Below, in pieces: positions 1 to 64,000 of a stretch of DNA of 64,000 nt; position 1 is the first letter of the stretch; each line of letters starts with the position of its first letter. The DNA lies in assembly GCF_034670085.1 (NCBI RefSeq), contig NZ_JAXMOD010000005.1, forward strand, positions 228,449 through 292,448. The letters run 5' to 3'. The position numbers and the translations under genes are program-made. Source of the DNA: Psychroserpens sp. (GTDB lineage Bacteria > Bacteroidota > Bacteroidia > Flavobacteriales > Flavobacteriaceae). Under the pieces are notes generated by a model. It ran no database searches. It was not told where the DNA came from and saw nothing but the letters and a program-made list of their open reading frames with translations.

Positions 1-525
1 CGATTTCCCAGCCTCTAAACCTTGTTTCAGTTTGATTAAAACAGCTTCTTCTTTTTGAGCGTCTTTATTTCCGGTTTTAGCAGCACGTTTGACTTTGTCC
101 AGTTTCTTTTCAACGGTTTCCAAATCTTTAAGCTGCAATTCCATGTCGATAGTTTCCTTATCACGAATTGGATCTACACTTCCGTCTACATGAACAATAT
201 TATCATTATCAAAACAACGCAATACATGAAGAATTGCATCTGTTTCACGAATGTTACCTAAGAATTGATTGCCTAAACCTTCACCTTTACTCGCACCTTT
301 TACTAGACCTGCGATATCAACAATCTCAACGGTTGCTGGTAAAACACGTTCAGGATTTACCAATGCCTCTAATTTCTGAAGTCTTGGATCTGGTACATTT
401 ACCACACCAATATTTGGTTCAATAGTACAAAATGGGAAATTTGCACTTTGTGCTTTAGCATTCGATAAACAATTAAATAAAGTTGATTTTCCTACGTTTG
501 GTAATCCTACTATTCCGGCTTTCAT
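1..525 (-). CDS. ychF: Ribosome-binding ATPase YchF (5' part only; the gene runs off the left edge of the window)
   Basis: Not in the ORF track. Minus-strand translation from the ATG at 525-523 gives [56 protein letters not shown]...[29 protein letters not shown]. It has the P-loop GLPNVGKST and a DxxG box (DIAG), which is the typical YchF/OLA1 N-terminus. Confidence 0.9.
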
Positions 526-580
526 AAATAATGATTTTTGCGAGTGCAAATATAGGTTTTCCTCTTGGAAATCATACGAA

Positions 581-709
581 CTAAAACTTAAAAAACATGA
601 GGTTGATAATTTGCCAAATAATCCAAACAAATACTAAGCCTACAATTGCAAAGAGTGTGCATCCTAAATATTTCCAAAACCCATTGTATTCTTTTTTACG
701 GTCTTCCAT
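581..709 (-). CDS. Possible 42-aa single-TM small protein (unlisted ORF)
   Basis: Minus [45 protein letters not shown] with one clear hydrophobic helix. It lies 55 nt upstream of ychF on the same strand and is below the track length cutoff. Confidence 0.3.
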
Positions 710-1020
710 TCCTGCAAAATAAGAAAAAAAACACCATTATATATTGTAACAATATTTATCAAGTTTTGTCAATACTTTATAAGCCATCAGTCCAGAAAGT
801 ACAATTTTGTCTATTATTGTCTTCTTTTTTTATTCTCAATATTCAAGTTCTAGAATTTGAGGGTGTGATTTGTAAAGAACTAAAAACCATTGAGGTTAAT
901 AAGAAATAGATAATTGCTTTTTCATTTAAGGTAGGACTTTTAAGAATTAGCCTGTTTTATTACTATCAAAGGTAAAATTATAGTATCTTTTAAATCTTAA
1001 AACTCTAAAAACCAACCACT

Positions 1021-2151
1021 ATGAAATCACTCGTATTATCTTTCCTAGTATTTATAACTTTATGTGCTTGTAGTAAAGACGACAACAATTCAACAGATGA
1101 AACATTTGATATTACAGGTCAATTCTTAGCACCAAACGGTGTTGATCCAATTTCTAATGCTCGTGTAGGTGCTTATTTAAACTCTGAATTAAAATCTGAG
1201 ACTAGAACTGATGCTTCTGGAAATTATTCTTTATCTGTTGCAAAAGGCGACTACACCTTGGTATTAAATAAAGGGAAATTTAAAACAGAGCGTAACATTA
1301 GTTTAGAAAATGATTTAGCTATAGAAACTTTAAGTGTGGAAACACTTCCAAATATTGCTGTAGTTACTGGTTTATACGATAATATAGAAAGTGTTTTATA
1401 TAGTATTGGACTTTTTAATCCAATAACTGGCGAGCCTTTATTTGATATTATAGATGGTAATGATGGTTTTGATAGAAATGCGTTGAATCAAAATTCTAAA
1501 CATTCGCATGGACATTCTGCTTTACATAGGAGCTCAACCAATCCTCAATTGCAACCCAATGTAGACTTTAGTTTTGAAGATCTTATGGGTGATCAAGGTA
1601 TTTTAGGTACCTATGATATTGTGTTTTTAAACTGTGGTTTAACTGAAGAATTTGTCAATAATTCGAGTGTATTAGATACCTATGTTAGTGATGGAGGTAT
1701 TTTGTATACTACTGATTGGGCTGTTGGATACTTAGATGCAATCACAAACTCGGGTTCTGAATACTTAAGTCCTTATACACCTGCCAAAAGTGGCTCATCA
1801 GTATCAACTGTTGCCACAATTTTGGATGGTGATTTAAGTGCTTGGTTATTGCTTAATTTTAATATCTCAATTGAAGACACGGTTGAAATTGATGATTTTC
1901 TACCATCGTGGCAAGTCATTGATTCTTATGATAATGCAACAACAATGTCTTGGCTAAATGGTCCTGTTACGTATTGGGATGATACTAATACAGATATCTC
2001 TGAAAACAAAGACTTAGCATTTACATTCTTACATGGTGATGGTGGTGTCTTTTACTCTTCCTTTCATACTGAAAATCATGATGTTGAAGTTGTTACCGAA
2101 GTAGAAAGAATTATGCAGTTTTTAGTATTTGAAATGTCTGATTTACAATAA
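1021..2151 (+). CDS. Lipoprotein of unknown function with a carboxypeptidase-regulatory-like beta-sandwich N-domain
   Basis: Lipobox-like signal MKSLVLSFLVFITLCAC-S. The stretch ARVGAYLNSELKSETRTDASGNYSLSVAKGDYTLVL resembles a CarboxypepD_reg fold. The rest is not recognised. Confidence 0.7.
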   Translation: MKSLVLSFLVFITLCACSKDDNNSTDETFDITGQFLAPNGVDPISNARVGAYLNSELKSETRTDASGNYSLSVAKGDYTLVLNKGKFKTERNISLENDLAIETLSVETLPNIAVVTGLYDNIESVLYSIGLFNPITGEPLFDIIDGNDGFDRNALNQNSKHSHGHSALHRSSTNPQLQPNVDFSFEDLMGDQGILGTYDIVFLNCGLTEEFVNNSSVLDTYVSDGGILYTTDWAVGYLDAITNSGSEYLSPYTPAKSGSSVSTVATILDGDLSAWLLLNFNISIEDTVEIDDFLPSWQVIDSYDNATTMSWLNGPVTYWDDTNTDISENKDLAFTFLHGDGGVFYSSFHTENHDVEVVTEVERIMQFLVFEMSDLQ

Positions 2152-2167
2152 CAAACTAGAATAACAC

Positions 2168-2204
2168 AAAAAAAATCCCAAGTTAATACTTTGGGATTTT
2201 TTTG
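2168..2204. terminator. Bidirectional intrinsic terminator between convergent genes
   Basis: A-run, stem atcccaa (2175-2181) / ttgggat (2191-2197), then T-run. It lies between the stops at 2151 (+) and 2225 (-). Confidence 0.8.
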
Positions 2205-2224
2205 TTTTAAATAGTGTTTTTCGT

Positions 2225-2623
<399 letters not shown>

Positions 2624-2663
2624 TTATATTCTCTTCTTTTAGCACATTTCTTTTTCGTTTGCG

Positions 2664-2671
2664 TAAATTTG
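2664..2671 (+). promoter_or_regulatory. Bacteroidota -7 promoter box (TAAATTTG)
   Basis: Exact match to TAnnTTTG about 45 nt upstream of the ATG at 2716. It lies inside the TTG-started extension given in the ORF track, which argues for the shorter gene model. No clean TTG -33 box was seen. Confidence 0.35.
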
Positions 2672-2715
2672 CAACTGCAAAAATAAAGCCAAAACATCGT
2701 ATAACCAAACTCAAG

Positions 2716-3777
2716 ATGGATTTACAACAAAGAATTAACGCATTTGTAAAATTAGGAGATTTTTTAAGTCAATTTACTAATGAAGGAATTCAAGAAATTG
2801 AGGATATTCCTTTTAATGATTTGTTTTTTGAAGGCTTTCAGCATCAAATTATACTGGCTCATGAACATAATGGTTGGTTTAAAAAAGACAATATTCTTTT
2901 CGCTTTACAAGGTTGGTCTAATCAATTGAATAATAAGCAACTTAGCCAATGGTTGGATAAGTATAAGTTCACAAAAGAAAACCAAAAAACAATTGCCATA
3001 ATTATGGCAGGAAATATTCCATTAGTAGGTTTTCATGATTTTTTAAGTGTTTTAATTACTGGACATCATGTTTTGGTAAAGCAATCGTCTAATGACAAAC
3101 ACTTATTACCCTTTTTAGCCAAGTATTTAGAACATGTTGAACCCGAATTTAAAGGTCGAATTCAATTTACAGAATCCAAGCTTGAAAATTTCGATGCCGT
3201 TATTGCTACAGGAAGTGATAATACAGCTCGTTATTTCGAATATTATTTTAAAGACAAACCTTCAATCATTAGAAAAAACAGAAACTCAGTTGCGGTATTA
3301 ACTGGTGCTGAGTCAGAAGATGAGTTAAAAGCATTATCAGAGGATATTTTTAGATATTATGGATTAGGTTGTAGAAACGTGTCTAAATTATTTGTGCCAA
3401 AAGGTTACGATTTTGATAGCTTTTTTAAAGCTATGTACGAGTGGCATCCAATTATACATGAAAATAAATACGCCAATAATTACGATTATAATAAAGCCGT
3501 ATACTTGATGAGTGAATTTAAGATGCTTGAAAACGGTTTTTTAATGCTTAAAGAAGATGAAAGTTACTCCTCACCTATTGCAACAATCTTTTTTGAACAT
3601 TATGAATCTTTAAAAGAATTAAAAGAAGTGCTTCTATTGAAAAAGGAGCAAATACAGTGTGTTGTTTCTAATGGTTTTGTTGATGATGAAATTAAATTTG
3701 GGCAAACACAATCTCCAAACCTTTGGGATTATGCAGATGGTGTTGATACTATTTCGTTTTCGTTGACAATCTGTTAA
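2716..3777 (+). CDS. LuxC-like acyl-CoA reductase family protein
   Basis: The translation from MDLQQRINAFVKLGDFLSQF... with IIMAGNIPLVGFHDFLSVLITGH matches my memory of the flavobacterial acyl-CoA reductase (LuxC) family. The start is moved to the first ATG (2716) because of the promoter box at 2664. Confidence 0.65.
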   Translation: MDLQQRINAFVKLGDFLSQFTNEGIQEIEDIPFNDLFFEGFQHQIILAHEHNGWFKKDNILFALQGWSNQLNNKQLSQWLDKYKFTKENQKTIAIIMAGNIPLVGFHDFLSVLITGHHVLVKQSSNDKHLLPFLAKYLEHVEPEFKGRIQFTESKLENFDAVIATGSDNTARYFEYYFKDKPSIIRKNRNSVAVLTGAESEDELKALSEDIFRYYGLGCRNVSKLFVPKGYDFDSFFKAMYEWHPIIHENKYANNYDYNKAVYLMSEFKMLENGFLMLKEDESYSSPIATIFFEHYESLKELKEVLLLKKEQIQCVVSNGFVDDEIKFGQTQSPNLWDYADGVDTISFSLTIC

Positions 3778-3881
3778 TAATTAATCAGTTTATTACCACT
3801 TATTTTATCAGAATTTATGACCTTTGTAAGTGTAAAATCATAATATATTCTCCGTTTTATCGAAACTTAAATATCAAATAA

Positions 3882-4943
3882 ATGAAAAGACATAATTTTA
3901 GTGCAGGACCTTGTATTTTACCTGGTGAAGTACTACAAAAAGCTTCAGAAGCCGTAATTAATTTTGACAACGGACTTTCACTTTTAGAAATATCGCACAG
4001 AAGTAAACCTTTTGTAGATGTTATGGAAAACGCAAGAGCTTTAGCATTAGAGTTATTAGGACTTGAAGGAAAAGGCTACAAAGCTTTATTTCTACAAGGA
4101 GGAGCAAGTACTCAGTTTTTAATGGTGGCACTAAATTTATTAGAAAAAAGAGCTGGATATTTAAATACAGGAACTTGGAGTGATAAGGCTATAAAAGAAG
4201 CAAGGATTTTTGATGATGTCTATGAAGTTGCTTCTTCAAAAGAAGCTAACTTTAATTATATTCCTAAAGGATATGATATCCCTTCAGAATACGATTACTT
4301 TCACTGTACTTCAAACAATACCATTTTTGGTACACAAATGAAAGAGTTTCCAAAGTCACCTATTCCAATGGTTTGCGATATGAGTAGTGATATTTTTTCA
4401 CGAGAGTTAGATTTTTCAAAGTTTGATTTAATTTATGCAGGAGCACAAAAAAACATGGGACCTGCAGGTGCAACACTAGTGGTTGTTAAAGAAGATATCT
4501 TGGGAAAAGTATCGCGTAAGATTCCGTCTATGATGGATTATAAAGTTCACATCAGCAAAAGCAGTATGTTTAATACACCTCCTGTATTTCCAGTATATGT
4601 TTCTATGTTAACTTTACAATGGTTGAAAAATTTAGGCGGTATAAAGGCCATCGAAAAGGAAAACGATAAGAAAGCACAATTGATTTATTCAGAAATAGAT
4701 CTTAACCCGTTGTTTAAAGGGTATTCTACAAAAGCAGATCGTTCAACTATGAATGCAACCTTTACTTTGGCTAACGAAGACTTGAAAGAAACATTTGAGA
4801 CAATGATTAAAGAAGCTGGTATTAATGGGTTAAATGGACATAGAAGTGTTGGTGGCTATAGAGCTTCAATGTATAACGCATTATCACTAGAAAGTGTTGG
4901 TGTTCTCGTCGATGTCATGAGTGAATTAGAACGTAAAGCATAA
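3882..4943 (+). CDS. serC: Phosphoserine aminotransferase
   Basis: MKRHNFSAGPCILPGEVL..., FLQGGASTQF, YAGAQKNMGPAG (PLP-lysine region), GGYRASMYNA. These are canonical SerC motifs. Confidence 0.93.
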   Translation: MKRHNFSAGPCILPGEVLQKASEAVINFDNGLSLLEISHRSKPFVDVMENARALALELLGLEGKGYKALFLQGGASTQFLMVALNLLEKRAGYLNTGTWSDKAIKEARIFDDVYEVASSKEANFNYIPKGYDIPSEYDYFHCTSNNTIFGTQMKEFPKSPIPMVCDMSSDIFSRELDFSKFDLIYAGAQKNMGPAGATLVVVKEDILGKVSRKIPSMMDYKVHISKSSMFNTPPVFPVYVSMLTLQWLKNLGGIKAIEKENDKKAQLIYSEIDLNPLFKGYSTKADRSTMNATFTLANEDLKETFETMIKEAGINGLNGHRSVGGYRASMYNALSLESVGVLVDVMSELERKA

Positions 4944-5028
4944 TATACTTTGTTTTAAATAGTGCTTACGCAATCAAAATAAATAAACTAATAAGATTTC
5001 CTATATCGAGGAAATAAAACATTTTTAA

Positions 5029-5979
5029 ATGAAAGTATTAGCAAACGATGGTGTTTCGCAAAGCGGAATAGATGCCTTAGAAAATGCAGGTTTTGAAGTA
5101 ATAACAACAACTGTTGCACAAGAACAATTAGAAAACTATATAAACGATAATAATATTACCGTTTTATTAGTTAGAAGTGCGACAACGGTTAGAAAAAATA
5201 TAATAGACAACTGCCCTAGCCTGAAAATAATTGGTCGTGGTGGAGTTGGTATGGACAATATTGATGTAGACTATGCGAGAAGTAAAGGACTTCATGTAAT
5301 CAACACACCTGCTGCTTCTTCTCATTCAGTGGCAGAATTGGTATTTGGTCATTTCTATGGATTAGCACGTTTTTTACACAATTCAAATCGCGATATGCCA
5401 TTAGAAGGCGATGCAAATTTTAAAGGCTTAAAGAAATCTTATGCTAAAGGCACTGAACTAAAAGGAAAAACTCTTGGAGTTTTAGGCTTTGGACGCATAG
5501 GTCAAGCTACAGCAAAAGTTGCCATTGGTGCAGGAATGAAAGTAGTTGCATTTGACCCTTTTATGGAGAAAGCAAATTTAGAGTTAGAATTTTTTGATGG
5601 ACAAAAAGTAAATTTCGAGATTACAATGTCTTCTAAAGAAGAGGTATTAAAACAAGCCGACTTTCTAACATTACATGTGCCTGCTCAAAAAGATTATGTT
5701 ATTGATGAAGCTGAATTCAATCAAATGAAAAATGGTGTTATAATCGCTAATGCAGCACGTGGTGGTGTTATAAATGAAGTCGCACTTGTTAAAGCTATCG
5801 AAAGCGGTAAAGTATCTAGAGCTGCATTAGATGTTTTTGAAAAAGAACCTAAACCAGAAATTCAACTACTAATGAATCCTGCTTTATCACTAACACCTCA
5901 CACAGGTGCAGCAACAAATGAAGCACAAGATAGAATTGGTACTGAATTGGCAGATCAAATTATAAGTCTATTAAAATAA
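5029..5979 (+). CDS. serA: D-3-phosphoglycerate dehydrogenase (short form, D-2-hydroxyacid dehydrogenase family)
   Basis: NAD-binding motif GVLGFGRIGQATA, catalytic region ANAARGGVI...ALDVFEKEP, and HTGAAT. It lies immediately downstream of serC. Confidence 0.85.
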   Translation: MKVLANDGVSQSGIDALENAGFEVITTTVAQEQLENYINDNNITVLLVRSATTVRKNIIDNCPSLKIIGRGGVGMDNIDVDYARSKGLHVINTPAASSHSVAELVFGHFYGLARFLHNSNRDMPLEGDANFKGLKKSYAKGTELKGKTLGVLGFGRIGQATAKVAIGAGMKVVAFDPFMEKANLELEFFDGQKVNFEITMSSKEEVLKQADFLTLHVPAQKDYVIDEAEFNQMKNGVIIANAARGGVINEVALVKAIESGKVSRAALDVFEKEPKPEIQLLMNPALSLTPHTGAATNEAQDRIGTELADQIISLLK

Positions 5980-6012
5980 GTCATTAAAAATGTGACCTAA
6001 ACAAAAAAAATG

Positions 6013-6040
6013 AGTCCTAATAAATGTTAGGACTTTTTTG
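6013..6040 (+). terminator. Intrinsic terminator after serA
   Basis: Stem agtcctaa (6013-6020) / ttaggact (6027-6034) followed by tttttt. Confidence 0.8.
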
Positions 6041-6080
6041 TATCTTGAAAGTCCAATTAAATTAATCTTATAAATATATT

Positions 6081-6722
6081 ATGTCAGGAATTTTAGACTT
6101 ATTAAACAGTGACTTAGGGAAAACTATTATTAGTGGTGTCTCTGGTCAAACCAATCAACCTCAAAACAAAACTCAGGATGTATTAACCATGGCTTTGCCT
6201 GTATTAATGCAAGCAATGAAGCGTAATGCTTCAACTCCTGAAGGTGCCCAAGGATTAATGGGAGCTTTAAATAGTAAACACGATGGAAGTATTCTAGATA
6301 ACCTTAGTGGTTTATTTGGTGGTGGTGTTGATGATAACGTAATGAATGATGGAAGTAAAATTCTTGGACACGTATTAGGTAATAAACAACAAAGAGTTGA
6401 GCAAAATTTAGGTGCAAAGGCTGGAATGGATGCAAGTTCAGTTGCTCAAATTTTAAAAGTTGCTGCTCCAATTTTAATGGGTGTTTTAGGAAAGCAATCT
6501 CGTCAAAATAACGTGAGCTCTCCAAATGACTTAGGTGGTCTTTTAGGAGGTTTGTTAAGCGGAAATTCGCAACAACAAGAGCAAAGCTTTTTAGAATCGA
6601 TGTTAGATGCCGATGGAGACGGAAGTATTATTGATGATGTTGCAGGAATGGTTCTTGGAGGAGATAAAAAGAAAGGTGGACTTGGAGGACTTTTAGGAGG
6701 TCTTTTTGGAGGAAAGAATTAA
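6081..6722 (+). CDS. DUF937-like protein with a Gly-rich tail
   Basis: MSGILDLLNSDLGKTIISGVSG...ALPVLMQAMKRNASTPEGAQGLMGAL and the repeated AAPILMGVLGK module resemble the DUF937 family as I remember it. The C-terminus is GGLGGLLGGLFGG. Confidence 0.7.
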   Translation: MSGILDLLNSDLGKTIISGVSGQTNQPQNKTQDVLTMALPVLMQAMKRNASTPEGAQGLMGALNSKHDGSILDNLSGLFGGGVDDNVMNDGSKILGHVLGNKQQRVEQNLGAKAGMDASSVAQILKVAAPILMGVLGKQSRQNNVSSPNDLGGLLGGLLSGNSQQQEQSFLESMLDADGDGSIIDDVAGMVLGGDKKKGGLGGLLGGLFGGKN

Positions 6723-6744
6723 CACACTTTTTTATTACATATTA

Positions 6745-6773
6745 AAAAGCTGGACTTAGGTCTGGCTTTTTTG
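6745..6773 (+). terminator. Intrinsic terminator
   Basis: Stem agctggac / gtctggct (two G-U pairs) followed by tttttt. Confidence 0.65.
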
Positions 6774-6838
6774 CTTCTACTCTGTTTGTGAATTAAATAC
6801 AACTGAAGAATTTTGTAACTTTATAAATAAAAATCGTT

Positions 6839-7270
6839 ATGAAAACTTTTATTAAATTTTGTTTGGTGATTCTGTTACTTACAAGTTGTAACAGTGCACA
6901 AAGTGTTGTTGATACAAGTCAAGAGGCAGAGATACCAGAAGACGATATTGTTAGAATTGCTAATGATAAAATAGAATATGAAATTATCATTATTGAACCT
7001 GGTTTTAATAGCTGGCTAAATTCTACTGCAAGGCCAGAAGGTTACTATTCGCAATCCTACATGGAAACAAGGAATAGAATTTATGTACAAGAATGGAATA
7101 ATAGAGTTATGCAGGTTAATAGATTTGATTCTGGTCTATACGAATTTCAAATAGATTACAACCCAAATATAGATTACGGTTATGATGTGAACTACAAATT
7201 ATATAACTATTTTATTTACTTTCAACTAAAACATAATCAAAAATTAGGTCCAATCCAACCAAGAATTTAG
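6839..7270 (+). CDS. Small lipoprotein of unknown function
   Basis: Signal plus lipobox MKTFIKFCLVILLLTSC-N. The conserved-looking block is IIIIEPGFNSWL...YYSQSYMETRNRIYVQEWNNRV. Confidence 0.7.
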   Translation: MKTFIKFCLVILLLTSCNSAQSVVDTSQEAEIPEDDIVRIANDKIEYEIIIIEPGFNSWLNSTARPEGYYSQSYMETRNRIYVQEWNNRVMQVNRFDSGLYEFQIDYNPNIDYGYDVNYKLYNYFIYFQLKHNQKLGPIQPRI

Positions 7271-7297
7271 ATTACCTTTGCAAAATCATTTTAGATT

Positions 7298-7795
7298 ATG
7301 TTAGAGAAATTTAAATTACGATGGGAAATCCAAGAAAATTGGCAACTTTTGTTTCCTATACTTGGTTTGTCAGGATTGGGATATAGTGCGTGGAAACTTG
7401 CAGTAAGACTTACTAATGCCTATTCTATAATCTTTACAATTGCTACAGCAGTTTTGTTGTTGTTTATACTCTTAAAATTAACCTTATATATTTTCAAGAA
7501 ACTAGAACACAAATGGATTTTAGATTATAAATGGGAAATGATACGAGTCTTTATCGTATTTGCAGTAACGGGATCATCTTCGCTATTTGTAGGAAGACCA
7601 ATAATGAAGCTCATAGGAATTACTAAAGAAAACTTAAACCCTATTCTTTATTGGGTATTATTCATTATTATTGGACTAATTTTCTACCAAATACTTTTAG
7701 TTATGTTTGGTTGGCTTTTTGGTCAATTTAAATTCTTCTGGGAATTTGAAAAGAAAATGCTCAACCGATTTGGTTTAGGTAAATGGATTAATTAG
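7298..7795 (+). CDS. Integral membrane protein of unknown function (about 4 TM)
   Basis: Hydrophobic segments LLFPILGLSGLGY, IIFTIATAVLLLFILLKLTLYIF, VFIVFAVTGSSSLFV and ILYWVLFIIIGLIFYQILLVMFGWLF. Its stop overlaps the next start (TAGTG). Confidence 0.7.
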   Translation: MLEKFKLRWEIQENWQLLFPILGLSGLGYSAWKLAVRLTNAYSIIFTIATAVLLLFILLKLTLYIFKKLEHKWILDYKWEMIRVFIVFAVTGSSSLFVGRPIMKLIGITKENLNPILYWVLFIIIGLIFYQILLVMFGWLFGQFKFFWEFEKKMLNRFGLGKWIN

Positions 7796-8127
7796 TGAAT
7801 AACTACAAACAACATATCGCTTTTAGAATAGCTACAGTTTTTATTGTACTTTGTTTGGTATTGCCTACCGTTGTTAAGATGTCACATGCATTTAGCAATC
7901 ATGAGCATGACGTTTGTCTTGTTGAAAATCAATCACATTTTCATGAAATTGATTCAGATTGTGAATTTTATAAGTTCAATGTTAACCATCAAACAACATT
8001 AACCTATTTTAGTTTCAGTCCATTTGAAGCTGATGAAAGTCAAAACCTCATTGCTTCTAAATATTTATTTTTAAGCACTTTTCAGAAACTTCATTTTTCA
8101 CTTCGAGGTCCACCTTTTAATAGTTAA
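7795..8127 (+). CDS. Small membrane-anchored His/Cys-rich protein
   Basis: GTG start overlapping the upstream stop. It has one N-terminal TM (IATVFIVLCLVLPTVV), then HAFSNHEHDVC...SHFHEIDSDCEF. It lies directly upstream of the TonB-dependent receptor. Confidence 0.6.
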   Translation: MNNYKQHIAFRIATVFIVLCLVLPTVVKMSHAFSNHEHDVCLVENQSHFHEIDSDCEFYKFNVNHQTTLTYFSFSPFEADESQNLIASKYLFLSTFQKLHFSLRGPPFNS

Positions 8128-8192
8128 TATTTTTCTGCTACTGATAACACTTAATTATCAGTCAATTTTTAACTATTAAAATTCAATATACA

Positions 8193-10424
8193 ATGAAAAC
8201 AAATTATGTTTTTGTATTACTATTTTTGGTAATACAAACCTTATGGTCACAAAATACATTACAAGGAAAAGTAACAGATGCAGACTCAAATGCAGCATTA
8301 GTTTACGTAAACATCTATCTTCCTGAACTAGAAAAAGGAACCGTTACTAATGAAAATGGTACTTTCGAACTATACAATATTCCAAATGGGAACTATAAAA
8401 TTATAGTATCGTTTGTAGGCTATGAAACCTATTCGCAAACACTAAGTTTTCCAACCACAGAAAACTTATCTATCACATTAACGCATTCAGCAATTGAAAT
8501 GGAAGAAATCATAATTTCTACACCTTTTCATAAACTCCAAAGCGAAAATGTAATGAAGGTTGAGCGAAAAGACGTTAAGGAATTACGAGTGCAAGGTGCA
8601 GTTAACCTTATTGATGGCATTAGTAATATCGCTGGAGTAAATAATGTGAGTACAGGAATAAGCATTGGTAAGCCTGTCATTAGAGGTTTGAGCTCGAATA
8701 GAGTTTTGGTGTATACTCAAGGTGTTCGATTAGAAAATCAACAATATGGTGATGAACACGGTTTAGGGATAAACGATGCTGGAATTGAAAGTGTTGAAGT
8801 GATAAAAGGACCTGCTTCTCTACTCTATGGAAGTGATGCGCTTGGAGGTGTTTTATATTTGAATCCAGAGCGTTTTGCAGATGAAAACTCATCAGAAGGA
8901 AACTTGCAAACACGATTTTTTACTAATACTCAGGGTTACAATTCTAGTGCAGGTTTTAAAGCCTCTGGGTCAGAATTTAAATTTCTTTTTAGAGGTAGCC
9001 TTTCCGAACATTCAGATTATGAAACGCCAGATTATAGGGTTACCAACACTAGATTTAGAGAACAAGATTTTAAAGCTGGTTTAGGATATCAAAAGAATAA
9101 TTTCAAAACAGAATTGCGGTATAACCTTAATAATGCAAAACTTGGGATACCTGAAGACATTGGAGAGCAAAGCACAAACAGAACACCTTTAGAACCCTTT
9201 CAGGAAATCACGAATCACATATTTAGTTCTAAATCTACCGTGTTTTTTAATAATTCTAGTTTAGACTTTACATTTGGCTTTACGTATAATGATAGAAAAG
9301 AATTTGAAGATCATCATCATGAAGAAGATCTTGAGGAAAACGAAGAAGAACATGAGGATGAGGAGCATGAGGAAGACGAAGAAGCAGCGCTTCACATGAA
9401 ATTGAAAACTTTCAATTATAATATTAAATATAATCTTCCAAAATTTGGTCGTTTTGAAACTATTGTTGGTGTACAAGGAATGAATCAAGTAAACACAAAC
9501 TATGGAGAAGAAATTTTAATTCCGAATGCTATAACCAATGATATTGGAATTCTGGCAACTTCTCATATTCATTTTAAAACTGTAGATATTCAACTTGGAG
9601 CTCGTTTTGATAATAGAACTATAGATATAAATAATGCAATAACTAAAGACTTTAATAGTTTTAACGGTGCTTTTGGAATAAAAACAGATCTGTTTAAAAA
9701 AGTTACTGCACGTTTAAATTTGGCAACAGGATTTAGAGCGCCCAATTTATCTGAATTAGCATCTGATGGGACTCATGAAGGCACAAATCGATATGAAATC
9801 GGTAATATTGATTTAAATAATGAGCAGAATTTTCAAATAGATTTTGCTTTAGAATATACCAATGAACATGTTGAGATATTTGCTAATGCATTTTATAATA
9901 GTATCAACGATTATATTTTCTTAAATCCTAATGGTGAATTTATAGATGAAAATCCAGTTTTTCTTTATCAACAAGATAATGCAAGACTTTATGGTGGAGA
10001 ATTCGGTTTTCATTTTCATCCACATCCTATAGATTGGTTGCATGTGGAATCAAGTTTTGAAACGGTAACTGGTCAATTAGATGATGATAGTTATTTACCT
10101 CTAATTCCGGCCAACACACTGAATAATACAATAAGAGTTGAATTTGAAAGAAATTGGTTCAAAGAAGGTTATGCTTATGTAAAATACAGTTCTACTTTTA
10201 ATCAGAAAAAAGTGAGTGATTTTGAAAGCACAACTAAAGGATTTAACCTATTAAGTGCTGGATTTGGAGCCACTGTAAAATTATTCGAAAAAAATCTAGA
10301 TATCAGCATAGCAGCTAATAATTTAACAGATGAACGGTTTACAAATCATTTATCTCGTTTAAAACCAGATGGAATATTAAATATCGGACGTAATATTAGT
10401 TTTGGCTTGAATTATACACTGTAA
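8193..10424 (+). CDS. TonB-dependent receptor with CarboxypepD_reg N-domain and an internal His/Glu/Asp-rich loop
   Basis: Signal peptide; LQGKVTDADSNAALVYVNIYL...GNYKIIVSFVGYET (CarboxypepD_reg); plug motif VIKGPASLLYGSDALGGVLYL; beta-barrel C-terminus GRNISFGLNYTL. The acidic/His loop DHHHEEDLEENEEEHEDEEHEEDEE is encoded at 9309-9383. Confidence 0.88.
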   Translation: MKTNYVFVLLFLVIQTLWSQNTLQGKVTDADSNAALVYVNIYLPELEKGTVTNENGTFELYNIPNGNYKIIVSFVGYETYSQTLSFPTTENLSITLTHSAIEMEEIIISTPFHKLQSENVMKVERKDVKELRVQGAVNLIDGISNIAGVNNVSTGISIGKPVIRGLSSNRVLVYTQGVRLENQQYGDEHGLGINDAGIESVEVIKGPASLLYGSDALGGVLYLNPERFADENSSEGNLQTRFFTNTQGYNSSAGFKASGSEFKFLFRGSLSEHSDYETPDYRVTNTRFREQDFKAGLGYQKNNFKTELRYNLNNAKLGIPEDIGEQSTNRTPLEPFQEITNHIFSSKSTVFFNNSSLDFTFGFTYNDRKEFEDHHHEEDLEENEEEHEDEEHEEDEEAALHMKLKTFNYNIKYNLPKFGRFETIVGVQGMNQVNTNYGEEILIPNAITNDIGILATSHIHFKTVDIQLGARFDNRTIDINNAITKDFNSFNGAFGIKTDLFKKVTARLNLATGFRAPNLSELASDGTHEGTNRYEIGNIDLNNEQNFQIDFALEYTNEHVEIFANAFYNSINDYIFLNPNGEFIDENPVFLYQQDNARLYGGEFGFHFHPHPIDWLHVESSFETVTGQLDDDSYLPLIPANTLNNTIRVEFERNWFKEGYAYVKYSSTFNQKKVSDFESTTKGFNLLSAGFGATVKLFEKNLDISIAANNLTDERFTNHLSRLKPDGILNIGRNISFGLNYTL

Positions 10425-10434
10425 TATATAACTG

Positions 10435-10494
10435 CTGTCTCATCGAGCGCAGTCGAGATGTCTCAATAGTTCTCGACTGCGATCGATAAGACAG
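10435..10494. repeat. 60-nt GC-rich near-perfect palindrome (REP-like), probably a bidirectional terminator
   Basis: ctgtctcatcgagcgcagtcgaga [tgtctcaatagt] tctcgactgcgatcgataagacag. It lies between the convergent stops at 10424 and 10500, is followed by tttt, and is much more GC-rich than its surroundings. Confidence 0.75.
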
Positions 10495-10499
10495 TTTTA

Positions 10500-10796
10500 T
10501 TAATCGATGTCAATGATGGTTTCTTTAGGTTTATTTTCCGAAGAAAACACAAATGTATATAGCCACATTAAGGTAAAAGTTGGAACAACATCTAAAAACG
10601 GTAATGCCTCTTCTACAAAAGATATAGCTGCAGCTATTTTACCTTTTTTTCCTTTGTATAATTTGGTCATTAACCAAGCAGAAGCTGGAGCCCAAATGAA
10701 ATCAAAAGGTGGAAAAATAAAAGAGATATAACCAAAAGCATCAAATAGAAGTCCTACAAGAAGCTTTTTGTTTTTAGATAGATTTTGTAACGTCAT
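10500..10796 (-). CDS. Small membrane protein of unknown function
   Basis: 98 aa with hydrophobic segments LLVGLLFDAFGYISFIF and VVPTFTLMWLYTFVF. The overlapping + strand ORF 10507-10731 looks like a shadow ORF. Confidence 0.55.
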   Translation of the reverse strand: MTLQNLSKNKKLLVGLLFDAFGYISFIFPPFDFIWAPASAWLMTKLYKGKKGKIAAAISFVEEALPFLDVVPTFTLMWLYTFVFSSENKPKETIIDID

Positions 10797-10846
10797 ATGT
10801 TTTGTAATTTACTTAATAATAAGCAAATAGCATTCCAAAATACGAA

Positions 10847-11443
10847 CTACGACAAATTTTCACTTATCAATTTTAAAAATTCTGATCTCGTTTCAATATT
10901 TTTAAAAGCTCCTCTAAATCCTGAAGTCGTTGTTGTAGAATTCTGCTTTTGAACACCTCTCATCATCATACACATATGTGAAGCTTCAATGACAACTGCT
11001 ACACCTTCAGGTTTAAGGGTATTATTAATACAATTTAAAATTTGCTCAGTTAAACGCTCTTGTACTTGAAGTCGCCTTGCAAATACATCAACAATTCTTG
11101 GTATTTTACTCAAACCAACGATATGGCCATTGGGAATATAAGCGATGTGTGCTTTTCCGAAAAACGGTAAAATATGATGCTCACAAAGTGAATAAACTTC
11201 AATGTCTTTTACAATAACCATTTCATTATAAGACTCTTTGAACATCGCGCTTTTTAAGATTTCGGCAGCATCCTGATGATAACCTTGTGTTAAAAATTGC
11301 ATTGCTTTAGAAGCACGTTCTGGCGTTTTTAAAAGTCCATCACGATTGGTATCTTCTCCTAAATCTTCAATAATGCTCTTATAGCGAGCTTTTACGTCAT
11401 CAGTAACTTGAATATTATACTCTTCAAACTTGTTATATGGCAT
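10847..11443 (-). CDS. folE: GTP cyclohydrolase I (FolE type 1)
   Basis: [53 protein letters not shown] and [12 protein letters not shown] are hallmark FolE motifs. Confidence 0.93.
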
Positions 11444-11657
11444 TGTACATAAATATTAATTTCACTAAAAGTAAGTAAAAATTATAATATTAAAATAGAT
11501 TAGGTCTTATCAAAACATTAACACAACATCAATGTTTTTAACGTTCTCTTATGAAAATTGATTAGTTGGCCTAACTAGATTTGTAAGACTAACTGTAACA
11601 ATCTATAATTTTTAGTGTCATTATTATTGTTAGTAACTAATCATCAATCAAACTAAA

Positions 11658-14180
11658 ATGAATTTCCGTTTAACATTCTCTACATTTATATTATCGTGTA
11701 TTTCCGTTTTTGCACAGGATACAGATAGTATTCAAACCGTTTTAGATAAGAAACAACTACAAATTGCACGTACTTCTTTTGCTCCAAAAATTGATGGAGT
11801 TTTAGATGATGTTGTATGGCAAGATGCCAGTATAGCTTCAGGTTTTACACAGTTTAGACCAGATATGGGTAAGTCGGCAACTGAAGACAAAAAGACCATC
11901 GTAAAAATGGCTTATGATGATTCAGGTATTTATGTAGCTGCTTACATGTACGACGATCCCAAATTGATTTCTAAACAATTTACAAGTCGAGATAATTTTG
12001 GGCAGTCCGATTTTTTCCTAGTTGTATTAAATCCAAATAACGATGCTCAAAATGACACTGAATTTTTTGTGTTCACCTCAGGAACACAAGCCGATGCAGT
12101 TGCCAATCCTAGTAATGGAGAAGATTTTGGATGGAACGCTGTTTGGGATAGTGCAGTTAAAATAAATGATGATGGTTGGGTTGTTGAAATGAAAATTCCA
12201 TATCGTGCTTTGCGTTTCTCGCCAGATGTTGAAACTTGGGGATTACAATTTCATAGACGATTTCAAAGAGACAATTCACAATATACATGGAATCCTCTAG
12301 ATCCAACTAAAGGTAATATTGGTCTATATCACGGTGAACTAAATGGTATTACAAATATTGAACCTCCTGTAAGGTTAAATATTTATCCGTTTGCTTCTAC
12401 TGTATTTGATAATATGGATAAACCAGATTTTAATCTTGGAATGGATATTAAGTATGGAATCACTGAAAATATAACTTTAGATGCCACATTAATTCCCGAT
12501 TTTAGCCAAGCTGGATTTGATAATTTGAGTCTTAACCTTGGACCTTTCGAACAGACATTCAATGATCAACGACAGTTTTTTACTGAAGGAGTCGATTTAT
12601 TTAGTAAAGGAAATTTATTCTTTTCTAGACGAGTGGGAAATAGTCCTATAGGTAGTGTCAATTTAGCAAATAATGAAGAACTTGCTGACTATCCAGATGA
12701 AGTTAAAGTTTTAAATGCAGTAAAAATATCTGGACGAACAAAAAATGGTCTTGGTATTGGCTTTTTTAATGCTATTACTGAAAAAACAGATGCAAAAATA
12801 TTAAATACAGAAACTGGTGAAACCAGATCAGAAACTGTAGAGCCTTTTACAAACTATAATATTTTTGTTTTAGATAAGCAATTCAATGGTAATTCATCTC
12901 TTGCTATTGTTAATACAAATGTGACACGAGAAGGTCATTTTAGAGATGCTAATGTTACGGCTTTAGTTGCAAATATTTTTAATAAACGAAACACTTATAA
13001 TATAAGAGGTGATATAAAAATGAGTAATAGAAATTTGGATACTGGAATAGAAACCGGTTTAAGTTCATTTTTCTTTATTCGTAAATCGCATGGTAAATTT
13101 AGATATAGTTTTGATCATAGTTTCGCAAATGAAAATTATGATATCAATGATTTAGGACTCAACTTTAGAAACAATTTCAATAATTTTGGCGTTGATGCTT
13201 CTTACCGAATTTTTGAGCCAACTGAAAAACTGAACAATTTCAGTATAAACACTTGGTATAATTACAGACGATTATACAGACCTAGCACATTTACTAATCA
13301 AAACGCAGGTATAAATGTCTATGGCAAAACTAAAAAAGAATTGATGGATTTTGGTGGAAGCATCAATTATCAAATGGGTAAGCAATTTGATTTTTTTGAA
13401 CCTCGTGATTTTGAGAACAAACGCTTCTTTATTTATGAAGACCGTATAAATGGTGATGTTTGGATTTCTACCAATTACAATAATTCATTCGCTGTAGATA
13501 CCAATATTGGTGGAGCATTAATGTTTGAAGATGGTCGTGATTATTCTCAATATTGGTTTGGCTTTAGCCCTAGAATTCAATTAAGTGATAAATTTTTAGT
13601 GTCTTATAATTTCAATTTTCAAAATGAATTTGGTGACAGAGGTTATGCAAATAATTCCAACGGTTTAGCAGATGAAATAATTTTTGGAGAGCGTAATCAG
13701 AAAACCATTGTAAATAGTGTATCTGCTGGGTATAATTTTAATCCGTTTAATTCATTGAACTTTACTTTCAGAAATTATTGGACAACCGTGAATTATGATG
13801 ATAATCCTTATTTTTTACAAGAAAATGGTCGTTTAATTAAATCTGCAGATACCTTTGAACAACTAGGTTTAGGGAATTCTGATGTTAATTTTAGTACTTG
13901 GAATATAGATTTAAGCTATTCTTGGCAGTTTGCTCCTGGAAGCTTTTTAACCGCACTTTATCGAAACCAGTTATTTAATTCTAATTCAATGGCAGAAGAA
14001 CGGTTTTTTGATAGTTTAAATAACTTACTAGATCAAGATATGCAACATATACTTTCTATACGATTACAATATTTCATTGATTATGGAGGTATTCGTAGTA
14101 TCTTCAAAAAGAAAAATAAAAATGCAGAAAAATTAAGTAGACTATCACGAAACTTAAATCCGAATGTGCATATTCTTTAA
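11658..14180 (+). CDS. Large secreted protein with a CBM9-like N-domain and an outer-membrane-like beta-rich C-region (DUF5916-like)
   Basis: Signal peptide; the APKIDGVLDDVVWQDA motif typical of carbohydrate-binding family 9-like domains; a long Asn/Phe/Tyr-rich beta region. The family name is from memory only. Confidence 0.65.
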   Translation: MNFRLTFSTFILSCISVFAQDTDSIQTVLDKKQLQIARTSFAPKIDGVLDDVVWQDASIASGFTQFRPDMGKSATEDKKTIVKMAYDDSGIYVAAYMYDDPKLISKQFTSRDNFGQSDFFLVVLNPNNDAQNDTEFFVFTSGTQADAVANPSNGEDFGWNAVWDSAVKINDDGWVVEMKIPYRALRFSPDVETWGLQFHRRFQRDNSQYTWNPLDPTKGNIGLYHGELNGITNIEPPVRLNIYPFASTVFDNMDKPDFNLGMDIKYGITENITLDATLIPDFSQAGFDNLSLNLGPFEQTFNDQRQFFTEGVDLFSKGNLFFSRRVGNSPIGSVNLANNEELADYPDEVKVLNAVKISGRTKNGLGIGFFNAITEKTDAKILNTETGETRSETVEPFTNYNIFVLDKQFNGNSSLAIVNTNVTREGHFRDANVTALVANIFNKRNTYNIRGDIKMSNRNLDTGIETGLSSFFFIRKSHGKFRYSFDHSFANENYDINDLGLNFRNNFNNFGVDASYRIFEPTEKLNNFSINTWYNYRRLYRPSTFTNQNAGINVYGKTKKELMDFGGSINYQMGKQFDFFEPRDFENKRFFIYEDRINGDVWISTNYNNSFAVDTNIGGALMFEDGRDYSQYWFGFSPRIQLSDKFLVSYNFNFQNEFGDRGYANNSNGLADEIIFGERNQKTIVNSVSAGYNFNPFNSLNFTFRNYWTTVNYDDNPYFLQENGRLIKSADTFEQLGLGNSDVNFSTWNIDLSYSWQFAPGSFLTALYRNQLFNSNSMAEERFFDSLNNLLDQDMQHILSIRLQYFIDYGGIRSIFKKKNKNAEKLSRLSRNLNPNVHIL

Positions 14181-14229
14181 TTATCATTATTCATATTAAA
14201 GTAGTATTTTCGAAGTACATTTTAATAGA

Positions 14230-14892
14230 ATGATAAAAGCAAAAAATATTCATAAATACTATGGTGATCTTCACGTTTTAAAAGGTGTAAATCTCGAAAT
14301 TAAGAAAGGAGAAATTGTATCTATCGTTGGAGCTTCAGGTGCTGGAAAAACTACCCTACTTCATATTTTAGGAACTTTAGATACGTTAGATCATAAAAAT
14401 GATAAAACTTTATTGATAAACGATATCGATGTATCTGGATTAAATGACAAGTCACTTGCCAAATTTAGAAACAATCATATTGGCTTCATTTTTCAGTTTC
14501 ATCAATTATTACCAGAATTTACGGCATTAGAAAATGTATGTATTCCAGCTTTTATAAATGGAAAGAATCAAGCTATTGCTGAAAAGAGAGCAAAAGAGCT
14601 TTTAGATTTTCTTGGACTCAAAGAACGATACCATCATAAACCTAATGAACTGTCAGGAGGTGAACAACAACGAGTTGCAGTTGCAAGAGCTCTCATAAAT
14701 GATCCTGAACTTATATTTGCTGACGAACCTTCTGGAAATTTAGATAGTGAATCTGCAGAAAATCTTCACAACCTCTTTTTTAAACTTAGGGATGAGTTTG
14801 GTCAAACATTCGTAATAGTGACTCATAATCAGGAATTAGCTGATATGGCAGACCGTAAATTGACAATGGTTGATGGTCGTATTGAGCTTTAA
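14230..14892 (+). CDS. ABC transporter ATP-binding protein, LolD/MacB-type
   Basis: Walker [10 protein letters not shown], signature [15 protein letters not shown], Walker [13 protein letters not shown]. Confidence 0.85.
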
Positions 14893-14995
14893 ACCTAAGT
14901 TATAAACAATCAATTCTTAAAAACTTCATTAGACTTCTGTATAATGATTTGTCTTTCGCTTTAAATTTGGCTATAATAACTAATCAGCCCAAACT

Positions 14996-15634
14996 ATGCT
15001 TAAAAATTTACTAGTATTACTCGTTTGTTCAATTACGTCAATTTGCTTTTCTCAAAATGATTTTGAAAGTGAGATAGATTCGATACAAACTCTCGATGAA
15101 GCCAAAATATACGTTCAAAAAAACAAATCCCTAAAAGGGAAAGTGATTACCTTTAATAAGGAGAAACACCATACAAAAATTGCTGACGAGCTTTTTAGTT
15201 TAGGTAAAGGCTCAAAAAAGGTTTATAAAACGGATATGACCAAAACCTATTATAAAGTGGTCGATAAAAATGAAATTCCGTATCAAAAACTCAGCTATAT
15301 CTTCTTAGATGGTAAAAAGAAATCTATGGAAGAAATTAACATCCTTAGACAAAATATCGTTGCAAAATATCGAAATGGCTTTCGTTTTGAAGATTTAGCA
15401 AAGCACTATTCTATGGATAGTAATGCAAATCGTGGAGGTGATTTGGGTTGGGTAACGCAAGGCGATTTGCATCCAGATTTTGAAGCCCAAGTTTTAGATA
15501 ATACGCATCAAGTGAATGATATTTTTACAGTTGATATACCAGATCAACAGTGGTATTATGTCGTTGTGAAAACCGAAGACACCAAGTACATAGAAGAAAT
15601 AAAAGTACTTAAAGTCACAGAACCTGTTAAATAA
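14996..15634 (+). CDS. Parvulin-type peptidyl-prolyl cis-trans isomerase (secreted)
   Basis: Signal peptide plus the PpiC-domain hallmark FEDLAKHYSMDSNANRGGDLGWVTQGDL. Confidence 0.75.
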   Translation: MLKNLLVLLVCSITSICFSQNDFESEIDSIQTLDEAKIYVQKNKSLKGKVITFNKEKHHTKIADELFSLGKGSKKVYKTDMTKTYYKVVDKNEIPYQKLSYIFLDGKKKSMEEINILRQNIVAKYRNGFRFEDLAKHYSMDSNANRGGDLGWVTQGDLHPDFEAQVLDNTHQVNDIFTVDIPDQQWYYVVVKTEDTKYIEEIKVLKVTEPVK

Positions 15635-16341
15635 TGCAGTTATTTTTTATTTCGGAATTATCTCAAGATAATGACCAAATACAATTTTCTAAAGAAGAAA
15701 GTAAGCATATTGTTAAGGTTTTGAGAAAATCAATTGGTGATATTCTATATATCACTAATGGTAAAGGTGTTTTATTCACTTCTGAATTAATCTCAGCAGA
15801 TCAAAAGAATTGTATTGCCCATATTATTTCTTCTGAAGTAAAACCAAAAAGAACATACAATCTTCATTTAGCAGTAGCCCCAACCAAAATGAATGATCGT
15901 TATGAATGGTTCTTAGAAAAAGCCACAGAGATTGGAATTGATAGCATCACTCCTATTTTTTGTGAGAATAGTGAGCGACGAATAATTAAAGCAGAACGCT
16001 ATGAAAAAATTCTTCTATCTGCGATGAAACAGTCTCTTAATTGTTATTTACCAAAACTAAATGATGCCCTTAATTTTAAGGATTTCATGAGTCAAAATCA
16101 TGAGGGTTCATTGTTTATTGCACATTGTGAGGACACTAATAGGAAATCACTTAAACAAGAATTAAAAGCCAATCAAGATATTACCATTTTAATTGGACCA
16201 GAAGGCGATTTTAGTACCAATGAAATAGAACTAGCCATACAGTCTAATTTTGTACCTGTTACATTAGGAAATACTCGATTAAGAACAGAAACAGCAGCTA
16301 TTGTTGCTTGTCATTCTATAGCTTTTATTAATGAATTATAA
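15634..16341 (+). CDS. rsmE: 16S rRNA (uracil1498-N3)-methyltransferase RsmE
   Basis: MQLFF...HIVKVLRKSIGD (PUA-like N-terminus), KMNDRYEWFLEKATEIG, ILIGPEGDFSTNEIE and LGNTRLRTETAAI. Its start overlaps the upstream stop (TAATG). Confidence 0.85.
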   Translation: MQLFFISELSQDNDQIQFSKEESKHIVKVLRKSIGDILYITNGKGVLFTSELISADQKNCIAHIISSEVKPKRTYNLHLAVAPTKMNDRYEWFLEKATEIGIDSITPIFCENSERRIIKAERYEKILLSAMKQSLNCYLPKLNDALNFKDFMSQNHEGSLFIAHCEDTNRKSLKQELKANQDITILIGPEGDFSTNEIELAIQSNFVPVTLGNTRLRTETAAIVACHSIAFINEL

Positions 16342-16388
16342 CTTTAGCACACGATCCTTAATATCTTAGTAGTCAACTTGTAAGTAAA

Positions 16389-16424
16389 TAAAAAAATCCG
16401 ATGATTGCTCATCGGATTTTTTTA
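16389..16424. terminator. Bidirectional intrinsic terminator
   Basis: aaaaaaa + atccgatga ttgc tcatcggat + tttttt, between rsmE (+) and the minus-strand PLP enzyme gene. Confidence 0.85.
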
Positions 16425-16440
16425 TAATAATTAATATTAT

Positions 16441-17700
16441 TTATTCGCCCATTGCAGCAATCAACGCTGCAGACAAACGTTTATAAGTTCCATTTACTAA
16501 ACGCTCTCTAATAGCATCAAAAGCATCAAGAGTTTCGTTTACATCTTCAATGGTATGTGTAGCAGTTGGTATCATTCTTAATAGTATTAATCCCTTAGGA
16601 ATAACAGGATACACTACAATAGAACAGAAAATACCGTAGTTTTCACGTAGATCACGAACTAATGCCATGGCTTCAGGAATACTCCCTTTTAAATACACTG
16701 GAGTTACACAACTTTGAGTAGTTCCGATATCAAATCCACGTTTCTTTAATCCAGATTGCAATGCGTCAACAATTTTCCAAAGATTTTCTTTCAACTCTGG
16801 CATTGTTTTTAGCATTTGCAAACGCTTACGTGCACCAACTACAAGTTGCATTTGTAGTGATTTAGCAAACATCTGTGAACGTAGGTTATATTTTAAGTAA
16901 TCTATTATTTCTTGATCGGCAGCAATAAAGGCTCCAGTACTTGCCATAGATTTAGCAAACGTAGCGAAATACACATCGATATCATCTTGAACACCTTGTT
17001 CTTCTCCAGCACCAGCGCCAGTTTTTCCTAAGGTTCCAAAACCATGTGCATCATCAACAAATAATCTGAAATTGAATTTCTTTTTTAAAGCTACAATTTC
17101 CTTTAAACGTCCTTGTTCACCACGCATTCCAAACACACCTTCTGAAATCACTAAAATTCCTCCTCCAGTTTGTTCAGCCATTTTTGTGGCTCTTTCTAAG
17201 TTTTTCTCAAGACTTTCAACGTCATTATGCTTATAAGTGAAACGTTTTCCCATGTGTAAACGAACACCATCAATAATACAAGCATGAGCATCAACGTCAT
17301 ATACAATTATATCATCCTTAGAAACCAAAGCATCTACAGTAGAGACCATGCCTTGGTAACCAAAATTTAATAAATATGTTGCTTCTTTCTTTACAAACTC
17401 TGCAAGTTCATTTTGAAGTTGTTCATGAAGATCTGTATGACCAGACATCATTCGAGCTCCCATTGGATAAGCTGAACCATATTCTGCTGCAGCTTCCGCA
17501 TCAACCTTTCTAACCTCAGGATGGTTAGCAAGACCAAGATAATCGTTAATACTCCATGTAATTACGTCTTTACCTTGAAACTTCATTCTATTAGATATTT
17601 GACCTTCTAACTTAGGAAAAACGAAATAACCTTCGGCTTGCGAAGCCCATTTCCCTAATGGTCCTTTATCTTTATAAATCTTTTCAAATAAATCCTTCAT
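16441..17700 (-). CDS. Alpha-oxoamine synthase family PLP enzyme (SPT/KBL-like); candidate cysteate-C-fatty acyltransferase (CapB/SulA-like)
   Basis: 419 aa with GYFVFPKLEG at the N-terminus, NDYLGLANHPEV, DDAHGFGTLGKTGAG and the PLP-lysine context ATFAKSMAS. The family assignment is confident. The cysteate specificity is an inference from taxonomy and the neighbouring gene. Confidence 0.8.
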   Translation of the reverse strand: MKDLFEKIYKDKGPLGKWASQAEGYFVFPKLEGQISNRMKFQGKDVITWSINDYLGLANHPEVRKVDAEAAAEYGSAYPMGARMMSGHTDLHEQLQNELAEFVKKEATYLLNFGYQGMVSTVDALVSKDDIIVYDVDAHACIIDGVRLHMGKRFTYKHNDVESLEKNLERATKMAEQTGGGILVISEGVFGMRGEQGRLKEIVALKKKFNFRLFVDDAHGFGTLGKTGAGAGEEQGVQDDIDVYFATFAKSMASTGAFIAADQEIIDYLKYNLRSQMFAKSLQMQLVVGARKRLQMLKTMPELKENLWKIVDALQSGLKKRGFDIGTTQSCVTPVYLKGSIPEAMALVRDLRENYGIFCSIVVYPVIPKGLILLRMIPTATHTIEDVNETLDAFDAIRERLVNGTYKRLSAALIAAMGE

Positions 17701-17849
17701 TTATAGCTATTAATTTTAGTCAAGTTATTTAATTGAGTACATCTTAATGAAATTTTTAAGCGAAAATCAAGATATAATCGGGACAAAATTAGTCAATTAT
17801 ATTATGATGACATAATATTTTAAGGGCAATGTTTATATGCTTTAACACA

Positions 17850-17883
17850 CAAAAAATCCTATCACAATTAAATGCAATAGGAT
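17850..17883 (-). terminator. Intrinsic terminator after the CBS-like gene
   Basis: On the minus strand: atcctat tgcatttaattgtg ataggat followed by ttttt. This separates the two PLP-enzyme genes into different transcription units. Confidence 0.7.
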
Positions 17884-17902
17884 CTTATTATATTTAAGTC
17901 AA

Positions 17903-18940
17903 TTATTTTATATACTGAATACTTTCAGAAACTTCAGTTTTACTATCAAAGAAACCTTGTTCTCCCATCCATTTATCGCTATATACTTTGCTCATGTATC
18001 GAGATCCATGGTCTGGAAATATGACCACAACTTTATCTCCTTTTTTAAATTCACCTTCTTCGCTTAGTTGTTTTAAAGCTTGCATTGCAGCTCCACTAGT
18101 ATAACCAACAAATAAACCTTCAGTTTTTGCTATTTCTCTAGCAGTGTGTGCACTTTCTTCATCAGTAACCTTAATAAATTTATCAATCAAATCGAAGTCA
18201 GTTGCCGTAGGAATTAAGTTTTTACCTAATCCTTCAATCCGGTAAGGATAAATTTCTTTATCATCAAATTCACGTGTTTCATGGTATTTCTTTAGTACAG
18301 AACCAAAAGCATCAACACCAATGACTTTTACGTATGGATTTTGCTCTTTTAAGTATTTAGAAATTCCAGAAATAGTACCACCAGTCCCACTACAAGCAAC
18401 TAAATGAGTAATTTCTCCGTCAGTTTGATTCCAGATTTCTGGACCAGTAGAATTATAATGTGCATCAATATTTAGTTGATTAAAATATTGATTAATATAA
18501 ATAGAACCTTTTATTTCATTATGTAAACGCTTTGCTACCTGATAGTATGAGCGAGAATCGTCAGCACTAACATTAGCAGGACACACATAAACTTGTGCTC
18601 CCATTGATTTTAACATATCAATTTTATCTGCTGAAGATTTTGAACTCACAGCTAAGATACACTCGTAACCTTTAATGATACTAACCATAGCAATACTAAA
18701 TCCTGTATTACCTGACGTTGTTTCAATGATTGTGTCTCCTGGAGTTAAAATGCCTTGTCTTTCGGCTTCCTCAATAATATGAAGTGCTATTCTGTCTTTT
18801 GACGAATGACCTGGATTGAAAGCTTCTACTTTAGCAAAGAAATCACCTTCAAAGCCTTCTGTCATTTTATTTAATTTGATAAGTGGTGTTTTACCTATTA
18901 ATTGTAAAACATTATCAAATACATTATTGTCTTGTTTCAT
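17903..18940 (-). CDS. Fold-type II PLP enzyme of the cysteine synthase / cystathionine beta-synthase family; candidate cysteate synthase (CapA-like)
   Basis: [16 protein letters not shown] (PLP-lysine motif), [10 protein letters not shown] and GTGGTISG. It has a single catalytic domain of 345 aa without CBS pairs. Confidence 0.8.
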
Positions 18941-19001
18941 AAACGCAAATTTATCAGTTTCAATGTCATTTAAAATTGAAACGTAAAACCTTGCAAAATT
19001 A

Positions 19002-21077
19002 CTATTTTTTTTCGAAATAGCTAGTATTTCCTTCTAAGTCTAGTAAAAAAGCGTATTCCCTTGCATCTTCTTTAAGAGCTTCAAAACGTCCGGAAGCTCC
19101 ACCATGACCCGCTTCCATGTTGGTAATTAGAAATAATTTGTTAGTATCTTGTTTATAAGTTCTGAGCTTAGAAACCCACTTTGCAGGTTCCCAGTATTGT
19201 ACTTGAGAGTCATGTAATCCCGTAGTAACCAGTAGATTTGGATAATGTTGCTTTTTTATATTATCATAAGGTGAATAACTTTTGATATAATCGTAGTAAC
19301 TCTTGTCTTTCGGATTTCCCCATTCATCATATTCACCTGTAGTTAAAGGAATGGTATCGTCTAACATTGTGGTAACAACATCTACAAAAGGAACAGCAGC
19401 AATAACACCATTATAAAGCTCAGGTGCATCATTAATAATCACTGCCATTAATAAGCCACCTGCACTTCCTCCCATCGCATACAAATGTGATTTTGAAGTA
19501 TAACCTTCAGTAATTAAATGTTTTGAACAATCAATAAAATCAGTAAAGGTATTTTTCTTTTTTAGAAGTTTTCCATCTTCATACCAATGCCTACCTAGAT
19601 ATTCACTGCCTCTAACATGTGCAATTACATAAATGAAACCACGATCTAATAAACTCAATCTTATGGTTGAGAAATATGGATCTACGGTAGAACCATAACT
19701 TCCATAGGCATATTGCAAAACAGGAGTTTCTACACCAAGTTTGGTGTCTTTTCTTCTAACAATTGACATCGGAATTTTAGTACCATCTTTAGCCGTTGCC
19801 CAAATACGTTCTGAAGTATAGTTGTTTTTATTAAAATTAGGATCTAAAATTTCCTGCTCCTTTTTAACTTCTTTTGCTTTAGTTCTCATATTGAAGTCAA
19901 TCACAGAAGATGGATTTGTCAACGAATTATATACATACCTTAATGTTTCCGTATTAAAATCGACGTTAGTACCAACATTTACGGTATAAGTTTCGTTATC
20001 AAAGGGCAAATAGTAATCATCAGAATTATCCCATCGTTTTATTCTGATTTGATTCAAACCATTAGTACGTTCACTAACGACAAGGTAATCTTTGAAAATA
20101 TCAATGTCTTCAATAAGCACATCTTTTCGATGAGATAAAACGTCAACCCAATTATCAAGTTTCGTAGCATTTTCAGGTGTTTTCATGAGTTTGAAGTTGG
20201 TTGCATCATCTTTATTAGTAACCACATAAAAATGATCTTCAAAATGTGAAATGCTATATTCTAAGCCACGAATACGTTTTTGAAATACTTTGAACTCGTC
20301 ATCAGGTGTGTCTGCATTGAGGATATGAAATTCATTGGTAAGTGTACTATAACAAGCAATAATGAGATATTTTCTAGATTTAGACTTATAAACTGTAACT
20401 CCGAATGTATCATCATCTTCAGTAAAAACTATAACATCTTCATCTTCAGAATCACCAATTTTATGCTTATAAATTTCATTCGCTCTAAGGGTTTGTTCAT
20501 CTTTTTTAGTGTAAAAAATGGTGCAATTATCATTTGCCCAAGTTGATGAACCTGTTGTATTTTCAATGATATCTGAAAATATTTCGTTCGTAATTAAACT
20601 CTTTATTTGAAGACTATATTGACGTCTACCAATAGTATCAATACCAAAGGAAATCATGGTATTATCTGGACTGACGCTTAAGCCTACTAATCTGAAATAG
20701 CCATGACCTTTAGCCATGACATTACAATCAAAAAGCAATTCTTCTTTAGCGTTTAAGTTTTCTTTTTTACGCGTATATATTGGATAATCTTTACCTTTTT
20801 CGTAACGAACGATATACCAATACCCATTGTATTTATAGGGCACTGAAGCATCGTCTTCTTTTATCCTTGCTTTCATTTCCTCAAAAAGCTGCTTTTCAAA
20901 TTCCTTTGTATGCGCAGTTTCTTGCTCATAGTATTCGTTTTCAGCATTTAGATAATCTAATACATTTTGATCTTCTCGTTGATTCAACCAGAAATAATTA
21001 TCAATTCTGATGTCTTTATGAATTTCTAATTCTTTAGGAATTTGTCTAGCAATAGGCGCTTTGATAGTCGTCTTCAT
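19002..21077 (-). CDS. ptrB: Oligopeptidase B / prolyl oligopeptidase family S9A serine peptidase
   Basis: N-terminal propeller region with [11 protein letters not shown]...[11 protein letters not shown]; catalytic Ser motif [10 protein letters not shown]; C-terminal [10 protein letters not shown]. Confidence 0.88.
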
Positions 21078-21139
21078 TTTTCTTTTTAAAAGTCAGGCAA
21101 TTTAGTAATTTTGCAACTATAATTTTAATACTTAACAAT

Positions 21140-21463
21140 ATGTTTGGAGATATGATGGGAATGATGGGTAAACTTAAAGAGACCCAGAAAAAAGTTGAAG
21201 ACACAAAAGAACGTCTTCACAGTGTTTTAATTGATGAAAATAGTAGTGACAATAAACTAAAGGTGACAATTACTGCTAATAGAACTATAAAATCTATTGC
21301 AATAGATGATGAATTACTTCAAGACAAAGACATGCTTGAAGACTACCTTATTCTTACTTTAAACAAAGCTATTGAGCGTGCAACAACGGTTCATGAAACT
21401 GAAGTCGCTGCAGTTGCTAAAGCTGGAATGCCCAACATTCCTGGAATGGATATGTTTAAATAA
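21140..21463 (+). CDS. ybaB: YbaB/EbfC family nucleoid-associated protein
   Basis: [26 protein letters not shown]...[20 protein letters not shown]...[16 protein letters not shown] in a 107-aa protein. Confidence 0.88.
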
Positions 21464-21504
21464 TTTAGACAGTTAGACTATTTAGATTTTCAGATAGTAC
21501 AGTT

Positions 21505-22521
21505 CTAGAAGTCATTCAAAACATCTAATAGACGTCTATGCATAGCATCAGTATAATCTAAATGGGTTACCATTCTAAGTTTATTGCTTCCCATGCCAAT
21601 TATATGAATGTCTTTATCTGATAACTGCTGAAGAAATTCTGCTTCATCAACATGAGATTCCAATTCAAAAATGACAATATTGGTTTCAATAAGTTCAACT
21701 TTAGAAATTATTGATAAATCTGCTAATACTGCACCAATTTCCTTAGCTTTTTTATGGTCTTCTGCTAATCGATTAATATTGTGATCTAAAGCATAAATAC
21801 CAGCTGCAGCTACATAACCGATTTGACGCATATTGCCACCTAGAATTTTTCGTACTCTTATAGCATTTTGCATTATAGCATCATCACCAATTAGCACAGA
21901 ACCAATTGGGCAACCTAAGCCTTTACTCAAACAGACAGATATGGTATCGAAAAGATCGCCATATTGCTTAGCTGACTCATTCTTAGCAACTAAGGCGTTC
22001 CAAAGCCTTGCGCCATCGAGATGATAACCTAAATTATTATCATCACAAATGGTTTTTATTTTTTTTAATTCTTCAAAATCCCAACAAGCTCCTCCTCCTT
22101 TGTTGGTTGTGTTTTCAACTTCAACTAATGTCGTTTGACTGTAATAAAAGGCATCAGGATTAATTGCTTCTTTAACTTGAGAGGCAGTAAACATACCTCT
22201 TTTGCCATCAATTAAATGGCATGAAATTCCACTATTAAAAGATGCACCACCAGCTTCATAATTATAAATATGTGCATATTTATCACAAATTACTTGTTCT
22301 CCAGGATTCGTATGCAATTTTAAGGCGGTTTGATTTGCCATACTTCCAGAAGGGAAAAATAAGGCTCTAGGTTTGCCAAACATTTCTGCAAGTCGCTCTT
22401 CTAGAGCGTTCACAGTGGGATCTTCTTTAAACACATCATCACCAACTTCAGCAGACATCATTGCATCTAACATGCCTTTTGTTGGTTTGGTAACGGTATC
22501 GCTTCTTAAATCAATAATCAT
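21505..22521 (-). CDS. ltaE: Low-specificity L-threonine aldolase (PLP)
   Basis: IDLRSDTVTKPT, GDDVFKEDPTVNALE, FFPSGSMANQ, HLDGARLWNA and CLSKGLGCPIGS (PLP lysine). Confidence 0.88.
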   Translation of the reverse strand: MIIDLRSDTVTKPTKGMLDAMMSAEVGDDVFKEDPTVNALEERLAEMFGKPRALFFPSGSMANQTALKLHTNPGEQVICDKYAHIYNYEAGGASFNSGISCHLIDGKRGMFTASQVKEAINPDAFYYSQTTLVEVENTTNKGGGACWDFEELKKIKTICDDNNLGYHLDGARLWNALVAKNESAKQYGDLFDTISVCLSKGLGCPIGSVLIGDDAIMQNAIRVRKILGGNMRQIGYVAAAGIYALDHNINRLAEDHKKAKEIGAVLADLSIISKVELIETNIVIFELESHVDEAEFLQQLSDKDIHIIGMGSNKLRMVTHLDYTDAMHRRLLDVLNDF

Positions 22522-22524
22522 AAT

Positions 22525-24927
22525 CTAATTAGAATTATAATGACATATATCACTTCCTATTGGAGAACCATCAGGGATTTTTGGAGTTTTTTCAATTTTG
22601 AATTTTTCTGGGTGTTCTTTAAATTCAGAAATCATCATTTCAAAATGCGAACTATATGGTGTTGACAGTCGTTTATCAGTCAATAAAGAATTAATTGCAT
22701 TGTTTGCTTTTACTTTAACTTGTAAAAATGATTTAGAACTTGAAGCCAAATTCATCAAATGAATCAGGACACGTTCATTAATGAGTTGTTGTACTTCATT
22801 TTTGTAAGCATCGGTAAAAGTTTTTCCAAAAGAATTAGTTATAACTTGTTGTAAAACATTTTCTAATGTCAATTGATTAGGATCTAAACTCTTTTGTTGA
22901 ACCATCCTATTTGCGCGCTCTGGATGTAACAATAAACCTAAGGTCATATCGCTAGCTGTTGCAGCCGCACTTAAAGGATCAAAAGCAACACCTGTTTGAC
23001 TTGAAAAGGACTCACGATTTCTATAATATTCAAAAGCTCTTGGTGGAAAAAGGTCTAATTTTTCTTTTGGAATTGCCAATGCATCAGCCGAAATTGTTTT
23101 AAGAATTACAGTTAAGGCATCTCGTTGTGTTTGAGCATCAATTGACTCTACTATGGTTTGTCCATCACCTTTAACAGCATAATTATAATCTAATCCACCA
23201 ACAACTTTGGCCGCAGCTTCCGTTTGGAATCTATGGAAAAAATAAAGAGGCACAAACACATCTTCTAAGACAGAAAATGGTTCATCTTCTCTAATATTAT
23301 CTTTTGAAAAATTTGAAATGGCTTTTTGTCGCACTGCCAAAACAGAATTTAATTCTTCTGAAGCCGATTTACCGTTATCCCATAAATGTGCTAAAGCATG
23401 AGCTCCTCCAGTCGCTCTTGCATCAGAATCAGAAATAAACCGATGACCAGCAATTGTTGCAGCCTTTAGAATCTTATTTAGCTCGTCTTTTTCAGTTGCG
23501 CTTTTATCAAATTCAGAATAACTATAAGCGACTGTAACTTTGTCCCAACTACCAATCCCTACAGCATAAGCATCACTCAAATCAATTTGACCATTTGTGA
23601 GTTTTACTAATGGATGCGGATAATCCATAACAGAAGCTCTTCCGTTGGTACTTGCTGCAAAATTATGTGCAAAACCAATAGTATGACCAACTTCGTGAGC
23701 ACTTAGCTGGCGAATTCGAGCTAAAGCCATGTCTAACATAGGTTTATAATTGTCATCGCGCTCTGCAAAAGGTTTGTTTAATAATGCCTGAGCAATCATA
23801 AAATCTTGACGAATTCTCAAACTACCTAAACTCACATGACCTTTAATGATTTCTCCTGTTCTAGGATCGATAACACTTCCACCATAACTCCATCCTCTTG
23901 TAGAGCGATGTACCCATTGAATGACATTATAACGACAATCCATAGGATCAGCATCTGCAGGCAACATTTTCACCTGATAAGCATCTTTAAATCCGATTGC
24001 TTCGTAAGCTTGATTCCACCATCGCGCTCCTTCTAAAAGCGCAGAACGAACAGGCTCCGGAGTTCCTGGGTCGAGATAATAAATGATTGGTTCTTTAGCT
24101 TCACTAACTTTAGCGTTAGGATTTTTCTTTTCTAAGCGATGACGAATGATATAACGCTTTCTAATTGGTTCTTGTATTGGTGTTGCATAATCTAAAAACG
24201 ACATTGAAATTGCTCCACTTCGTACATCAAACTCACGCATGTTGTAGCCATCATCTGGTAATTCAATAAAACTATGGTGCTGAATTACACTCACTAAAGA
24301 CGCTGTAGGAACTACAGTTCTAATATTTCTACCAGTTGGTTGTCCACTAAAAGTCAATAACGCTTCAAACTCAACATTTTTAGGAAACGCTTTTGTCTGT
24401 TCAAGTGATAATGCACTTTTAGAAGCATCTAATTTATAATTTCCTTCTTTGCTTCGTTTTAATGTTGTTGCTACACCATGTGCATCTTCTAACAAAAACG
24501 GTGTTAAATCAATAATATAATTTCCATTGCTTTCTTCAACAATATTGAATCCGAACAAAACCGATTTAGCAAAAGCCTGTTCAATACTTTTCTTTTCAAG
24601 TGCGTTGTCTGTAATAGCTCTATAATTTTGATTAGGTTGAATCAGTAATAATTTATGTCCTGCTTTTTGGAATTTCACAATGCGTTCTCTCCCTAATTGA
24701 CCTCTATCTAAGCCGATATCGTTAGAGCCAACTCCTGTGGCTAAAGAATTAACATATAAGAATTCTTTGTTTAAATCTTTCACCTCTAGATAAATTTTAT
24801 CCTGAGCTTCCTCATAATAAAAATCAAAAAGTCCCTTAAAACTTTCGAGTTCCTTAGTGTCTAATACTTGTGAGAATAATGGTGAAATTGAAAGACATAA
24901 AACGATGTAAAGTAGCTGTTTTTTCAT
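22525..24927 (-). CDS. Large secreted zinc metalloprotease (DUF5117/DUF4953-type)
   Basis: Signal peptide; zincin motif HEVGHTIGFAHNF followed by SVMDYP; 800 aa. It ends 4 nt before the start of the threonine aldolase gene. Confidence 0.8.
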   Translation of the reverse strand: MKKQLLYIVLCLSISPLFSQVLDTKELESFKGLFDFYYEEAQDKIYLEVKDLNKEFLYVNSLATGVGSNDIGLDRGQLGRERIVKFQKAGHKLLLIQPNQNYRAITDNALEKKSIEQAFAKSVLFGFNIVEESNGNYIIDLTPFLLEDAHGVATTLKRSKEGNYKLDASKSALSLEQTKAFPKNVEFEALLTFSGQPTGRNIRTVVPTASLVSVIQHHSFIELPDDGYNMREFDVRSGAISMSFLDYATPIQEPIRKRYIIRHRLEKKNPNAKVSEAKEPIIYYLDPGTPEPVRSALLEGARWWNQAYEAIGFKDAYQVKMLPADADPMDCRYNVIQWVHRSTRGWSYGGSVIDPRTGEIIKGHVSLGSLRIRQDFMIAQALLNKPFAERDDNYKPMLDMALARIRQLSAHEVGHTIGFAHNFAASTNGRASVMDYPHPLVKLTNGQIDLSDAYAVGIGSWDKVTVAYSYSEFDKSATEKDELNKILKAATIAGHRFISDSDARATGGAHALAHLWDNGKSASEELNSVLAVRQKAISNFSKDNIREDEPFSVLEDVFVPLYFFHRFQTEAAAKVVGGLDYNYAVKGDGQTIVESIDAQTQRDALTVILKTISADALAIPKEKLDLFPPRAFEYYRNRESFSSQTGVAFDPLSAAATASDMTLGLLLHPERANRMVQQKSLDPNQLTLENVLQQVITNSFGKTFTDAYKNEVQQLINERVLIHLMNLASSSKSFLQVKVKANNAINSLLTDKRLSTPYSSHFEMMISEFKEHPEKFKIEKTPKIPDGSPIGSDICHYNSN

Positions 24928-25096
24928 TTTGAATAATTAGTGTATAAAACTACATAATTTATACGAATTGATAATTGTGACACTAAGAAATAAAATGTGT
25001 CTAATAATTAAGTAACGTGTAAATTAAGTGATGAATTTTAGTTTGCATTAATCCCTGTAAATCCTGAAATCCTTTTTTAAAAGATTTAAGATAGCT

Positions 25097-25723
25097 TTGA
25101 TTTTTATCGGAAGTGGAAATTTGAAACCAATTTTAGATGGATTTCTAACACGACTATATTCCAAAACAAATTTCATTGGTTTAGAAGCTTCCCCTCATAA
25201 ATTAAAGGTTTCAGATTCATCCATCGATATAGCAATAAGACCCTTTGAAACTTCTGATATCAATGCTCTCAATGAAAAATTTAGACACTCTCGTTTGGTT
25301 GAAGAGCAAATTCCAAGATGTTATGTAGCTACCAACAAAAAAAAGAAAACCGTGTACAGACAATGGTTGTTTACTCATAAATCTCAACAACAAGTTATCA
25401 ATTATTTTGGTCCAGTTTTCCCTGAATTAGACAAAAACGAAGCAATAATTGAAGGTGTTTTTACACATCCAGATTATAGAGGATTGCGTATTATGTCTAA
25501 GGCTATGCCTAAAATAATAAAACAACAGCAATACAAGAATATTAAAAGAGTTATAGCTTTTGTTAATGAACGAAATATATCAAGCCTTAAGGGATTTAAT
25601 AGAATTGGTTTTAGCCCTTATTGTATAAGAATTGAGGTCTGGTTTCTATTTAGTAGAAAAGTGTCTTTTATTCAAATGACAGATTCGCTTGAAAAAAAAT
25701 ATTTGGAGTCAATTAAAACATAA
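25097..25723 (+). CDS. GNAT-family acetyltransferase-like protein (start uncertain)
   Basis: IAIRPFETSDINAL..., VFTHPDYRGLRIMSKAM (acetyl-CoA-binding-loop-like) and NISSLKGFNRIGFSP. The only upstream start in frame is a TTG. Confidence 0.55.
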   Translation: MIFIGSGNLKPILDGFLTRLYSKTNFIGLEASPHKLKVSDSSIDIAIRPFETSDINALNEKFRHSRLVEEQIPRCYVATNKKKKTVYRQWLFTHKSQQQVINYFGPVFPELDKNEAIIEGVFTHPDYRGLRIMSKAMPKIIKQQQYKNIKRVIAFVNERNISSLKGFNRIGFSPYCIRIEVWFLFSRKVSFIQMTDSLEKKYLESIKT

Positions 25724-25781
25724 TTCCGTTTTAGTTTTTTCTAATTGATATATATCTTATTTTCGTTTAAAATTTCAAACT

Positions 25782-26892
25782 ATGATTACTTCAGATCAAA
25801 TTAAAGATCTCAATACACGCCTTGATAAACTAAGGCACTATCTTTGACATAGATGCCAAATTAATTGAAATTTCTAACGAGGAAGAGCAAACTTTTGATC
25901 CTAATTTCTGGAACGATTCAAAGCAAGCAGAATTGATTATGAAATCAATTCGCGAAAAAAAGAGTTGGGTTGAAGATTATAAATCTGGTGTTACCTTACT
26001 AGAAGATCTTGAAGTCATTTACGAGTTTTATAAAGAGGAAGAAGCAACAGCAGTGGATGTTGAAAACAGGTATCAAAAAGCATTACTTCTAATTGAAAAA
26101 TTAGAGTTCAAAAATATGTTGTCTGATGAAGGTGATAGTTTGAGTGCTGTACTTCAAATTACTGCAGGAGCTGGAGGTACTGAATCTTGCGATTGGGCAA
26201 GTATGCTAATGCGAATGTATTTAATGTATGCTGAAAAGAGCGGATTTAAAGTTAAAGAACTCAACTTTCAAGAAGGTGATGTCGCTGGAATAAAAACGGT
26301 GACCTTAGAAATTGAAGGAGATTACGCCTTTGGTTGGCTTAAAGGTGAAAACGGAGTACATCGTTTGGTTAGAATTTCTCCATTTGATAGTAATGCCAAA
26401 CGACATACAAGTTTTGCTTCAGTTTATGTGTACCCATTAGTTGATGATACTATAGAAATTGATATCAATCCTGCAGATATTGAAATCACAACAGCTCGTT
26501 CAAGTGGTGCTGGTGGACAAAATGTGAATAAGGTTGAAACAAAAGTCCAGTTGACACATAAGCCTTCAGGAATACAAATTTCATGTTCCGAAACACGATC
26601 ACAACATGACAACCGTTCTCGTGCCTTGCAAATGCTTAAATCTCAGTTATACGAAATTGAATTGCAAAAACAAATGGCACAGCGTGATGATATTGAAGCT
26701 GGAAAAATGAAGATTGAATGGGGAAGTCAAATAAGAAACTATGTCATGCACCCTTATAAATTAGTAAAAGATGTAAGGTCTGCTCACGAAACAGGAAATG
26801 TAGATGCTGTCATGGATGGTGATTTAGAACCATTTTTGAAGGCATATTTAATGATGATGGGACAAAAAGAAGAAGATTTAAATCAATTATAA
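25782..26892 (+). CDS. prfB: Peptide chain release factor 2, with programmed +1 ribosomal frameshift at CTT TGA C (25842-25848)
   Basis: Frame 0 reads [21 protein letters not shown] then TGA at 25845-25847. The +1 frame continues with [13 protein letters not shown]... into the listed ORF (25846 is in frame with 25933). It has the RF2 SPF motif (RISPFDS) and GGQ ([11 protein letters not shown]). Confidence 0.93.
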
Positions 26893-26897
26893 AAATT

Positions 26898-27242
26898 ATG
26901 ATTACAATATATCACAATCCACGATGCAGTAAATCTAGAGAAGGTCTTCAGGTTTTGGAAGATTCTGGCAAGAATTTTGAGATTGTTAAATATCTAGATG
27001 AACCAATTTCAGAAGCAACACTAAAAGAGATTATAAATTTATTAGGAATTAAACCAATAGAATTAGTCAGAAAAAATGAAGCCATTTGGAAATCTGAGTA
27101 TAAAGGAAAAGATTTGGTAGATGACAACATCATTTCTGCGATGGTAAAACATCCAAAACTTATTGAACGTCCTATAGTTGTTGCTAATAAAAAGGCTGTG
27201 ATTGGTAGACCAGTAGACAACATAAAATCGCTCATCGAATAA
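26898..27242 (+). CDS. ArsC/Spx-family reductase-like protein (YffB-type)
   Basis: MITIYHNPRCSKSREGLQVLE... and HPKLIERPIV in a 114-aa protein. It starts 5 nt after prfB. Confidence 0.8.
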   Translation: MITIYHNPRCSKSREGLQVLEDSGKNFEIVKYLDEPISEATLKEIINLLGIKPIELVRKNEAIWKSEYKGKDLVDDNIISAMVKHPKLIERPIVVANKKAVIGRPVDNIKSLIE

Positions 27243-27255
27243 TTATAACACTAGT

Positions 27256-27678
27256 ATGAAAACTTATTTTTTTTTAGGACTTACCCTTATCCTTTTTAGT
27301 TTTAATGTTGTGGCTCAATCACAAACTAAAGAAGAAAATGAAAGGATTAGAATGGAACGCAAAATTGAAGAACAAAAAACAGAATTCATTACCAATATTG
27401 TCGCTAGTTTTTTTGAGTTAGATGATTTTCAAAGACATATTCTTAAACAGCGACTACATTCTTATTATGATGAGCTTTTAAAAATAAATGTTTTGAACAT
27501 TCAATCATTTGAAAAAGCAACCTTAATAAATGACTTAGATTATAGTCATTTTAAAGATTTTGAAGAAATGTTAGGTCGCGAATTTATCGACAAACTATTA
27601 GAGAAAGCTAAAGGAAAAGACAATTCAGCTCAAAAAAAGAAGAAGAAAAAAAAGAAACGAAAGAAAGGAGACAACTAA
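27256..27678 (+). CDS. Secreted helical protein of unknown function with a poly-lysine C-terminus
   Basis: Signal peptide MKTYFFLGLTLILFSFNVVA-Q. The tail AQKKKKKKKKRKKGDN is encoded by an A-rich run. Confidence 0.6.
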   Translation: MKTYFFLGLTLILFSFNVVAQSQTKEENERIRMERKIEEQKTEFITNIVASFFELDDFQRHILKQRLHSYYDELLKINVLNIQSFEKATLINDLDYSHFKDFEEMLGREFIDKLLEKAKGKDNSAQKKKKKKKKRKKGDN

Positions 27679-27819
27679 GTCTTTTTGTCAATGATTTATT
27701 GAACTGAATTGTATAGATTGATTCTATTTAATTTGTTTAACAAAAGATTAACCGTAACCAACCGCAAGTAGTTTTATTTTTGCACATCTAAAATTGCAAA
27801 CCATCACATTTAGGTTACC

Positions 27820-30279
27820 ATGAAAATAAAACTGACTCTACTCCTCTTTCTAATTACCATCTTTAGTTTTGCTCAAAACCAAATTTCAATTACAGGTAAA
27901 GTTATTGATGCGGATGAAAATTTTCCTTTAGAATACGCAACCATTTCTTTTATTAATAAAGCAGAAAACACCATTGTAACAGGTGGTATTACTGATATTG
28001 ATGGAAAGTTCGAAATTGAAGTCCCTATAGGAACTTATGATGTTAAAATTGAGTACTTATCGTATAAAACAAAAACATATTCTGATAAGTTACTTGATAA
28101 AACAATGGACTTGGGAACCGTAAGTATGTCTCTAAATCTTGAAGCCCTAGATGCTGTAGAAATTATAGCAGAACGAACAACGGCTGAGATTAAGCTTGAT
28201 AAAAAAGTATATACCATTGGTAAAGATTTGACGGTTCGTGGCGGAACTGTTAGTGATGTTTTAGATAATGTACCTTCTGTTTCGGTTGATGTTGAAGGAA
28301 ATGTGGCCTTACGTGGTAATGATGATGTTAGAATATTAATTAATGGTAAACCTTCAGGATTGGTTGGTTTAAATTCCACTGAAGCTTTACGTCAGTTGCC
28401 TGCAGATGCGATTGAGCGTGTTGAAGTGATAACGTCTCCTTCAGCTAGATACGATGCTGAAGGAACAGCTGGTATATTAAACATTATTTTAAGACGAAGT
28501 AAACTACAAGGCCTTAATGGAGCCATAACTGTTAATGCTGGATATCCCACTCAAGCAGGTATTTCTGGAAACGTTAACTATAGGACTGGTGATTTTAACT
28601 TTTTTAATACAACGAGTTATAATTATCGATCAGTTCCAGGAAATGCTTATGCAAATTCTGAATTTATTCCTTCTGGTGACAGACTAGAGGAAACAAGAAA
28701 ATTTGATCGTCAGCGAAAAGGTATCAGTACAAATTTTGGTGTTGAATGGTATATTAATGATTCGGCTTCATTGACTACTTCAATTCAATTTCGTGATAGC
28801 AATAACGAGCAAGAAAGCACTAATAGAATTGTAGAGTTTGAAAATTCTACCAATACAACAACCTTTAGAAGTCGTTTTGATCCAGAATTTGAAGATGATA
28901 GAACTATTCAGTATTCGGTAAATTTTGACAAACAATTTGGTGATAATTCAGACCATCGGTTTACCGCCAATTTTCAATATGAATCGAGTTCTGAGTTAGA
29001 AGCATCGGTAATTCAACAGGATGCGATTGAAGTTGAGGATGTTACTACAGATGAAAATCAAGATCGTATTTTTTTACAAAGTGATTATGTTTTGCCAATA
29101 GGAGAAGTTAGTCAATTTGAATTTGGATACCAAGGACGTTTCCTTAATCTAGATACAGATTATGAAATATTTTTGAGAGACAATGATACAGGTTTGTTTG
29201 AACTTAGTACAGGTTTAAGTAACAATTTACTTTATAGAGAATATGTTAATGGCTTCTACACCCAATTTGGAAGCAAAATTAAATCTAAGTTTAGCTACCT
29301 TTTAGGATTGCGATTTGAAGATACTAGAATCAGTATTGATCAACAAACAACAAATCAATTTGCTAAAAAAGATTATGTAAACTTCTTCCCGACTGTAAAT
29401 TTGTCTTACGAGCTTAGTGAAGATGAAAATATTACGCTTGGATATAACCGTCGTATTAGAAGACCTCGTTCACGTTTTATAAATCCGTTTCCTTCACGTA
29501 GTTCTGCAACGAGTTTATTTCAAGGGAATCCGGATTTAGATCCGAGTTTTTCAAATACATTTGATTTAGGTTACTATAGAAGATTCAGTAAAAAAGTAAC
29601 ATTAAACACATCCATATATTTCCAACGAACAACAGATGCGTTTAATATTATTAATATTGGAACTGATAATTATTTCAATTTTGATACCAATGAGATTATT
29701 AATGTAAACGACCCTGAATTTGCTGCACAAGAAGAATTTTTGGTTCAGATTTTACAACGATCACCTATTAATTTAGCAATAAACGATCGATATGGTTTTG
29801 AATTCACTCTTACGTATAGACCTACAAAAAAATGGAATATAAACGGAAACTTTAATATGTTTCAATCTATTACAGAAGGTATATATGAAGGCACAGATTT
29901 TGGTGCCGAAAACTTTAGCTGGTTTGTACGCTTAAATAACAAATACACACTTCCTGGAAATATAGACTGGCAAACGCGAATGAATTACAGAGGACCAAGA
30001 GTAGATGCGCAAAATAAAAGTCAAGGCATCTTTTCAACAGATTTGGCATTCAGTAAAGATGTATTTAAAGATCGTGCTTCAATTGCGATTAATGTAAGTG
30101 ATTTGTTTAATTCTAGAAAAAGAATAAGTAAAACTACTACTCCAACTTTTATTTCTGATAGTGAATTTCAATGGAGAGAACGTACATTTAATCTATCGTT
30201 TACTTACCGTTTCAATCAAAAGAAAAAGAATGATCGTTCTGGCAGAGGAAATGGTGATGATTTTGATTTTGAAGGCTAA
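27820..30279 (+). CDS. TonB-dependent receptor-like outer-membrane beta-barrel protein (CarboxypepD_reg N-domain)
   Basis: Signal peptide; ISITGKVIDADENFPLEYATISF...GTYDVKIEYLSYKT; plug VITSPSARYDAEGTAGILNIIL; C-terminal beta-strand pattern ending RTFNLSFTYRF plus a basic/acidic tail. Confidence 0.85.
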   Translation: MKIKLTLLLFLITIFSFAQNQISITGKVIDADENFPLEYATISFINKAENTIVTGGITDIDGKFEIEVPIGTYDVKIEYLSYKTKTYSDKLLDKTMDLGTVSMSLNLEALDAVEIIAERTTAEIKLDKKVYTIGKDLTVRGGTVSDVLDNVPSVSVDVEGNVALRGNDDVRILINGKPSGLVGLNSTEALRQLPADAIERVEVITSPSARYDAEGTAGILNIILRRSKLQGLNGAITVNAGYPTQAGISGNVNYRTGDFNFFNTTSYNYRSVPGNAYANSEFIPSGDRLEETRKFDRQRKGISTNFGVEWYINDSASLTTSIQFRDSNNEQESTNRIVEFENSTNTTTFRSRFDPEFEDDRTIQYSVNFDKQFGDNSDHRFTANFQYESSSELEASVIQQDAIEVEDVTTDENQDRIFLQSDYVLPIGEVSQFEFGYQGRFLNLDTDYEIFLRDNDTGLFELSTGLSNNLLYREYVNGFYTQFGSKIKSKFSYLLGLRFEDTRISIDQQTTNQFAKKDYVNFFPTVNLSYELSEDENITLGYNRRIRRPRSRFINPFPSRSSATSLFQGNPDLDPSFSNTFDLGYYRRFSKKVTLNTSIYFQRTTDAFNIINIGTDNYFNFDTNEIINVNDPEFAAQEEFLVQILQRSPINLAINDRYGFEFTLTYRPTKKWNINGNFNMFQSITEGIYEGTDFGAENFSWFVRLNNKYTLPGNIDWQTRMNYRGPRVDAQNKSQGIFSTDLAFSKDVFKDRASIAINVSDLFNSRKRISKTTTPTFISDSEFQWRERTFNLSFTYRFNQKKKNDRSGRGNGDDFDFEG

Positions 30280-30304
30280 GGAATAAGAATCAAACGATTA
30301 CAAA

Positions 30305-30341
30305 TAAAAAAAGGAAACCTAAAATGGTTTCCTTTTTTTTT
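30305..30341. terminator. Bidirectional intrinsic terminator
   Basis: aaaaaa + aggaaacc taaaat ggtttcct + ttttttt. Confidence 0.85.
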
Positions 30342-30359
30342 ATCTTTTTAAACTAAAGT

Positions 30360-30539
30360 CTAGCTGTTAGCAGCACGTTTAGCTTTCTTTTCTTCTTTCA
30401 TTTCTTTTAATCGCTCCATTAACGATCCGCCAATCCAATAAGGAACTACAAATGTGATTAAAAATATCATTAACCAAAAACCTATAGTTAAAATGGTTAA
30501 AAACGCTAAAAATCCTAAATATTGGTCAAATTCAAACAT
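30360..30539 (-). CDS. Possible 59-aa membrane protein (unlisted ORF)
   Basis: Minus ORF MFEFDQYLGFLAFLTILTIGFWLMIFLITFVVPYWIGGSLMERLKEMKEEKKAKRAANS. It has one or two TM helices and a basic tail, sits just below the track cutoff, and ends 19 nt from the terminator. Confidence 0.45.
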   Translation of the reverse strand: MFEFDQYLGFLAFLTILTIGFWLMIFLITFVVPYWIGGSLMERLKEMKEEKKAKRAANS

Positions 30540-30762
30540 GTGGTTTTTTTTTGTTAAGGCAAAGATATAATAATCCGAATTGTTTTACAATAGTTTATTT
30601 GGGTTTTATTAACAGGATATTAAAAGAAATCGAAATAGACCTCAGGTTTAAACAATTCATGAATTGAACACAATAAGATAAATACCATTGGTAAAGTTGA
30701 ATTTGTTAATATATAATGAAAAATTAAAGTTATAATCACTAAGCAATTATTCCCCAAAATCT

Positions 30763-30770
30763 TAACTTTG
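30763..30770 (+). promoter_or_regulatory. Bacteroidota -7 promoter box (TAACTTTG) for fumC
   Basis: Exact TAnnTTTG match about 28 nt upstream of the ATG at 30798. It overlaps the TTG start proposed by the ORF track, so that start is unlikely. Confidence 0.4.
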
Positions 30771-30797
30771 TTTTACTATAAAATGACAAAATATCTC

Positions 30798-32195
30798 ATG
30801 AAATTTAGAATAGAAAAAGACACAATGGGTAATGTAAATGTACCTGCTGATAAACTTTGGGGAGCACAAACTGAACGCTCTCGAAATAACTTTAAAATTG
30901 GTGCTCCAGCATCTATGCCGTTAGAAATTGTTTACGGCTTTGCTTATCTTAAAAAAGCTGCTGCTTATACTAATGCTGATTTAGGTGTTTTAGACACTGA
31001 TAAGCGTGATTTAATAGGTAAAGTTTGTGATGAAATTTTGCAAGGTCAACATGACGATCAGTTTCCATTGGTTATTTGGCAAACAGGTTCTGGTACACAA
31101 AGTAATATGAATGTGAATGAGGTCATTGCTAATAGGGCGCATCAAATTGCAGGTAAAGTTATTGGTGAAGGTGATAAAACTATTCAACCCAATGATGATG
31201 TGAACAAATCACAATCTTCTAACGATACATTTCCAACAGGAATGCATATTGCTATTTATAAAAAAGTAGTTGAAACAACTATCTCTGGAGTTATACAATT
31301 AAGAAATACGCTACATGAGAAATCGTTGAAATATATGGATGTTGTAAAAATTGGTCGCACACACTTAATGGATGCAACACCTTTAACACTTGGACAAGAA
31401 TTTTCAGGTTATGTGTCCCAATTAGACCATGGTTTGATCGCTTTAGAAAACACGCTTCCTCATCTATCCGAATTGGCACTTGGTGGAACTGCAGTAGGAA
31501 CAGGTTTAAACACACCAGATGGGTATAGTGAATTAGTTGCTGACTATATTGCAAAATTCACCGGATTGCCTTTTGTTTCGGCAGATAATAAATTTGAAGC
31601 GCTTGCAGCTCATGATGCTCTAGTTGAAACTCATGGAGCATTAAAACAATTAGCGGTTTCTCTAAATAAAATTGCAAACGATATCCGAATGATGGCTTCT
31701 GGACCTAGAAGTGGCATTGGTGAAATTATTATTCCTGCTAATGAACCAGGTAGTTCAATTATGCCTGGAAAAGTTAATCCTACACAATGTGAAGCACTTA
31801 CCATGGTATGCGCTCAAGTTATGGGTAATGATGTTGCAGTTACAGTTGGAGGAACTCAAGGTCATTATGAGTTAAATGTATTTAAACCTATGATGGCAGC
31901 TAACGTATTGCAATCTGCGCAATTAATTGGTGATGCATGTGTAAGTTTTGAAGAGCATTGCGCTTCTGGAATTGAACCAAATCATGATGTTATAAAGCAA
32001 CTTTTAAATAACTCGTTAATGCTCGTTACGGCCTTAAACACTAAAATTGGTTATTATAAAGCCGCAGAAATTGCCAATACTGCACATAAAAATGGTACGA
32101 CTTTAAAAGTAGAAGCTATTAACCTTGGTTATGTAACTGCTGAAGAATATGATGAATGGGTTAAACCAGAAAATATGGTTGGTTCACTAAAATAA
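30798..32195 (+). CDS. fumC: Class II fumarate hydratase
   Basis: [28 protein letters not shown] aligns with the FumC N-terminus as I remember it. It also has [16 protein letters not shown] (fumarate lyase signature) and QSSNDTFPT. Confidence 0.93.
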
Positions 32196-32210
32196 ATAAA
32201 ATTAAATACT

Positions 32211-33605
32211 ATGAAAACAACTTTACTAACGATACTTATTTGTGTAAGTATAAACTTGAGTATAAATTCTCAAACGACTTTTAGCGCAAAACAGCCAATT
32301 AATACCAATACAGATAATGCGCCTTTTGTAATTGATTCGGGTAATTTAGATGCAGACGCATTTCCAGATATCGTAATAGGCACAAATCTTGGAGACACAG
32401 TAGAATGGTATAAAAATAATGGTGATGGCACGTTTACATTACAACCGTTAATAGCTAATGACGTCACACAATGTGGAGGTGTAACTATAGCAGATCTCAA
32501 TAGTGATGGATTTAATGATGTAATCGCTTCTAATTTTGGAGATGATAAATTAGTCTGGTTTGAAAATGATGGAACTGGTAATTTTGAGCCTGAGCAAATA
32601 ATTTCAAGTTCCATAGATGGTTCTAGCGGAATTATTGCAGGATTTATTGATGGTGGTACAACAGTAGACGTTGGAGTTGTTGGTTTTAATTCTGGAGATA
32701 CTGTTTGGTTTTCAAATAACGGCTCTGGTGTATTTACTGGTCCTAATACCATAGAGTCGATACCTGGAAGTGGTCCTGGTAATTTAGATCTTGCCGATTT
32801 TGATGGTGATGGTGATAATGATATTGTGCTAATGAATTCTAATATTGGCACTGTCGAACTTTATTATAATGATTTAATTCCTGGCGGAACTGTTAGTTTT
32901 ATTAAAGATGTAAATACTGTGACTTCTGGTGAAGTATATCCATTTGATGTTAGCTTTGGTGATGTTGATGATGATAGTGATCTAGATATAGTTGTGGTAG
33001 ATCTTTTTGGTGGTGCTTCTGGTTTAGGTTGGTATCAAAAGGAATTAGACGGTACATTTACGGAAACTATTATTACTACGACCATAGCTAATCCTGCAAC
33101 TGCAAAAGTCGTAGATTTAGATAACGACACGTACAACGATATTCTTTTAAGTTCTGGAGGCTCAGGAGCAGGAACTGATATCGTTTGGTTTAGAAGTACA
33201 ATGACTGGGACTTTTGGTTCTGAAATGATTATTGATGATACTCAGAGTCAAACCTACGCGTTTACTTTGAACGATTTTGAAAATGATGGTGATATCGATA
33301 TAGCTAACATTGCTTACAATGATGATGATTTAAATTGGTTTGAAAACGAACTCATTACTTTAGGACTGAATAATGAAGTTCAGCAAACTATAAGCTTCTA
33401 CCCTAACCCAACGTCTTCAATCTTAAATTTTAAGGGCTTGGATTCCGTAGTGATTGATGTTTCTATTTTTGATATTTTAGGAAAAGAAATCCTAACAACT
33501 AAAATTGATGCATCATTAACTTTAGATGTGTCAAATCTTGAGAATGGCACATATTTAATAAAGTTTAAGGACAATGATAGTGTATTGAAATTCGTAAAAG
33601 AATAG
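32211..33605 (+). CDS. FG-GAP/VCBS-repeat protein with T9SS C-terminal sorting domain
   Basis: Signal peptide; repeated DxDxDGxxD-type motifs (ADLNSDGFNDV, ADFDGDGDNDIV, GDVDDDSDLDIVV, NDFENDGDIDIA); C-terminus ISFYPNPTSSILNFKG...GTYLIKF. Confidence 0.85.
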   Translation: MKTTLLTILICVSINLSINSQTTFSAKQPINTNTDNAPFVIDSGNLDADAFPDIVIGTNLGDTVEWYKNNGDGTFTLQPLIANDVTQCGGVTIADLNSDGFNDVIASNFGDDKLVWFENDGTGNFEPEQIISSSIDGSSGIIAGFIDGGTTVDVGVVGFNSGDTVWFSNNGSGVFTGPNTIESIPGSGPGNLDLADFDGDGDNDIVLMNSNIGTVELYYNDLIPGGTVSFIKDVNTVTSGEVYPFDVSFGDVDDDSDLDIVVVDLFGGASGLGWYQKELDGTFTETIITTTIANPATAKVVDLDNDTYNDILLSSGGSGAGTDIVWFRSTMTGTFGSEMIIDDTQSQTYAFTLNDFENDGDIDIANIAYNDDDLNWFENELITLGLNNEVQQTISFYPNPTSSILNFKGLDSVVIDVSIFDILGKEILTTKIDASLTLDVSNLENGTYLIKFKDNDSVLKFVKE

Positions 33606-33630
33606 CTTTTACAACTAAGAAATAAATTTT

Positions 33631-33659
33631 AAAACGCTAGCATTTCGCTGGCGTTTTTA
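33631..33659. terminator. Bidirectional intrinsic terminator
   Basis: aaaacgctagc atttc gctggcgtttt. It overlaps the stop codon of the minus-strand gene. Confidence 0.7.
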
Positions 33660-33941
33660 TTTGTTGAAGAATTTAATAAGCAACATAATAAGTTTAAAGA
33701 TCAACCATAATGAAATACCTGCTCCTAAAAATGATTTAAAACCTTTCTTTTCATTCTTTTTGTGAATAGATCTTGAGGTTTTTCGAAAAACAGGAGTGAT
33801 TTCAACTACTTTATTAAAGTCTTTACATTGATCTTGAAAGTTAGGAATATTGTTTGTTAAACCACATAAAATTCCATATCGCTCATCTATAATATGATTT
33901 TTACATGTTTTGCAAATTTTATCACGTTCAACTTTAGTCAT
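33657..33941 (-). CDS. Small zinc-ribbon-like protein with a C-terminal TM anchor
   Basis: CKTCKNH...CGL...CKDF cysteine pattern, then the hydrophobic tail GAGISLWLIFKLIMLLIKFF. Confidence 0.55.
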   Translation of the reverse strand: MTKVERDKICKTCKNHIIDERYGILCGLTNNIPNFQDQCKDFNKVVEITPVFRKTSRSIHKKNEKKGFKSFLGAGISLWLIFKLIMLLIKFFNK

Positions 33942-33983
33942 GAGGATTAAATTTTGTTAAATTTAGGGTTTTATCTTAATTAT

Positions 33984-35219
33984 ATGTCAATATTAATTAT
34001 CAATATTAAAGAACTCGTTCAAGTAAGAGAAACTAATGTCACCATTGTAAAAGGTAAAGACATGAGACTTTTACCTACAATTGAAAATGCCTACTTATTT
34101 ATAGATCATGATACTATTGTAGAATACGGAAGTATGGAAGATCTAGCTGGCATTGAAGCTGATGAAACAATAGATGCAACTGGCAAGACTGTTTTGCCTA
34201 CTTGGTGTGATTCGCATACACATATTGTTTATGCAGGTGATAGAACTCAAGAGTTTGTAGATCGAATAAATGGTTTATCCTATGAAGATATTGCCAATCG
34301 AGGTGGTGGAATTTTAAATTCAGCCGAAAAGTTACAAAACACTTCAGAAGACGACCTTTATCAACAAGCAGCAAATCGACTAAAAGAAGTTATTAAACTT
34401 GGTACTGGAGCTATTGAGATTAAATCGGGCTATGGATTAACTGTCGAAGCAGAACTAAAAATGCTTCGCGTTATTAAACGGTTAAAGAAAGACTTTCCTA
34501 TTAAAGTAAAACCAACATTGCTCGCTGCTCACGCGATTCCAAAGGAATTTAAAGACAATAAAAAAGGGTTCATCGATGTAGTAATTAATGAATTAATTCC
34601 TGCTGTAGCAAAAGAACATCTAGCAGAATACATAGATGTATTTTGTGAAAAGGGTTATTTTGATTTGGAAGATACAGAGCGTGTTCTTGAAGCTGGCACT
34701 AAACATGGATTGACGCCAAAAATACATGTGAATCAATTTAATGCCTTTGGAGGTGTAGCTTTAGGTGTGAAACATAAGGCATTATCAGTAGATCATCTTG
34801 AAGAATTAAATTCAGAAGATGTAGATGCATTAAAACAATCTCATACGATTCCTGTTGCCTTACCTGGTTGCTCCTATTTTTTGAGTATACCTTATACACC
34901 AGCCAGACAACTTATTGATGCTGGTCTGCCTTTGGCAATAGCAACCGATTATAATCCAGGATCAACACCAAGCGGAAATATGAATTTTGTGGTTTCTGCA
35001 TCCTGTATTAAAATGAAAATGACACCAGAAGAAGCCATCAATGCTGCAACGATTAATGGTGCTTATGCTATGAATATTTCTAATATGTATGGAAGCATTT
35101 GTCGAGGCAAGAAAGCAAATATTATAATTACTAAAGCTATTCCGAGTTATCACTATTTAGCCTATGCCTTTGGTGATAACCATATAGATACTGTAATTAT
35201 TAATGGTCAGAAATTCTAG
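33984..35219 (+). CDS. hutI: Imidazolonepropionase
   Basis: PTWCDSHTHIVYAGDR, GGGILNS, EIKSGYGL, KIHVNQF and ATDYNPGS are amidohydrolase/HutI motifs. The start is set at the first ATG (MSILIINIKE). Confidence 0.9.
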   Translation: MSILIINIKELVQVRETNVTIVKGKDMRLLPTIENAYLFIDHDTIVEYGSMEDLAGIEADETIDATGKTVLPTWCDSHTHIVYAGDRTQEFVDRINGLSYEDIANRGGGILNSAEKLQNTSEDDLYQQAANRLKEVIKLGTGAIEIKSGYGLTVEAELKMLRVIKRLKKDFPIKVKPTLLAAHAIPKEFKDNKKGFIDVVINELIPAVAKEHLAEYIDVFCEKGYFDLEDTERVLEAGTKHGLTPKIHVNQFNAFGGVALGVKHKALSVDHLEELNSEDVDALKQSHTIPVALPGCSYFLSIPYTPARQLIDAGLPLAIATDYNPGSTPSGNMNFVVSASCIKMKMTPEEAINAATINGAYAMNISNMYGSICRGKKANIIITKAIPSYHYLAYAFGDNHIDTVIINGQKF

Positions 35220-35231
35220 GATTATTTTACC

Positions 35232-35270
35232 AAAAAAAATCCGAAAGCTCATTGAACTTTCGGATTTCAG
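35232..35270. terminator. Bidirectional intrinsic terminator
   Basis: aaaaaaa + atccgaaag ctcattgaa ctttcggat + tt. Confidence 0.8.
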
Positions 35271-35288
35271 ATGTATATCATTTTGAAA

Positions 35289-36170
35289 CTATTTCAAAGT
35301 AAACTCAGAAGTAGAGACCAATTCATTTTTGTTAAAAACATTGACCACATAACGTCCAGAATTAAAATCTTCATTTGGAGGAATAAACTCGCAAATATCT
35401 AAGCTTTTATTCTCGTAATTAAATTTACTTATGATGCTGTAATTTAATATCGTCTGTTCAAATTGAATTTGTTCATTAGCACCTAATACATTGTTTTTAG
35501 GATCTAAAACCTGAACGTATAATTCTTTATCTCCTGCACCAACTAATGCGTTTTTGGCAACTGTATAACATACTCTAATCTTATCACTACGTTTTGCTCT
35601 TTCTGTAGGAATTAGTTTGCCAGAACTTCTTTCAATAACTCCAAAGCCTTTTAAACTAACAGTTTGTAATACTGCTGCGTTTTCCACGACCTCAGAAAGT
35701 TGTGTGTTTTGAACTAATAATGAATCTGTAAATACTGTGCGTTCTGCCAACTGCATATTTGTACTATCTAGCGATGTTGCCAATAATTCATTTTCTATTT
35801 TGAGTTTATCGTTTTCTGTTAACAATACATCCATTTCCTCTTGAAGTGCCATGAATTTCTTTTTATATCTCCATAAACTATTTACACTATTTTGAGAAAT
35901 TTTTAAAGAATCCATTAAACCTTGAATACGATCTCTGGCTTCAACAAGATTCTGATTTGCAACTTCATTTTCACCAATAGCAATATCATATTGTTTTGCC
36001 ATAGAACTTAAATCAGCCATAACCTGATTTTTCTCTTTGGTTAATGTCGCTTCATTTTCTTTTTTCTCATTATACAATTTAGAAGTGTAAAATGCAGTAC
36101 CTAAAAATAAAGCCAATAAGATACCTAAAGCAATTTTTAACCCAATACCCTTACTGTTTGAATTTTCCAT
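35289..36170 (-). CDS. Membrane-anchored coiled-coil protein with a C-terminal beta domain, unknown function
   Basis: N-terminal TM GIGLKIALGILLALFLGTAFY, about 130 aa of heptad-like sequence, then a beta-rich C-terminus (RVCYTVAKN...YVQVLDPKNN...RYVVNVF). Confidence 0.65.
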   Translation of the reverse strand: MENSNSKGIGLKIALGILLALFLGTAFYTSKLYNEKKENEATLTKEKNQVMADLSSMAKQYDIAIGENEVANQNLVEARDRIQGLMDSLKISQNSVNSLWRYKKKFMALQEEMDVLLTENDKLKIENELLATSLDSTNMQLAERTVFTDSLLVQNTQLSEVVENAAVLQTVSLKGFGVIERSSGKLIPTERAKRSDKIRVCYTVAKNALVGAGDKELYVQVLDPKNNVLGANEQIQFEQTILNYSIISKFNYENKSLDICEFIPPNEDFNSGRYVVNVFNKNELVSTSEFTLK

Positions 36171-36280
36171 AATTTACTTTTGTTTATTTGTTATTTTAAA
36201 ACGTTAATTCTTTTAATTTTTTGCAAAGCTGAAAATAAAAAACTGTACTTTTAATACGTCAAAATTAATCAATTTTGTTG

Positions 36281-37303
36281 ATGGAATACTTAAAACTTTT
36301 TACAACTTCAGAATTATCTACAATTCTGAAAAAGCGCCCTAAAGAAACCAAATTCGGAGAACATATTATGTTACTTCCAGACTTTGACAATATATACGAA
36401 CAATTGTTAAAAATGGACGTCTCCTATGTTCTTTTTGGTATAAAAGAAGATGTTGGAGTTTTTGCAAATTACGGAAACACAGGTGCTTGTGAAGCTTGGG
36501 ACGCGACTATAAAAGTTTTGCTAAATATCCAAAGTAATGTGAATACACATGCTAAGAAAGTTGCCGTTTTAGGTTGTTTAGACTTTGAAAAGTATCAAAA
36601 TAAGCTTGAGACACTTGATCAGAATAAGAAAAAAGACATTCAGAAAGCTAGAAAATTAGTATCAAAAATTGATGAAAGCGTGACCTATTTAGTGTCACAA
36701 ATTGTAAGTGCAGGTAAAATCCCTATCATTATAGGTGGTGGTCATAATAATGCTTATGGTAATATAAAAGGAACGTCTTTAGCACTTAAAAAGCCTATTA
36801 ATACTATAAATTTTGATGCGCATCATGATTTTAGAGCAGAAGAAGGACGACATAGTGGGAATGGATTTAGTTATGTGTATGCTGAAGGTTTTCTAAAAAA
36901 TTATTTCATTTTCGGACTGCATGAAAACTATACTTCTGATACTATTTTTAAAACCATAAATAAGTTAAAATCTATTCAGTATAATACGTTTGAAACTATA
37001 AAAATAACGCAAAACACTGATTTTACATCTGAAATGGAATTAGGTTTAAATCACATTGAAAAAAAGCACTTTGGAATAGAAATAGATTGTGATGCTATTC
37101 AGAACACACCAAGTAGTGCAATGACTCCTAGTGGTTTTTCTGCTAATGAAGCACGTCAGTTTGTACATTATTTTGGAGCACATGAAAATGCATCCTATTT
37201 GCATATTTGTGAAGCAGCACCTACTCCTGAAAATGAAACTCAAGTTGGAAAACTTATTGCTTATCTTATAACAGATTTTATTAGAGCACATGAAGGCCAT
37301 TGA
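36281..37303 (+). CDS. Arginase-fold ureohydrolase, formimidoylglutamase-like
   Basis: IIIGGGHNNAYG, NFDAHHDFR and IEIDCDAI match the Mn-binding motifs of the arginase/HutG family. The start is set at the ATG (MEYLKLF). Confidence 0.7.
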   Translation: MEYLKLFTTSELSTILKKRPKETKFGEHIMLLPDFDNIYEQLLKMDVSYVLFGIKEDVGVFANYGNTGACEAWDATIKVLLNIQSNVNTHAKKVAVLGCLDFEKYQNKLETLDQNKKKDIQKARKLVSKIDESVTYLVSQIVSAGKIPIIIGGGHNNAYGNIKGTSLALKKPINTINFDAHHDFRAEEGRHSGNGFSYVYAEGFLKNYFIFGLHENYTSDTIFKTINKLKSIQYNTFETIKITQNTDFTSEMELGLNHIEKKHFGIEIDCDAIQNTPSSAMTPSGFSANEARQFVHYFGAHENASYLHICEAAPTPENETQVGKLIAYLITDFIRAHEGH

Positions 37304-37763
37304 AATCATACCTTTCGATAATCAATATGCGAACGATTTCTATAAATTAAACATAGAATGGTTAAAAACGTACTTTTACGTAGAACCGTTTGATGAAGAT
37401 GTCTTAGGTCAACCAAAAACACACATCATTAATAAAGGAGGTCATATCTTTTTTGCGAAATGTGATGACTTCATACTGGGAACAGTGGCACTAATGCCTA
37501 CAAACGACCCTAAAGTATTCGAATTGACTAAAATGGCTGTTCTACCTGATTTACGAGGACAAAAAATTGGTCAACAGCTACTGCAACATTGTATAGATTT
37601 TGCCAAATCAATTCAATTGGAAGCATTAATGCTCTATTCGGCAACAAAACTGGAAAACGCTATTTATTTGTATAGGAAATATGGCTTTGTAGAACTAGAA
37701 CTTGAAAAAAACAGTCCGTATGTGCGAAGTGATATTAAAATGGAATTAAAGTTTATTTATTAA
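37290..37763 (+). CDS. GNAT family N-acetyltransferase
   Basis: VALMPTNDPKVFELTKMAVLPDLRGQKIGQQLLQHCIDFAK (Q/RxxGxG/A acetyl-CoA loop) and YRKYGF. It overlaps the upstream gene end by 14 nt. Confidence 0.8.
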   Translation: MKAIEIIPFDNQYANDFYKLNIEWLKTYFYVEPFDEDVLGQPKTHIINKGGHIFFAKCDDFILGTVALMPTNDPKVFELTKMAVLPDLRGQKIGQQLLQHCIDFAKSIQLEALMLYSATKLENAIYLYRKYGFVELELEKNSPYVRSDIKMELKFIY

Positions 37764-39003
37764 ACTTCAAAATTTTCGTATTAATAATTTTATCATCTAG
37801 CTGAATTAATAAGGTATAAACACCTGAAGCATAGGTTGACAAATCTATAGTTTGGTTTAAAAAGTTTGCTTTAGACTGTACAACTTGTCCAAAACTATTT
37901 ATAAGCTGAAAAGCGAAAGGTTTGTTGTTTTTAAAAGTAATATTCAAAATTCCAGTCGTTGGGTTTGGATACATAGTTACAGCATTTGAATCATACTCGT
38001 AATCGTTAGTTGATAATGATAAACAACTTGTATTAATAATGATTAAACCATCATTTGAAGCTGCATAAATCGTTTCTGAATCATATTGAGATTCTTCAAA
38101 AAGATTAACACCTGGAAGCGTTTGGGAATTATTATCCAAGAATTCCCAATCATTTTGACCTTTGAAAGCAATTTTTCCATCTCCTGTATTCTCAGGCTCA
38201 CCTGCTCCTATCCATAAATACCCTTGGGAATCAAATTTAACAGCATTAGCAACTAAACCGCTAATGTTGTCCATGTCATTGAAAATTGTAGGTGTGTTTT
38301 CATTGTGCTCAATTAACCAATTGTCATTTTCAAATTTTAATAAGCCATACCAGTTTGTAGCATATACAATATCTGAATGTGCTGTAATGCCATTCAGAAA
38401 ATTAAAAGACTCAATAGGTAATATAGAATTTGTGACATCATACACATTCCAGTTGATGCCATCAAAGGTTAATATATCATATTCATAAAAGGCATAATTA
38501 GATAACCAGAGATTTCCGTTGTCATCATAATCCATAGACGTGGTCATCCCACAACATGACGGTGTAACTAATGTTTGTAAATCTTGAGTGTAAATAATTT
38601 GATTACTGGCATTTAAAATATTGAATTCATATTGAGCAGCAATTGCTAAATTATCATTAGGTGTAGTTGTCATTACGCCTTGAATAGTAGTGCTTATTTC
38701 TTGAAAATTATCATTTGATAGTTGCATTAAGGATAAGTCTGTACTTACATACAATCGTCCATTAATGTTTAGAACCGACTTTATTGAATTGCTTGAAATA
38801 GTGCTATTAGAAGTTGTATATATCTGAAAGTCTTCAGTTATTTTATCATATGAAATTAGTCCATTATTGTAAGTGCCTAACCAAATAAATTGGTTGTCAT
38901 CTGTTACTGAACTCACATTATAACCACTAAGTACGATATCAAAACATGCTGTTTGCGAATTACAAATTTGTGCACAAAGAAGTAAGGCAAATAATAGTCT
39001 CAT
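37753..39003 (-). CDS. Beta-propeller-like secreted protein with T9SS C-terminal sorting domain
   Basis: Signal peptide MRLLFALLLCAQICNSQ; repeated W/Y-containing blades (FIWLGTYNNGL, NLWLSNY, YLWIGAG); C-terminus VTMYPNPTTGILNITF...GVYTLLIQ. It is on the same strand as the upstream cluster, 68 nt after it. Confidence 0.8.
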   Translation of the reverse strand: MRLLFALLLCAQICNSQTACFDIVLSGYNVSSVTDDNQFIWLGTYNNGLISYDKITEDFQIYTTSNSTISSNSIKSVLNINGRLYVSTDLSLMQLSNDNFQEISTTIQGVMTTTPNDNLAIAAQYEFNILNASNQIIYTQDLQTLVTPSCCGMTTSMDYDDNGNLWLSNYAFYEYDILTFDGINWNVYDVTNSILPIESFNFLNGITAHSDIVYATNWYGLLKFENDNWLIEHNENTPTIFNDMDNISGLVANAVKFDSQGYLWIGAGEPENTGDGKIAFKGQNDWEFLDNNSQTLPGVNLFEESQYDSETIYAASNDGLIIINTSCLSLSTNDYEYDSNAVTMYPNPTTGILNITFKNNKPFAFQLINSFGQVVQSKANFLNQTIDLSTYASGVYTLLIQLDDKIINTKILKFNK

Positions 39004-39071
39004 GTTTTAAAGAATCAAAATCTTTTAAAGGTAGCCCTTTTATAATGAAATTCTAAATGTAAATAGACATT

Positions 39072-40772
39072 CTAATGCTCTCCAGTTGCCTTCAATGAAT
39101 CAATTTTGCGTTGCAAGGCTTCAATTTCTTTGGTCTTTTCATCGATTTTAGGCATCGCCATAATAGAATCAACTGCTTGCTGAATTATAAGATCTTCATC
39201 TATGAGTTCTTCTTGGTAGAAATAACCGATGCCTTCACTTGATCTCCAAGCCTCTCCTAATTGGTCATACACTTCCTTATCCCAAGTACTTGGATGTTTT
39301 ACATCTATCCATACTACATCGCGATATTCACTATCAATCAAAACCAAATCTGGTGTTGCAGAACCATCAAATTGTTGATCGTTGACATTACTAATAGCAG
39401 AAATTGTTCCTAGAAAAAACATTCGCTTTCTACCTGCAATATCTTTAATATATGGTCTAAACTCTACAGGTGTATTTGCTGTCCAATCGATTTCTTTTTT
39501 AGATTCTTTCACCTTTTGAGGCATTGCAGACACTCCAGCATAACCTTGTTTTTTTGCTGCATGATCGTAATAATATAATTTATCTGTTCCATCTGCAGGA
39601 ATAAATACGCTATAGCTTAAACTAGTTCGTTCATCACCAATAGGTTCTAAACCAAACCAATGATATAAACCACTATAGGCATCACTTTCTGAGCCAGCAA
39701 AATCAAAATCGGTGACATATGGTTGTTGATTCTGATCTTTTGGCATTTTTGGGATTTTAACTGCTGTCAACATATTCCATGGTAAAGGATCACTAAAACC
39801 TCCTAAGAATTTTAAAGATTCTGCTTGTAAACGAGATACCTTTTCTGCCAAGGTGTTTTGTTTATTGAGGTATGGAAAGTTTTTCATCTCATCAGGAGCA
39901 ATATAAGTTCCTTTTCCAATGGTTATACGTTCCATATAATCATTAAAATCATGTTCACCATTTTCAATAACCATGACACCACCAAAACTTGGATATGGAA
40001 AGAAAAAGCCTTTCCACTTAATTAAACTCACGACTTGTACCCATTCTCCATTATCATCTTTCATATAAAACGTATCACTAGGTTCGTAGTTCACCAACAT
40101 CCAAGGGTTGAATCGTTGTACCACTGCGTTATACGTATTGCGGCTAAATTTCAATGTTTCACCTATTGAAAAGGTCACAGGAATTCTATTTTCATTTGAA
40201 AAACGAGGAAATGGCGTTGTACTAGAAACGGCAAAGACCTCTTCTGTATTATCACTTATTTGTTGAAAGGTATAGTTTTCAGAAGGCTGAATGGCCATGG
40301 TCCATTTATTTTCATTATCCACTCGAACTAAATGCGGAAGTGAAACATCTTTGGTCTCTCCTACACTTTCGTTAGCCATGGTGAAAATATTCTGTAACGG
40401 TTGAATCCGTTCATTTTGTGTAAAAGGTAATTCGTTAATTTCAACCTTATTTATATCATTGAAAACGTTATACGTCTTCATATAATCATATAATTTTAGA
40501 TGCCATCCTGCAAGATATATTAAACCATAAAAGGCAATTAAAGCCACAAGAATTCCTAAACGCTTTCCTGTACTGGCCGAACTTCTAAATTTTTTAAGTC
40601 CGAATAGCAATACTATCAGACTTAAAATGATGATAAAGATGTATTTTCTGATAAATAATAATCCAGGTTGATAATCGTCACGCAGCACAAAAAGAGCGAT
40701 AAGCAATATGAGGCTTACTATAATAGTTATGACTTTTTGTTTTTTTCCTTTATTCCAATATGATTTGATCAT
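39072..40772 (-). CDS. 3-TM membrane protein with a large (about 475 aa) predicted periplasmic domain and a C-terminal coiled coil; unknown function (cluster gene 8)
   Basis: K-rich N-terminus, then TMs VITIIVSLILLIALFVL, YIFIIILSLIVLLFGL and LGILVALIAFYGLIYLAGW, then a long soluble domain. It ends in EKTKEIEALQRKIDSLKATGEH. No family recognised. Confidence 0.75.
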   Translation of the reverse strand: MIKSYWNKGKKQKVITIIVSLILLIALFVLRDDYQPGLLFIRKYIFIIILSLIVLLFGLKKFRSSASTGKRLGILVALIAFYGLIYLAGWHLKLYDYMKTYNVFNDINKVEINELPFTQNERIQPLQNIFTMANESVGETKDVSLPHLVRVDNENKWTMAIQPSENYTFQQISDNTEEVFAVSSTTPFPRFSNENRIPVTFSIGETLKFSRNTYNAVVQRFNPWMLVNYEPSDTFYMKDDNGEWVQVVSLIKWKGFFFPYPSFGGVMVIENGEHDFNDYMERITIGKGTYIAPDEMKNFPYLNKQNTLAEKVSRLQAESLKFLGGFSDPLPWNMLTAVKIPKMPKDQNQQPYVTDFDFAGSESDAYSGLYHWFGLEPIGDERTSLSYSVFIPADGTDKLYYYDHAAKKQGYAGVSAMPQKVKESKKEIDWTANTPVEFRPYIKDIAGRKRMFFLGTISAISNVNDQQFDGSATPDLVLIDSEYRDVVWIDVKHPSTWDKEVYDQLGEAWRSSEGIGYFYQEELIDEDLIIQQAVDSIMAMPKIDEKTKEIEALQRKIDSLKATGEH

Positions 40773-40783
40773 TCTTTGATTTT

Positions 40784-40851
40784 TGTCATTCTGCGCTGCG
40801 ACGCAGAATCAATTTAATATGTATGGATTCCGCATCAATTGCGGAATGACA
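40784..40851. repeat. GC-rich compound palindromic element (REP-like) in the intergenic gap of the cluster
   Basis: tgtcatt-ctgcgctgcgacgcag-aat...att-ccgcatcaattgcgg-aatgaca. It has two internal hairpins (ttctgcg/cgcagaa and attccgca/tgcggaat) bracketed by tgtcatt/aatgaca, with no U-run. Confidence 0.75.
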
Positions 40852-40857
40852 GTTGTT

Positions 40858-41394
40858 TTACATCAACCCTTTATCTTTTAAACGTTCTCGTGCCGATTTT
40901 TGATCAGGACTTGTTTCAGGTTTAATAGCTTCTTTAGTATCTTCTAAGACTTCTTTGTCTTTATTTTTAAAATCATCGATAAGATCTTTACCTTTTTCGA
41001 CTACACTATCAAATTTATCTTCTAAAGTTTCACTCTGTTCTTCAATAACTTTTGAAGATTTAAGTACAAAATTGGCAAGGTACGTTCCAATTAAAGTGCC
41101 TGTTGCAAAAGATGCAAACCCAGAGAGTACAAAATAATTAGTGAAAACTTCTACAGGTGTTAAAAATTGAATGATTAGTCCTATGATAAGCATACTTGTA
41201 ATAATAAAAATCAACCGTGGAATAAATGCACGTTGATAAATGAATCCTTTTTTACTGTCTGGAGCCATTTGTAATTCTTTACTATTGACTATTTTATTTA
41301 AAAAGCGATAGACACCATTTCCATTAGATTCTCTCCAGTATAAAAATATACCAAAAAGTATTGCAGCAATAAATATGACTAGTTCTAATCCCAT
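40858..41394 (-). CDS. 3-TM membrane protein with a highly charged C-terminal tail; unknown function (cluster gene 7)
   Basis: TMs LELVIFIAAILFGIFLYW, LIFIITSMLIIGLIIQFL and FVLSGFASFATGTLIGTYLANFVL, then a roughly 65-aa Glu/Lys/Asp-rich tail. Confidence 0.7.
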   Translation of the reverse strand: MGLELVIFIAAILFGIFLYWRESNGNGVYRFLNKIVNSKELQMAPDSKKGFIYQRAFIPRLIFIITSMLIIGLIIQFLTPVEVFTNYFVLSGFASFATGTLIGTYLANFVLKSSKVIEEQSETLEDKFDSVVEKGKDLIDDFKNKDKEVLEDTKEAIKPETSPDQKSARERLKDKGLM

Positions 41395-41442
41395 AGTTGT
41401 TGATTTTTAGTTTGAAGCCTTTATAAAGTTAGTCTAATTTTG

Positions 41443-42678
41443 TTAGATATTGTTACTAATAGTTTCAATTACCCAATCTTGTAATGACTCATCCCAAGTT
41501 TCATATAGTTTATAAAACTCTTGTTTATCATACCAATATATAAATAGAATATCCTTAGGTGAAATATTAACTAATAGTTTCCATATTAAATCTTGGTGTT
41601 TTGGATCTAAACTTGAATGTGGTTCGTGCAGAGCATCGAATAAATCCTCATCAACAATATCTGATATTTTATATTGATTACTTGTTTCTAATTTTTCTAA
41701 GTAACGTTCAACGCTCATTATTTTTTTACGAGTATCAATATCAATTTTATTCAAATAACTCTTAAATAATAAAGGGTCATTTAAAATGTTTTTGACAGGA
41801 TGTTGCGTGTCTTTTAAGTGTTGTGCAAACTCAAATTTCTTTATCCTTTCATAGCGTTTCGTTTTAATAACCTCTTCTAAATCATATGTAATAATGATAT
41901 GATCACGAAGTTTTTCCATAAGCTCTGGTTGAGAAATATGAAATATAATAACATCGTGAACGGTGTCTTTAATAGCTTCTTTATACCATTTCTTATCTTC
42001 AAAAACGAGTATAGGTGTGATAAAATCCCTCAGCACATAAACACCTCCAAATGATCTTGTATAAAAAGAATCGGTCACAAAACTAATAGATCTTAGATTT
42101 AAATCTCGCTCTCTTAAATCACCATATTTTGTTGCAGATTCTAGCAACTGATTATGAATGTCTTCATCTATAAAATTGTTTCCAAATTTAAATTTTTCGA
42201 TGAGATCTAATTGTTCCTGTCTTACATTATCTAAATTATTGATAAGATGAAACCTTATTGTAATCCGTTGATATCTTAAAAGATCAAAAGGCTCATAAAA
42301 TGTATCAATACCTTGATCAAAGTCAATACAAATGGCTGAATCTCTTGTAATATCGTTTATTTTATCACTATGAGTTTTAAACACTAATTGCATCATATCT
42401 CTATCAAACGTATGATAGGGCAAATACACAGGTTTTTGATTTTGTAACGGAGAAATTATAATGCCATGTGGATTTGATTCGCCATTACCCAAATAATATT
42501 GTTCGCCCTTTTCTTCAGCAATTTCGGGACTCCAGCCAATTCCATCAATAGAGAACTTTGTCAGTTTAGTTTCACTAAACCCCATTTTTTTTAAGCATTG
42601 ATTATAACGCTCAACTAATTTCCCAGAAACTGGAATGAGTTCACTTCTATATAGGTTTTCAGCTTTTAATTTTTGCAT
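41443..42678 (-). CDS. 411-aa cytoplasmic protein of unknown function (cluster gene 6)
   Basis: No signal peptide or TM, and no motif I can assign. Its start overlaps the stop of the Nudix gene (TAATG at 42676-42680). Confidence 0.75.
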   Translation of the reverse strand: MQKLKAENLYRSELIPVSGKLVERYNQCLKKMGFSETKLTKFSIDGIGWSPEIAEEKGEQYYLGNGESNPHGIIISPLQNQKPVYLPYHTFDRDMMQLVFKTHSDKINDITRDSAICIDFDQGIDTFYEPFDLLRYQRITIRFHLINNLDNVRQEQLDLIEKFKFGNNFIDEDIHNQLLESATKYGDLRERDLNLRSISFVTDSFYTRSFGGVYVLRDFITPILVFEDKKWYKEAIKDTVHDVIIFHISQPELMEKLRDHIIITYDLEEVIKTKRYERIKKFEFAQHLKDTQHPVKNILNDPLLFKSYLNKIDIDTRKKIMSVERYLEKLETSNQYKISDIVDEDLFDALHEPHSSLDPKHQDLIWKLLVNISPKDILFIYWYDKQEFYKLYETWDESLQDWVIETISNNI

Positions 42679-43256
42679 TACACTAATATATTTATCTGAG
42701 CATATTGCAATAACATAATTGTTTTTGCATCAATAATAGCTTTTGTTTTAATCATTTCAATTGCTTTGTTAAAAGAAATTTCCAGGACCTCTATTTCTTC
42801 ATCTTCGGAAGCTAATCCTCCTCCATCATTAACTTTCATATCCTCTGAATATTCAGCAGTAAAAAGATACAATTTTTCAGTCAATGCACCTGGAGACATA
42901 TATGCTTCCATAACACATGTTGCATCATCGATTTTAAACCCAACTTCTTCTTCAATCTCTCTTATAATTGTCCATTTAGGAGATTCATTTTTATCTATTG
43001 CGCCAGCACAAACTTCAATAGACATGCCTTCACTTCTATCATTTTCAAATATTGGCATTCTAAATTGTTTCGTTAAAATCACTGTACGTTTTTTAGTATT
43101 GTATAATAATACAGCAGCACCATTTCCACGATTATAACACTCGCGTTTTAAACGTTTATATTCTCCATTTTTAAATTGATAATCATAGTCAATTCTATAA
43201 AGTGTTGCCCAAGCTTTAGAAAGAACGTTGTGTGTTATGTTTTTGATTTGTTTCAT
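42678..43256 (-). CDS. nudK: Nudix hydrolase, NudK/ADP-ribose-pyrophosphatase-like (cluster gene 5)
   Basis: Exact Nudix box GAIDKNESPKWTIIREIEEEVGF (Gx5Ex7REUxEExGU). RECYNRGNGAAVLLYNTKKRTVILTKQFR, AYMSPGALTEKLYLFTAEYS and EDEEIEVLEISF closely parallel E. coli NudK as I recall it. Confidence 0.8.
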   Translation of the reverse strand: MKQIKNITHNVLSKAWATLYRIDYDYQFKNGEYKRLKRECYNRGNGAAVLLYNTKKRTVILTKQFRMPIFENDRSEGMSIEVCAGAIDKNESPKWTIIREIEEEVGFKIDDATCVMEAYMSPGALTEKLYLFTAEYSEDMKVNDGGGLASEDEEIEVLEISFNKAIEMIKTKAIIDAKTIMLLQYAQINILV

Positions 43257-43260
43257 TTAT

Positions 43261-43334
43261 TCATTCCTATGAAGGCAGCAATCTATTTTAATTGGTTATT
43301 GAGATTCCTCGTCGATTTGCACTGTCGGAATGAC
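43261..43334. repeat. Degenerate GC-rich palindromic element (REP-like) in the intergenic gap of the cluster
   Basis: tcattcc (43261-43267) pairs with ggaatga (43327-43333). It shares the 3' box gtcGGAATGACAa with the elements at 40784 and 45331. Confidence 0.55.
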
Positions 43335-43346
43335 AATTGATTAATA

Positions 43347-45308
43347 TTAATCATTTCTTCCAAATTGTTCACGAGCTTCTGTATCAATCTTTAGTTGATT
43401 CACTCTCGCGTCTACTTTTCGTTTAAAGTCTGTATCTGCAATCGTAGCGACATTATCTAAATAACGCACAACTTCTTGACGTCTAATTTCAGAAAAGTCT
43501 AAACCTTTCATGTTAGAACGCATTAACTCTTGTAACATATTGAATTTTGATTCGTAATCTTTTTTGAAATATAAATCTGGGTTTTCAAACCAATCTTCTT
43601 CCAAATCGAAATCGGTTAATCGTAAGGAGACTGCGCTTTGAATATTTCTTACATCACGTGATGAGAAAAATGGAAAAATCTTCTGAATTTCTTTATATAA
43701 ATTGGCATAAAACAAATGTTGATTAGTTTTAAAACTGCCTTCTATTTTATCATATGCCTCTAAAACTCGCTCTTCAGTTGGTTTATCTGAAACTTTTAAA
43801 ATTTCACCCATGTTTTTAGCCAATCCTTGATCTTGCAGGTAACTATAGTTTTCTGGACCTTGCATGTTTACAAAATCTGGCATTGTATCATCAAGTTTTC
43901 TCCACCATAAATGGTCTTGATCTAAAAAGTCATGCTCTGTACGTGCACCATCAATTTTAAAACGACCTTGTACACGAGAAATAACGGCTTTATCTAGCAT
44001 CTCTGGGAGATTGGTAAATAAACCAATAGAACTATTACCATAATTAACAGCATAAGCACCTTCAGTATACCTTAAAAACACACCTATCACTTCTTTAACA
44101 CCAGCAGACACGCCTTGAGCAGTTCGTTCTTGTAAATTGTTTTCAGCATCATCAATAGGTGCAAAAATTAATTTTGAAGGATCCTGCAAAGGTTTCATCC
44201 ATTCTACCATCTTTTCTGCTGAACCACCTTGAAATGTAGAAATCAATGTGTCTGGCATTGGATGAAATAAAAATGGAATATCTAAGTTATCACAATGTTC
44301 TTTTAGTCGCGTTGCTATGGCAGCAATTAGCATACTTTTTCCGGTTCCTGGAATTCCGTAACCCATAAACACAGGCATAAAACCTCCAAGTTCTTGAAAC
44401 GGATTCTTTTTGGCCGTAAAATCATAACTCAGCATGCGTTCAGTTAATCGTCTAGCAAAGTGTTTTGCATCTCTATTACCTACAATTTGTTCAAACTGAA
44501 TTTTATTAAACTCAATACTTTTCGCAGTGCCTTGAAACACATTTTCCCAACCTGACACTGCAAACTCAGAATGCTCTAGTTTGTAGGTTCTATCAACTAT
44601 AGTTTCGGTGTATTCCAAACTACTTTTACGCATTTGAATTTCCGCAATTAAGGCTTCGAAATATACCACAGTGAAGTCGATGACATCTTTATCGGTTTTA
44701 ACAATCTCAGGATGACCTAAGTATTTATCATAGTAAAATAAGGCACATGAAATACCTTTTAAAGGCGACATTAATGATACTTCTGGAATACCAGCAAACT
44801 TATTTTTCATGACACTTAAATCATCTGAAGCAATAGTTTGCAAATCATGCAAAATCTTATAGGCTACAGAAAACAACATAAAAGCTGTGGCTGTTTGCAT
44901 TTTACTTTCATATTCACGTTTGCCTGAATTATCTAAAGCAGATTTGTTTTCAGATAAGCTAGATAAACCTGAGGCATCGTAATAACTGTCTTTAATCCAG
45001 ATGCCTAAAGTAATTCCTTCCTGAACAGCATAAAGGGTTTGATTTAAGTGAATAGGAATGGCAATGGACTCAGGTAACAACCGTTTTTTAAGTTCTAAAA
45101 TCGTCTTAGAAACTGAAGTTACTTCTGCTCCACCATTTCCTTTGGCGCGTGATAAATACAAAAGAATCGATTCATCTTTTGCATCTTTATCTTTGTTTTT
45201 TGCACGCTGACCTTGTTCCCATTGTACACTTTTAATATAGGAGGTTGCTTCATCTCGAAGCATATCAAGTTCATTTTGTTTTATAGGAAATGTTGAGTTG
45301 TGTTCCAT
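43347..45308 (-). CDS. Classical-clade AAA+ ATPase with unique N- and C-terminal regions (cluster gene 4)
   Basis: Walker A GYGIPGTGKSMLIAAIA (aa 316-332; nt around 44334-44357); Walker B LIFAPIDDAEN (DD instead of DE); sensor-1/second region of homology FTNLPEMLDKAVISRVQGRFKI, which parallels TNRPDxLDPALLRPGRFD. About 275 aa N-terminal and about 195 aa C-terminal to the module are unassigned. Confidence 0.85.
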   Translation of the reverse strand: MEHNSTFPIKQNELDMLRDEATSYIKSVQWEQGQRAKNKDKDAKDESILLYLSRAKGNGGAEVTSVSKTILELKKRLLPESIAIPIHLNQTLYAVQEGITLGIWIKDSYYDASGLSSLSENKSALDNSGKREYESKMQTATAFMLFSVAYKILHDLQTIASDDLSVMKNKFAGIPEVSLMSPLKGISCALFYYDKYLGHPEIVKTDKDVIDFTVVYFEALIAEIQMRKSSLEYTETIVDRTYKLEHSEFAVSGWENVFQGTAKSIEFNKIQFEQIVGNRDAKHFARRLTERMLSYDFTAKKNPFQELGGFMPVFMGYGIPGTGKSMLIAAIATRLKEHCDNLDIPFLFHPMPDTLISTFQGGSAEKMVEWMKPLQDPSKLIFAPIDDAENNLQERTAQGVSAGVKEVIGVFLRYTEGAYAVNYGNSSIGLFTNLPEMLDKAVISRVQGRFKIDGARTEHDFLDQDHLWWRKLDDTMPDFVNMQGPENYSYLQDQGLAKNMGEILKVSDKPTEERVLEAYDKIEGSFKTNQHLFYANLYKEIQKIFPFFSSRDVRNIQSAVSLRLTDFDLEEDWFENPDLYFKKDYESKFNMLQELMRSNMKGLDFSEIRRQEVVRYLDNVATIADTDFKRKVDARVNQLKIDTEAREQFGRND

Positions 45309-45330
45309 TTTTATAATTAAAATTTATACT

Positions 45331-45370
45331 GTCATTTATTTTGGATTCTGCGTCTTAGCGCAGAATGACA
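45331..45370. repeat. GC-rich palindromic element (REP-like) in the intergenic gap of the cluster
   Basis: gtcatt...attctgcg tcttag cgcagaat gaca. It uses the same arm sequence (attctgcg/cgcagaat) as the element at 40784 and has no U-run on the transcribed strand. Confidence 0.7.
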
Positions 45371-45388
45371 AAACATATTAATTCATTT

Positions 45389-45835
45389 TTAATTTAGTCG
45401 ATATCGATACAATTTTGCAGCTTCTTCAATTTCGTCATCTAAATCACCATCATAGCTAAAACTTTGTATTCTCCATGTATCGTCTGGTCTGTAAAATTGA
45501 AAAGTAAATCGCAAAGGTTGACGATCATATTTTACTAAATAGCTAATAAGTACAAAACTATCTGATAATTTTTTTTCAAGAATGACCTCTTTACCATAGT
45601 ACTTTCCAACAAAATTTTCATTAAGTCCTTCCATCTGAGTTTTTAGTTTTTCAACTGCATCATTATTTCTTGAAATCCATGTATTACCACGATATAGCTC
45701 ATCTAAAGCAAATGTTGCTCCTTTAGTTTCAAAATTCTTAAAAAAATTGTCAACAAGATCTTGAGGTTTGTCTTGAGCAGACACCAGTCCCGTTATTGAA
45801 AAACACAGTAAGCAGATTAGAATATTTGATTTCAT
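45389..45835 (-). CDS. Exported 148-aa protein, alpha+beta (NTF2-like?) fold guess; unknown function (cluster gene 3)
   Basis: Signal peptide MKSNILICLLCFSITGLVSA-QD, with a mature protein of about 125 aa. It starts 4 nt after the upstream gene. Confidence 0.7.
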   Translation of the reverse strand: MKSNILICLLCFSITGLVSAQDKPQDLVDNFFKNFETKGATFALDELYRGNTWISRNNDAVEKLKTQMEGLNENFVGKYYGKEVILEKKLSDSFVLISYLVKYDRQPLRFTFQFYRPDDTWRIQSFSYDGDLDDEIEEAAKLYRYRLN

Positions 45836-45839
45836 AGTT

Positions 45840-46886
45840 CTATTTTTTAATAATTAAATTCGCTACTTCTATTGGTGGTTTTGCCAACAAATTCATAATT
45901 TCTGGTGTTTTATTATACAGTAATTGTATAATTCGATGTGGTGCAAATACATAATCTTGTTTTACGATGTCACTCCACTTTTGAAATACTTGTTTACTGA
46001 AATAGCCGCCCTCTTCAAATTCACTACCTGAAAACACTTCATGAATTTTAAAGGATAATGCGTAAGACTCTAAAGGAATTTCTTTACTCGCAATACTTTT
46101 AAGAATGGTATGTGTTATTTCATTTTCATCTTTAGCAAACACATTATGAAATGGTCCTAAATCAATACGTTTAATATGCTTAGGTCTTAGGTCTGGTAAT
46201 TTTCTATCGATGCCATAAGCCATCGTGTCTAAATTCATCTCACGATCTGCAGTACTTTTTAAAACCTCATAAATTTTGTCTTTATAACTTTCAATATTTC
46301 GACCATCATAATCAAAATACATAAAGCAAATAAATGGACGATTGTGAGCTACATCATAAAAACTCCAACTTGTCATGTATTGTGCTGAAGCTGTTTCTGG
46401 AGCATCAATAATTTTTCCCTGTACAAAACGATTGAAAATATATTTCTGTTCTACTGAGGTATAATAGACTATTGAAGCTGCTTGAAATAATTTGTCTTTT
46501 CTAACGGGTTGTTTTTTTCGAAGTAATTGATCAAGAAATTCTTCTTGTAATTCACTTACATCTCTAAGTTTAGCAACATAATTATCTTTTAATGACAAAT
46601 CATTGAATAAATATCTAAACTCTAAATAATTTGGGAAGCCAGAATCTGTTAGATCGACTTTCATATTATCTTCCTCGTCATACATGTATTTTACACGCAT
46701 AGCTTCAATTGAATACAATAATAAGTCACAATACTGTTTAAAAAAGACCAACTCTTTTGATGTGCACAAATTTTCCTTTTGAACACTAACAATAAGTTCT
46801 TTAAGTACAAAATCTACTTTTTTATGATAAAAGATGTATTGTTCTTTAGAATCTAGTACTGCGGAATCTAATGGCGTTACAATCAT
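45840..46886 (-). CDS. 348-aa cytoplasmic protein of unknown function (cluster gene 2)
   Basis: No signal peptide, TM or recognisable motif. It is tightly followed (4 nt) by the exported-protein gene. Confidence 0.75.
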   Translation of the reverse strand: MIVTPLDSAVLDSKEQYIFYHKKVDFVLKELIVSVQKENLCTSKELVFFKQYCDLLLYSIEAMRVKYMYDEEDNMKVDLTDSGFPNYLEFRYLFNDLSLKDNYVAKLRDVSELQEEFLDQLLRKKQPVRKDKLFQAASIVYYTSVEQKYIFNRFVQGKIIDAPETASAQYMTSWSFYDVAHNRPFICFMYFDYDGRNIESYKDKIYEVLKSTADREMNLDTMAYGIDRKLPDLRPKHIKRIDLGPFHNVFAKDENEITHTILKSIASKEIPLESYALSFKIHEVFSGSEFEEGGYFSKQVFQKWSDIVKQDYVFAPHRIIQLLYNKTPEIMNLLAKPPIEVANLIIKK

Positions 46887-46911
46887 AATCTACTTAGACA
46901 TAAGTTTCTTT

Positions 46912-47019
46912 GATGGTTTGCGTTAAGGATTGAATGGTCTATTTGAGCTCCTCGAAGAGAGCGAGTAATGAAAGCCTGACCTACTTATGCCGTTAAAAGC
47001 AGAAGTAGGAAACGCCATC
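46912..47019 (-). other. Structured, GC-enriched 108-nt intergenic element between cluster genes 1 and 2 (multi-stem RNA or composite REP)
   Basis: The outer stem gatgg(ttt)gcgtt (46912-46924) / aacgccatc (47011-47019) encloses the hairpins cctactt...aagtagg (46980-47009) and ctcg aagagag cgag (46951-46965). Confidence 0.4.
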
Positions 47020-47029
47020 ATTATTTTTA

Positions 47030-48373
47030 TTAGCTTAACAAATCGTCAGTACCACCTTCTGGCTTAGGAGTTCCATCTGGTTTTCCATCATCTCCAGCAG
47101 GTGCATTAGGATCTGCTTTATAGTAATCTTCGAAAATCTCTTTCATATCGATACCATAGCGCTCAGCAAAATTCTTTTGAATATCAATATCCTTTGCTCT
47201 AATTTCTTGCAAAGCCTCTGCATAACTGCTATACACACCTTGCATTACTTTTTCGTGAACAGGAATATTATCCATCATTTCTTGACGTGCTTTAGCACTT
47301 GCAGTATGCATAGACGCTAAAGTTTCACCAATATGCTCATCGGTTTTTACACCTAAATGTTCTAAAATGGCAGCAAACTCTTGATCTGTTCTTGCTTTTA
47401 AGGCCACCACGTAACCATCATAATACTTTAAACGTTCTTCAGTATCACTTTTTAATTTAGCACGATGCGTTTGCAGGTTACTGCGTAAAGAGGTTAATAC
47501 TTTGATGGTTAAATTATGTTTGTGAACGAAACTATCTTTAGAAGCCGCTAAGGTTGTATACGCATTTTTAAGGCCTTCTAATTCTTCAACTTTCTGTTCT
47601 AATGTTGTGACATCACCTATAGCTTGTGCATACTCAGCAGATTGCTTATCAACAATCTCTTCTAAAGCCTGACGTGCTTGTTTTAAAGCCGCATATTTTT
47701 CTTCAAGTTTAGCTTCTACTTCTTTCTTTTTCTCTAAAGCTTTAGTGTGATTTTTAGTCGCTTCAACAATGGCAGTTTGCAATTTATCTTCAACTTCTTT
47801 TATTTCAACCTCACGATTTTTTAATCGCGTCACTGCGGCTTGAGACTTATAGCTTAATTCGCTCAGTAACGTTTGAATGTCTGCACTTTCAATACGCGTT
47901 TGAAACATTGCCTTAGCTTTATTATCTGCTGCATCTCTATCTTTTTGAGCAACTTTTAATTCATCCTGAGCATCTTTAATCTTGCTTTTTCTTCCCCAAA
48001 GGTTATTCCACCATGTATCTGGTTTTGCTTCAGCATCTTCTAATTCAACTTTTGCCCGTTCTAAACGTTTGATGGCATCATCAATAATTTTTTGTTCATC
48101 TGCATTAAGCGAAGAAAATTTTTCAAATATAATCCCAACTTCATCCTGATAGTCTGTAAGATCTTTAATAGCATCAAGAAGTGTGGTTCTATCTTGCTCT
48201 GCCATATGAACAACATCATCAAGAGTAGCATTAAGAATCTTCTGGCGACTTTCTGGATCATCTTCTTGTGCAAGTTTAGATTTCATAGTGTCAATGGCTT
48301 TTCCCCAATTAACATCTACTTTCTCACTTTTCTCGTTAGTATTCGTTTCTAATAAATCAAAATCGTCAGACAT
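47030..48373 (-). CDS. 447-aa cytoplasmic coiled-coil protein with a Pro/Gly/Asp-rich C-terminal tail (cluster gene 1); TelA-like architecture possible
   Basis: Long heptad-rich Glu/Lys/Ala/Gln sequence throughout, for example KRLERAKVELEDAEAK and KALEKKKEVEAKLEEKYAALKQARQALEEI. The tail is DPNAPAGDDGKPDGTPKPEGGTDDLLS, with no TM. Confidence 0.75.
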   Translation of the reverse strand: MSDDFDLLETNTNEKSEKVDVNWGKAIDTMKSKLAQEDDPESRQKILNATLDDVVHMAEQDRTTLLDAIKDLTDYQDEVGIIFEKFSSLNADEQKIIDDAIKRLERAKVELEDAEAKPDTWWNNLWGRKSKIKDAQDELKVAQKDRDAADNKAKAMFQTRIESADIQTLLSELSYKSQAAVTRLKNREVEIKEVEDKLQTAIVEATKNHTKALEKKKEVEAKLEEKYAALKQARQALEEIVDKQSAEYAQAIGDVTTLEQKVEELEGLKNAYTTLAASKDSFVHKHNLTIKVLTSLRSNLQTHRAKLKSDTEERLKYYDGYVVALKARTDQEFAAILEHLGVKTDEHIGETLASMHTASAKARQEMMDNIPVHEKVMQGVYSSYAEALQEIRAKDIDIQKNFAERYGIDMKEIFEDYYKADPNAPAGDDGKPDGTPKPEGGTDDLLS

Positions 48374-48752
48374 GTTATGTATAGTGTTTTAAGTTGAACA
48401 AAGTTTCGGATAAGCAATTTCGTCAAAAAATATGATTTTAAAAACTTAATGTGCTTAAAATATCAGTAGTAAATTTGAATATTTTGTTACAAACTTTCTT
48501 TAGTCTTGTTTTATGATTATCCATTGGACTAATATTTTCAAAAGGCGTTACCATATAAATCTAAAAAGAGCGATTAATCACGAAAAAAAATAAACTGATT
48601 AATTAAATTGAAAAAATAAATTTCCATCAAAAAATAAGTCAAATAGCTGTACAGAAGAGCTATAGGTTGAATGGTATAAAAAATCCGATGAAGTGTAAGT
48701 GTTAAAATGTAACTTTTTTATAACTAATTAGTTGGCATTTGGAATAAAATTG

Positions 48753-48760
48753 TATATTTG
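48753..48760 (+). promoter_or_regulatory. Bacteroidota promoter (-7 TATATTTG, with TTG at 48732-48734)
   Basis: Exact TAnnTTTG match 30 nt upstream of the ATG at 48791, with a TTG 18 nt upstream of the box. Confidence 0.45.
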
Positions 48761-48790
48761 ATGAACCAAATCTAATTAAACTTATAAAAT

Positions 48791-49021
48791 ATGTTAGCTA
48801 ACTTCGTAAGGACTCATTCCCTCGTAAGCACTACTCAGCTCACTATTGTACTCATAATAACTGCCATAATATTTGCAGTCTTTATTGGCATTGCTGTCAT
48901 TAAAATGTATAAACTTAAAGCTGAAAATAAACGTTTGATGGATAAAAGTAAATATAAATCTGATGTAGAGAAAGAATACACAGATTTCACAGATAGTCAT
49001 TTGTATGATACTAAAGATTAA
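48791..49021 (+). CDS. 76-aa single-TM protein of unknown function
   Basis: TM QLTIVLIITAIIFAVFIGIAVI followed by a charged tail. It has its own promoter-like box and the terminator at 49060. The overlapping minus ORF 48794-49072 was judged a shadow ORF. Confidence 0.55.
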   Translation: MLANFVRTHSLVSTTQLTIVLIITAIIFAVFIGIAVIKMYKLKAENKRLMDKSKYKSDVEKEYTDFTDSHLYDTKD

Positions 49022-49059
49022 TTCTATTCTTTGAAGTTTAGAGTAACAAAAACATAAAC

Positions 49060-49088
49060 AAAAAGCCAGCAATTTGCTGGCTTTTTTG
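49060..49088. terminator. Bidirectional intrinsic terminator
   Basis: aaaa + agccagc aattt gctggct + tttttt. Confidence 0.85.
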
Positions 49089-49112
49089 TTTTTGTAATGT
49101 AGAAATTCTAAA

Positions 49113-50804
49113 CTATCTCACTAGTTTTTTATACTTAATACGCTTCGGTATTAAATCACCACCTAAACGTTTCTTTTTATTCTCTTCATAATCTGAGAAA
49201 CTTCCTTCGAAGAAATACACTTGACTATTACCTTCAAAAGCTAATATATGTGTACAGATTCGATCTAAAAACCATCTATCGTGACTAATCACCACTGCAC
49301 ATCCAGCAAAATTCTCAAGGCCTTCTTCTAAAGCTCTTAACGTATTGACATCAAGGTCATTGGTTGGCTCATCTAAAAGTAATACATTACCTTCTTCTTT
49401 GAGTGTCATTGCTAAATGTAAGCGGTTACGTTCTCCTCCAGACAATAATTTAACTGCTTTATTTTGTTCACTTCCTGAAAAATTAAAACGACTTAAATAG
49501 GCTCTAGAATTAACTTGTTTTCCTCCCATCATGATCAACTCTTGTTCATCACTAAAATTTTGCCAAATCGACTTTTCAGGATCAATATTGGAGTGTTTTT
49601 GATCTACATAGGCGAGTTTTGCTGTATCACCAACTTTGAATTCACCTTTATCTGGAGTTTCTTCTCCCATTATCATTCTAAAAATGGTAGTCTTTCCAGC
49701 TCCATTCGGACCAATAACACCAACAATTCCAGCTTGTGGTAGATTGAAATTTAAATCTTCATATAACAATTTATCGTCATAGCCTTTGCTAACACCTATT
49801 GCTTCGATAACATTCGTACCTAAGCGTGGACCATTAGGAATATAGATTTCTAACTTTTCATCCAATTGTTTCTGGTCTTGACTCATTAATTTGTCATAAT
49901 TCTTCAAACGCGCTTTTTGTTTCGTTTGACGACCTTTAGCACCTTGACGAACCCATTCTAACTCTCGTTCTAAGGTTTTTTGACGCTTAGAAGCGGTTTT
50001 GCTCTCTTGAGCCATACGTTTAGATTTTTGATCAAGCCATGACGAGTAATTCCCTTTCCATGGAATCCCTTCACCTCTATCAAGTTCTAAAATCCATCCA
50101 GCAACATTGTCTAAAAAGTATCTATCGTGTGTTACCGCAATTACTGTTCCTTTATATTGTGCTAAATGGTGTTCTAACCAATGTACAGATTCTGCATCTA
50201 AATGGTTAGTAGGCTCATCAAGCAATAATACATCTGGTTCTTGAAGTAATAAACGACAAAGAGCAACTCTTCGTCTTTCTCCTCCTGATAGTACAGATAT
50301 TTTTTTATCACCATCTGGCGTACGAAGCGCATCCATAGCAATTTCTAGTTTCGTATCTAACTCCCAAGCATTTGAGGCATCGATTTGATCTTGAAGTTCG
50401 GCTTGACGATTCATTAGCTTTTCCATTTTATCAGGATTGCTATACACTTCTTCTAAACCAAATTGATCATTGATACTATTATATTCATCGAGAATGGCTA
50501 CAGTTTCCGCAGCACCTTCTCGTACAGTTTCCATGACTGTTTTGTCTTCATCTAATTTAGGCTCTTGTTCTAAATAACCTACGGTATAGCCAGGAGAAAA
50601 AACAACATCACCTTGATAGTTTTTATCAACACCTGCAATAATCTTTAATAATGTCGATTTTCCAGATCCATTTAGACCTAAGATTCCAATTTTTGCGCCA
50701 TAAAAAAAGCTCAAATAAATATTCTTTAAAACTGGAGTTTGTGCACTTTGAAATGTCTTAGTCAAACCAGACATTGAAAAAATTACTTTTTTATCATCAC
50801 TCAT
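49113..50804 (-). CDS. ettA: Energy-dependent translational throttle protein EttA (ABC-F)
   Basis: Two ABC cassettes: GLNGSGKSTLLKIIAG with LSGGERRRVALCRLL, and GPNGAGKTTIFRMIMG with LSGGERNRLHLAMTL. The N-terminus VIFSMSGLTKTF...ISLSFFYGAKIG parallels E. coli EttA. 563 aa. Confidence 0.92.
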   Translation of the reverse strand: MSDDKKVIFSMSGLTKTFQSAQTPVLKNIYLSFFYGAKIGILGLNGSGKSTLLKIIAGVDKNYQGDVVFSPGYTVGYLEQEPKLDEDKTVMETVREGAAETVAILDEYNSINDQFGLEEVYSNPDKMEKLMNRQAELQDQIDASNAWELDTKLEIAMDALRTPDGDKKISVLSGGERRRVALCRLLLQEPDVLLLDEPTNHLDAESVHWLEHHLAQYKGTVIAVTHDRYFLDNVAGWILELDRGEGIPWKGNYSSWLDQKSKRMAQESKTASKRQKTLERELEWVRQGAKGRQTKQKARLKNYDKLMSQDQKQLDEKLEIYIPNGPRLGTNVIEAIGVSKGYDDKLLYEDLNFNLPQAGIVGVIGPNGAGKTTIFRMIMGEETPDKGEFKVGDTAKLAYVDQKHSNIDPEKSIWQNFSDEQELIMMGGKQVNSRAYLSRFNFSGSEQNKAVKLLSGGERNRLHLAMTLKEEGNVLLLDEPTNDLDVNTLRALEEGLENFAGCAVVISHDRWFLDRICTHILAFEGNSQVYFFEGSFSDYEENKKKRLGGDLIPKRIKYKKLVR

Positions 50805-50986
50805 TATACTCTACCTTTTAAAGCGTTAAACACCCAAGCAATAGCAAAAAATCCAATTCCAACGGCTGCAAATCCCCAACCCGCTACATCATCATATCTG
50901 AAGGCACCTAATGCAATTAAACCTAATCCTACTATTATCATAATTGTGGTAGCCCAAGCTAGCACAGTATTTTTATTCATTGCCAT
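50804..50986 (-). CDS. 60-aa two-TM membrane protein
   Basis: VLAWATTIMIIVGLGLIALGAF and WGFAAVGIGFFAIAWVF. Its stop overlaps the ettA start by 1 nt. Confidence 0.6.
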   Translation of the reverse strand: MAMNKNTVLAWATTIMIIVGLGLIALGAFRYDDVAGWGFAAVGIGFFAIAWVFNALKGRV

Positions 50987-51029
50987 ATTAATTTTTTTAA
51001 GGGAACTACAAATATCGCATTTTTAAACT

Positions 51030-51061
51030 AAAAAAAGCATCCAATTTAAGATGCTTTTTTG
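51030..51061 (-). terminator. Intrinsic terminator after the pirin genes
   Basis: Stem agcatc / gatgct flanked by A- and T-runs, downstream (minus sense) of the stop at 51082. Confidence 0.75.
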
Positions 51062-51081
51062 TTATCAATTATTTTATAGAT

Positions 51082-51798
51082 TTAGTTCATTGGAACTTCA
51101 ATGATTACCAAATTAGAATGTTGATTTGCTTTAATTTCAAGACTTTCAGTTTCGGAAACACCTAAGGCATCTCGTCTCCCTAAAATTGAGCTAGCGACTT
51201 CTATTTCGCCATCAACAACGAAAACATAGAGCCCATTTTGTGCTGCTTTCGTCTTTAAATTTATAGTGTTCTCTTTATCTAAACTCACTCTATAAATATA
51301 AGCCTGCTGGTTTATTGGTAAAGCATCTCCTTCTAACTTATCTTTAGGAGCAACAACAGTTTGTAACTTATTTTGTTTCCCTTCTGATGGAAATTGACGT
51401 TGTTCATAATTTGGTTCAACACCTAATTCTTCAGGAAGAATCCATAATTGAAGAAAATTAACTTCGTCTGTTTTACTATCGTTAAATTCAGAATGTGTTA
51501 CACCTGTTCCAGCTGTCATAACCTGAACCTCACCTACTTCAATAGCACGTTTGTTTCCCATATTATCTTTATGAGATAATGCACCTTGCAATGGAATTGA
51601 AATGATTTCCATATTCTGATGTGGATGGGTTCCGAAGCCCATTTTTGGGAGTACAACGTCATCGTTTAATACACGAAGTGCTCCAAAATTCATGCGTTCT
51701 TCATTTTGATAACTTGCAAAACTAAAGGTGTGATATGATTTTAACCAACCATGGTTAGCGAAGCCTCTAGTGTTTGATTTATGAATTATTGTTTTCAT
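51082..51798 (-). CDS. Pirin family protein (YhhW-like bicupin)
   Basis: GFANHGWLKSYHTFSFA and GFGTHPHQNMEIISIPLQGAL.H.D..G (cupin metal-binding His motif), plus AGTGVTHSEFN. Confidence 0.88.
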   Translation of the reverse strand: MKTIIHKSNTRGFANHGWLKSYHTFSFASYQNEERMNFGALRVLNDDVVLPKMGFGTHPHQNMEIISIPLQGALSHKDNMGNKRAIEVGEVQVMTAGTGVTHSEFNDSKTDEVNFLQLWILPEELGVEPNYEQRQFPSEGKQNKLQTVVAPKDKLEGDALPINQQAYIYRVSLDKENTINLKTKAAQNGLYVFVVDGEIEVASSILGRRDALGVSETESLEIKANQHSNLVIIEVPMN

Positions 51799-51828
51799 AA
51801 TTTCTGTTTCTTTTAGTTTTTGACTGTT

Positions 51829-52701
51829 TTAATTTGATGGAAGAAATCCCATTTTACCCATTTGATAATCTCGCATAGCTTCTAAAAGTTCTGTTTGTGA
51901 GTTCATCACATACGGTCCATAAGTTGCTACTGGTTCATCAATTGGCTCACCAGATAAAAATAAAAGCGTACTATCTTTATCTGCTTTTATAGAAAAACCA
52001 TCTCCATCTGTATTAAATTCCATGAGTTGATTTTTATCCAATTCTATTACTTCTATTCCATTCACAGTTACTTTTCCTTTTAACAAATAAAGCAAACCAT
52101 GATGTGAATTGGAATACGATATGGATTGCTCACCACCAGTTTTGGCTTCAATCATAAAAGCATTGACAGCTGTTTGTGTACTAATCCTTCCGAAGGTGTT
52201 ATTAAGTTCACCAGCTATAATTCTGGTTTCTATTTTATTATCTTCGGAAGTAATCACATTAAACTCTTCATGCTTTGCATGTTGATAATTGGCCTCAATC
52301 ATTTTCTTTTCTGAAGGTAAATTAAGCCACAGTTGAATTCCTTCAATCGTTCCACCTTTTTTGACTAAATCTTTTGTTGGACCTTCAGCATGAATGATAC
52401 CACGTCCAGCGGTTGTCCATTGCACATCTCCTGCTTTTACAATACTTTCATTACCCAATGAATCACGATGTAATTGCTCACCTTGAACTAGAAATGTAAC
52501 AGGTTCAAAACCTCTGTGAGGATGTGGACCTAAATCGAAAGGGTTATTATTTTCTGAAATCTCGTAAGGACCATAATGATGTAATAATACAAATGGATCA
52601 ATCATTTCGATATGTTGAGTTGGAAATGGTTGACGTAATCTAATTGGTCCCATATTTACGAAATGACTTCGTCCTGCTCTTTTTATTGTATTTAGTTTCA
52701 T
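51829..52701 (-). CDS. Pirin family protein (with pirin C-terminal domain)
   Basis: PHPHRGFEPVTFLVQGEQLHRDSLG, WTTAGRGIIHAEGP, GIQLWLNLP and the C-terminal GPYVMNSQTELLEAMRDYQMGKMG. Confidence 0.88.
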   Translation of the reverse strand: MKLNTIKRAGRSHFVNMGPIRLRQPFPTQHIEMIDPFVLLHHYGPYEISENNNPFDLGPHPHRGFEPVTFLVQGEQLHRDSLGNESIVKAGDVQWTTAGRGIIHAEGPTKDLVKKGGTIEGIQLWLNLPSEKKMIEANYQHAKHEEFNVITSEDNKIETRIIAGELNNTFGRISTQTAVNAFMIEAKTGGEQSISYSNSHHGLLYLLKGKVTVNGIEVIELDKNQLMEFNTDGDGFSIKADKDSTLLFLSGEPIDEPVATYGPYVMNSQTELLEAMRDYQMGKMGFLPSN

Positions 52702-52763
52702 AATATTTACTCTTTTATTATAATATTTTCCATGGAAAATATTTGATTAAAAAAACACGATTA

Positions 52764-53201
52764 TTATCGCATTTTATCTAGCAGATTACTCAGTTGTTCT
52801 GCTTCATTCTCATTTAAGTTTTTTAGTAAGCTTCTATTAAAATCATTAGGTATTGACTCTAATAAATTCAAGCCTTCCTTTGTAATAGCAATCTTTACAA
52901 CACGTCTATCCTCTTCGGATGGCAAACGCTCTATACATTGTTTAGCACACAATTTATCCATTAAACGCGTTGCATTTGGAGAACGTTCAAGCATGCGATC
53001 TTTAATAGTTTGAACGTTTAATGCTTCACCAGCGCCTTTTAAAATTCTTAAAATATTGTATTGCTGCGGAGAGATTCCATAATCTTTAAAAAACTCATTC
53101 TGACAGCTGGTTATCCAATTGGCTGTATAGATGATATTGAGCAATGCTTTTACTCTTTGATTTGGAAATGTTGAATTTATGTCTTTAGAAATGTTTCCCA
53201 T
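52764..53201 (-). CDS. MarR family transcriptional regulator
   Basis: Winged-HTH pattern ISPQQYNILRILKG...LNVQTIKDRMLERSPNATRLMDKLCAKQCIERLPSEEDRRVVKIAITKEG. Confidence 0.85.
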   Translation of the reverse strand: MGNISKDINSTFPNQRVKALLNIIYTANWITSCQNEFFKDYGISPQQYNILRILKGAGEALNVQTIKDRMLERSPNATRLMDKLCAKQCIERLPSEEDRRVVKIAITKEGLNLLESIPNDFNRSLLKNLNENEAEQLSNLLDKMR

Positions 53202-53617
53202 TATAGACTGTTTTTTTTCATATGAATAAATGTATTGTTCATAAGCTCATTTAGATAATTAGAATCAACATCAGAAAGTTTGTTAATATATAAACAGCCC
53301 TTACTAATCTTATGCTTTCCTAGTTTTGACAACAACTCCGTCTCATCTTCCAATCCAAACATCAAATGCAAAGAAATATTGGCTTTTGTAGGTGAAAATC
53401 CAATTAGAAACCATTCGCCTTCTTTACCTGCTTTGGTTTTGTACACGTAACTACCAAAACCAACCTTTTTTCCTCCCCACATTTTAGCTTTAAATCCAGT
53501 TATTTGTTCAAGCATTTCAATTAATGTAAAACAATCAGCTTTTTTTACTGGATTTTCTATAGTGTTTATAAAAGCTATGACATCAGCATCATTTTCTTTA
53601 GTTTTTAAGTAAGACAT
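53201..53617 (-). CDS. DUF1801 (YdhG-like) domain protein
   Basis: 138 aa; VIAFINTIENPVKKADCFTLIEMLEQITG...KMWGG...GFGSY resembles the YdhG/DUF1801 family as I remember it. It overlaps the MarR start by 1 nt. Confidence 0.6.
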   Translation of the reverse strand: MSYLKTKENDADVIAFINTIENPVKKADCFTLIEMLEQITGFKAKMWGGKKVGFGSYVYKTKAGKEGEWFLIGFSPTKANISLHLMFGLEDETELLSKLGKHKISKGCLYINKLSDVDSNYLNELMNNTFIHMKKNSL

Positions 53618-53622
53618 GAATT

Positions 53623-54153
53623 CTATACGTTTTTATTAAACATTACAACTTGTTTCATAAGTTGATCATTTAATTCTGAGTTTATAATCTTTCCTTCTGA
53701 AAAATTCTCGTTAAATGAAGGTAATGAAAAATCTGCAACAATATTTCCGCCCATATAAGGGAAACGACCTTTAGCTATATCTAAAACAGTAGTTCCTCCT
53801 CTACCACCAGGAGATGAAGCCATTAATAACATTGGCTTATCACTCCATAATTTTCCATTGATTCTAGACATCCAATCAAAAATATTTTTAAAAACTGTAG
53901 CATAGGCTCCATTGTGTTCTGCTAAAGACAGAATGATGCCATCGCTAGATTTAATGTGTTCTAAAAATTTATGTGCATTATCTGGTATACCATGTTTTAT
54001 TTCGTAATCAATGCCGTAAATAGGTAAGTCAAAATCATTTAAGTCTAATATGTTCACTTCGACATCTTTCACCAAAGTTGAAGCATATATTGCTAGTTGC
54101 TTGTTTATTGAATTCTTACTATTAGATCCTGCGAATGCTATAATGTGTTTCAT
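53623..54153 (-). CDS. NAD(P)H-dependent FMN reductase family oxidoreductase
   Basis: MKHIIAFAGSNSKNSINKQLA..., ILSLAEHNGAYATVFKNIFDW and flavodoxin-like fold motifs. Confidence 0.82.
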   Translation of the reverse strand: MKHIIAFAGSNSKNSINKQLAIYASTLVKDVEVNILDLNDFDLPIYGIDYEIKHGIPDNAHKFLEHIKSSDGIILSLAEHNGAYATVFKNIFDWMSRINGKLWSDKPMLLMASSPGGRGGTTVLDIAKGRFPYMGGNIVADFSLPSFNENFSEGKIINSELNDQLMKQVVMFNKNV

Positions 54154-54158
54154 AAGTA

Positions 54159-54515
54159 TTACTTGTTAATTCTTTTGTTAAAAATATATGATATTATTAA
54201 TAGGATTAAAGCGATTAAAGCTCCAGCCTGCTCGCCATCACTAATCATAACGTGTGCGAAAAACGCTAGTATGAAAGCAAAAAAGAAACCAGCGTAAGCC
54301 CACTCTTTAAGGACCTTGAAATTTGGATTCCAAAGTGCAATTAATCCTAATAATTTTGCTATGGCATATGGATATATAATATATGTAGGATAACCAAAAC
54401 TAGTAAACATTACCGATACATCTTCATGTTTGAAAAAGTACATACCTACAGAAAATAACATTAATAATGTTAGTAACGTTGTTGCAGTATAAAAAATAAT
54501 TTTGTCACGTTTCAT
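54159..54515 (-). CDS. DoxX-family membrane protein
   Basis: 118 aa with 4 TM, including YAIAKLLGLIALW and AYAGFFFAFILAFFAHV, typical of DoxX. Confidence 0.7.
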   Translation of the reverse strand: MKRDKIIFYTATTLLTLLMLFSVGMYFFKHEDVSVMFTSFGYPTYIIYPYAIAKLLGLIALWNPNFKVLKEWAYAGFFFAFILAFFAHVMISDGEQAGALIALILLIISYIFNKRINK

Positions 54516-54542
54516 GTGTATTGATTTTTATGATTGTTGGCA

Positions 54543-54550
54543 CAAATATA
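54543..54550 (-). promoter_or_regulatory. Bacteroidota -7 box (TATATTTG on the minus strand) for the DoxX-to-pirin cluster
   Basis: The plus-strand sequence caaatata at 54543-54550 equals TATATTTG on the minus strand, 28 nt upstream of the ATG at 54515. Confidence 0.45.
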
Positions 54551-54664
54551 CAATAATAAATTTATATATTCCTAGGAAAATAATTCCATGTTATTAATTT
54601 TAACAAATTATTCACTTTTTAATCCGTTAAGGGTTTCGTAAATTCGTACGAAATAAACTATACT

Positions 54665-56293
54665 ATGGATATCAACTTCAATAAAAACGAAGATCATAAT
54701 AAATTACTCCTTTCCGATTTAAAAAAACGCTTAGCTAAAGTAAAGCTTGGTGGTGGTGCAAAACGAATAGAAAAGCATCATGCTAAAGGCAAAATGACAG
54801 CGAGAGAACGCGTTGATTATCTATTAGATTCAAAAAAATCATCCGTAGAAATAGGAGCTTTTGCAGGAGAAGACATGTATGAAGAACATGGTGGTTGTCC
54901 TTCAGGAGGAGTTGTAGTGAAAATGGGATATGTAAAAGGGAAACAATGTATTGTTGTTGCAAATGATGCTACAGTTAAAGCTGGAGCTTGGTTTCCAATT
55001 ACTGGAAAAAAGAATTTACGGGCTCAAGAAATTGCAATTGAAAACAGATTACCAATTATATATTTAGTTGATTCTGCTGGAGTTTATTTACCAATGCAAG
55101 ATGAAATTTTTCCGGATAAAGAACATTTCGGACGAATTTTTAGAAATAATGCAGTTATGAGTAGTATGGGAATTACTCAAATTGCCGCAGTTATGGGAAG
55201 TTGTGTTGCTGGTGGTGCTTACTTACCAATTATGAGTGATGAGGCTTTAATTGTAGATAAAACAGGTAGTATTTTCCTAGCTGGAAGTTATTTAGTTAAA
55301 GCTGCCATAGGAGAAACCATTGATAATGAAACTTTAGGAGGTGCTACAACACATTGTGAGATTTCTGGTGTAACAGATTATAAAGCTAAAGATGATAAAG
55401 ATGCTTTAGAAACAATTCAGCGTTTAATTGATAAAATTGGTGATTACGATAAGGCAGGTTTTAATAAGGTTGCTTCTAAAAAACCAAAAGAAAACCCTGA
55501 AGACATGTTCGGAATTTTACCGCGTTCACGGGCTGATCAATACGATATGCGAGAAATCATTAAACGTTTAGTTGATAATTCTGAATTTGATGAATACAAG
55601 GAAGGTTACGGACAAACAATCATAACCGCTTATGCACGAATTGATGGTTGGGCTGTTGGAATCGTTGCTAATCAGCGAAAATTGGTTAAAACCAAAAAAG
55701 GAGAAATGCAATTTGGAGGTGTTATTTACAATGATAGCGCAGACAAAGCTACTCGATTTATTGCCAATTGTAATCAGAAAAAAATACCGTTAGTCTTTTT
55801 ACAAGATGTTACCGGCTTTATGGTTGGTAGTAAATCTGAACATGGAGGTATTATTAAAGATGGTGCAAAAATGGTGAATGCCGTAAGTAATTCTGTTGTA
55901 CCAAAATTTACCATTGTTATTGGGAATAGTTATGGCGCTGGAAATTATGCTATGTGCGGAAAAGCATATGACCCAAGATTAATTGTGGCTTGGCCAAGTG
56001 CAGAACTTGCAGTGATGAGTGGCAATTCTGCTGCCAAAGTACTGCTACAAATTGAAAAAGCATCGCTTCTTAAGAAGGGTGAGAAAATCACTGAAGAAAA
56101 GGAAAAAGAGTTATTCGATAAAATTAAAAACAGATACGATAATCAAGTATCACCATATTATGCAGCTGCTCGTATTTGGACAGATGCAGTCATAAATCCG
56201 TTAGATACAAGAACTTGGATTAGCATGGGAATTGAAGCTGCCGACCATGCTCCTATCGAAAAGCCATTTAATATGGGCGTTTTACAGGTATAA
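54665..56293 (+). CDS. Acyl-CoA carboxylase carboxyltransferase (beta) subunit, methylcrotonyl-/propionyl-CoA carboxylase type
   Basis: HHAKGKMTARERVDYLLD, VVANDATVKAGAW, MGSCVAGGAYLP, GVIYNDSADKATRFI and GNSYGAGNYAMCG. 542 aa. Confidence 0.88.
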   Translation: MDINFNKNEDHNKLLLSDLKKRLAKVKLGGGAKRIEKHHAKGKMTARERVDYLLDSKKSSVEIGAFAGEDMYEEHGGCPSGGVVVKMGYVKGKQCIVVANDATVKAGAWFPITGKKNLRAQEIAIENRLPIIYLVDSAGVYLPMQDEIFPDKEHFGRIFRNNAVMSSMGITQIAAVMGSCVAGGAYLPIMSDEALIVDKTGSIFLAGSYLVKAAIGETIDNETLGGATTHCEISGVTDYKAKDDKDALETIQRLIDKIGDYDKAGFNKVASKKPKENPEDMFGILPRSRADQYDMREIIKRLVDNSEFDEYKEGYGQTIITAYARIDGWAVGIVANQRKLVKTKKGEMQFGGVIYNDSADKATRFIANCNQKKIPLVFLQDVTGFMVGSKSEHGGIIKDGAKMVNAVSNSVVPKFTIVIGNSYGAGNYAMCGKAYDPRLIVAWPSAELAVMSGNSAAKVLLQIEKASLLKKGEKITEEKEKELFDKIKNRYDNQVSPYYAAARIWTDAVINPLDTRTWISMGIEAADHAPIEKPFNMGVLQV

Positions 56294-57558
56294 TGAACTT
56301 TAAAAACACCAGTTCGCCAGCCTATGTCATCATCTTACTCATTTTAGCTGGTGAAGCTGTTTTTATATTGCCTTTTGTTTTGCAACGTATTTTCAGAACT
56401 ACTTTCTTAGAATCCTTTTCTATTAGTCAGACTGAACTGGGAAGTTGTTTTTCAATTTATGGTATTGTAGCATTATTTTCTTATGTATTTGGAGGCCCTC
56501 TCGCTGATCGTTTTAAACCAAATGTATTAATGTCAGTTGCATTAATTCTTACAGGTTTAGGTGGTTGCTACTTAGCCACTTACCCTAGTCTTTTCAATCT
56601 ACATATACTTTATGGGTTTTGGGGTTTTACAACTATTTTCTTGTTTTGGGCAGCCATGATTAAGGCAACAAGGATTTGGGGAGGAACTGACAAACAAGGT
56701 ATTGCCTTTGGTTTTTTAGATGGAGGTCGTGGACTGGTAGCTGCACTTTTTGGTTCTGTTGGAGTCCTTATTTTTTCATGGTTTATTTCTAAGGACATAG
56801 AATTAACTTCAGTTGAAGAACGACGTTTTGCTTTTAAGGAGGTCATAACTTACACTTCTCTTGCTGTTATTACAGTTGGGATTATTGTGTTTTTCTTTTT
56901 AAAACTAAAGACAGAACAAGTTATTAAATCAGAAAAAGCTTCAAAACTCATCACAATTGAAAATTTTAAAATAGTATTGAAATTTAAGACTGTATGGTTG
57001 TTAATGATTATTATTTTATGCGCCTATTATGGTTATAAAATGACTAATCTTTTTAGTCAGTATGCAGAACAAATCATGTATTACGATAAAATTGAAGCTG
57101 CTAAAGTTGGAACTTACTTACTATACATGAGACCTGTTATTGGAATTGTCATAGGTCTTTTAGCAGATAGAACAAAAGCCAGTCTTTGGATTATTATAGG
57201 ATTCTTTTTAATGACTTTAACAAGTTTAGTTTTTGCTTCAGGTATTATAATTGATTCAACTCCTTTATTGTTTATTTTATCAATAGGTACAATGGCTGTT
57301 GGAGTTTATTCTGCTAGAGTCCTCTATTTTGCTACCTTAGAAGAGGCTAAAATACCTTTAACAGTTACAGGTACAGCTGTAGGTTTTATCTCTATTATAG
57401 GTTATACTCCAGATATTTTTACAGGTTTAATTAATGGTTATTTTTTAGATGCTTACAATGCAGAAGTCGGACATCAAATTGTGTTTGCGATAATGGCAGG
57501 CTTTTCTTTGGTTGGATTTATAGCTGCTTATTTTTTATATAAAATGCCAAAATCTTAA
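56293..57558 (+). CDS. MFS-type transporter
   Basis: About 12 hydrophobic segments. The loop GGPLADRFKPN resembles the MFS motif A (GxLaDrxGrr). Its start overlaps the upstream stop. Confidence 0.7.
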   Translation: MNFKNTSSPAYVIILLILAGEAVFILPFVLQRIFRTTFLESFSISQTELGSCFSIYGIVALFSYVFGGPLADRFKPNVLMSVALILTGLGGCYLATYPSLFNLHILYGFWGFTTIFLFWAAMIKATRIWGGTDKQGIAFGFLDGGRGLVAALFGSVGVLIFSWFISKDIELTSVEERRFAFKEVITYTSLAVITVGIIVFFFLKLKTEQVIKSEKASKLITIENFKIVLKFKTVWLLMIIILCAYYGYKMTNLFSQYAEQIMYYDKIEAAKVGTYLLYMRPVIGIVIGLLADRTKASLWIIIGFFLMTLTSLVFASGIIIDSTPLLFILSIGTMAVGVYSARVLYFATLEEAKIPLTVTGTAVGFISIIGYTPDIFTGLINGYFLDAYNAEVGHQIVFAIMAGFSLVGFIAAYFLYKMPKS

Positions 57559-58178
57559 TCTTTAATTACAGAAATTATCTCAGGCAATAATGCCATTGCT
57601 GTTATTAAAACTACATTAGTTCTCTTCTTTGTTGCTTTTACATGTTGAACAATTTCTTCTTCATCACGCGATCCTTTTGGATTTCTAATCATAATGACAG
57701 AATTAACTGAATCTTCCATAAAGTTTTCTTTTGTAAATTCATAAGCAAGTTCTATTCCATCGTCATGAAATTCTTTAACGCTTGGTTTTAAATTTTCTAT
57801 AGCATATAAAATTGCTTTCAAATCTTTAGGAGAGGATTGGTTTAGGGCAATTCCGCTAAAACCTGAATAGGTTATAATTGAAATAGAGTCATCTTCACTT
57901 AATCGTTTTGAAACCAGTTTGAATGCTTGATTCAAAATCACTATATGTTCTGTGCGTAAATCATTAACTGGTGTTTGAATTAAAAATGTAATGTTTTCTG
58001 AAGGCATATCTGAATCTTCAGTTTTGCGATCAATGGTATCTACAATAAATGTGATTAAATTATCTATTGAAACCGATTTTGTGTCAATATTTAACTCTTG
58101 ACTTGTAACTATACTAGAAAAAAGCACTACTGAGAATGTGATTGTAAGATGTTTCATTTGCTTGGTTTTTAAATTCAT
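57555..58178 (-). CDS. Secreted protein of unknown function (possibly a degenerate vWA-like fold)
   Basis: Signal peptide around MKHLTITFSVVLFSSIVTSQ. ISIITYSGFSGIAL resembles a vWA beta strand, but I see no DxSxS MIDAS motif. The exact start is uncertain. Confidence 0.55.
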   Translation of the reverse strand: MNLKTKQMKHLTITFSVVLFSSIVTSQELNIDTKSVSIDNLITFIVDTIDRKTEDSDMPSENITFLIQTPVNDLRTEHIVILNQAFKLVSKRLSEDDSISIITYSGFSGIALNQSSPKDLKAILYAIENLKPSVKEFHDDGIELAYEFTKENFMEDSVNSVIMIRNPKGSRDEEEIVQHVKATKKRTNVVLITAMALLPEIISVIKD

Positions 58179-58247
58179 AACAAACTTATAACCAAATCAT
58201 TATATATAAAATGAATAATGAGTGTACTAATGATTTCAATGAGTAAA

Positions 58248-59312
58248 CTAACTCAAAACTACATCTAGGATTTTTTTACGTTGAAGTTTTCCTGTTTCAG
58301 TTTCAATAAATTTTGGAATATTATAAATAACTTTCGGTGCTTCATGTTTCTCTAAAAGTGAAAAAACCTCTTTATCAATTTCAGTGGTTTCAGATTCCAA
58401 TACAAGAATTACTTTCTGACCTAAATCGCTATCATTTTCTGATGCCACAAAGAAACGAGGCTCTATTAAATCTTGAAGTTTTAACTCTATTAACTCCGGA
58501 AACACTTTCACACCTCCAGAATTAATCATATTGTCATATCGTCCTAAAATTTCAAATTGGCTTTCAGAAATTAAATCAATTAAATCATTTGTGATAACAG
58601 TAGTCGGACTCAATTTTGGAGCTTCAATAACTAAGCAATCATTGTCATTTTTTGAAATACGCACATTTGGAAGCACTTCAAAAGCTTTACTATTAGACGT
58701 ATTATGATTTAGTTTTTTTGCTGCAATATGACTAATGGTTTCTGTCATACCAAAGGTTTCATAAACTTGGGTTTTCAATTTTTGTATGGTCTCAATTAAT
58801 GGTTTAGAAACACTTGCTCCACCAACAATAAGTGTTTTAATATTATCAATTCTACTTATTGAGTTTTTTAGTTGCAACGGAATCATAGCACTAAAATCGT
58901 AATGTTTTTGATCGTCGTAAGCTGGATAAAGCGTTGGTGCCACCATATCTAATTCTAAACCTAAAATCATAGCACGAACTAACATCATTTTTCCAGAAAT
59001 ATAACGACTTGGTAAACAATGTAAAGCTGTATCTCCTGGATTTATTTTGAAATAATTTCCTGTCATAATTGCAGAATTGACCATGTGCTTTTTCTTCAGT
59101 TTTATCATCTTTGGTAGTCCTGTTGTACCCGAAGTACTTACCAAAACATAGTCTTTTGAATCCAACCAATCCAGAAGAAAATTGCCTGCAACTTTTTCAA
59201 ATGCCTCACCTTCTTTTACTAGGCTGTAAGCGACTTCTTGGAGCTCATCATGATTAAAAGTAATGCCATTAAACTTAAATTTTAAGTGAATTTTATCAAA
59301 TGTCGGAGTCAT
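58248..59312 (-). CDS. Short AMP-binding (ANL) enzyme, O-succinylbenzoate-CoA ligase-like
   Basis: STSGTTGLPKMI (AMP-binding P-loop), YETFGMTET and GRYDNMINSGGVKV. The 354-aa size is typical of flavobacterial MenE-like proteins. Confidence 0.65.
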   Translation of the reverse strand: MTPTFDKIHLKFKFNGITFNHDELQEVAYSLVKEGEAFEKVAGNFLLDWLDSKDYVLVSTSGTTGLPKMIKLKKKHMVNSAIMTGNYFKINPGDTALHCLPSRYISGKMMLVRAMILGLELDMVAPTLYPAYDDQKHYDFSAMIPLQLKNSISRIDNIKTLIVGGASVSKPLIETIQKLKTQVYETFGMTETISHIAAKKLNHNTSNSKAFEVLPNVRISKNDNDCLVIEAPKLSPTTVITNDLIDLISESQFEILGRYDNMINSGGVKVFPELIELKLQDLIEPRFFVASENDSDLGQKVILVLESETTEIDKEVFSLLEKHEAPKVIYNIPKFIETETGKLQRKKILDVVLS

Positions 59313-59404
59313 TTTGGTATGATATTAGCTATACGTTTATATACTATTTTTAACACAACTAAGTTAAAGATAAATAGTCTATATTTGAATTAAAACCCCT
59401 AACA

Positions 59405-61291
59405 ATGCCTAAATATTTTTTCTTTTTCTTGCTTGTACCTTGTTTATGTTGGTCACAAGATTTTTCAGATGAAGATTATATCTATCTCAAACGACACGAA
59501 CATATTAAAATAAGTCTGAATGACGACAAATTTAATATTGTTCAAAATATTTCAGAGCAAGGAAAATTCTTAAGCTCAAAAAATTTATTTTATGCCAATG
59601 TAACCATTCCATATAATAATAATTTTATGCAATTTAGGAATATTGATGCCTACACATATATTCCGGAAACAGATAAAAAAATTAAGGTTGATTATATTGA
59701 AACACAACAACAATTTGACAATATGGTGTTTTATAGTGATGATGAGTATAAAAGCTTCATATTTCCTGCTGTAAAAAAAGGTGCTGAAACACATGTAAAT
59801 TATGAGCGATTAATTGTAGAACCTCATTTTCTTGGCGATTTTCAATTTGCTAGTTATGTGCCAACGAAAAGCGCCAAACTTTCTGTAGAATTTCCCAAAA
59901 CTGTAGAATTGGGCTACACGCAATTCAATACTGAATCAATAAATGTAGAATTTATTAAAGAAGAAACAGATTCAAGCTACATCTATACTTGGAGTGCCAA
60001 TAATACTGAAGGATTTGAAGGAGAAGATGATAGCGAAGCTATTACATATTATTTGCCTCATATTATTTTTTATATAAAAAATTATCAATATAAAAATGAA
60101 AAAATTGGTGTTTCAGGAACTTTAGAAAATTTATACAAATGGTATTTTAGTTTGACAGAAAAAATTGATGAAAGTGATTTAAATAAAGTTCATCAAATTG
60201 CAGATGAAGTTACCAAAGGTTTAACCTCAAAAGCAGAAAAAGCAAAAGCTATTTTTGATTGGGTTCAAGACAATATCAATTATATTGCCTTTGGTGATGG
60301 TTATGGTGGATTTATTCCAGCTAGTGCAGCTTCAACATGTAAAACTCGTTATGGCGACTGTAAGGCCATGTCAAACTTACTCTATGAAATGCTTAATCAT
60401 GTTGACATAGAAGCTTACAGAACTTGGATTGGTTCAAGAAACAAGCCATACTCCTACTTTGAGTTGCCTTCTGTCTATGTGGATGATCATGTCATTACAA
60501 CCACAATTATTGAAAATGATACAATCTTTCTTGATGCAACTAGTAGTTATGTTCCTTTTGGAATGCCAAGTTCTTTTATACAAAACAAAGAAGCTCTTAT
60601 AGGCATTGATAAAGATAATTTTAAAATCGTTAAAGTTCCTGCACAAAAATCAAGTCAAAGTATAACCAATGTTATTTCAAATATGACTTTAGAAAATGAA
60701 ACTGTAAAAGTTTCAGAAAAACGTTCATTGAAAGGCTATGATAAAGTTGAATTCGTTTCAGATTACATCTATAAAAAAGACAGTAAAACTGAAGAAGAAT
60801 ATCTTAATACAACGCTTGCACTTGGAAATAATAAAACAAAATACACCAACATTTCTAAAATAAATTTTGATAACAAAAGTTTGCCACTAATTTTAGAATA
60901 CAATTTAGACATTGACAGCTATACAAGAAATATTGGTGATAAAATTTATATCAATTTGAATATTGATCGCTCACTATCTGGTAGTGATTTAGACATTAAA
61001 GATCGTAAGTATAGTAAAAAAATAGATTATCAATTTGAAAAACAGTTTACGACTAATTTCGAAGTTCCTGAAGGTTATAAAGCGAGTTATATTCCTGATG
61101 AATTATCTTTTGACAACCCAAATTACGGTTTTAACATTAGTTATGAATTGAAAGACAATATCATCACCCAAACCAAGTTTATTTATGTTAAAACCTTAAG
61201 TATCAAAAAAGACGATTTCATACACTGGAATAGTTTTATAAAAAGCTTACAAAAAGCCTACAAAAAAAGTATAATATTAGAACACATATAA
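59405..61291 (+). CDS. Transglutaminase-like cysteine protease-fold protein with an N-terminal DUF3857-like domain
   Basis: Signal peptide; the transglutaminase core motif RYGDCKAMSNLLYEML (catalytic Cys) with a downstream DHVIT... His. Confidence 0.75.
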   Translation: MPKYFFFFLLVPCLCWSQDFSDEDYIYLKRHEHIKISLNDDKFNIVQNISEQGKFLSSKNLFYANVTIPYNNNFMQFRNIDAYTYIPETDKKIKVDYIETQQQFDNMVFYSDDEYKSFIFPAVKKGAETHVNYERLIVEPHFLGDFQFASYVPTKSAKLSVEFPKTVELGYTQFNTESINVEFIKEETDSSYIYTWSANNTEGFEGEDDSEAITYYLPHIIFYIKNYQYKNEKIGVSGTLENLYKWYFSLTEKIDESDLNKVHQIADEVTKGLTSKAEKAKAIFDWVQDNINYIAFGDGYGGFIPASAASTCKTRYGDCKAMSNLLYEMLNHVDIEAYRTWIGSRNKPYSYFELPSVYVDDHVITTTIIENDTIFLDATSSYVPFGMPSSFIQNKEALIGIDKDNFKIVKVPAQKSSQSITNVISNMTLENETVKVSEKRSLKGYDKVEFVSDYIYKKDSKTEEEYLNTTLALGNNKTKYTNISKINFDNKSLPLILEYNLDIDSYTRNIGDKIYINLNIDRSLSGSDLDIKDRKYSKKIDYQFEKQFTTNFEVPEGYKASYIPDELSFDNPNYGFNISYELKDNIITQTKFIYVKTLSIKKDDFIHWNSFIKSLQKAYKKSIILEHI

Positions 61292-63225
61292 TGATTAAGA
61301 AAATTGCACTTATAGCCTTATTAATTACAAGTACTTCAAGTTTTGCTCAACATTACAAGACTTATGATTGGGAGAAAAAGCCAAAACTACACGAATTAAC
61401 CGATGACGAAAAAAAGGCATCGTCTGTAGCTATTTTAAAGAAGGTTATTGTTGAGTATGACGTTGAAGAAAATTCACCTGAACCTAGAGTTTATGAAACG
61501 AAACATACCATTATTCGAGTTAATGATGATTTAGGAATTGCACAGCATAATACCGTTTACATACCAATGTATGATGTAAAACAGCTTATTGATGTTAAAG
61601 CTAGAACCATTAGTCCTTCTGGAAAAGTAGTTTTACTTAATGAAGACAACATTAAGGATGTTAGTAATGTTGAAGAATATGGGGATTTTAAAATATTCGC
61701 CATTGAAGGTGCTGAATCTAATTCTGAAATAGAAGTCCTATACACTGTTGAAAGAGAATTCGAAATTTATGGTTCTGAAACTATTCAATCGAATTACAAA
61801 ATAAAAGAAGCTCAGTTCTTATTTATAACTGGCAAACTGCAATCTAATGTAAAAGCTTACAGAACACTTGAAACTTTCGAACCCCATAGAATTAATGGCG
61901 ATAAAGCTAAGCTTTTAACTATTAAAGATATTCCTGCAATGGTAGATGAAGAATATGCAACACCAAAGGCAAATAATATTGCAGTTGTATATCAGTGCTT
62001 TCTTAAAGGACAAAGTATTACTCAAAACAATTTTTGGAGAAACGTTTCAAATAATATTGGGCGACAATTTTTCCCGGAGACTGTGGTCAGTAAAGCTAAA
62101 GAAGATGTTAATACAATTGTAGCAGGAATAACTGATCTTAACAATTTTAAGAAGGCTGCTCTTGTTGATATTTTTATCAAATCTAATTACACGATTGTAA
62201 AGAATAATAATCAGGAACTTTCCGACTTAAATTATATCCTTACAAATCGCTCATCTAGTGATTACGGAATTCTAAAAGTCTATGCACAATATTTAACAGC
62301 ACTTGATGTTGAATTCGAAATTGTAATTACTTCCAATCGTTTTTTGAATAAATTTGATCCTGAATTCTTTGTGCCAGGAATGCTTAGAGATTTCTTAATC
62401 TATATTCCTTCTGAGAGAAAATATATAGCACCAGATCGCTTTGAAGCAAGAATTGGTGAAGCGCCTTTTAATATTTTAGGTAATTATGGTTTGTTTATCT
62501 CTTCAGATTTCAAGCATTACTTTTCAAAAATCATACAAGAAGATCCAGATTATAGCCGAATTAGAAGGGATATGAACATTTCATTTAAAAACAACTTTGA
62601 AAGTGTCACCATTGAACAAGATCAAGAGTATTATGGGCATTGGTCTGAAACAAGTAGAGCTGTTTTAAACCTTTCTACAGAACAAGGTATTACAGAGTAC
62701 AAAGATTATTTAACGGGTTCAGGGATAGAAGATAAAGAGATTTTGAGCTATGAGACCTTCAACACAGATATGAATCAATTAGAATATAATGTGCCTTTTA
62801 AAGTTAAAACAACGATTTCTTCTGAAGTATTATTGGAAGATGTTGGTGATAGTTACATTTTTCAAATAGGATTGGTAATTGGTACGCAAAGCGAGTTATA
62901 CCAAGAAACCGAACGTATCAATCCAATTGAAATGATTTATCCAAACCGCTATAATTATGAAATTATAGTTACTATTCCTGAAGGTCATACTGTAGAAGGT
63001 TTAGAATCTTTAATGATTGATAAGAGATATGTTGCTGTTAATGGAAAGGAAACTGCGAAATTTGAGTCCAATTATAAATTAGAAAAAAACAAAATTATAA
63101 TAACAATTGAAGAATTCTATAAAACACATGAGTTTAATCTTAACAAGTATGAAGAATTCAGACAGGTTATTAATGCCGCATCAGATTTTAATAAAGCTGC
63201 TATTTTATTTAAAGCAGTAGAATAA
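61291..63225 (+). CDS. DUF3857/DUF3858-like secreted protein (paralogous partner without a catalytic Cys motif)
   Basis: Signal peptide MIKKIALIALLITSTSSFA-Q. Size and layout are similar to the upstream gene, but no GDC motif was seen. Its start overlaps the upstream stop (TAATG). Confidence 0.6.
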   Translation: MIKKIALIALLITSTSSFAQHYKTYDWEKKPKLHELTDDEKKASSVAILKKVIVEYDVEENSPEPRVYETKHTIIRVNDDLGIAQHNTVYIPMYDVKQLIDVKARTISPSGKVVLLNEDNIKDVSNVEEYGDFKIFAIEGAESNSEIEVLYTVEREFEIYGSETIQSNYKIKEAQFLFITGKLQSNVKAYRTLETFEPHRINGDKAKLLTIKDIPAMVDEEYATPKANNIAVVYQCFLKGQSITQNNFWRNVSNNIGRQFFPETVVSKAKEDVNTIVAGITDLNNFKKAALVDIFIKSNYTIVKNNNQELSDLNYILTNRSSSDYGILKVYAQYLTALDVEFEIVITSNRFLNKFDPEFFVPGMLRDFLIYIPSERKYIAPDRFEARIGEAPFNILGNYGLFISSDFKHYFSKIIQEDPDYSRIRRDMNISFKNNFESVTIEQDQEYYGHWSETSRAVLNLSTEQGITEYKDYLTGSGIEDKEILSYETFNTDMNQLEYNVPFKVKTTISSEVLLEDVGDSYIFQIGLVIGTQSELYQETERINPIEMIYPNRYNYEIIVTIPEGHTVEGLESLMIDKRYVAVNGKETAKFESNYKLEKNKIIITIEEFYKTHEFNLNKYEEFRQVINAASDFNKAAILFKAVE

Positions 63226-63244
63226 TAACCTTTTAGTAAACCAT

Positions 63245-63275
63245 AAAAAAAGCGACTATAAAGTCGCTTTTTTTA
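63245..63275. terminator. Bidirectional intrinsic terminator
   Basis: aaaaaa + agcgact ataa agtcgct + ttttttt. Confidence 0.85.
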
Positions 63276-64000
63276 TTATACAATAATCTTATAATCATCT
63301 TTTGGTGGCTCATCTATGCGTCCAAATATTTTATCTTTCCAATTCGTCCATTTATAGACTTTGGAGAATATAAATAGTAGTATAGGATAGATGATAAAGA
63401 CTGGTACAATCATATCAATCATAGCTAGTTCAGGCTCTGACGTGTCTTTCAAAATTGAATGTGTTTGGAACACCGTCCAATCTGTTGTTACTAGTAAAGC
63501 TGTAAATAAATTGTTTGCAGCATGGAAGCCTAAAGCCAGTTCTAATCCGTCATCCATAATTGTCATTATTCCCCAAAATAATCCAGTACCTATGTAATAA
63601 ATCATGATAGTGTATCCCAATTTTCCAACTTCAGGATTTGCCATATGAAGTCCACCAAAAATAATAGACGTAATTAAAATTGGTGTCCAATTTCTTTTAC
63701 AAACATTCCTTAAGCTTTCATTAGTTTTAGAAGTAAAAAAATCAAACTTTTTTAGGGCTTGAAAAACTATTATCCCGAATATTATAGCTCCAGAACCTAG
63801 TGCCAGATTGGTTAAAAGATTAATGTCAGTAAGAATATTTGCGACTACAAACAATGGAATAAATAGCATGGAATATATAAATGCAAATGGAAAGTACTTA
63901 TCCTTTGTTGCTGTTCCAAAGCCTTGCATTAAATAGCCTCTAAAAAGGTACTCTTCTAAACTTGTTTGAAAAGGAATCAGTGCTATGGCAATTACTGCTA
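63276..64000 (-). CDS. CPBP-family intramembrane glutamic endopeptidase (CAAX protease-like); the 5' end lies beyond the window
   Basis: The reading frame stays open upstream of the listed Met and encodes ...EEYLFRGYLMQG (EExxxR motif 1). Downstream are FGGLHMANPE (motif 2, FxxxH) and ALGFHAANNL (motif 3, HxxxN). Confidence 0.8.
   Translation of the reverse strand, partial: AVIAIALIPFQTSLEEYLFRGYLMQGFGTATKDKYFPFAFIYSMLFIPLFVVANILTDINLLTNLALGSGAIIFGIIVFQALKKFDFFTSKTNESLRNVCKRNWTPILITSIIFGGLHMANPEVGKLGYTIMIYYIGTGLFWGIMTIMDDGLELALGFHAANNLFTALLVTTDWTVFQTHSILKDTSEPELAMIDMIVPVFIIYPILLFIFSKVYKWTNWKDKIFGRIDEPPKDDYKIIV

Follow-up and report, generated by a model that had tools for sequence, protein, structure and literature searches.

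In the ESCRT-III/Vps4 systems (CdvB/CdvC in archaea, Snf7/Vps4 in eukaryotes), the gene of a single-domain AAA+ ATPase of the classical clade, with an aromatic pore loop, adjoins that of a helical coiled-coil protein, and the system probably works at the cytoplasmic face of the membrane. The PspA/Vipp1 (IM30) envelope-stress systems combine a coiled-coil protein with small membrane proteins and are presumed to maintain the membrane, and some of them are associated with classical AAA+ ATPases (PMC11237479). Cdc48, p97, and VAT, with Ufd1-Npl4, are motors with two dedicated cofactor proteins, while FtsH-HflK/C and the Msp1/Bcs1-type machines join a classical AAA+ motor to membrane partners whose domains outside the cytoplasm are large. 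A locus of Psychroserpens sp., which lies in a window of 64,000 nucleotides (the whole stretch of DNA that we analysed), shares traits with each of these systems, but its proteins differ from those of each described system.

We found that the locus is one conserved operon with a core of six genes, which encode a coiled-coil protein (cc447), p348, the AAA+ ATPase, a DUF6638 protein, a small protein with three transmembrane (TM) segments, and a large 3-TM protein with an external domain (Table 1). The first-pass annotation had proposed a unit of eight genes, perhaps nine. All eight minus-strand reading frames were reproduced with their coordinates and lengths, as were the gaps between them (143, 4, 80, 90, -1 [a TAATG overlap], 48, and 85 nt, with 68 nt to the T9SS beta-propeller gene that follows), but the evolutionary unit is the six-gene core: the beta-propeller gene, the would-be ninth member, was not a conserved neighbour across 168 related loci. 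What did hold up is the broader claim of a genuine, co-inherited, and undescribed system in which inner-membrane proteins bearing large external domains accompany a coiled-coil protein and a cytoplasmic AAA+ ATPase. Because the partner proteins are unlike anything characterised, this is probably an undescribed cell-envelope machine.

Table 1. Features of the locus, in coordinates of the window.
Feature	Coordinates	Strand	Basis
Core gene 1, cc447, 447 aa	47030..48373	-	ORF list
Core gene 2, p348, 348 aa	45840..46886	-	ORF list
Accessory insertion sp148, 148 aa, signal peptide	45389..45835	-	ORF list
Core gene 3, classical-clade AAA+ ATPase, 653 aa	43347..45308	-	PF00004
Accessory Nudix hydrolase, 192 aa, YffH/AdpP (NudK-like) subfamily	42678..43256	-	TIGR00052
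Core gene 4, DUF6638 protein, 411 aa	41443..42678	-	PF20343
Core gene 5, 3-TM protein, 178 aa, Bacteroidota/Patescibacteria type	40858..41394	-	TM scan
Core gene 6, 3-TM protein, 566 aa, Bacteroidota/Patescibacteria type	39072..40772	-	TM scan
AT-rich upstream promoter/leader region, 417 nt	48374..48790	-	GC 0.27
Spacer cc447/p348, 143 nt	46887..47029	-	stable hairpin without T-run
Palindromic hairpin element, sp148/AAA gap	45345..45369	-	z -3.1
Degenerate copy of the hairpin element, AAA/Nudix gap	43303..43334	-	1 mismatch
Core gene 5/core gene 6 gap, 85 nt, two inverted copies of the hairpin element	40773..40857	-	fold

Of the 168 loci, 122 have all six core genes in this order, and the majority of the remainder are interrupted at contig ends; these counts are swollen by numerous closely related Flavobacteriia. 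In distant loci, where the AAA+ ATPase is just 24-31% identical, p348 always lies directly before the AAA+ gene and DUF6638 directly after it. The same arrangement is present in independent sequences from S. meliloti, Shinella, and Sinorhizobium (E 1e-58 to 1e-156). All four cytoplasmic genes are also found together in Rhizobiaceae, in MAGs of Patescibacteria, and in one Woesearchaeota-labelled MAG (the placement of the Patescibacteria and Woesearchaeota relatives follows NCBI labels). The synteny of the 447-, 348-, 653-, and 411-aa proteins, which the first-pass annotation had proposed as a test, holds across Bacteroidota and also in Rhizobiaceae and Patescibacteria, and the first four genes constitute a cytoplasmic module that is invariant and spans at least three phyla of bacteria. 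Because gene order is kept across phyla, this clustering is far above chance. The p348-AAA-DUF6638 junctions are tight: 39-44% of them are at most 20 nt, and in most distant loci the genes are separated by 3-12 nt or overlap.

The system also evolves slowly. Across 73 Flavobacteriaceae genomes, the median identity is 90% for the AAA+ ATPase and 88% for cc447, as compared to 95% for the neighbouring translation factor EttA, so the rate is almost as slow as that of EttA and selection on the system is housekeeping-like. The setting is chromosomal and syntenic, and since the flanks of the locus are conserved housekeeping genes, it does not lie in a variable island. We found no copy of the system in phage genomes or IMG/VR.

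The 653-aa protein had been recognised as an AAA+ ATPase, and PF00004 agrees (35.9 bits). The profile of its family matches only the AAA cores of Cdc48, VAT, p97, Afg2, and Vps4 (profile positions 259-450), and the core is flanked by family-specific N-terminal (about 1-260) and C-terminal (about 460-653) regions. The strongest of these core matches are to Cdc48, p97, and VAT (E 1e-30 to 1e-26), and Vps4 is among the best single-domain matches in PDB; the nearest solved relatives (Cdc48, VAT, p97, and Vps4) are unfoldases or disassemblases. Among 45 diverse members, the conserved catalytic motifs are Walker A (GxPGTGK(S/T)) and Walker B (D386-D387-A-E389), along with sensor-1 N433, arginine fingers R445 and R/K449, and a pore loop ([FY]359-Q360-G361). 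Clustered at 50% identity, the family (E < 1e-30) falls into 128 groups, almost all of about 650 aa. The protein carries every motif of an active, substrate-threading hexamer of the classical AAA+ type.

Outside of the core, the ATPase departs from the known machines. Unlike Vps4, it has no MIT or Vps4_C domain, and the CdvC model scores just 16.7 bits (cut-off 650). Unlike Cdc48, p97, and VAT, it has one AAA domain instead of two and no Cdc48-type N domain, its putative cofactors have no fold similarity in PDB, and there is no ubiquitin-like or proteasome link. In contrast to the FtsH and Msp1/Bcs1-type machines, it has no TM segment (TM scan) and no protease domain (Pfam), its partners are not SPFH proteins, and the FtsH model scores 13.9 bits (cut-off 600).

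The first gene encodes a coiled-coil protein with an acidic N-terminus and an acidic Pro/Gly tail. Alignment shows a conserved aromatic-plus-basic motif, TWWNNLWGRKSK, at residues 119-130 and a second conserved motif, GID(P/M), close to the C-terminus. Homologues from different genera of Flavobacteriaceae are 88-98% identical; the median identity of 88% is exceptional for a coiled-coil protein and is consistent with packing being constrained over its whole length. Members from the distant loci were recruited iteratively, and the independent S. meliloti sequence confirms the family (E 9e-60). Among 25 members there was no consistent Pfam match and no PspA_IM30 match; there was no Snf7 or PspA signal, and hhalign gave a probability of 0.8% against E. 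coli PspA. In comparison to ESCRT-III proteins, cc447 is about twice as large. The operon also lacks the PspB/C, Toastrack, Band-7, and CesT partners of the PspA/Vipp1 systems, and none of the contexts described in a survey of those systems (PMC11237479) matches this gene set. NCBI labels cc447 a "microtubule-binding protein," and databases also call it a "chromosome segregation ATPase."

The junction between cc447 and p348 is long as a rule (median 157 nt across 145 loci, with 1% at 20 nt or less), and in Psychroserpens the spacer folds at -32.3 kcal/mol (z -2.6). We infer that this long spacer sets differential expression of the first gene.

p348 and the DUF6638 protein flank the ATPase in all lineages. 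Both are obligatory, and neither has a counterpart in ESCRT systems, nor do the dedicated TM proteins. p348 has 160 matches over the 168 loci, including every distant locus, and a match at E 6e-66 in S. meliloti; DUF6638 is adjacent to the ATPase gene in every distant locus examined and in Rhizobiaceae. p348 had no match in Pfam, NCBIfam, PADLOC, PHROG, or PDB sequences. Its AF2 model is confident (pLDDT 88.3, pTM 0.86) and had no Foldseek match in PDB (best E 0.07, TM at most 0.18) or BFVD. UniRef labels some p348 orthologues as RES-domain proteins, but this label found no support: none of 57 members has a RES Pfam match, there is no invariant Arg or Glu, and the confident model matches no fold in PDB. 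The 411-aa protein had not been recognised in the first-pass annotation, but Pfam assigns it to DUF6638 (PF20343, 119 bits, cut-off 27). Its AF2 model (pLDDT 89.9, pTM 0.85) had no Foldseek match in PDB (best E 1.1), there was no PDB profile match, and we found no mention of DUF6638 in any paper. As these two proteins lack fold neighbours, an adaptor role for them is a guess, and one of the pair might instead have an enzymatic activity or be the actual substrate.

A hydropathy scan agreed with the TM segments claimed in the first-pass annotation. For the 178-aa protein, three TM segments are predicted, along with a C-terminal tail that is helical, charged, and, by the positive-inside rule, probably cytoplasmic; the family of this protein matches 136 ORFs of the loci (L081, L083, and L088 among them). 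The 566-aa protein has three N-terminal TM segments followed by an extracytoplasmic domain of about 475 aa (TM scan), and its family is syntenic in 126 ORFs (L081 and L083/84 among them). Searches of Pfam and PDB with this protein gave nothing above TM noise. In other lineages, the membrane genes are exchanged for non-homologous membrane proteins such as DUF2333; hhalign indicates that the 566-aa protein is unrelated to DUF2333 and the other replacements (probability at most 1.2%). TM proteins with large non-cytoplasmic domains close every variant of the operon. Since these membrane partners lack homology from one lineage to the next, they may serve as clients and not as anchors.

Our preferred explanation, to which we give somewhat less than an even chance, is that the operon encodes an ATP-driven machine for maintaining the envelope, which would remodel a coiled-coil scaffold at the membrane; it would operate like ESCRT-III/Vps4 or PspA without homology to them. 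The comparison with Vps4 and its filament, though just an analogy, is the most attractive model to work with. The first cistron would yield an excess of the coiled-coil protein, which would assemble into a scaffold or polymer on the cytoplasmic side of the inner membrane. This scaffold would be anchored by the conserved Trp/Phe-plus-basic motif of the coiled-coil protein or by the small TM protein through its charged cytoplasmic tail, and its link to events outside the membrane would be the large TM protein. p348 and DUF6638 would be dedicated, stoichiometric cofactors or adaptors of the AAA+ hexamer, which would use ATP to thread and then disassemble or reshape the scaffold. The outcome would be an ATP-driven cycle of membrane or envelope maintenance, built from proteins that are unrelated to ESCRT-III/Vps4 or PspA. 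That the coiled-coil protein polymerises, binds the membrane, and is the substrate is what we infer.

A less likely, though still plausible, explanation is that the ATPase, with p348 and DUF6638 as adaptors, is a chaperone, extractor, or assembly machine whose targets would be the membrane proteins of its own operon or other proteins of the envelope. In the manner of Msp1/ATAD1, Bcs1, Cdc48-Ufd1-Npl4, or FtsH-HflKC, it would extract them, unfold them, insert them, or pass them on, and the coiled coil would be a tether or regulator and not the substrate. The similarity of the AAA core to Cdc48, VAT, p97, and Afg2 and the threading pore loop are consistent with this, and the two obligatory, tightly coupled partner genes look like a cofactor pair. 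Furthermore, a constant cytoplasmic module with exchanged membrane proteins is what would be expected if those were lineage-specific clients or receptors. However, the ATPase has no protease domain, TM anchor, or known cofactor domain, neither p348 nor DUF6638 is homologous to a family of adaptors, and an extremely conserved coiled-coil protein that is always first in the operon and presumably abundant is left unexplained.

We consider it unlikely that the operon is a module for cytoskeleton, cell division, or chromosome organisation, in which the coiled coil would be a structural element of the SMC, DivIVA, or filament kind that the ATPase turns over for the sake of division or nucleoid organisation and not of envelope maintenance. 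The database labels of the coiled-coil protein, its weak matches to SMC, Rad50, and JetC, and the very high, housekeeping-like conservation point in this direction. But these matches are far under the cut-offs (14.9 vs. 567 bits), and cover coiled-coil stretches only; the protein has no ATPase head; we found no division or segregation genes in the neighbourhoods; and membrane proteins with external domains close every version of the operon.

The first-pass annotation had also raised a nucleotide-linked conflict module. In such an anti-phage system, the AAA+ protein would be a sensor or effector that, with the Nudix hydrolase and perhaps a RES-like, NAD-utilising domain in p348, leads to membrane damage upon infection. 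The Nudix assignment itself is sound (TIGR00052, 150.9 bits vs. a cut-off of 79.6; the NudK equivalog model, at 189 bits, is under its cut-off of 234), and its stop codon overlaps the start of DUF6638. Also, Nudix genes are seen repeatedly in the vicinity of the system and of DUF2333 genes (PMC5256989), and some p348 orthologues carry the UniRef label "RES domain-containing protein." However, the Nudix gene is a frequent insertion and not a core gene: it is present in 73 of the 168 loci, does not occur in some close Psychroserpens relatives or in any distant lineage, and evolves quickly (median identity 52% where the ATPase has 90%). The 148-aa gene, which had no match in family searches, is present in only 2 of the 168 loci; both genes are later insertions. 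PADLOC gave only weak, generic matches (the AAA core to IetA, 20.9 bits; the coiled coil to JetC; the Nudix protein to PDC-S07), and the system is not represented among defence-system models. The similarity to IetA covers the P-loop core only, the NCBIfam IteA model scores 14.7 bits (cut-off 510), and the locus lacks the IetS protease partner of the IetAS anti-phage system. Given also the lack of a RES match in p348, the syntenic chromosomal context with 88-90% conservation across genera, and the absence from phages and IMG/VR, we view a conflict system as very improbable.

Finally, that the eight genes are unrelated and co-oriented by accident is hardly credible and is refuted for the six-gene core, whose order is kept across phyla, even though the 148-aa, Nudix, and T9SS genes are not conserved members and transcription might in principle end at the hairpins of the gaps. 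Regarding those hairpins, the first-pass annotation was correct that no gap contains a minus-strand hairpin with a T-run (terminator scan), but four gaps do hold stable hairpins that lack T-runs. Three of the four are one repeated palindromic element, GTCATTCTGCG-loop-CGCAGAAT. The 85-nt gap has copies at 40827-40850 (minus strand) and 40785-40809 (plus strand) and folds at -27.7 kcal/mol (z -5.0); the gap with the degenerate copy has an insignificant fold (z -0.96). Upstream of the operon, the 417-nt AT-rich region is real and had no match in Rfam, and a clear bidirectional terminator at 49060-49086 ends the upstream ABC-F gene. The region is shared with, and bordered by, a divergent 76-aa TM ORF (48791-49021), which is conserved on the opposite strand (89 matches, all in loci of the Flavobacteriia type; median distance to the first gene 413 nt).

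We found that six of the eight genes in this minus-strand cluster belong to a unit that is kept in order across related genomes. We compared the cluster with 168 loci, namely 80 from Flavobacteriaceae genomes, 8 distant loci that were reached via representative proteins, and 80 metagenome loci that were anchored on an AAA+ relative of 32% identity, and we assigned genes by iterative profile searches over the ORFs. The order is a coiled-coil protein (cc447), a cytoplasmic protein (p348), the AAA+ ATPase, an optional Nudix hydrolase, the DUF6638 protein, and two membrane proteins with three TM segments each (tm178 and tm566). The complete order is present in 122 loci, of which 62 have the Nudix gene, 58 lack it, and 2 also have the 148-aa signal-peptide gene (sp148); these counts include many close relatives and so are not independent events. 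Most of the incomplete loci are cut off at contig ends. Distant loci, with 24-31% identity in the AAA+ protein, are stronger evidence of synteny than the counts: a p348 homologue lies directly before the AAA+ gene and DUF6638 directly after it, and a member of the coiled-coil family lies upstream in most distant loci (it is absent from L088). The order of the 447-, 348-, 653-, and 411-aa orthologues is thus kept across Bacteroidota, most distant loci, and Rhizobiaceae, as would be expected if they form a system.

The first-pass annotation had proposed a unit of eight genes, perhaps with a ninth. The six-gene core is indeed co-ordered, while sp148 was found in just 2 loci and the Nudix gene is an insertion. 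This insertion, between the AAA+ and DUF6638 genes, is frequent in Flavobacteriia, though some Psychroserpens and all of the distant lineages lack it. The putative ninth member is a T9SS cargo protein, with a Por_Secre_tail domain (44 bits) and Reg_prop repeats. Among the first 88 loci, just 6 weak matches to it were seen; the one listed (20 bits) is on the opposite strand, far from the cluster. The 68-nt gap before the T9SS gene has no significant structure (z = -0.84). Because its adjacency to the core is not conserved in related genomes, we dropped it from the unit: it is a lineage-specific neighbour outside the operon, and both it and sp148 are local additions.

Within the window, the lengths and gaps of all eight ORFs agree with what had been described, including the overlap of the Nudix and DUF6638 genes (see the table). 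A scan for consensus terminators on the minus strand found none inside the cluster, and the 417-nt region upstream is AT-rich, also as described. A strong bidirectional terminator ends the upstream ABC-F gene. Four of the gaps in the cluster contain stable hairpins (z of -2.6 to -5.0) that lack U-tracts, and an Rfam scan of the region found no known RNA in the cluster. Hydropathy bore out the proposed topology, with TM segments in the 178- and 566-aa proteins only and a signal-like segment in the 148-aa protein. The closest homologues, labelled Psychroserpens, are 94-98% identical. No further neighbours are conserved except for synteny that is specific to Flavobacteriia (EttA, which is the ABC-F translation factor; a divergent 76-aa ORF; and downstream genes). 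The 76-aa ORF has 89 matches, all in Flavobacteriia-type loci and always on the strand opposite to the operon; the median distance to the first gene of the operon is 413 nt. The ORF may share a regulatory region with the operon, or this may be mere synteny.

Features of the cluster and its flanks, with median identities to the window proteins across 73 Flavobacteriaceae genomes with EttA upstream
Feature	Position	Strand	Description	Median identity
EttA				95%
Terminator	49060-49086		bidirectional
76-aa ORF	48791-49021	+	divergent ORF, single TM; borders the 417-nt upstream region
cc447	47030-48373	-	447-aa ORF	88%
p348	45840-46886	-	348-aa ORF	72%
sp148	45389-45835	-	148-aa ORF, one N-terminal signal-like segment (hydropathy)
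Palindromic element	45345-45369	-	copy in gap
AAA+	43347-45308	-	653-aa ORF	90%
Palindromic element	43303-43334	-	copy in gap
Nudix	42678-43256	-	192-aa ORF; TAATG overlap with DUF6638 gene	52%
DUF6638	41443-42678	-	411-aa ORF	73%
tm178	40858-41394	-	178-aa ORF, TM segments (hydropathy)	59%
Palindromic element	40827-40850	-	copy in gap
Palindromic element	40785-40809	+	copy in gap
tm566	39072-40772	-	566-aa ORF, TM segments (hydropathy)	79%
T9SS protein	37753-39003	-	beta-propeller protein, downstream of cluster

A tblastn search of PLSDB with the DUF6638 protein showed that Rhizobiaceae chromosomes also carry the system. The order coiled coil, p348, AAA+, DUF6638, and DUF2333 (PF10095) is found in Sinorhizobium meliloti Ak57, in Shinella sp., and in Sinorhizobium sp. 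K101, and the rhizobial proteins, which were not used in building the family profiles, match them with E = 1e-58 to 1e-156. The "plasmid" records with these matches (CP090106.1, NZ_CP069303.1, NZ_CP104131.1, and others) are 3.5-4.6 Mb, or chromosome-sized, and CP090106.1 is labelled pSymB yet contains trpE, fhs, tdk, and choline-transport genes. The replicon labels look wrong, so these matches are no sign of plasmid carriage. In S. meliloti Ak57, an endonuclease-domain gene and an IS4-like ISRm16 transposase lie between the AAA+ and DUF6638 genes (L169, 7048-8793), and the operon may be disrupted in this strain; in Shinella (L176) the two genes are 10 nt apart. Relatives are also present in several independent MAGs labelled "Patescibacteria group bacterium" in NCBI (one of them on a 600-kb contig) and in one MAG labelled "Candidatus Woesearchaeota archaeon". 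Since a scan of genome contigs returned close Flavobacteriaceae only, the phylum-level distribution rests on these MAG labels and on the PLSDB matches. A metagenome scan with a single Patescibacteria protein gave no match. Clustered at 50% identity, the AAA+ family as a whole has 128 representatives with E < 1e-30, almost all of them about 650 aa long, and a single strict motif places relatives at no fewer than 590 sites in the GTDB species representatives.

Across these lineages, the coiled coil, p348, AAA+, and DUF6638 are an invariant cytoplasmic quartet, and the membrane module joined to it depends on the lineage. Bacteroidota and some Patescibacteria have tm178 and tm566; other Patescibacteria and rhizobia have DUF2333 along with one or two small TM proteins (in the Rhizobiaceae loci, DUF2333 is the sole module gene seen); and two other loci have a TM protein of 470-605 aa. 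We detected no homology among tm566, DUF2333, and this third type of large membrane protein. In particular, tm566 has no Pfam match to DUF2333, and hhalign against the DUF2333 proteins of the variant operons gave a probability of 1.2%. We found no mention of DUF6638, PF20343, or PF10095 in the literature searched. DUF2333 appears in one paper only, as an uncharacterised gene of Pseudomonas fluorescens that adjoins genes for a Nudix hydrolase and an N-acetylmuramoyl-L-alanine amidase (PMC5256989). At another locus (L086, 8269-8739), a different Nudix gene lies downstream of a DUF2333-type operon. The repeated occurrence of Nudix genes beside the membrane module may have a functional significance, perhaps in the turnover of nucleotide sugars or cell-wall precursors. 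SPFH proteins are frequent partners of membrane-maintenance systems. We saw such genes at one locus only: the contig labelled Woesearchaeota has a pair of Band_7 (SPFH) genes (L085, 2380-4730), encoded on the strand opposite to the variant operon and a few kb upstream of it.

The identification of the 653-aa protein as a classical-clade AAA+ ATPase held up: it matches PF00004 with 35.9 bits (the gathering score is 21.2), as do 44 of 45 family members. Across these 45 members, which reach down to 23% identity, the Walker A residues (G318, G321, G323, and K324) are invariant or nearly so. In the Walker B motif, D386 is aspartate in 44 of 45 and D387 is aspartate or glutamate, so that the pattern is DDxE, not DExx. 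N433 of sensor 1 and R445 are invariant, and position 449 is arginine or lysine. In pore loop 1, 36 members have F, Y, or W at position 359, 43 keep Q360, and all 45 keep G361; the glutamine in the middle is unusual. Given the conserved Walker motifs, sensor 1, two arginines, and [F/Y]-Q-G pore loop, this looks like an active motor that threads its substrates.

The first-pass annotation had recognised only the AAA+ and Nudix proteins. This stands for the 447-, 348-, 148-, 178-, and 566-aa proteins, which match nothing in Pfam, NCBIfam, PADLOC, PHROGs, or the PDB, as single sequences or with those family profiles that were tested. The 411-aa protein, on the other hand, is Pfam's DUF6638 (PF20343; 119.4 bits, with a gathering threshold of 27), and its S. 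meliloti orthologue scores 256 bits over its full length. We searched all nine proteins against Pfam, NCBIfam, PADLOC, and PHROGs, added PDB searches by single sequence and by profile, and repeated the Pfam scans member by member over the family alignments; beyond AAA, Nudix, and DUF6638, all of these searches combined gave nothing for the unknowns. The 192-aa protein is NudK-like, as had been suggested (TIGR00052, YffH/AdpP, 150.9 bits; cut-off 79.55), and it scores below the cut-off for NudK itself (NF011585 equivalog, 189.4 versus 234). Database names for the other proteins, such as "microtubule-binding protein" and "chromosome segregation ATPase" for cc447 or "RES domain-containing" for p348, are not backed by any test we ran. 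For cc447 they reflect coiled-coil noise only. For p348, UniRef gives this label to some orthologues; we reject a place among the RES domain toxins because no RES match was found by Pfam in 57 members, because the invariant residues (S82, D227, P235, K236, S286, and Q321) include neither the Arg nor the Glu of the RES triad (Arg-Glu-Ser), and because the confident model of p348 has no PDB match at E ≤ 0.001.

These models were built with AlphaFold2 for p348 and DUF6638, using alignments of 10-15 divergent orthologues each. In the p348 model (pLDDT 88.3, pTM 0.86), the N-terminal half is helical and the C-terminal half alpha/beta; in the DUF6638 model (pLDDT 89.9, pTM 0.85), an alpha/beta domain at the N-terminus is followed by an all-helical domain. 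Neither model has a Foldseek match at E ≤ 0.001 among 350,542 PDB chains (E was at best 0.07 for p348 and 1.1 for DUF6638, with TM below 0.3), and the p348 model has no match in BFVD. A likeness of the C-terminal half of p348 to the T-fold, suggested by GTP cyclohydrolase I and uricase among its weak Foldseek matches (E of at least 0.2, TM of at most 0.27), we take to be noise. Because the models are confident and have no neighbour among solved structures, to which the lack of a known fold is relative, p348 and DUF6638 are candidates for new folds and for new types of AAA+ cofactor.

The identities in the table show that cc447 is conserved nearly as strongly as the neighbouring translation factor, which implies that this coiled coil is constrained along its entire surface. 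It also contains a conserved aromatic-plus-basic motif (residues 119-130), which is TWWNNLWGRKSK in the window protein and takes the form of W/F-x-x-F/L-G-R/K variants across the family.

The cluster had been likened to a Vps4-type ATPase that acts on a filament-forming partner. Vps4 has an MIT domain that binds ESCRT-III tails and a C-terminal oligomerisation domain, and both are absent from the AAA+ family here (no MIT match at E ≤ 0.1 and no Vps4_C match among 45 members). The window AAA+ protein scores 16.7 bits for the CdvC equivalog (NF041006), with a cut-off of 650. Unlike in Vps4 systems, no Snf7/ESCRT-III gene is adjacent among the window proteins; 25 members of the cc447 family gave no hmmscan match to Snf7 or PspA_IM30 at E ≤ 1; and PspA from E. 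coli aligns to the cc447 profile with an hhalign probability of 0.8%. With no profile signal for homology of cc447 to PspA or ESCRT-III, and none of the MIT, Vps4_C, Snf7, and PspA features present, the system is not a member of either family. A survey of AAA+ contexts associated with PspA or Snf7 (PMC11237479) describes no context of this composition. A characterised relative is known for just one of the six core families, and cc447 is set apart from PspA at the level of sequence profiles.

In short, a threading AAA+ that looks active is co-inherited with two dedicated cytoplasmic proteins, a highly constrained coiled coil, and membrane proteins with large predicted external domains. We favour a model in which cc447 would form a scaffold near the membrane, perhaps attached by its aromatic-plus-basic motif and possibly also by the charged, probably cytoplasmic tail of tm178. 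This scaffold would be taken apart or reshaped by the AAA+ hexamer, for which p348 and DUF6638 would serve as cofactors, and the large TM protein would couple the resulting ATP-driven cycle of envelope maintenance to the exterior. By analogy, such a cycle would work like ESCRT-III/Vps4 or PspA. With all its steps taken together, the model is plausible, if short of probable. A broader reading, which we consider rather doubtful, is of an ancient AAA+ machine of Bacteroidota, Alphaproteobacteria, Patescibacteria, and possibly DPANN archaea, in which an unfoldase and two cofactors of novel fold would cycle a coiled-coil lattice on the membrane. If this were true, ESCRT-III/Vps4 and PspA/Vipp1 would be joined by a third, independently evolved means of remodelling or repairing membranes with ATP, whose outer modules would be exchangeable and specific to the envelope.

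In the main rival model, a machine of the same type as Cdc48, Msp1, or Bcs1 would chaperone, extract, or assemble its clients, namely the exchangeable membrane proteins. Matches to the AAA+ family profile are confined to the AAA cores of Cdc48, VAT, p97, Afg2, and Vps4 (profile positions 259-450); the N-terminal ~260 and C-terminal ~200 residues have no PDB sequence match by family profile, and no Cdc48_N domain was found in the 45 members. We think this rival unlikely, and a role in division or at the nucleoid quite improbable. The conflict module linked to nucleotides that had been raised as an alternative is less credible still: a search of 50,697 phage genomes gave no copy of the system, IMG/VR has no true member of it, and its weak partial matches in PADLOC-DB 2.0 (IetA, 20.9 bits to the AAA core; JetC, 14.6 bits to the coiled coil; and PDC-S07 to the Nudix protein) come with none of the partner components of those defence systems. 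It behaves like vertically inherited housekeeping equipment rather than a defence island.

If the scaffold-remodelling model or its main rival is correct, so that the role is in membrane remodelling or the handling of membrane proteins, the operon would be a new player in bacterial envelope homeostasis. As a real machine, it would be a widespread and strongly conserved cellular system, ranging from marine Flavobacteriia to nitrogen-fixing rhizobia and ultra-small Patescibacteria, with the generic AAA+ core as its sole characterised component, and it could account for part of the "conserved hypothetical" core of Patescibacteria. The presence of the operon in the genetically tractable S. meliloti and in cultivable Flavobacteriaceae opens its function to direct tests. 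In S. meliloti, the envelope-stress response regulator ChvI is reported to bind a fragment inside the hypothetical gene SMc02733 (PMC3687685). The coordinate of SMc02733 is near the expected position of the rhizobial operon, and we note it as a candidate operon gene that is not counted as evidence.

The spacing of the genes hints at how the products are balanced. The p348/AAA+ and AAA+/DUF6638 junctions are 20 nt or less in 39-44% of loci; in rhizobia and at most of the distant loci, the genes either overlap or are 3-12 nt apart. These tight junctions suggest that the three genes are translationally coupled, with a fixed stoichiometry. The cc447/p348 junction is almost never tight (median 157 nt) and contains a strong hairpin in the window. 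Operons whose first product is needed in excess typically have such a long first junction with a hairpin, and we infer that cc447 is a product of this sort.

The intergenic gaps of the operon also contain a palindromic element, GTCATTC[CT]GC-loop-GC[GA]GAAT. Within the 64-kb window, good copies are found only in the cluster, and the element is also present in L003, L004, L005, L012, L018, L021, and other loci. The cluster accounts for 36 of the 38 countable copies across the 80 Flavobacteriaceae loci ("outside" stands for 4 of 42 in the inside/outside tallies) and for only 44% of the sequence. All copies are in gaps except for 3, which fall within ORF calls that may be over-extended. The gaps that are occupied and the orientations differ between genomes, and the stem variants (CCGC/GCGG and CTGC/GCAG) are compensatory. 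The element could be REP-like with a preference for this operon, or it could be a signal for RNA processing or stability that sets the stoichiometry of the subunits.
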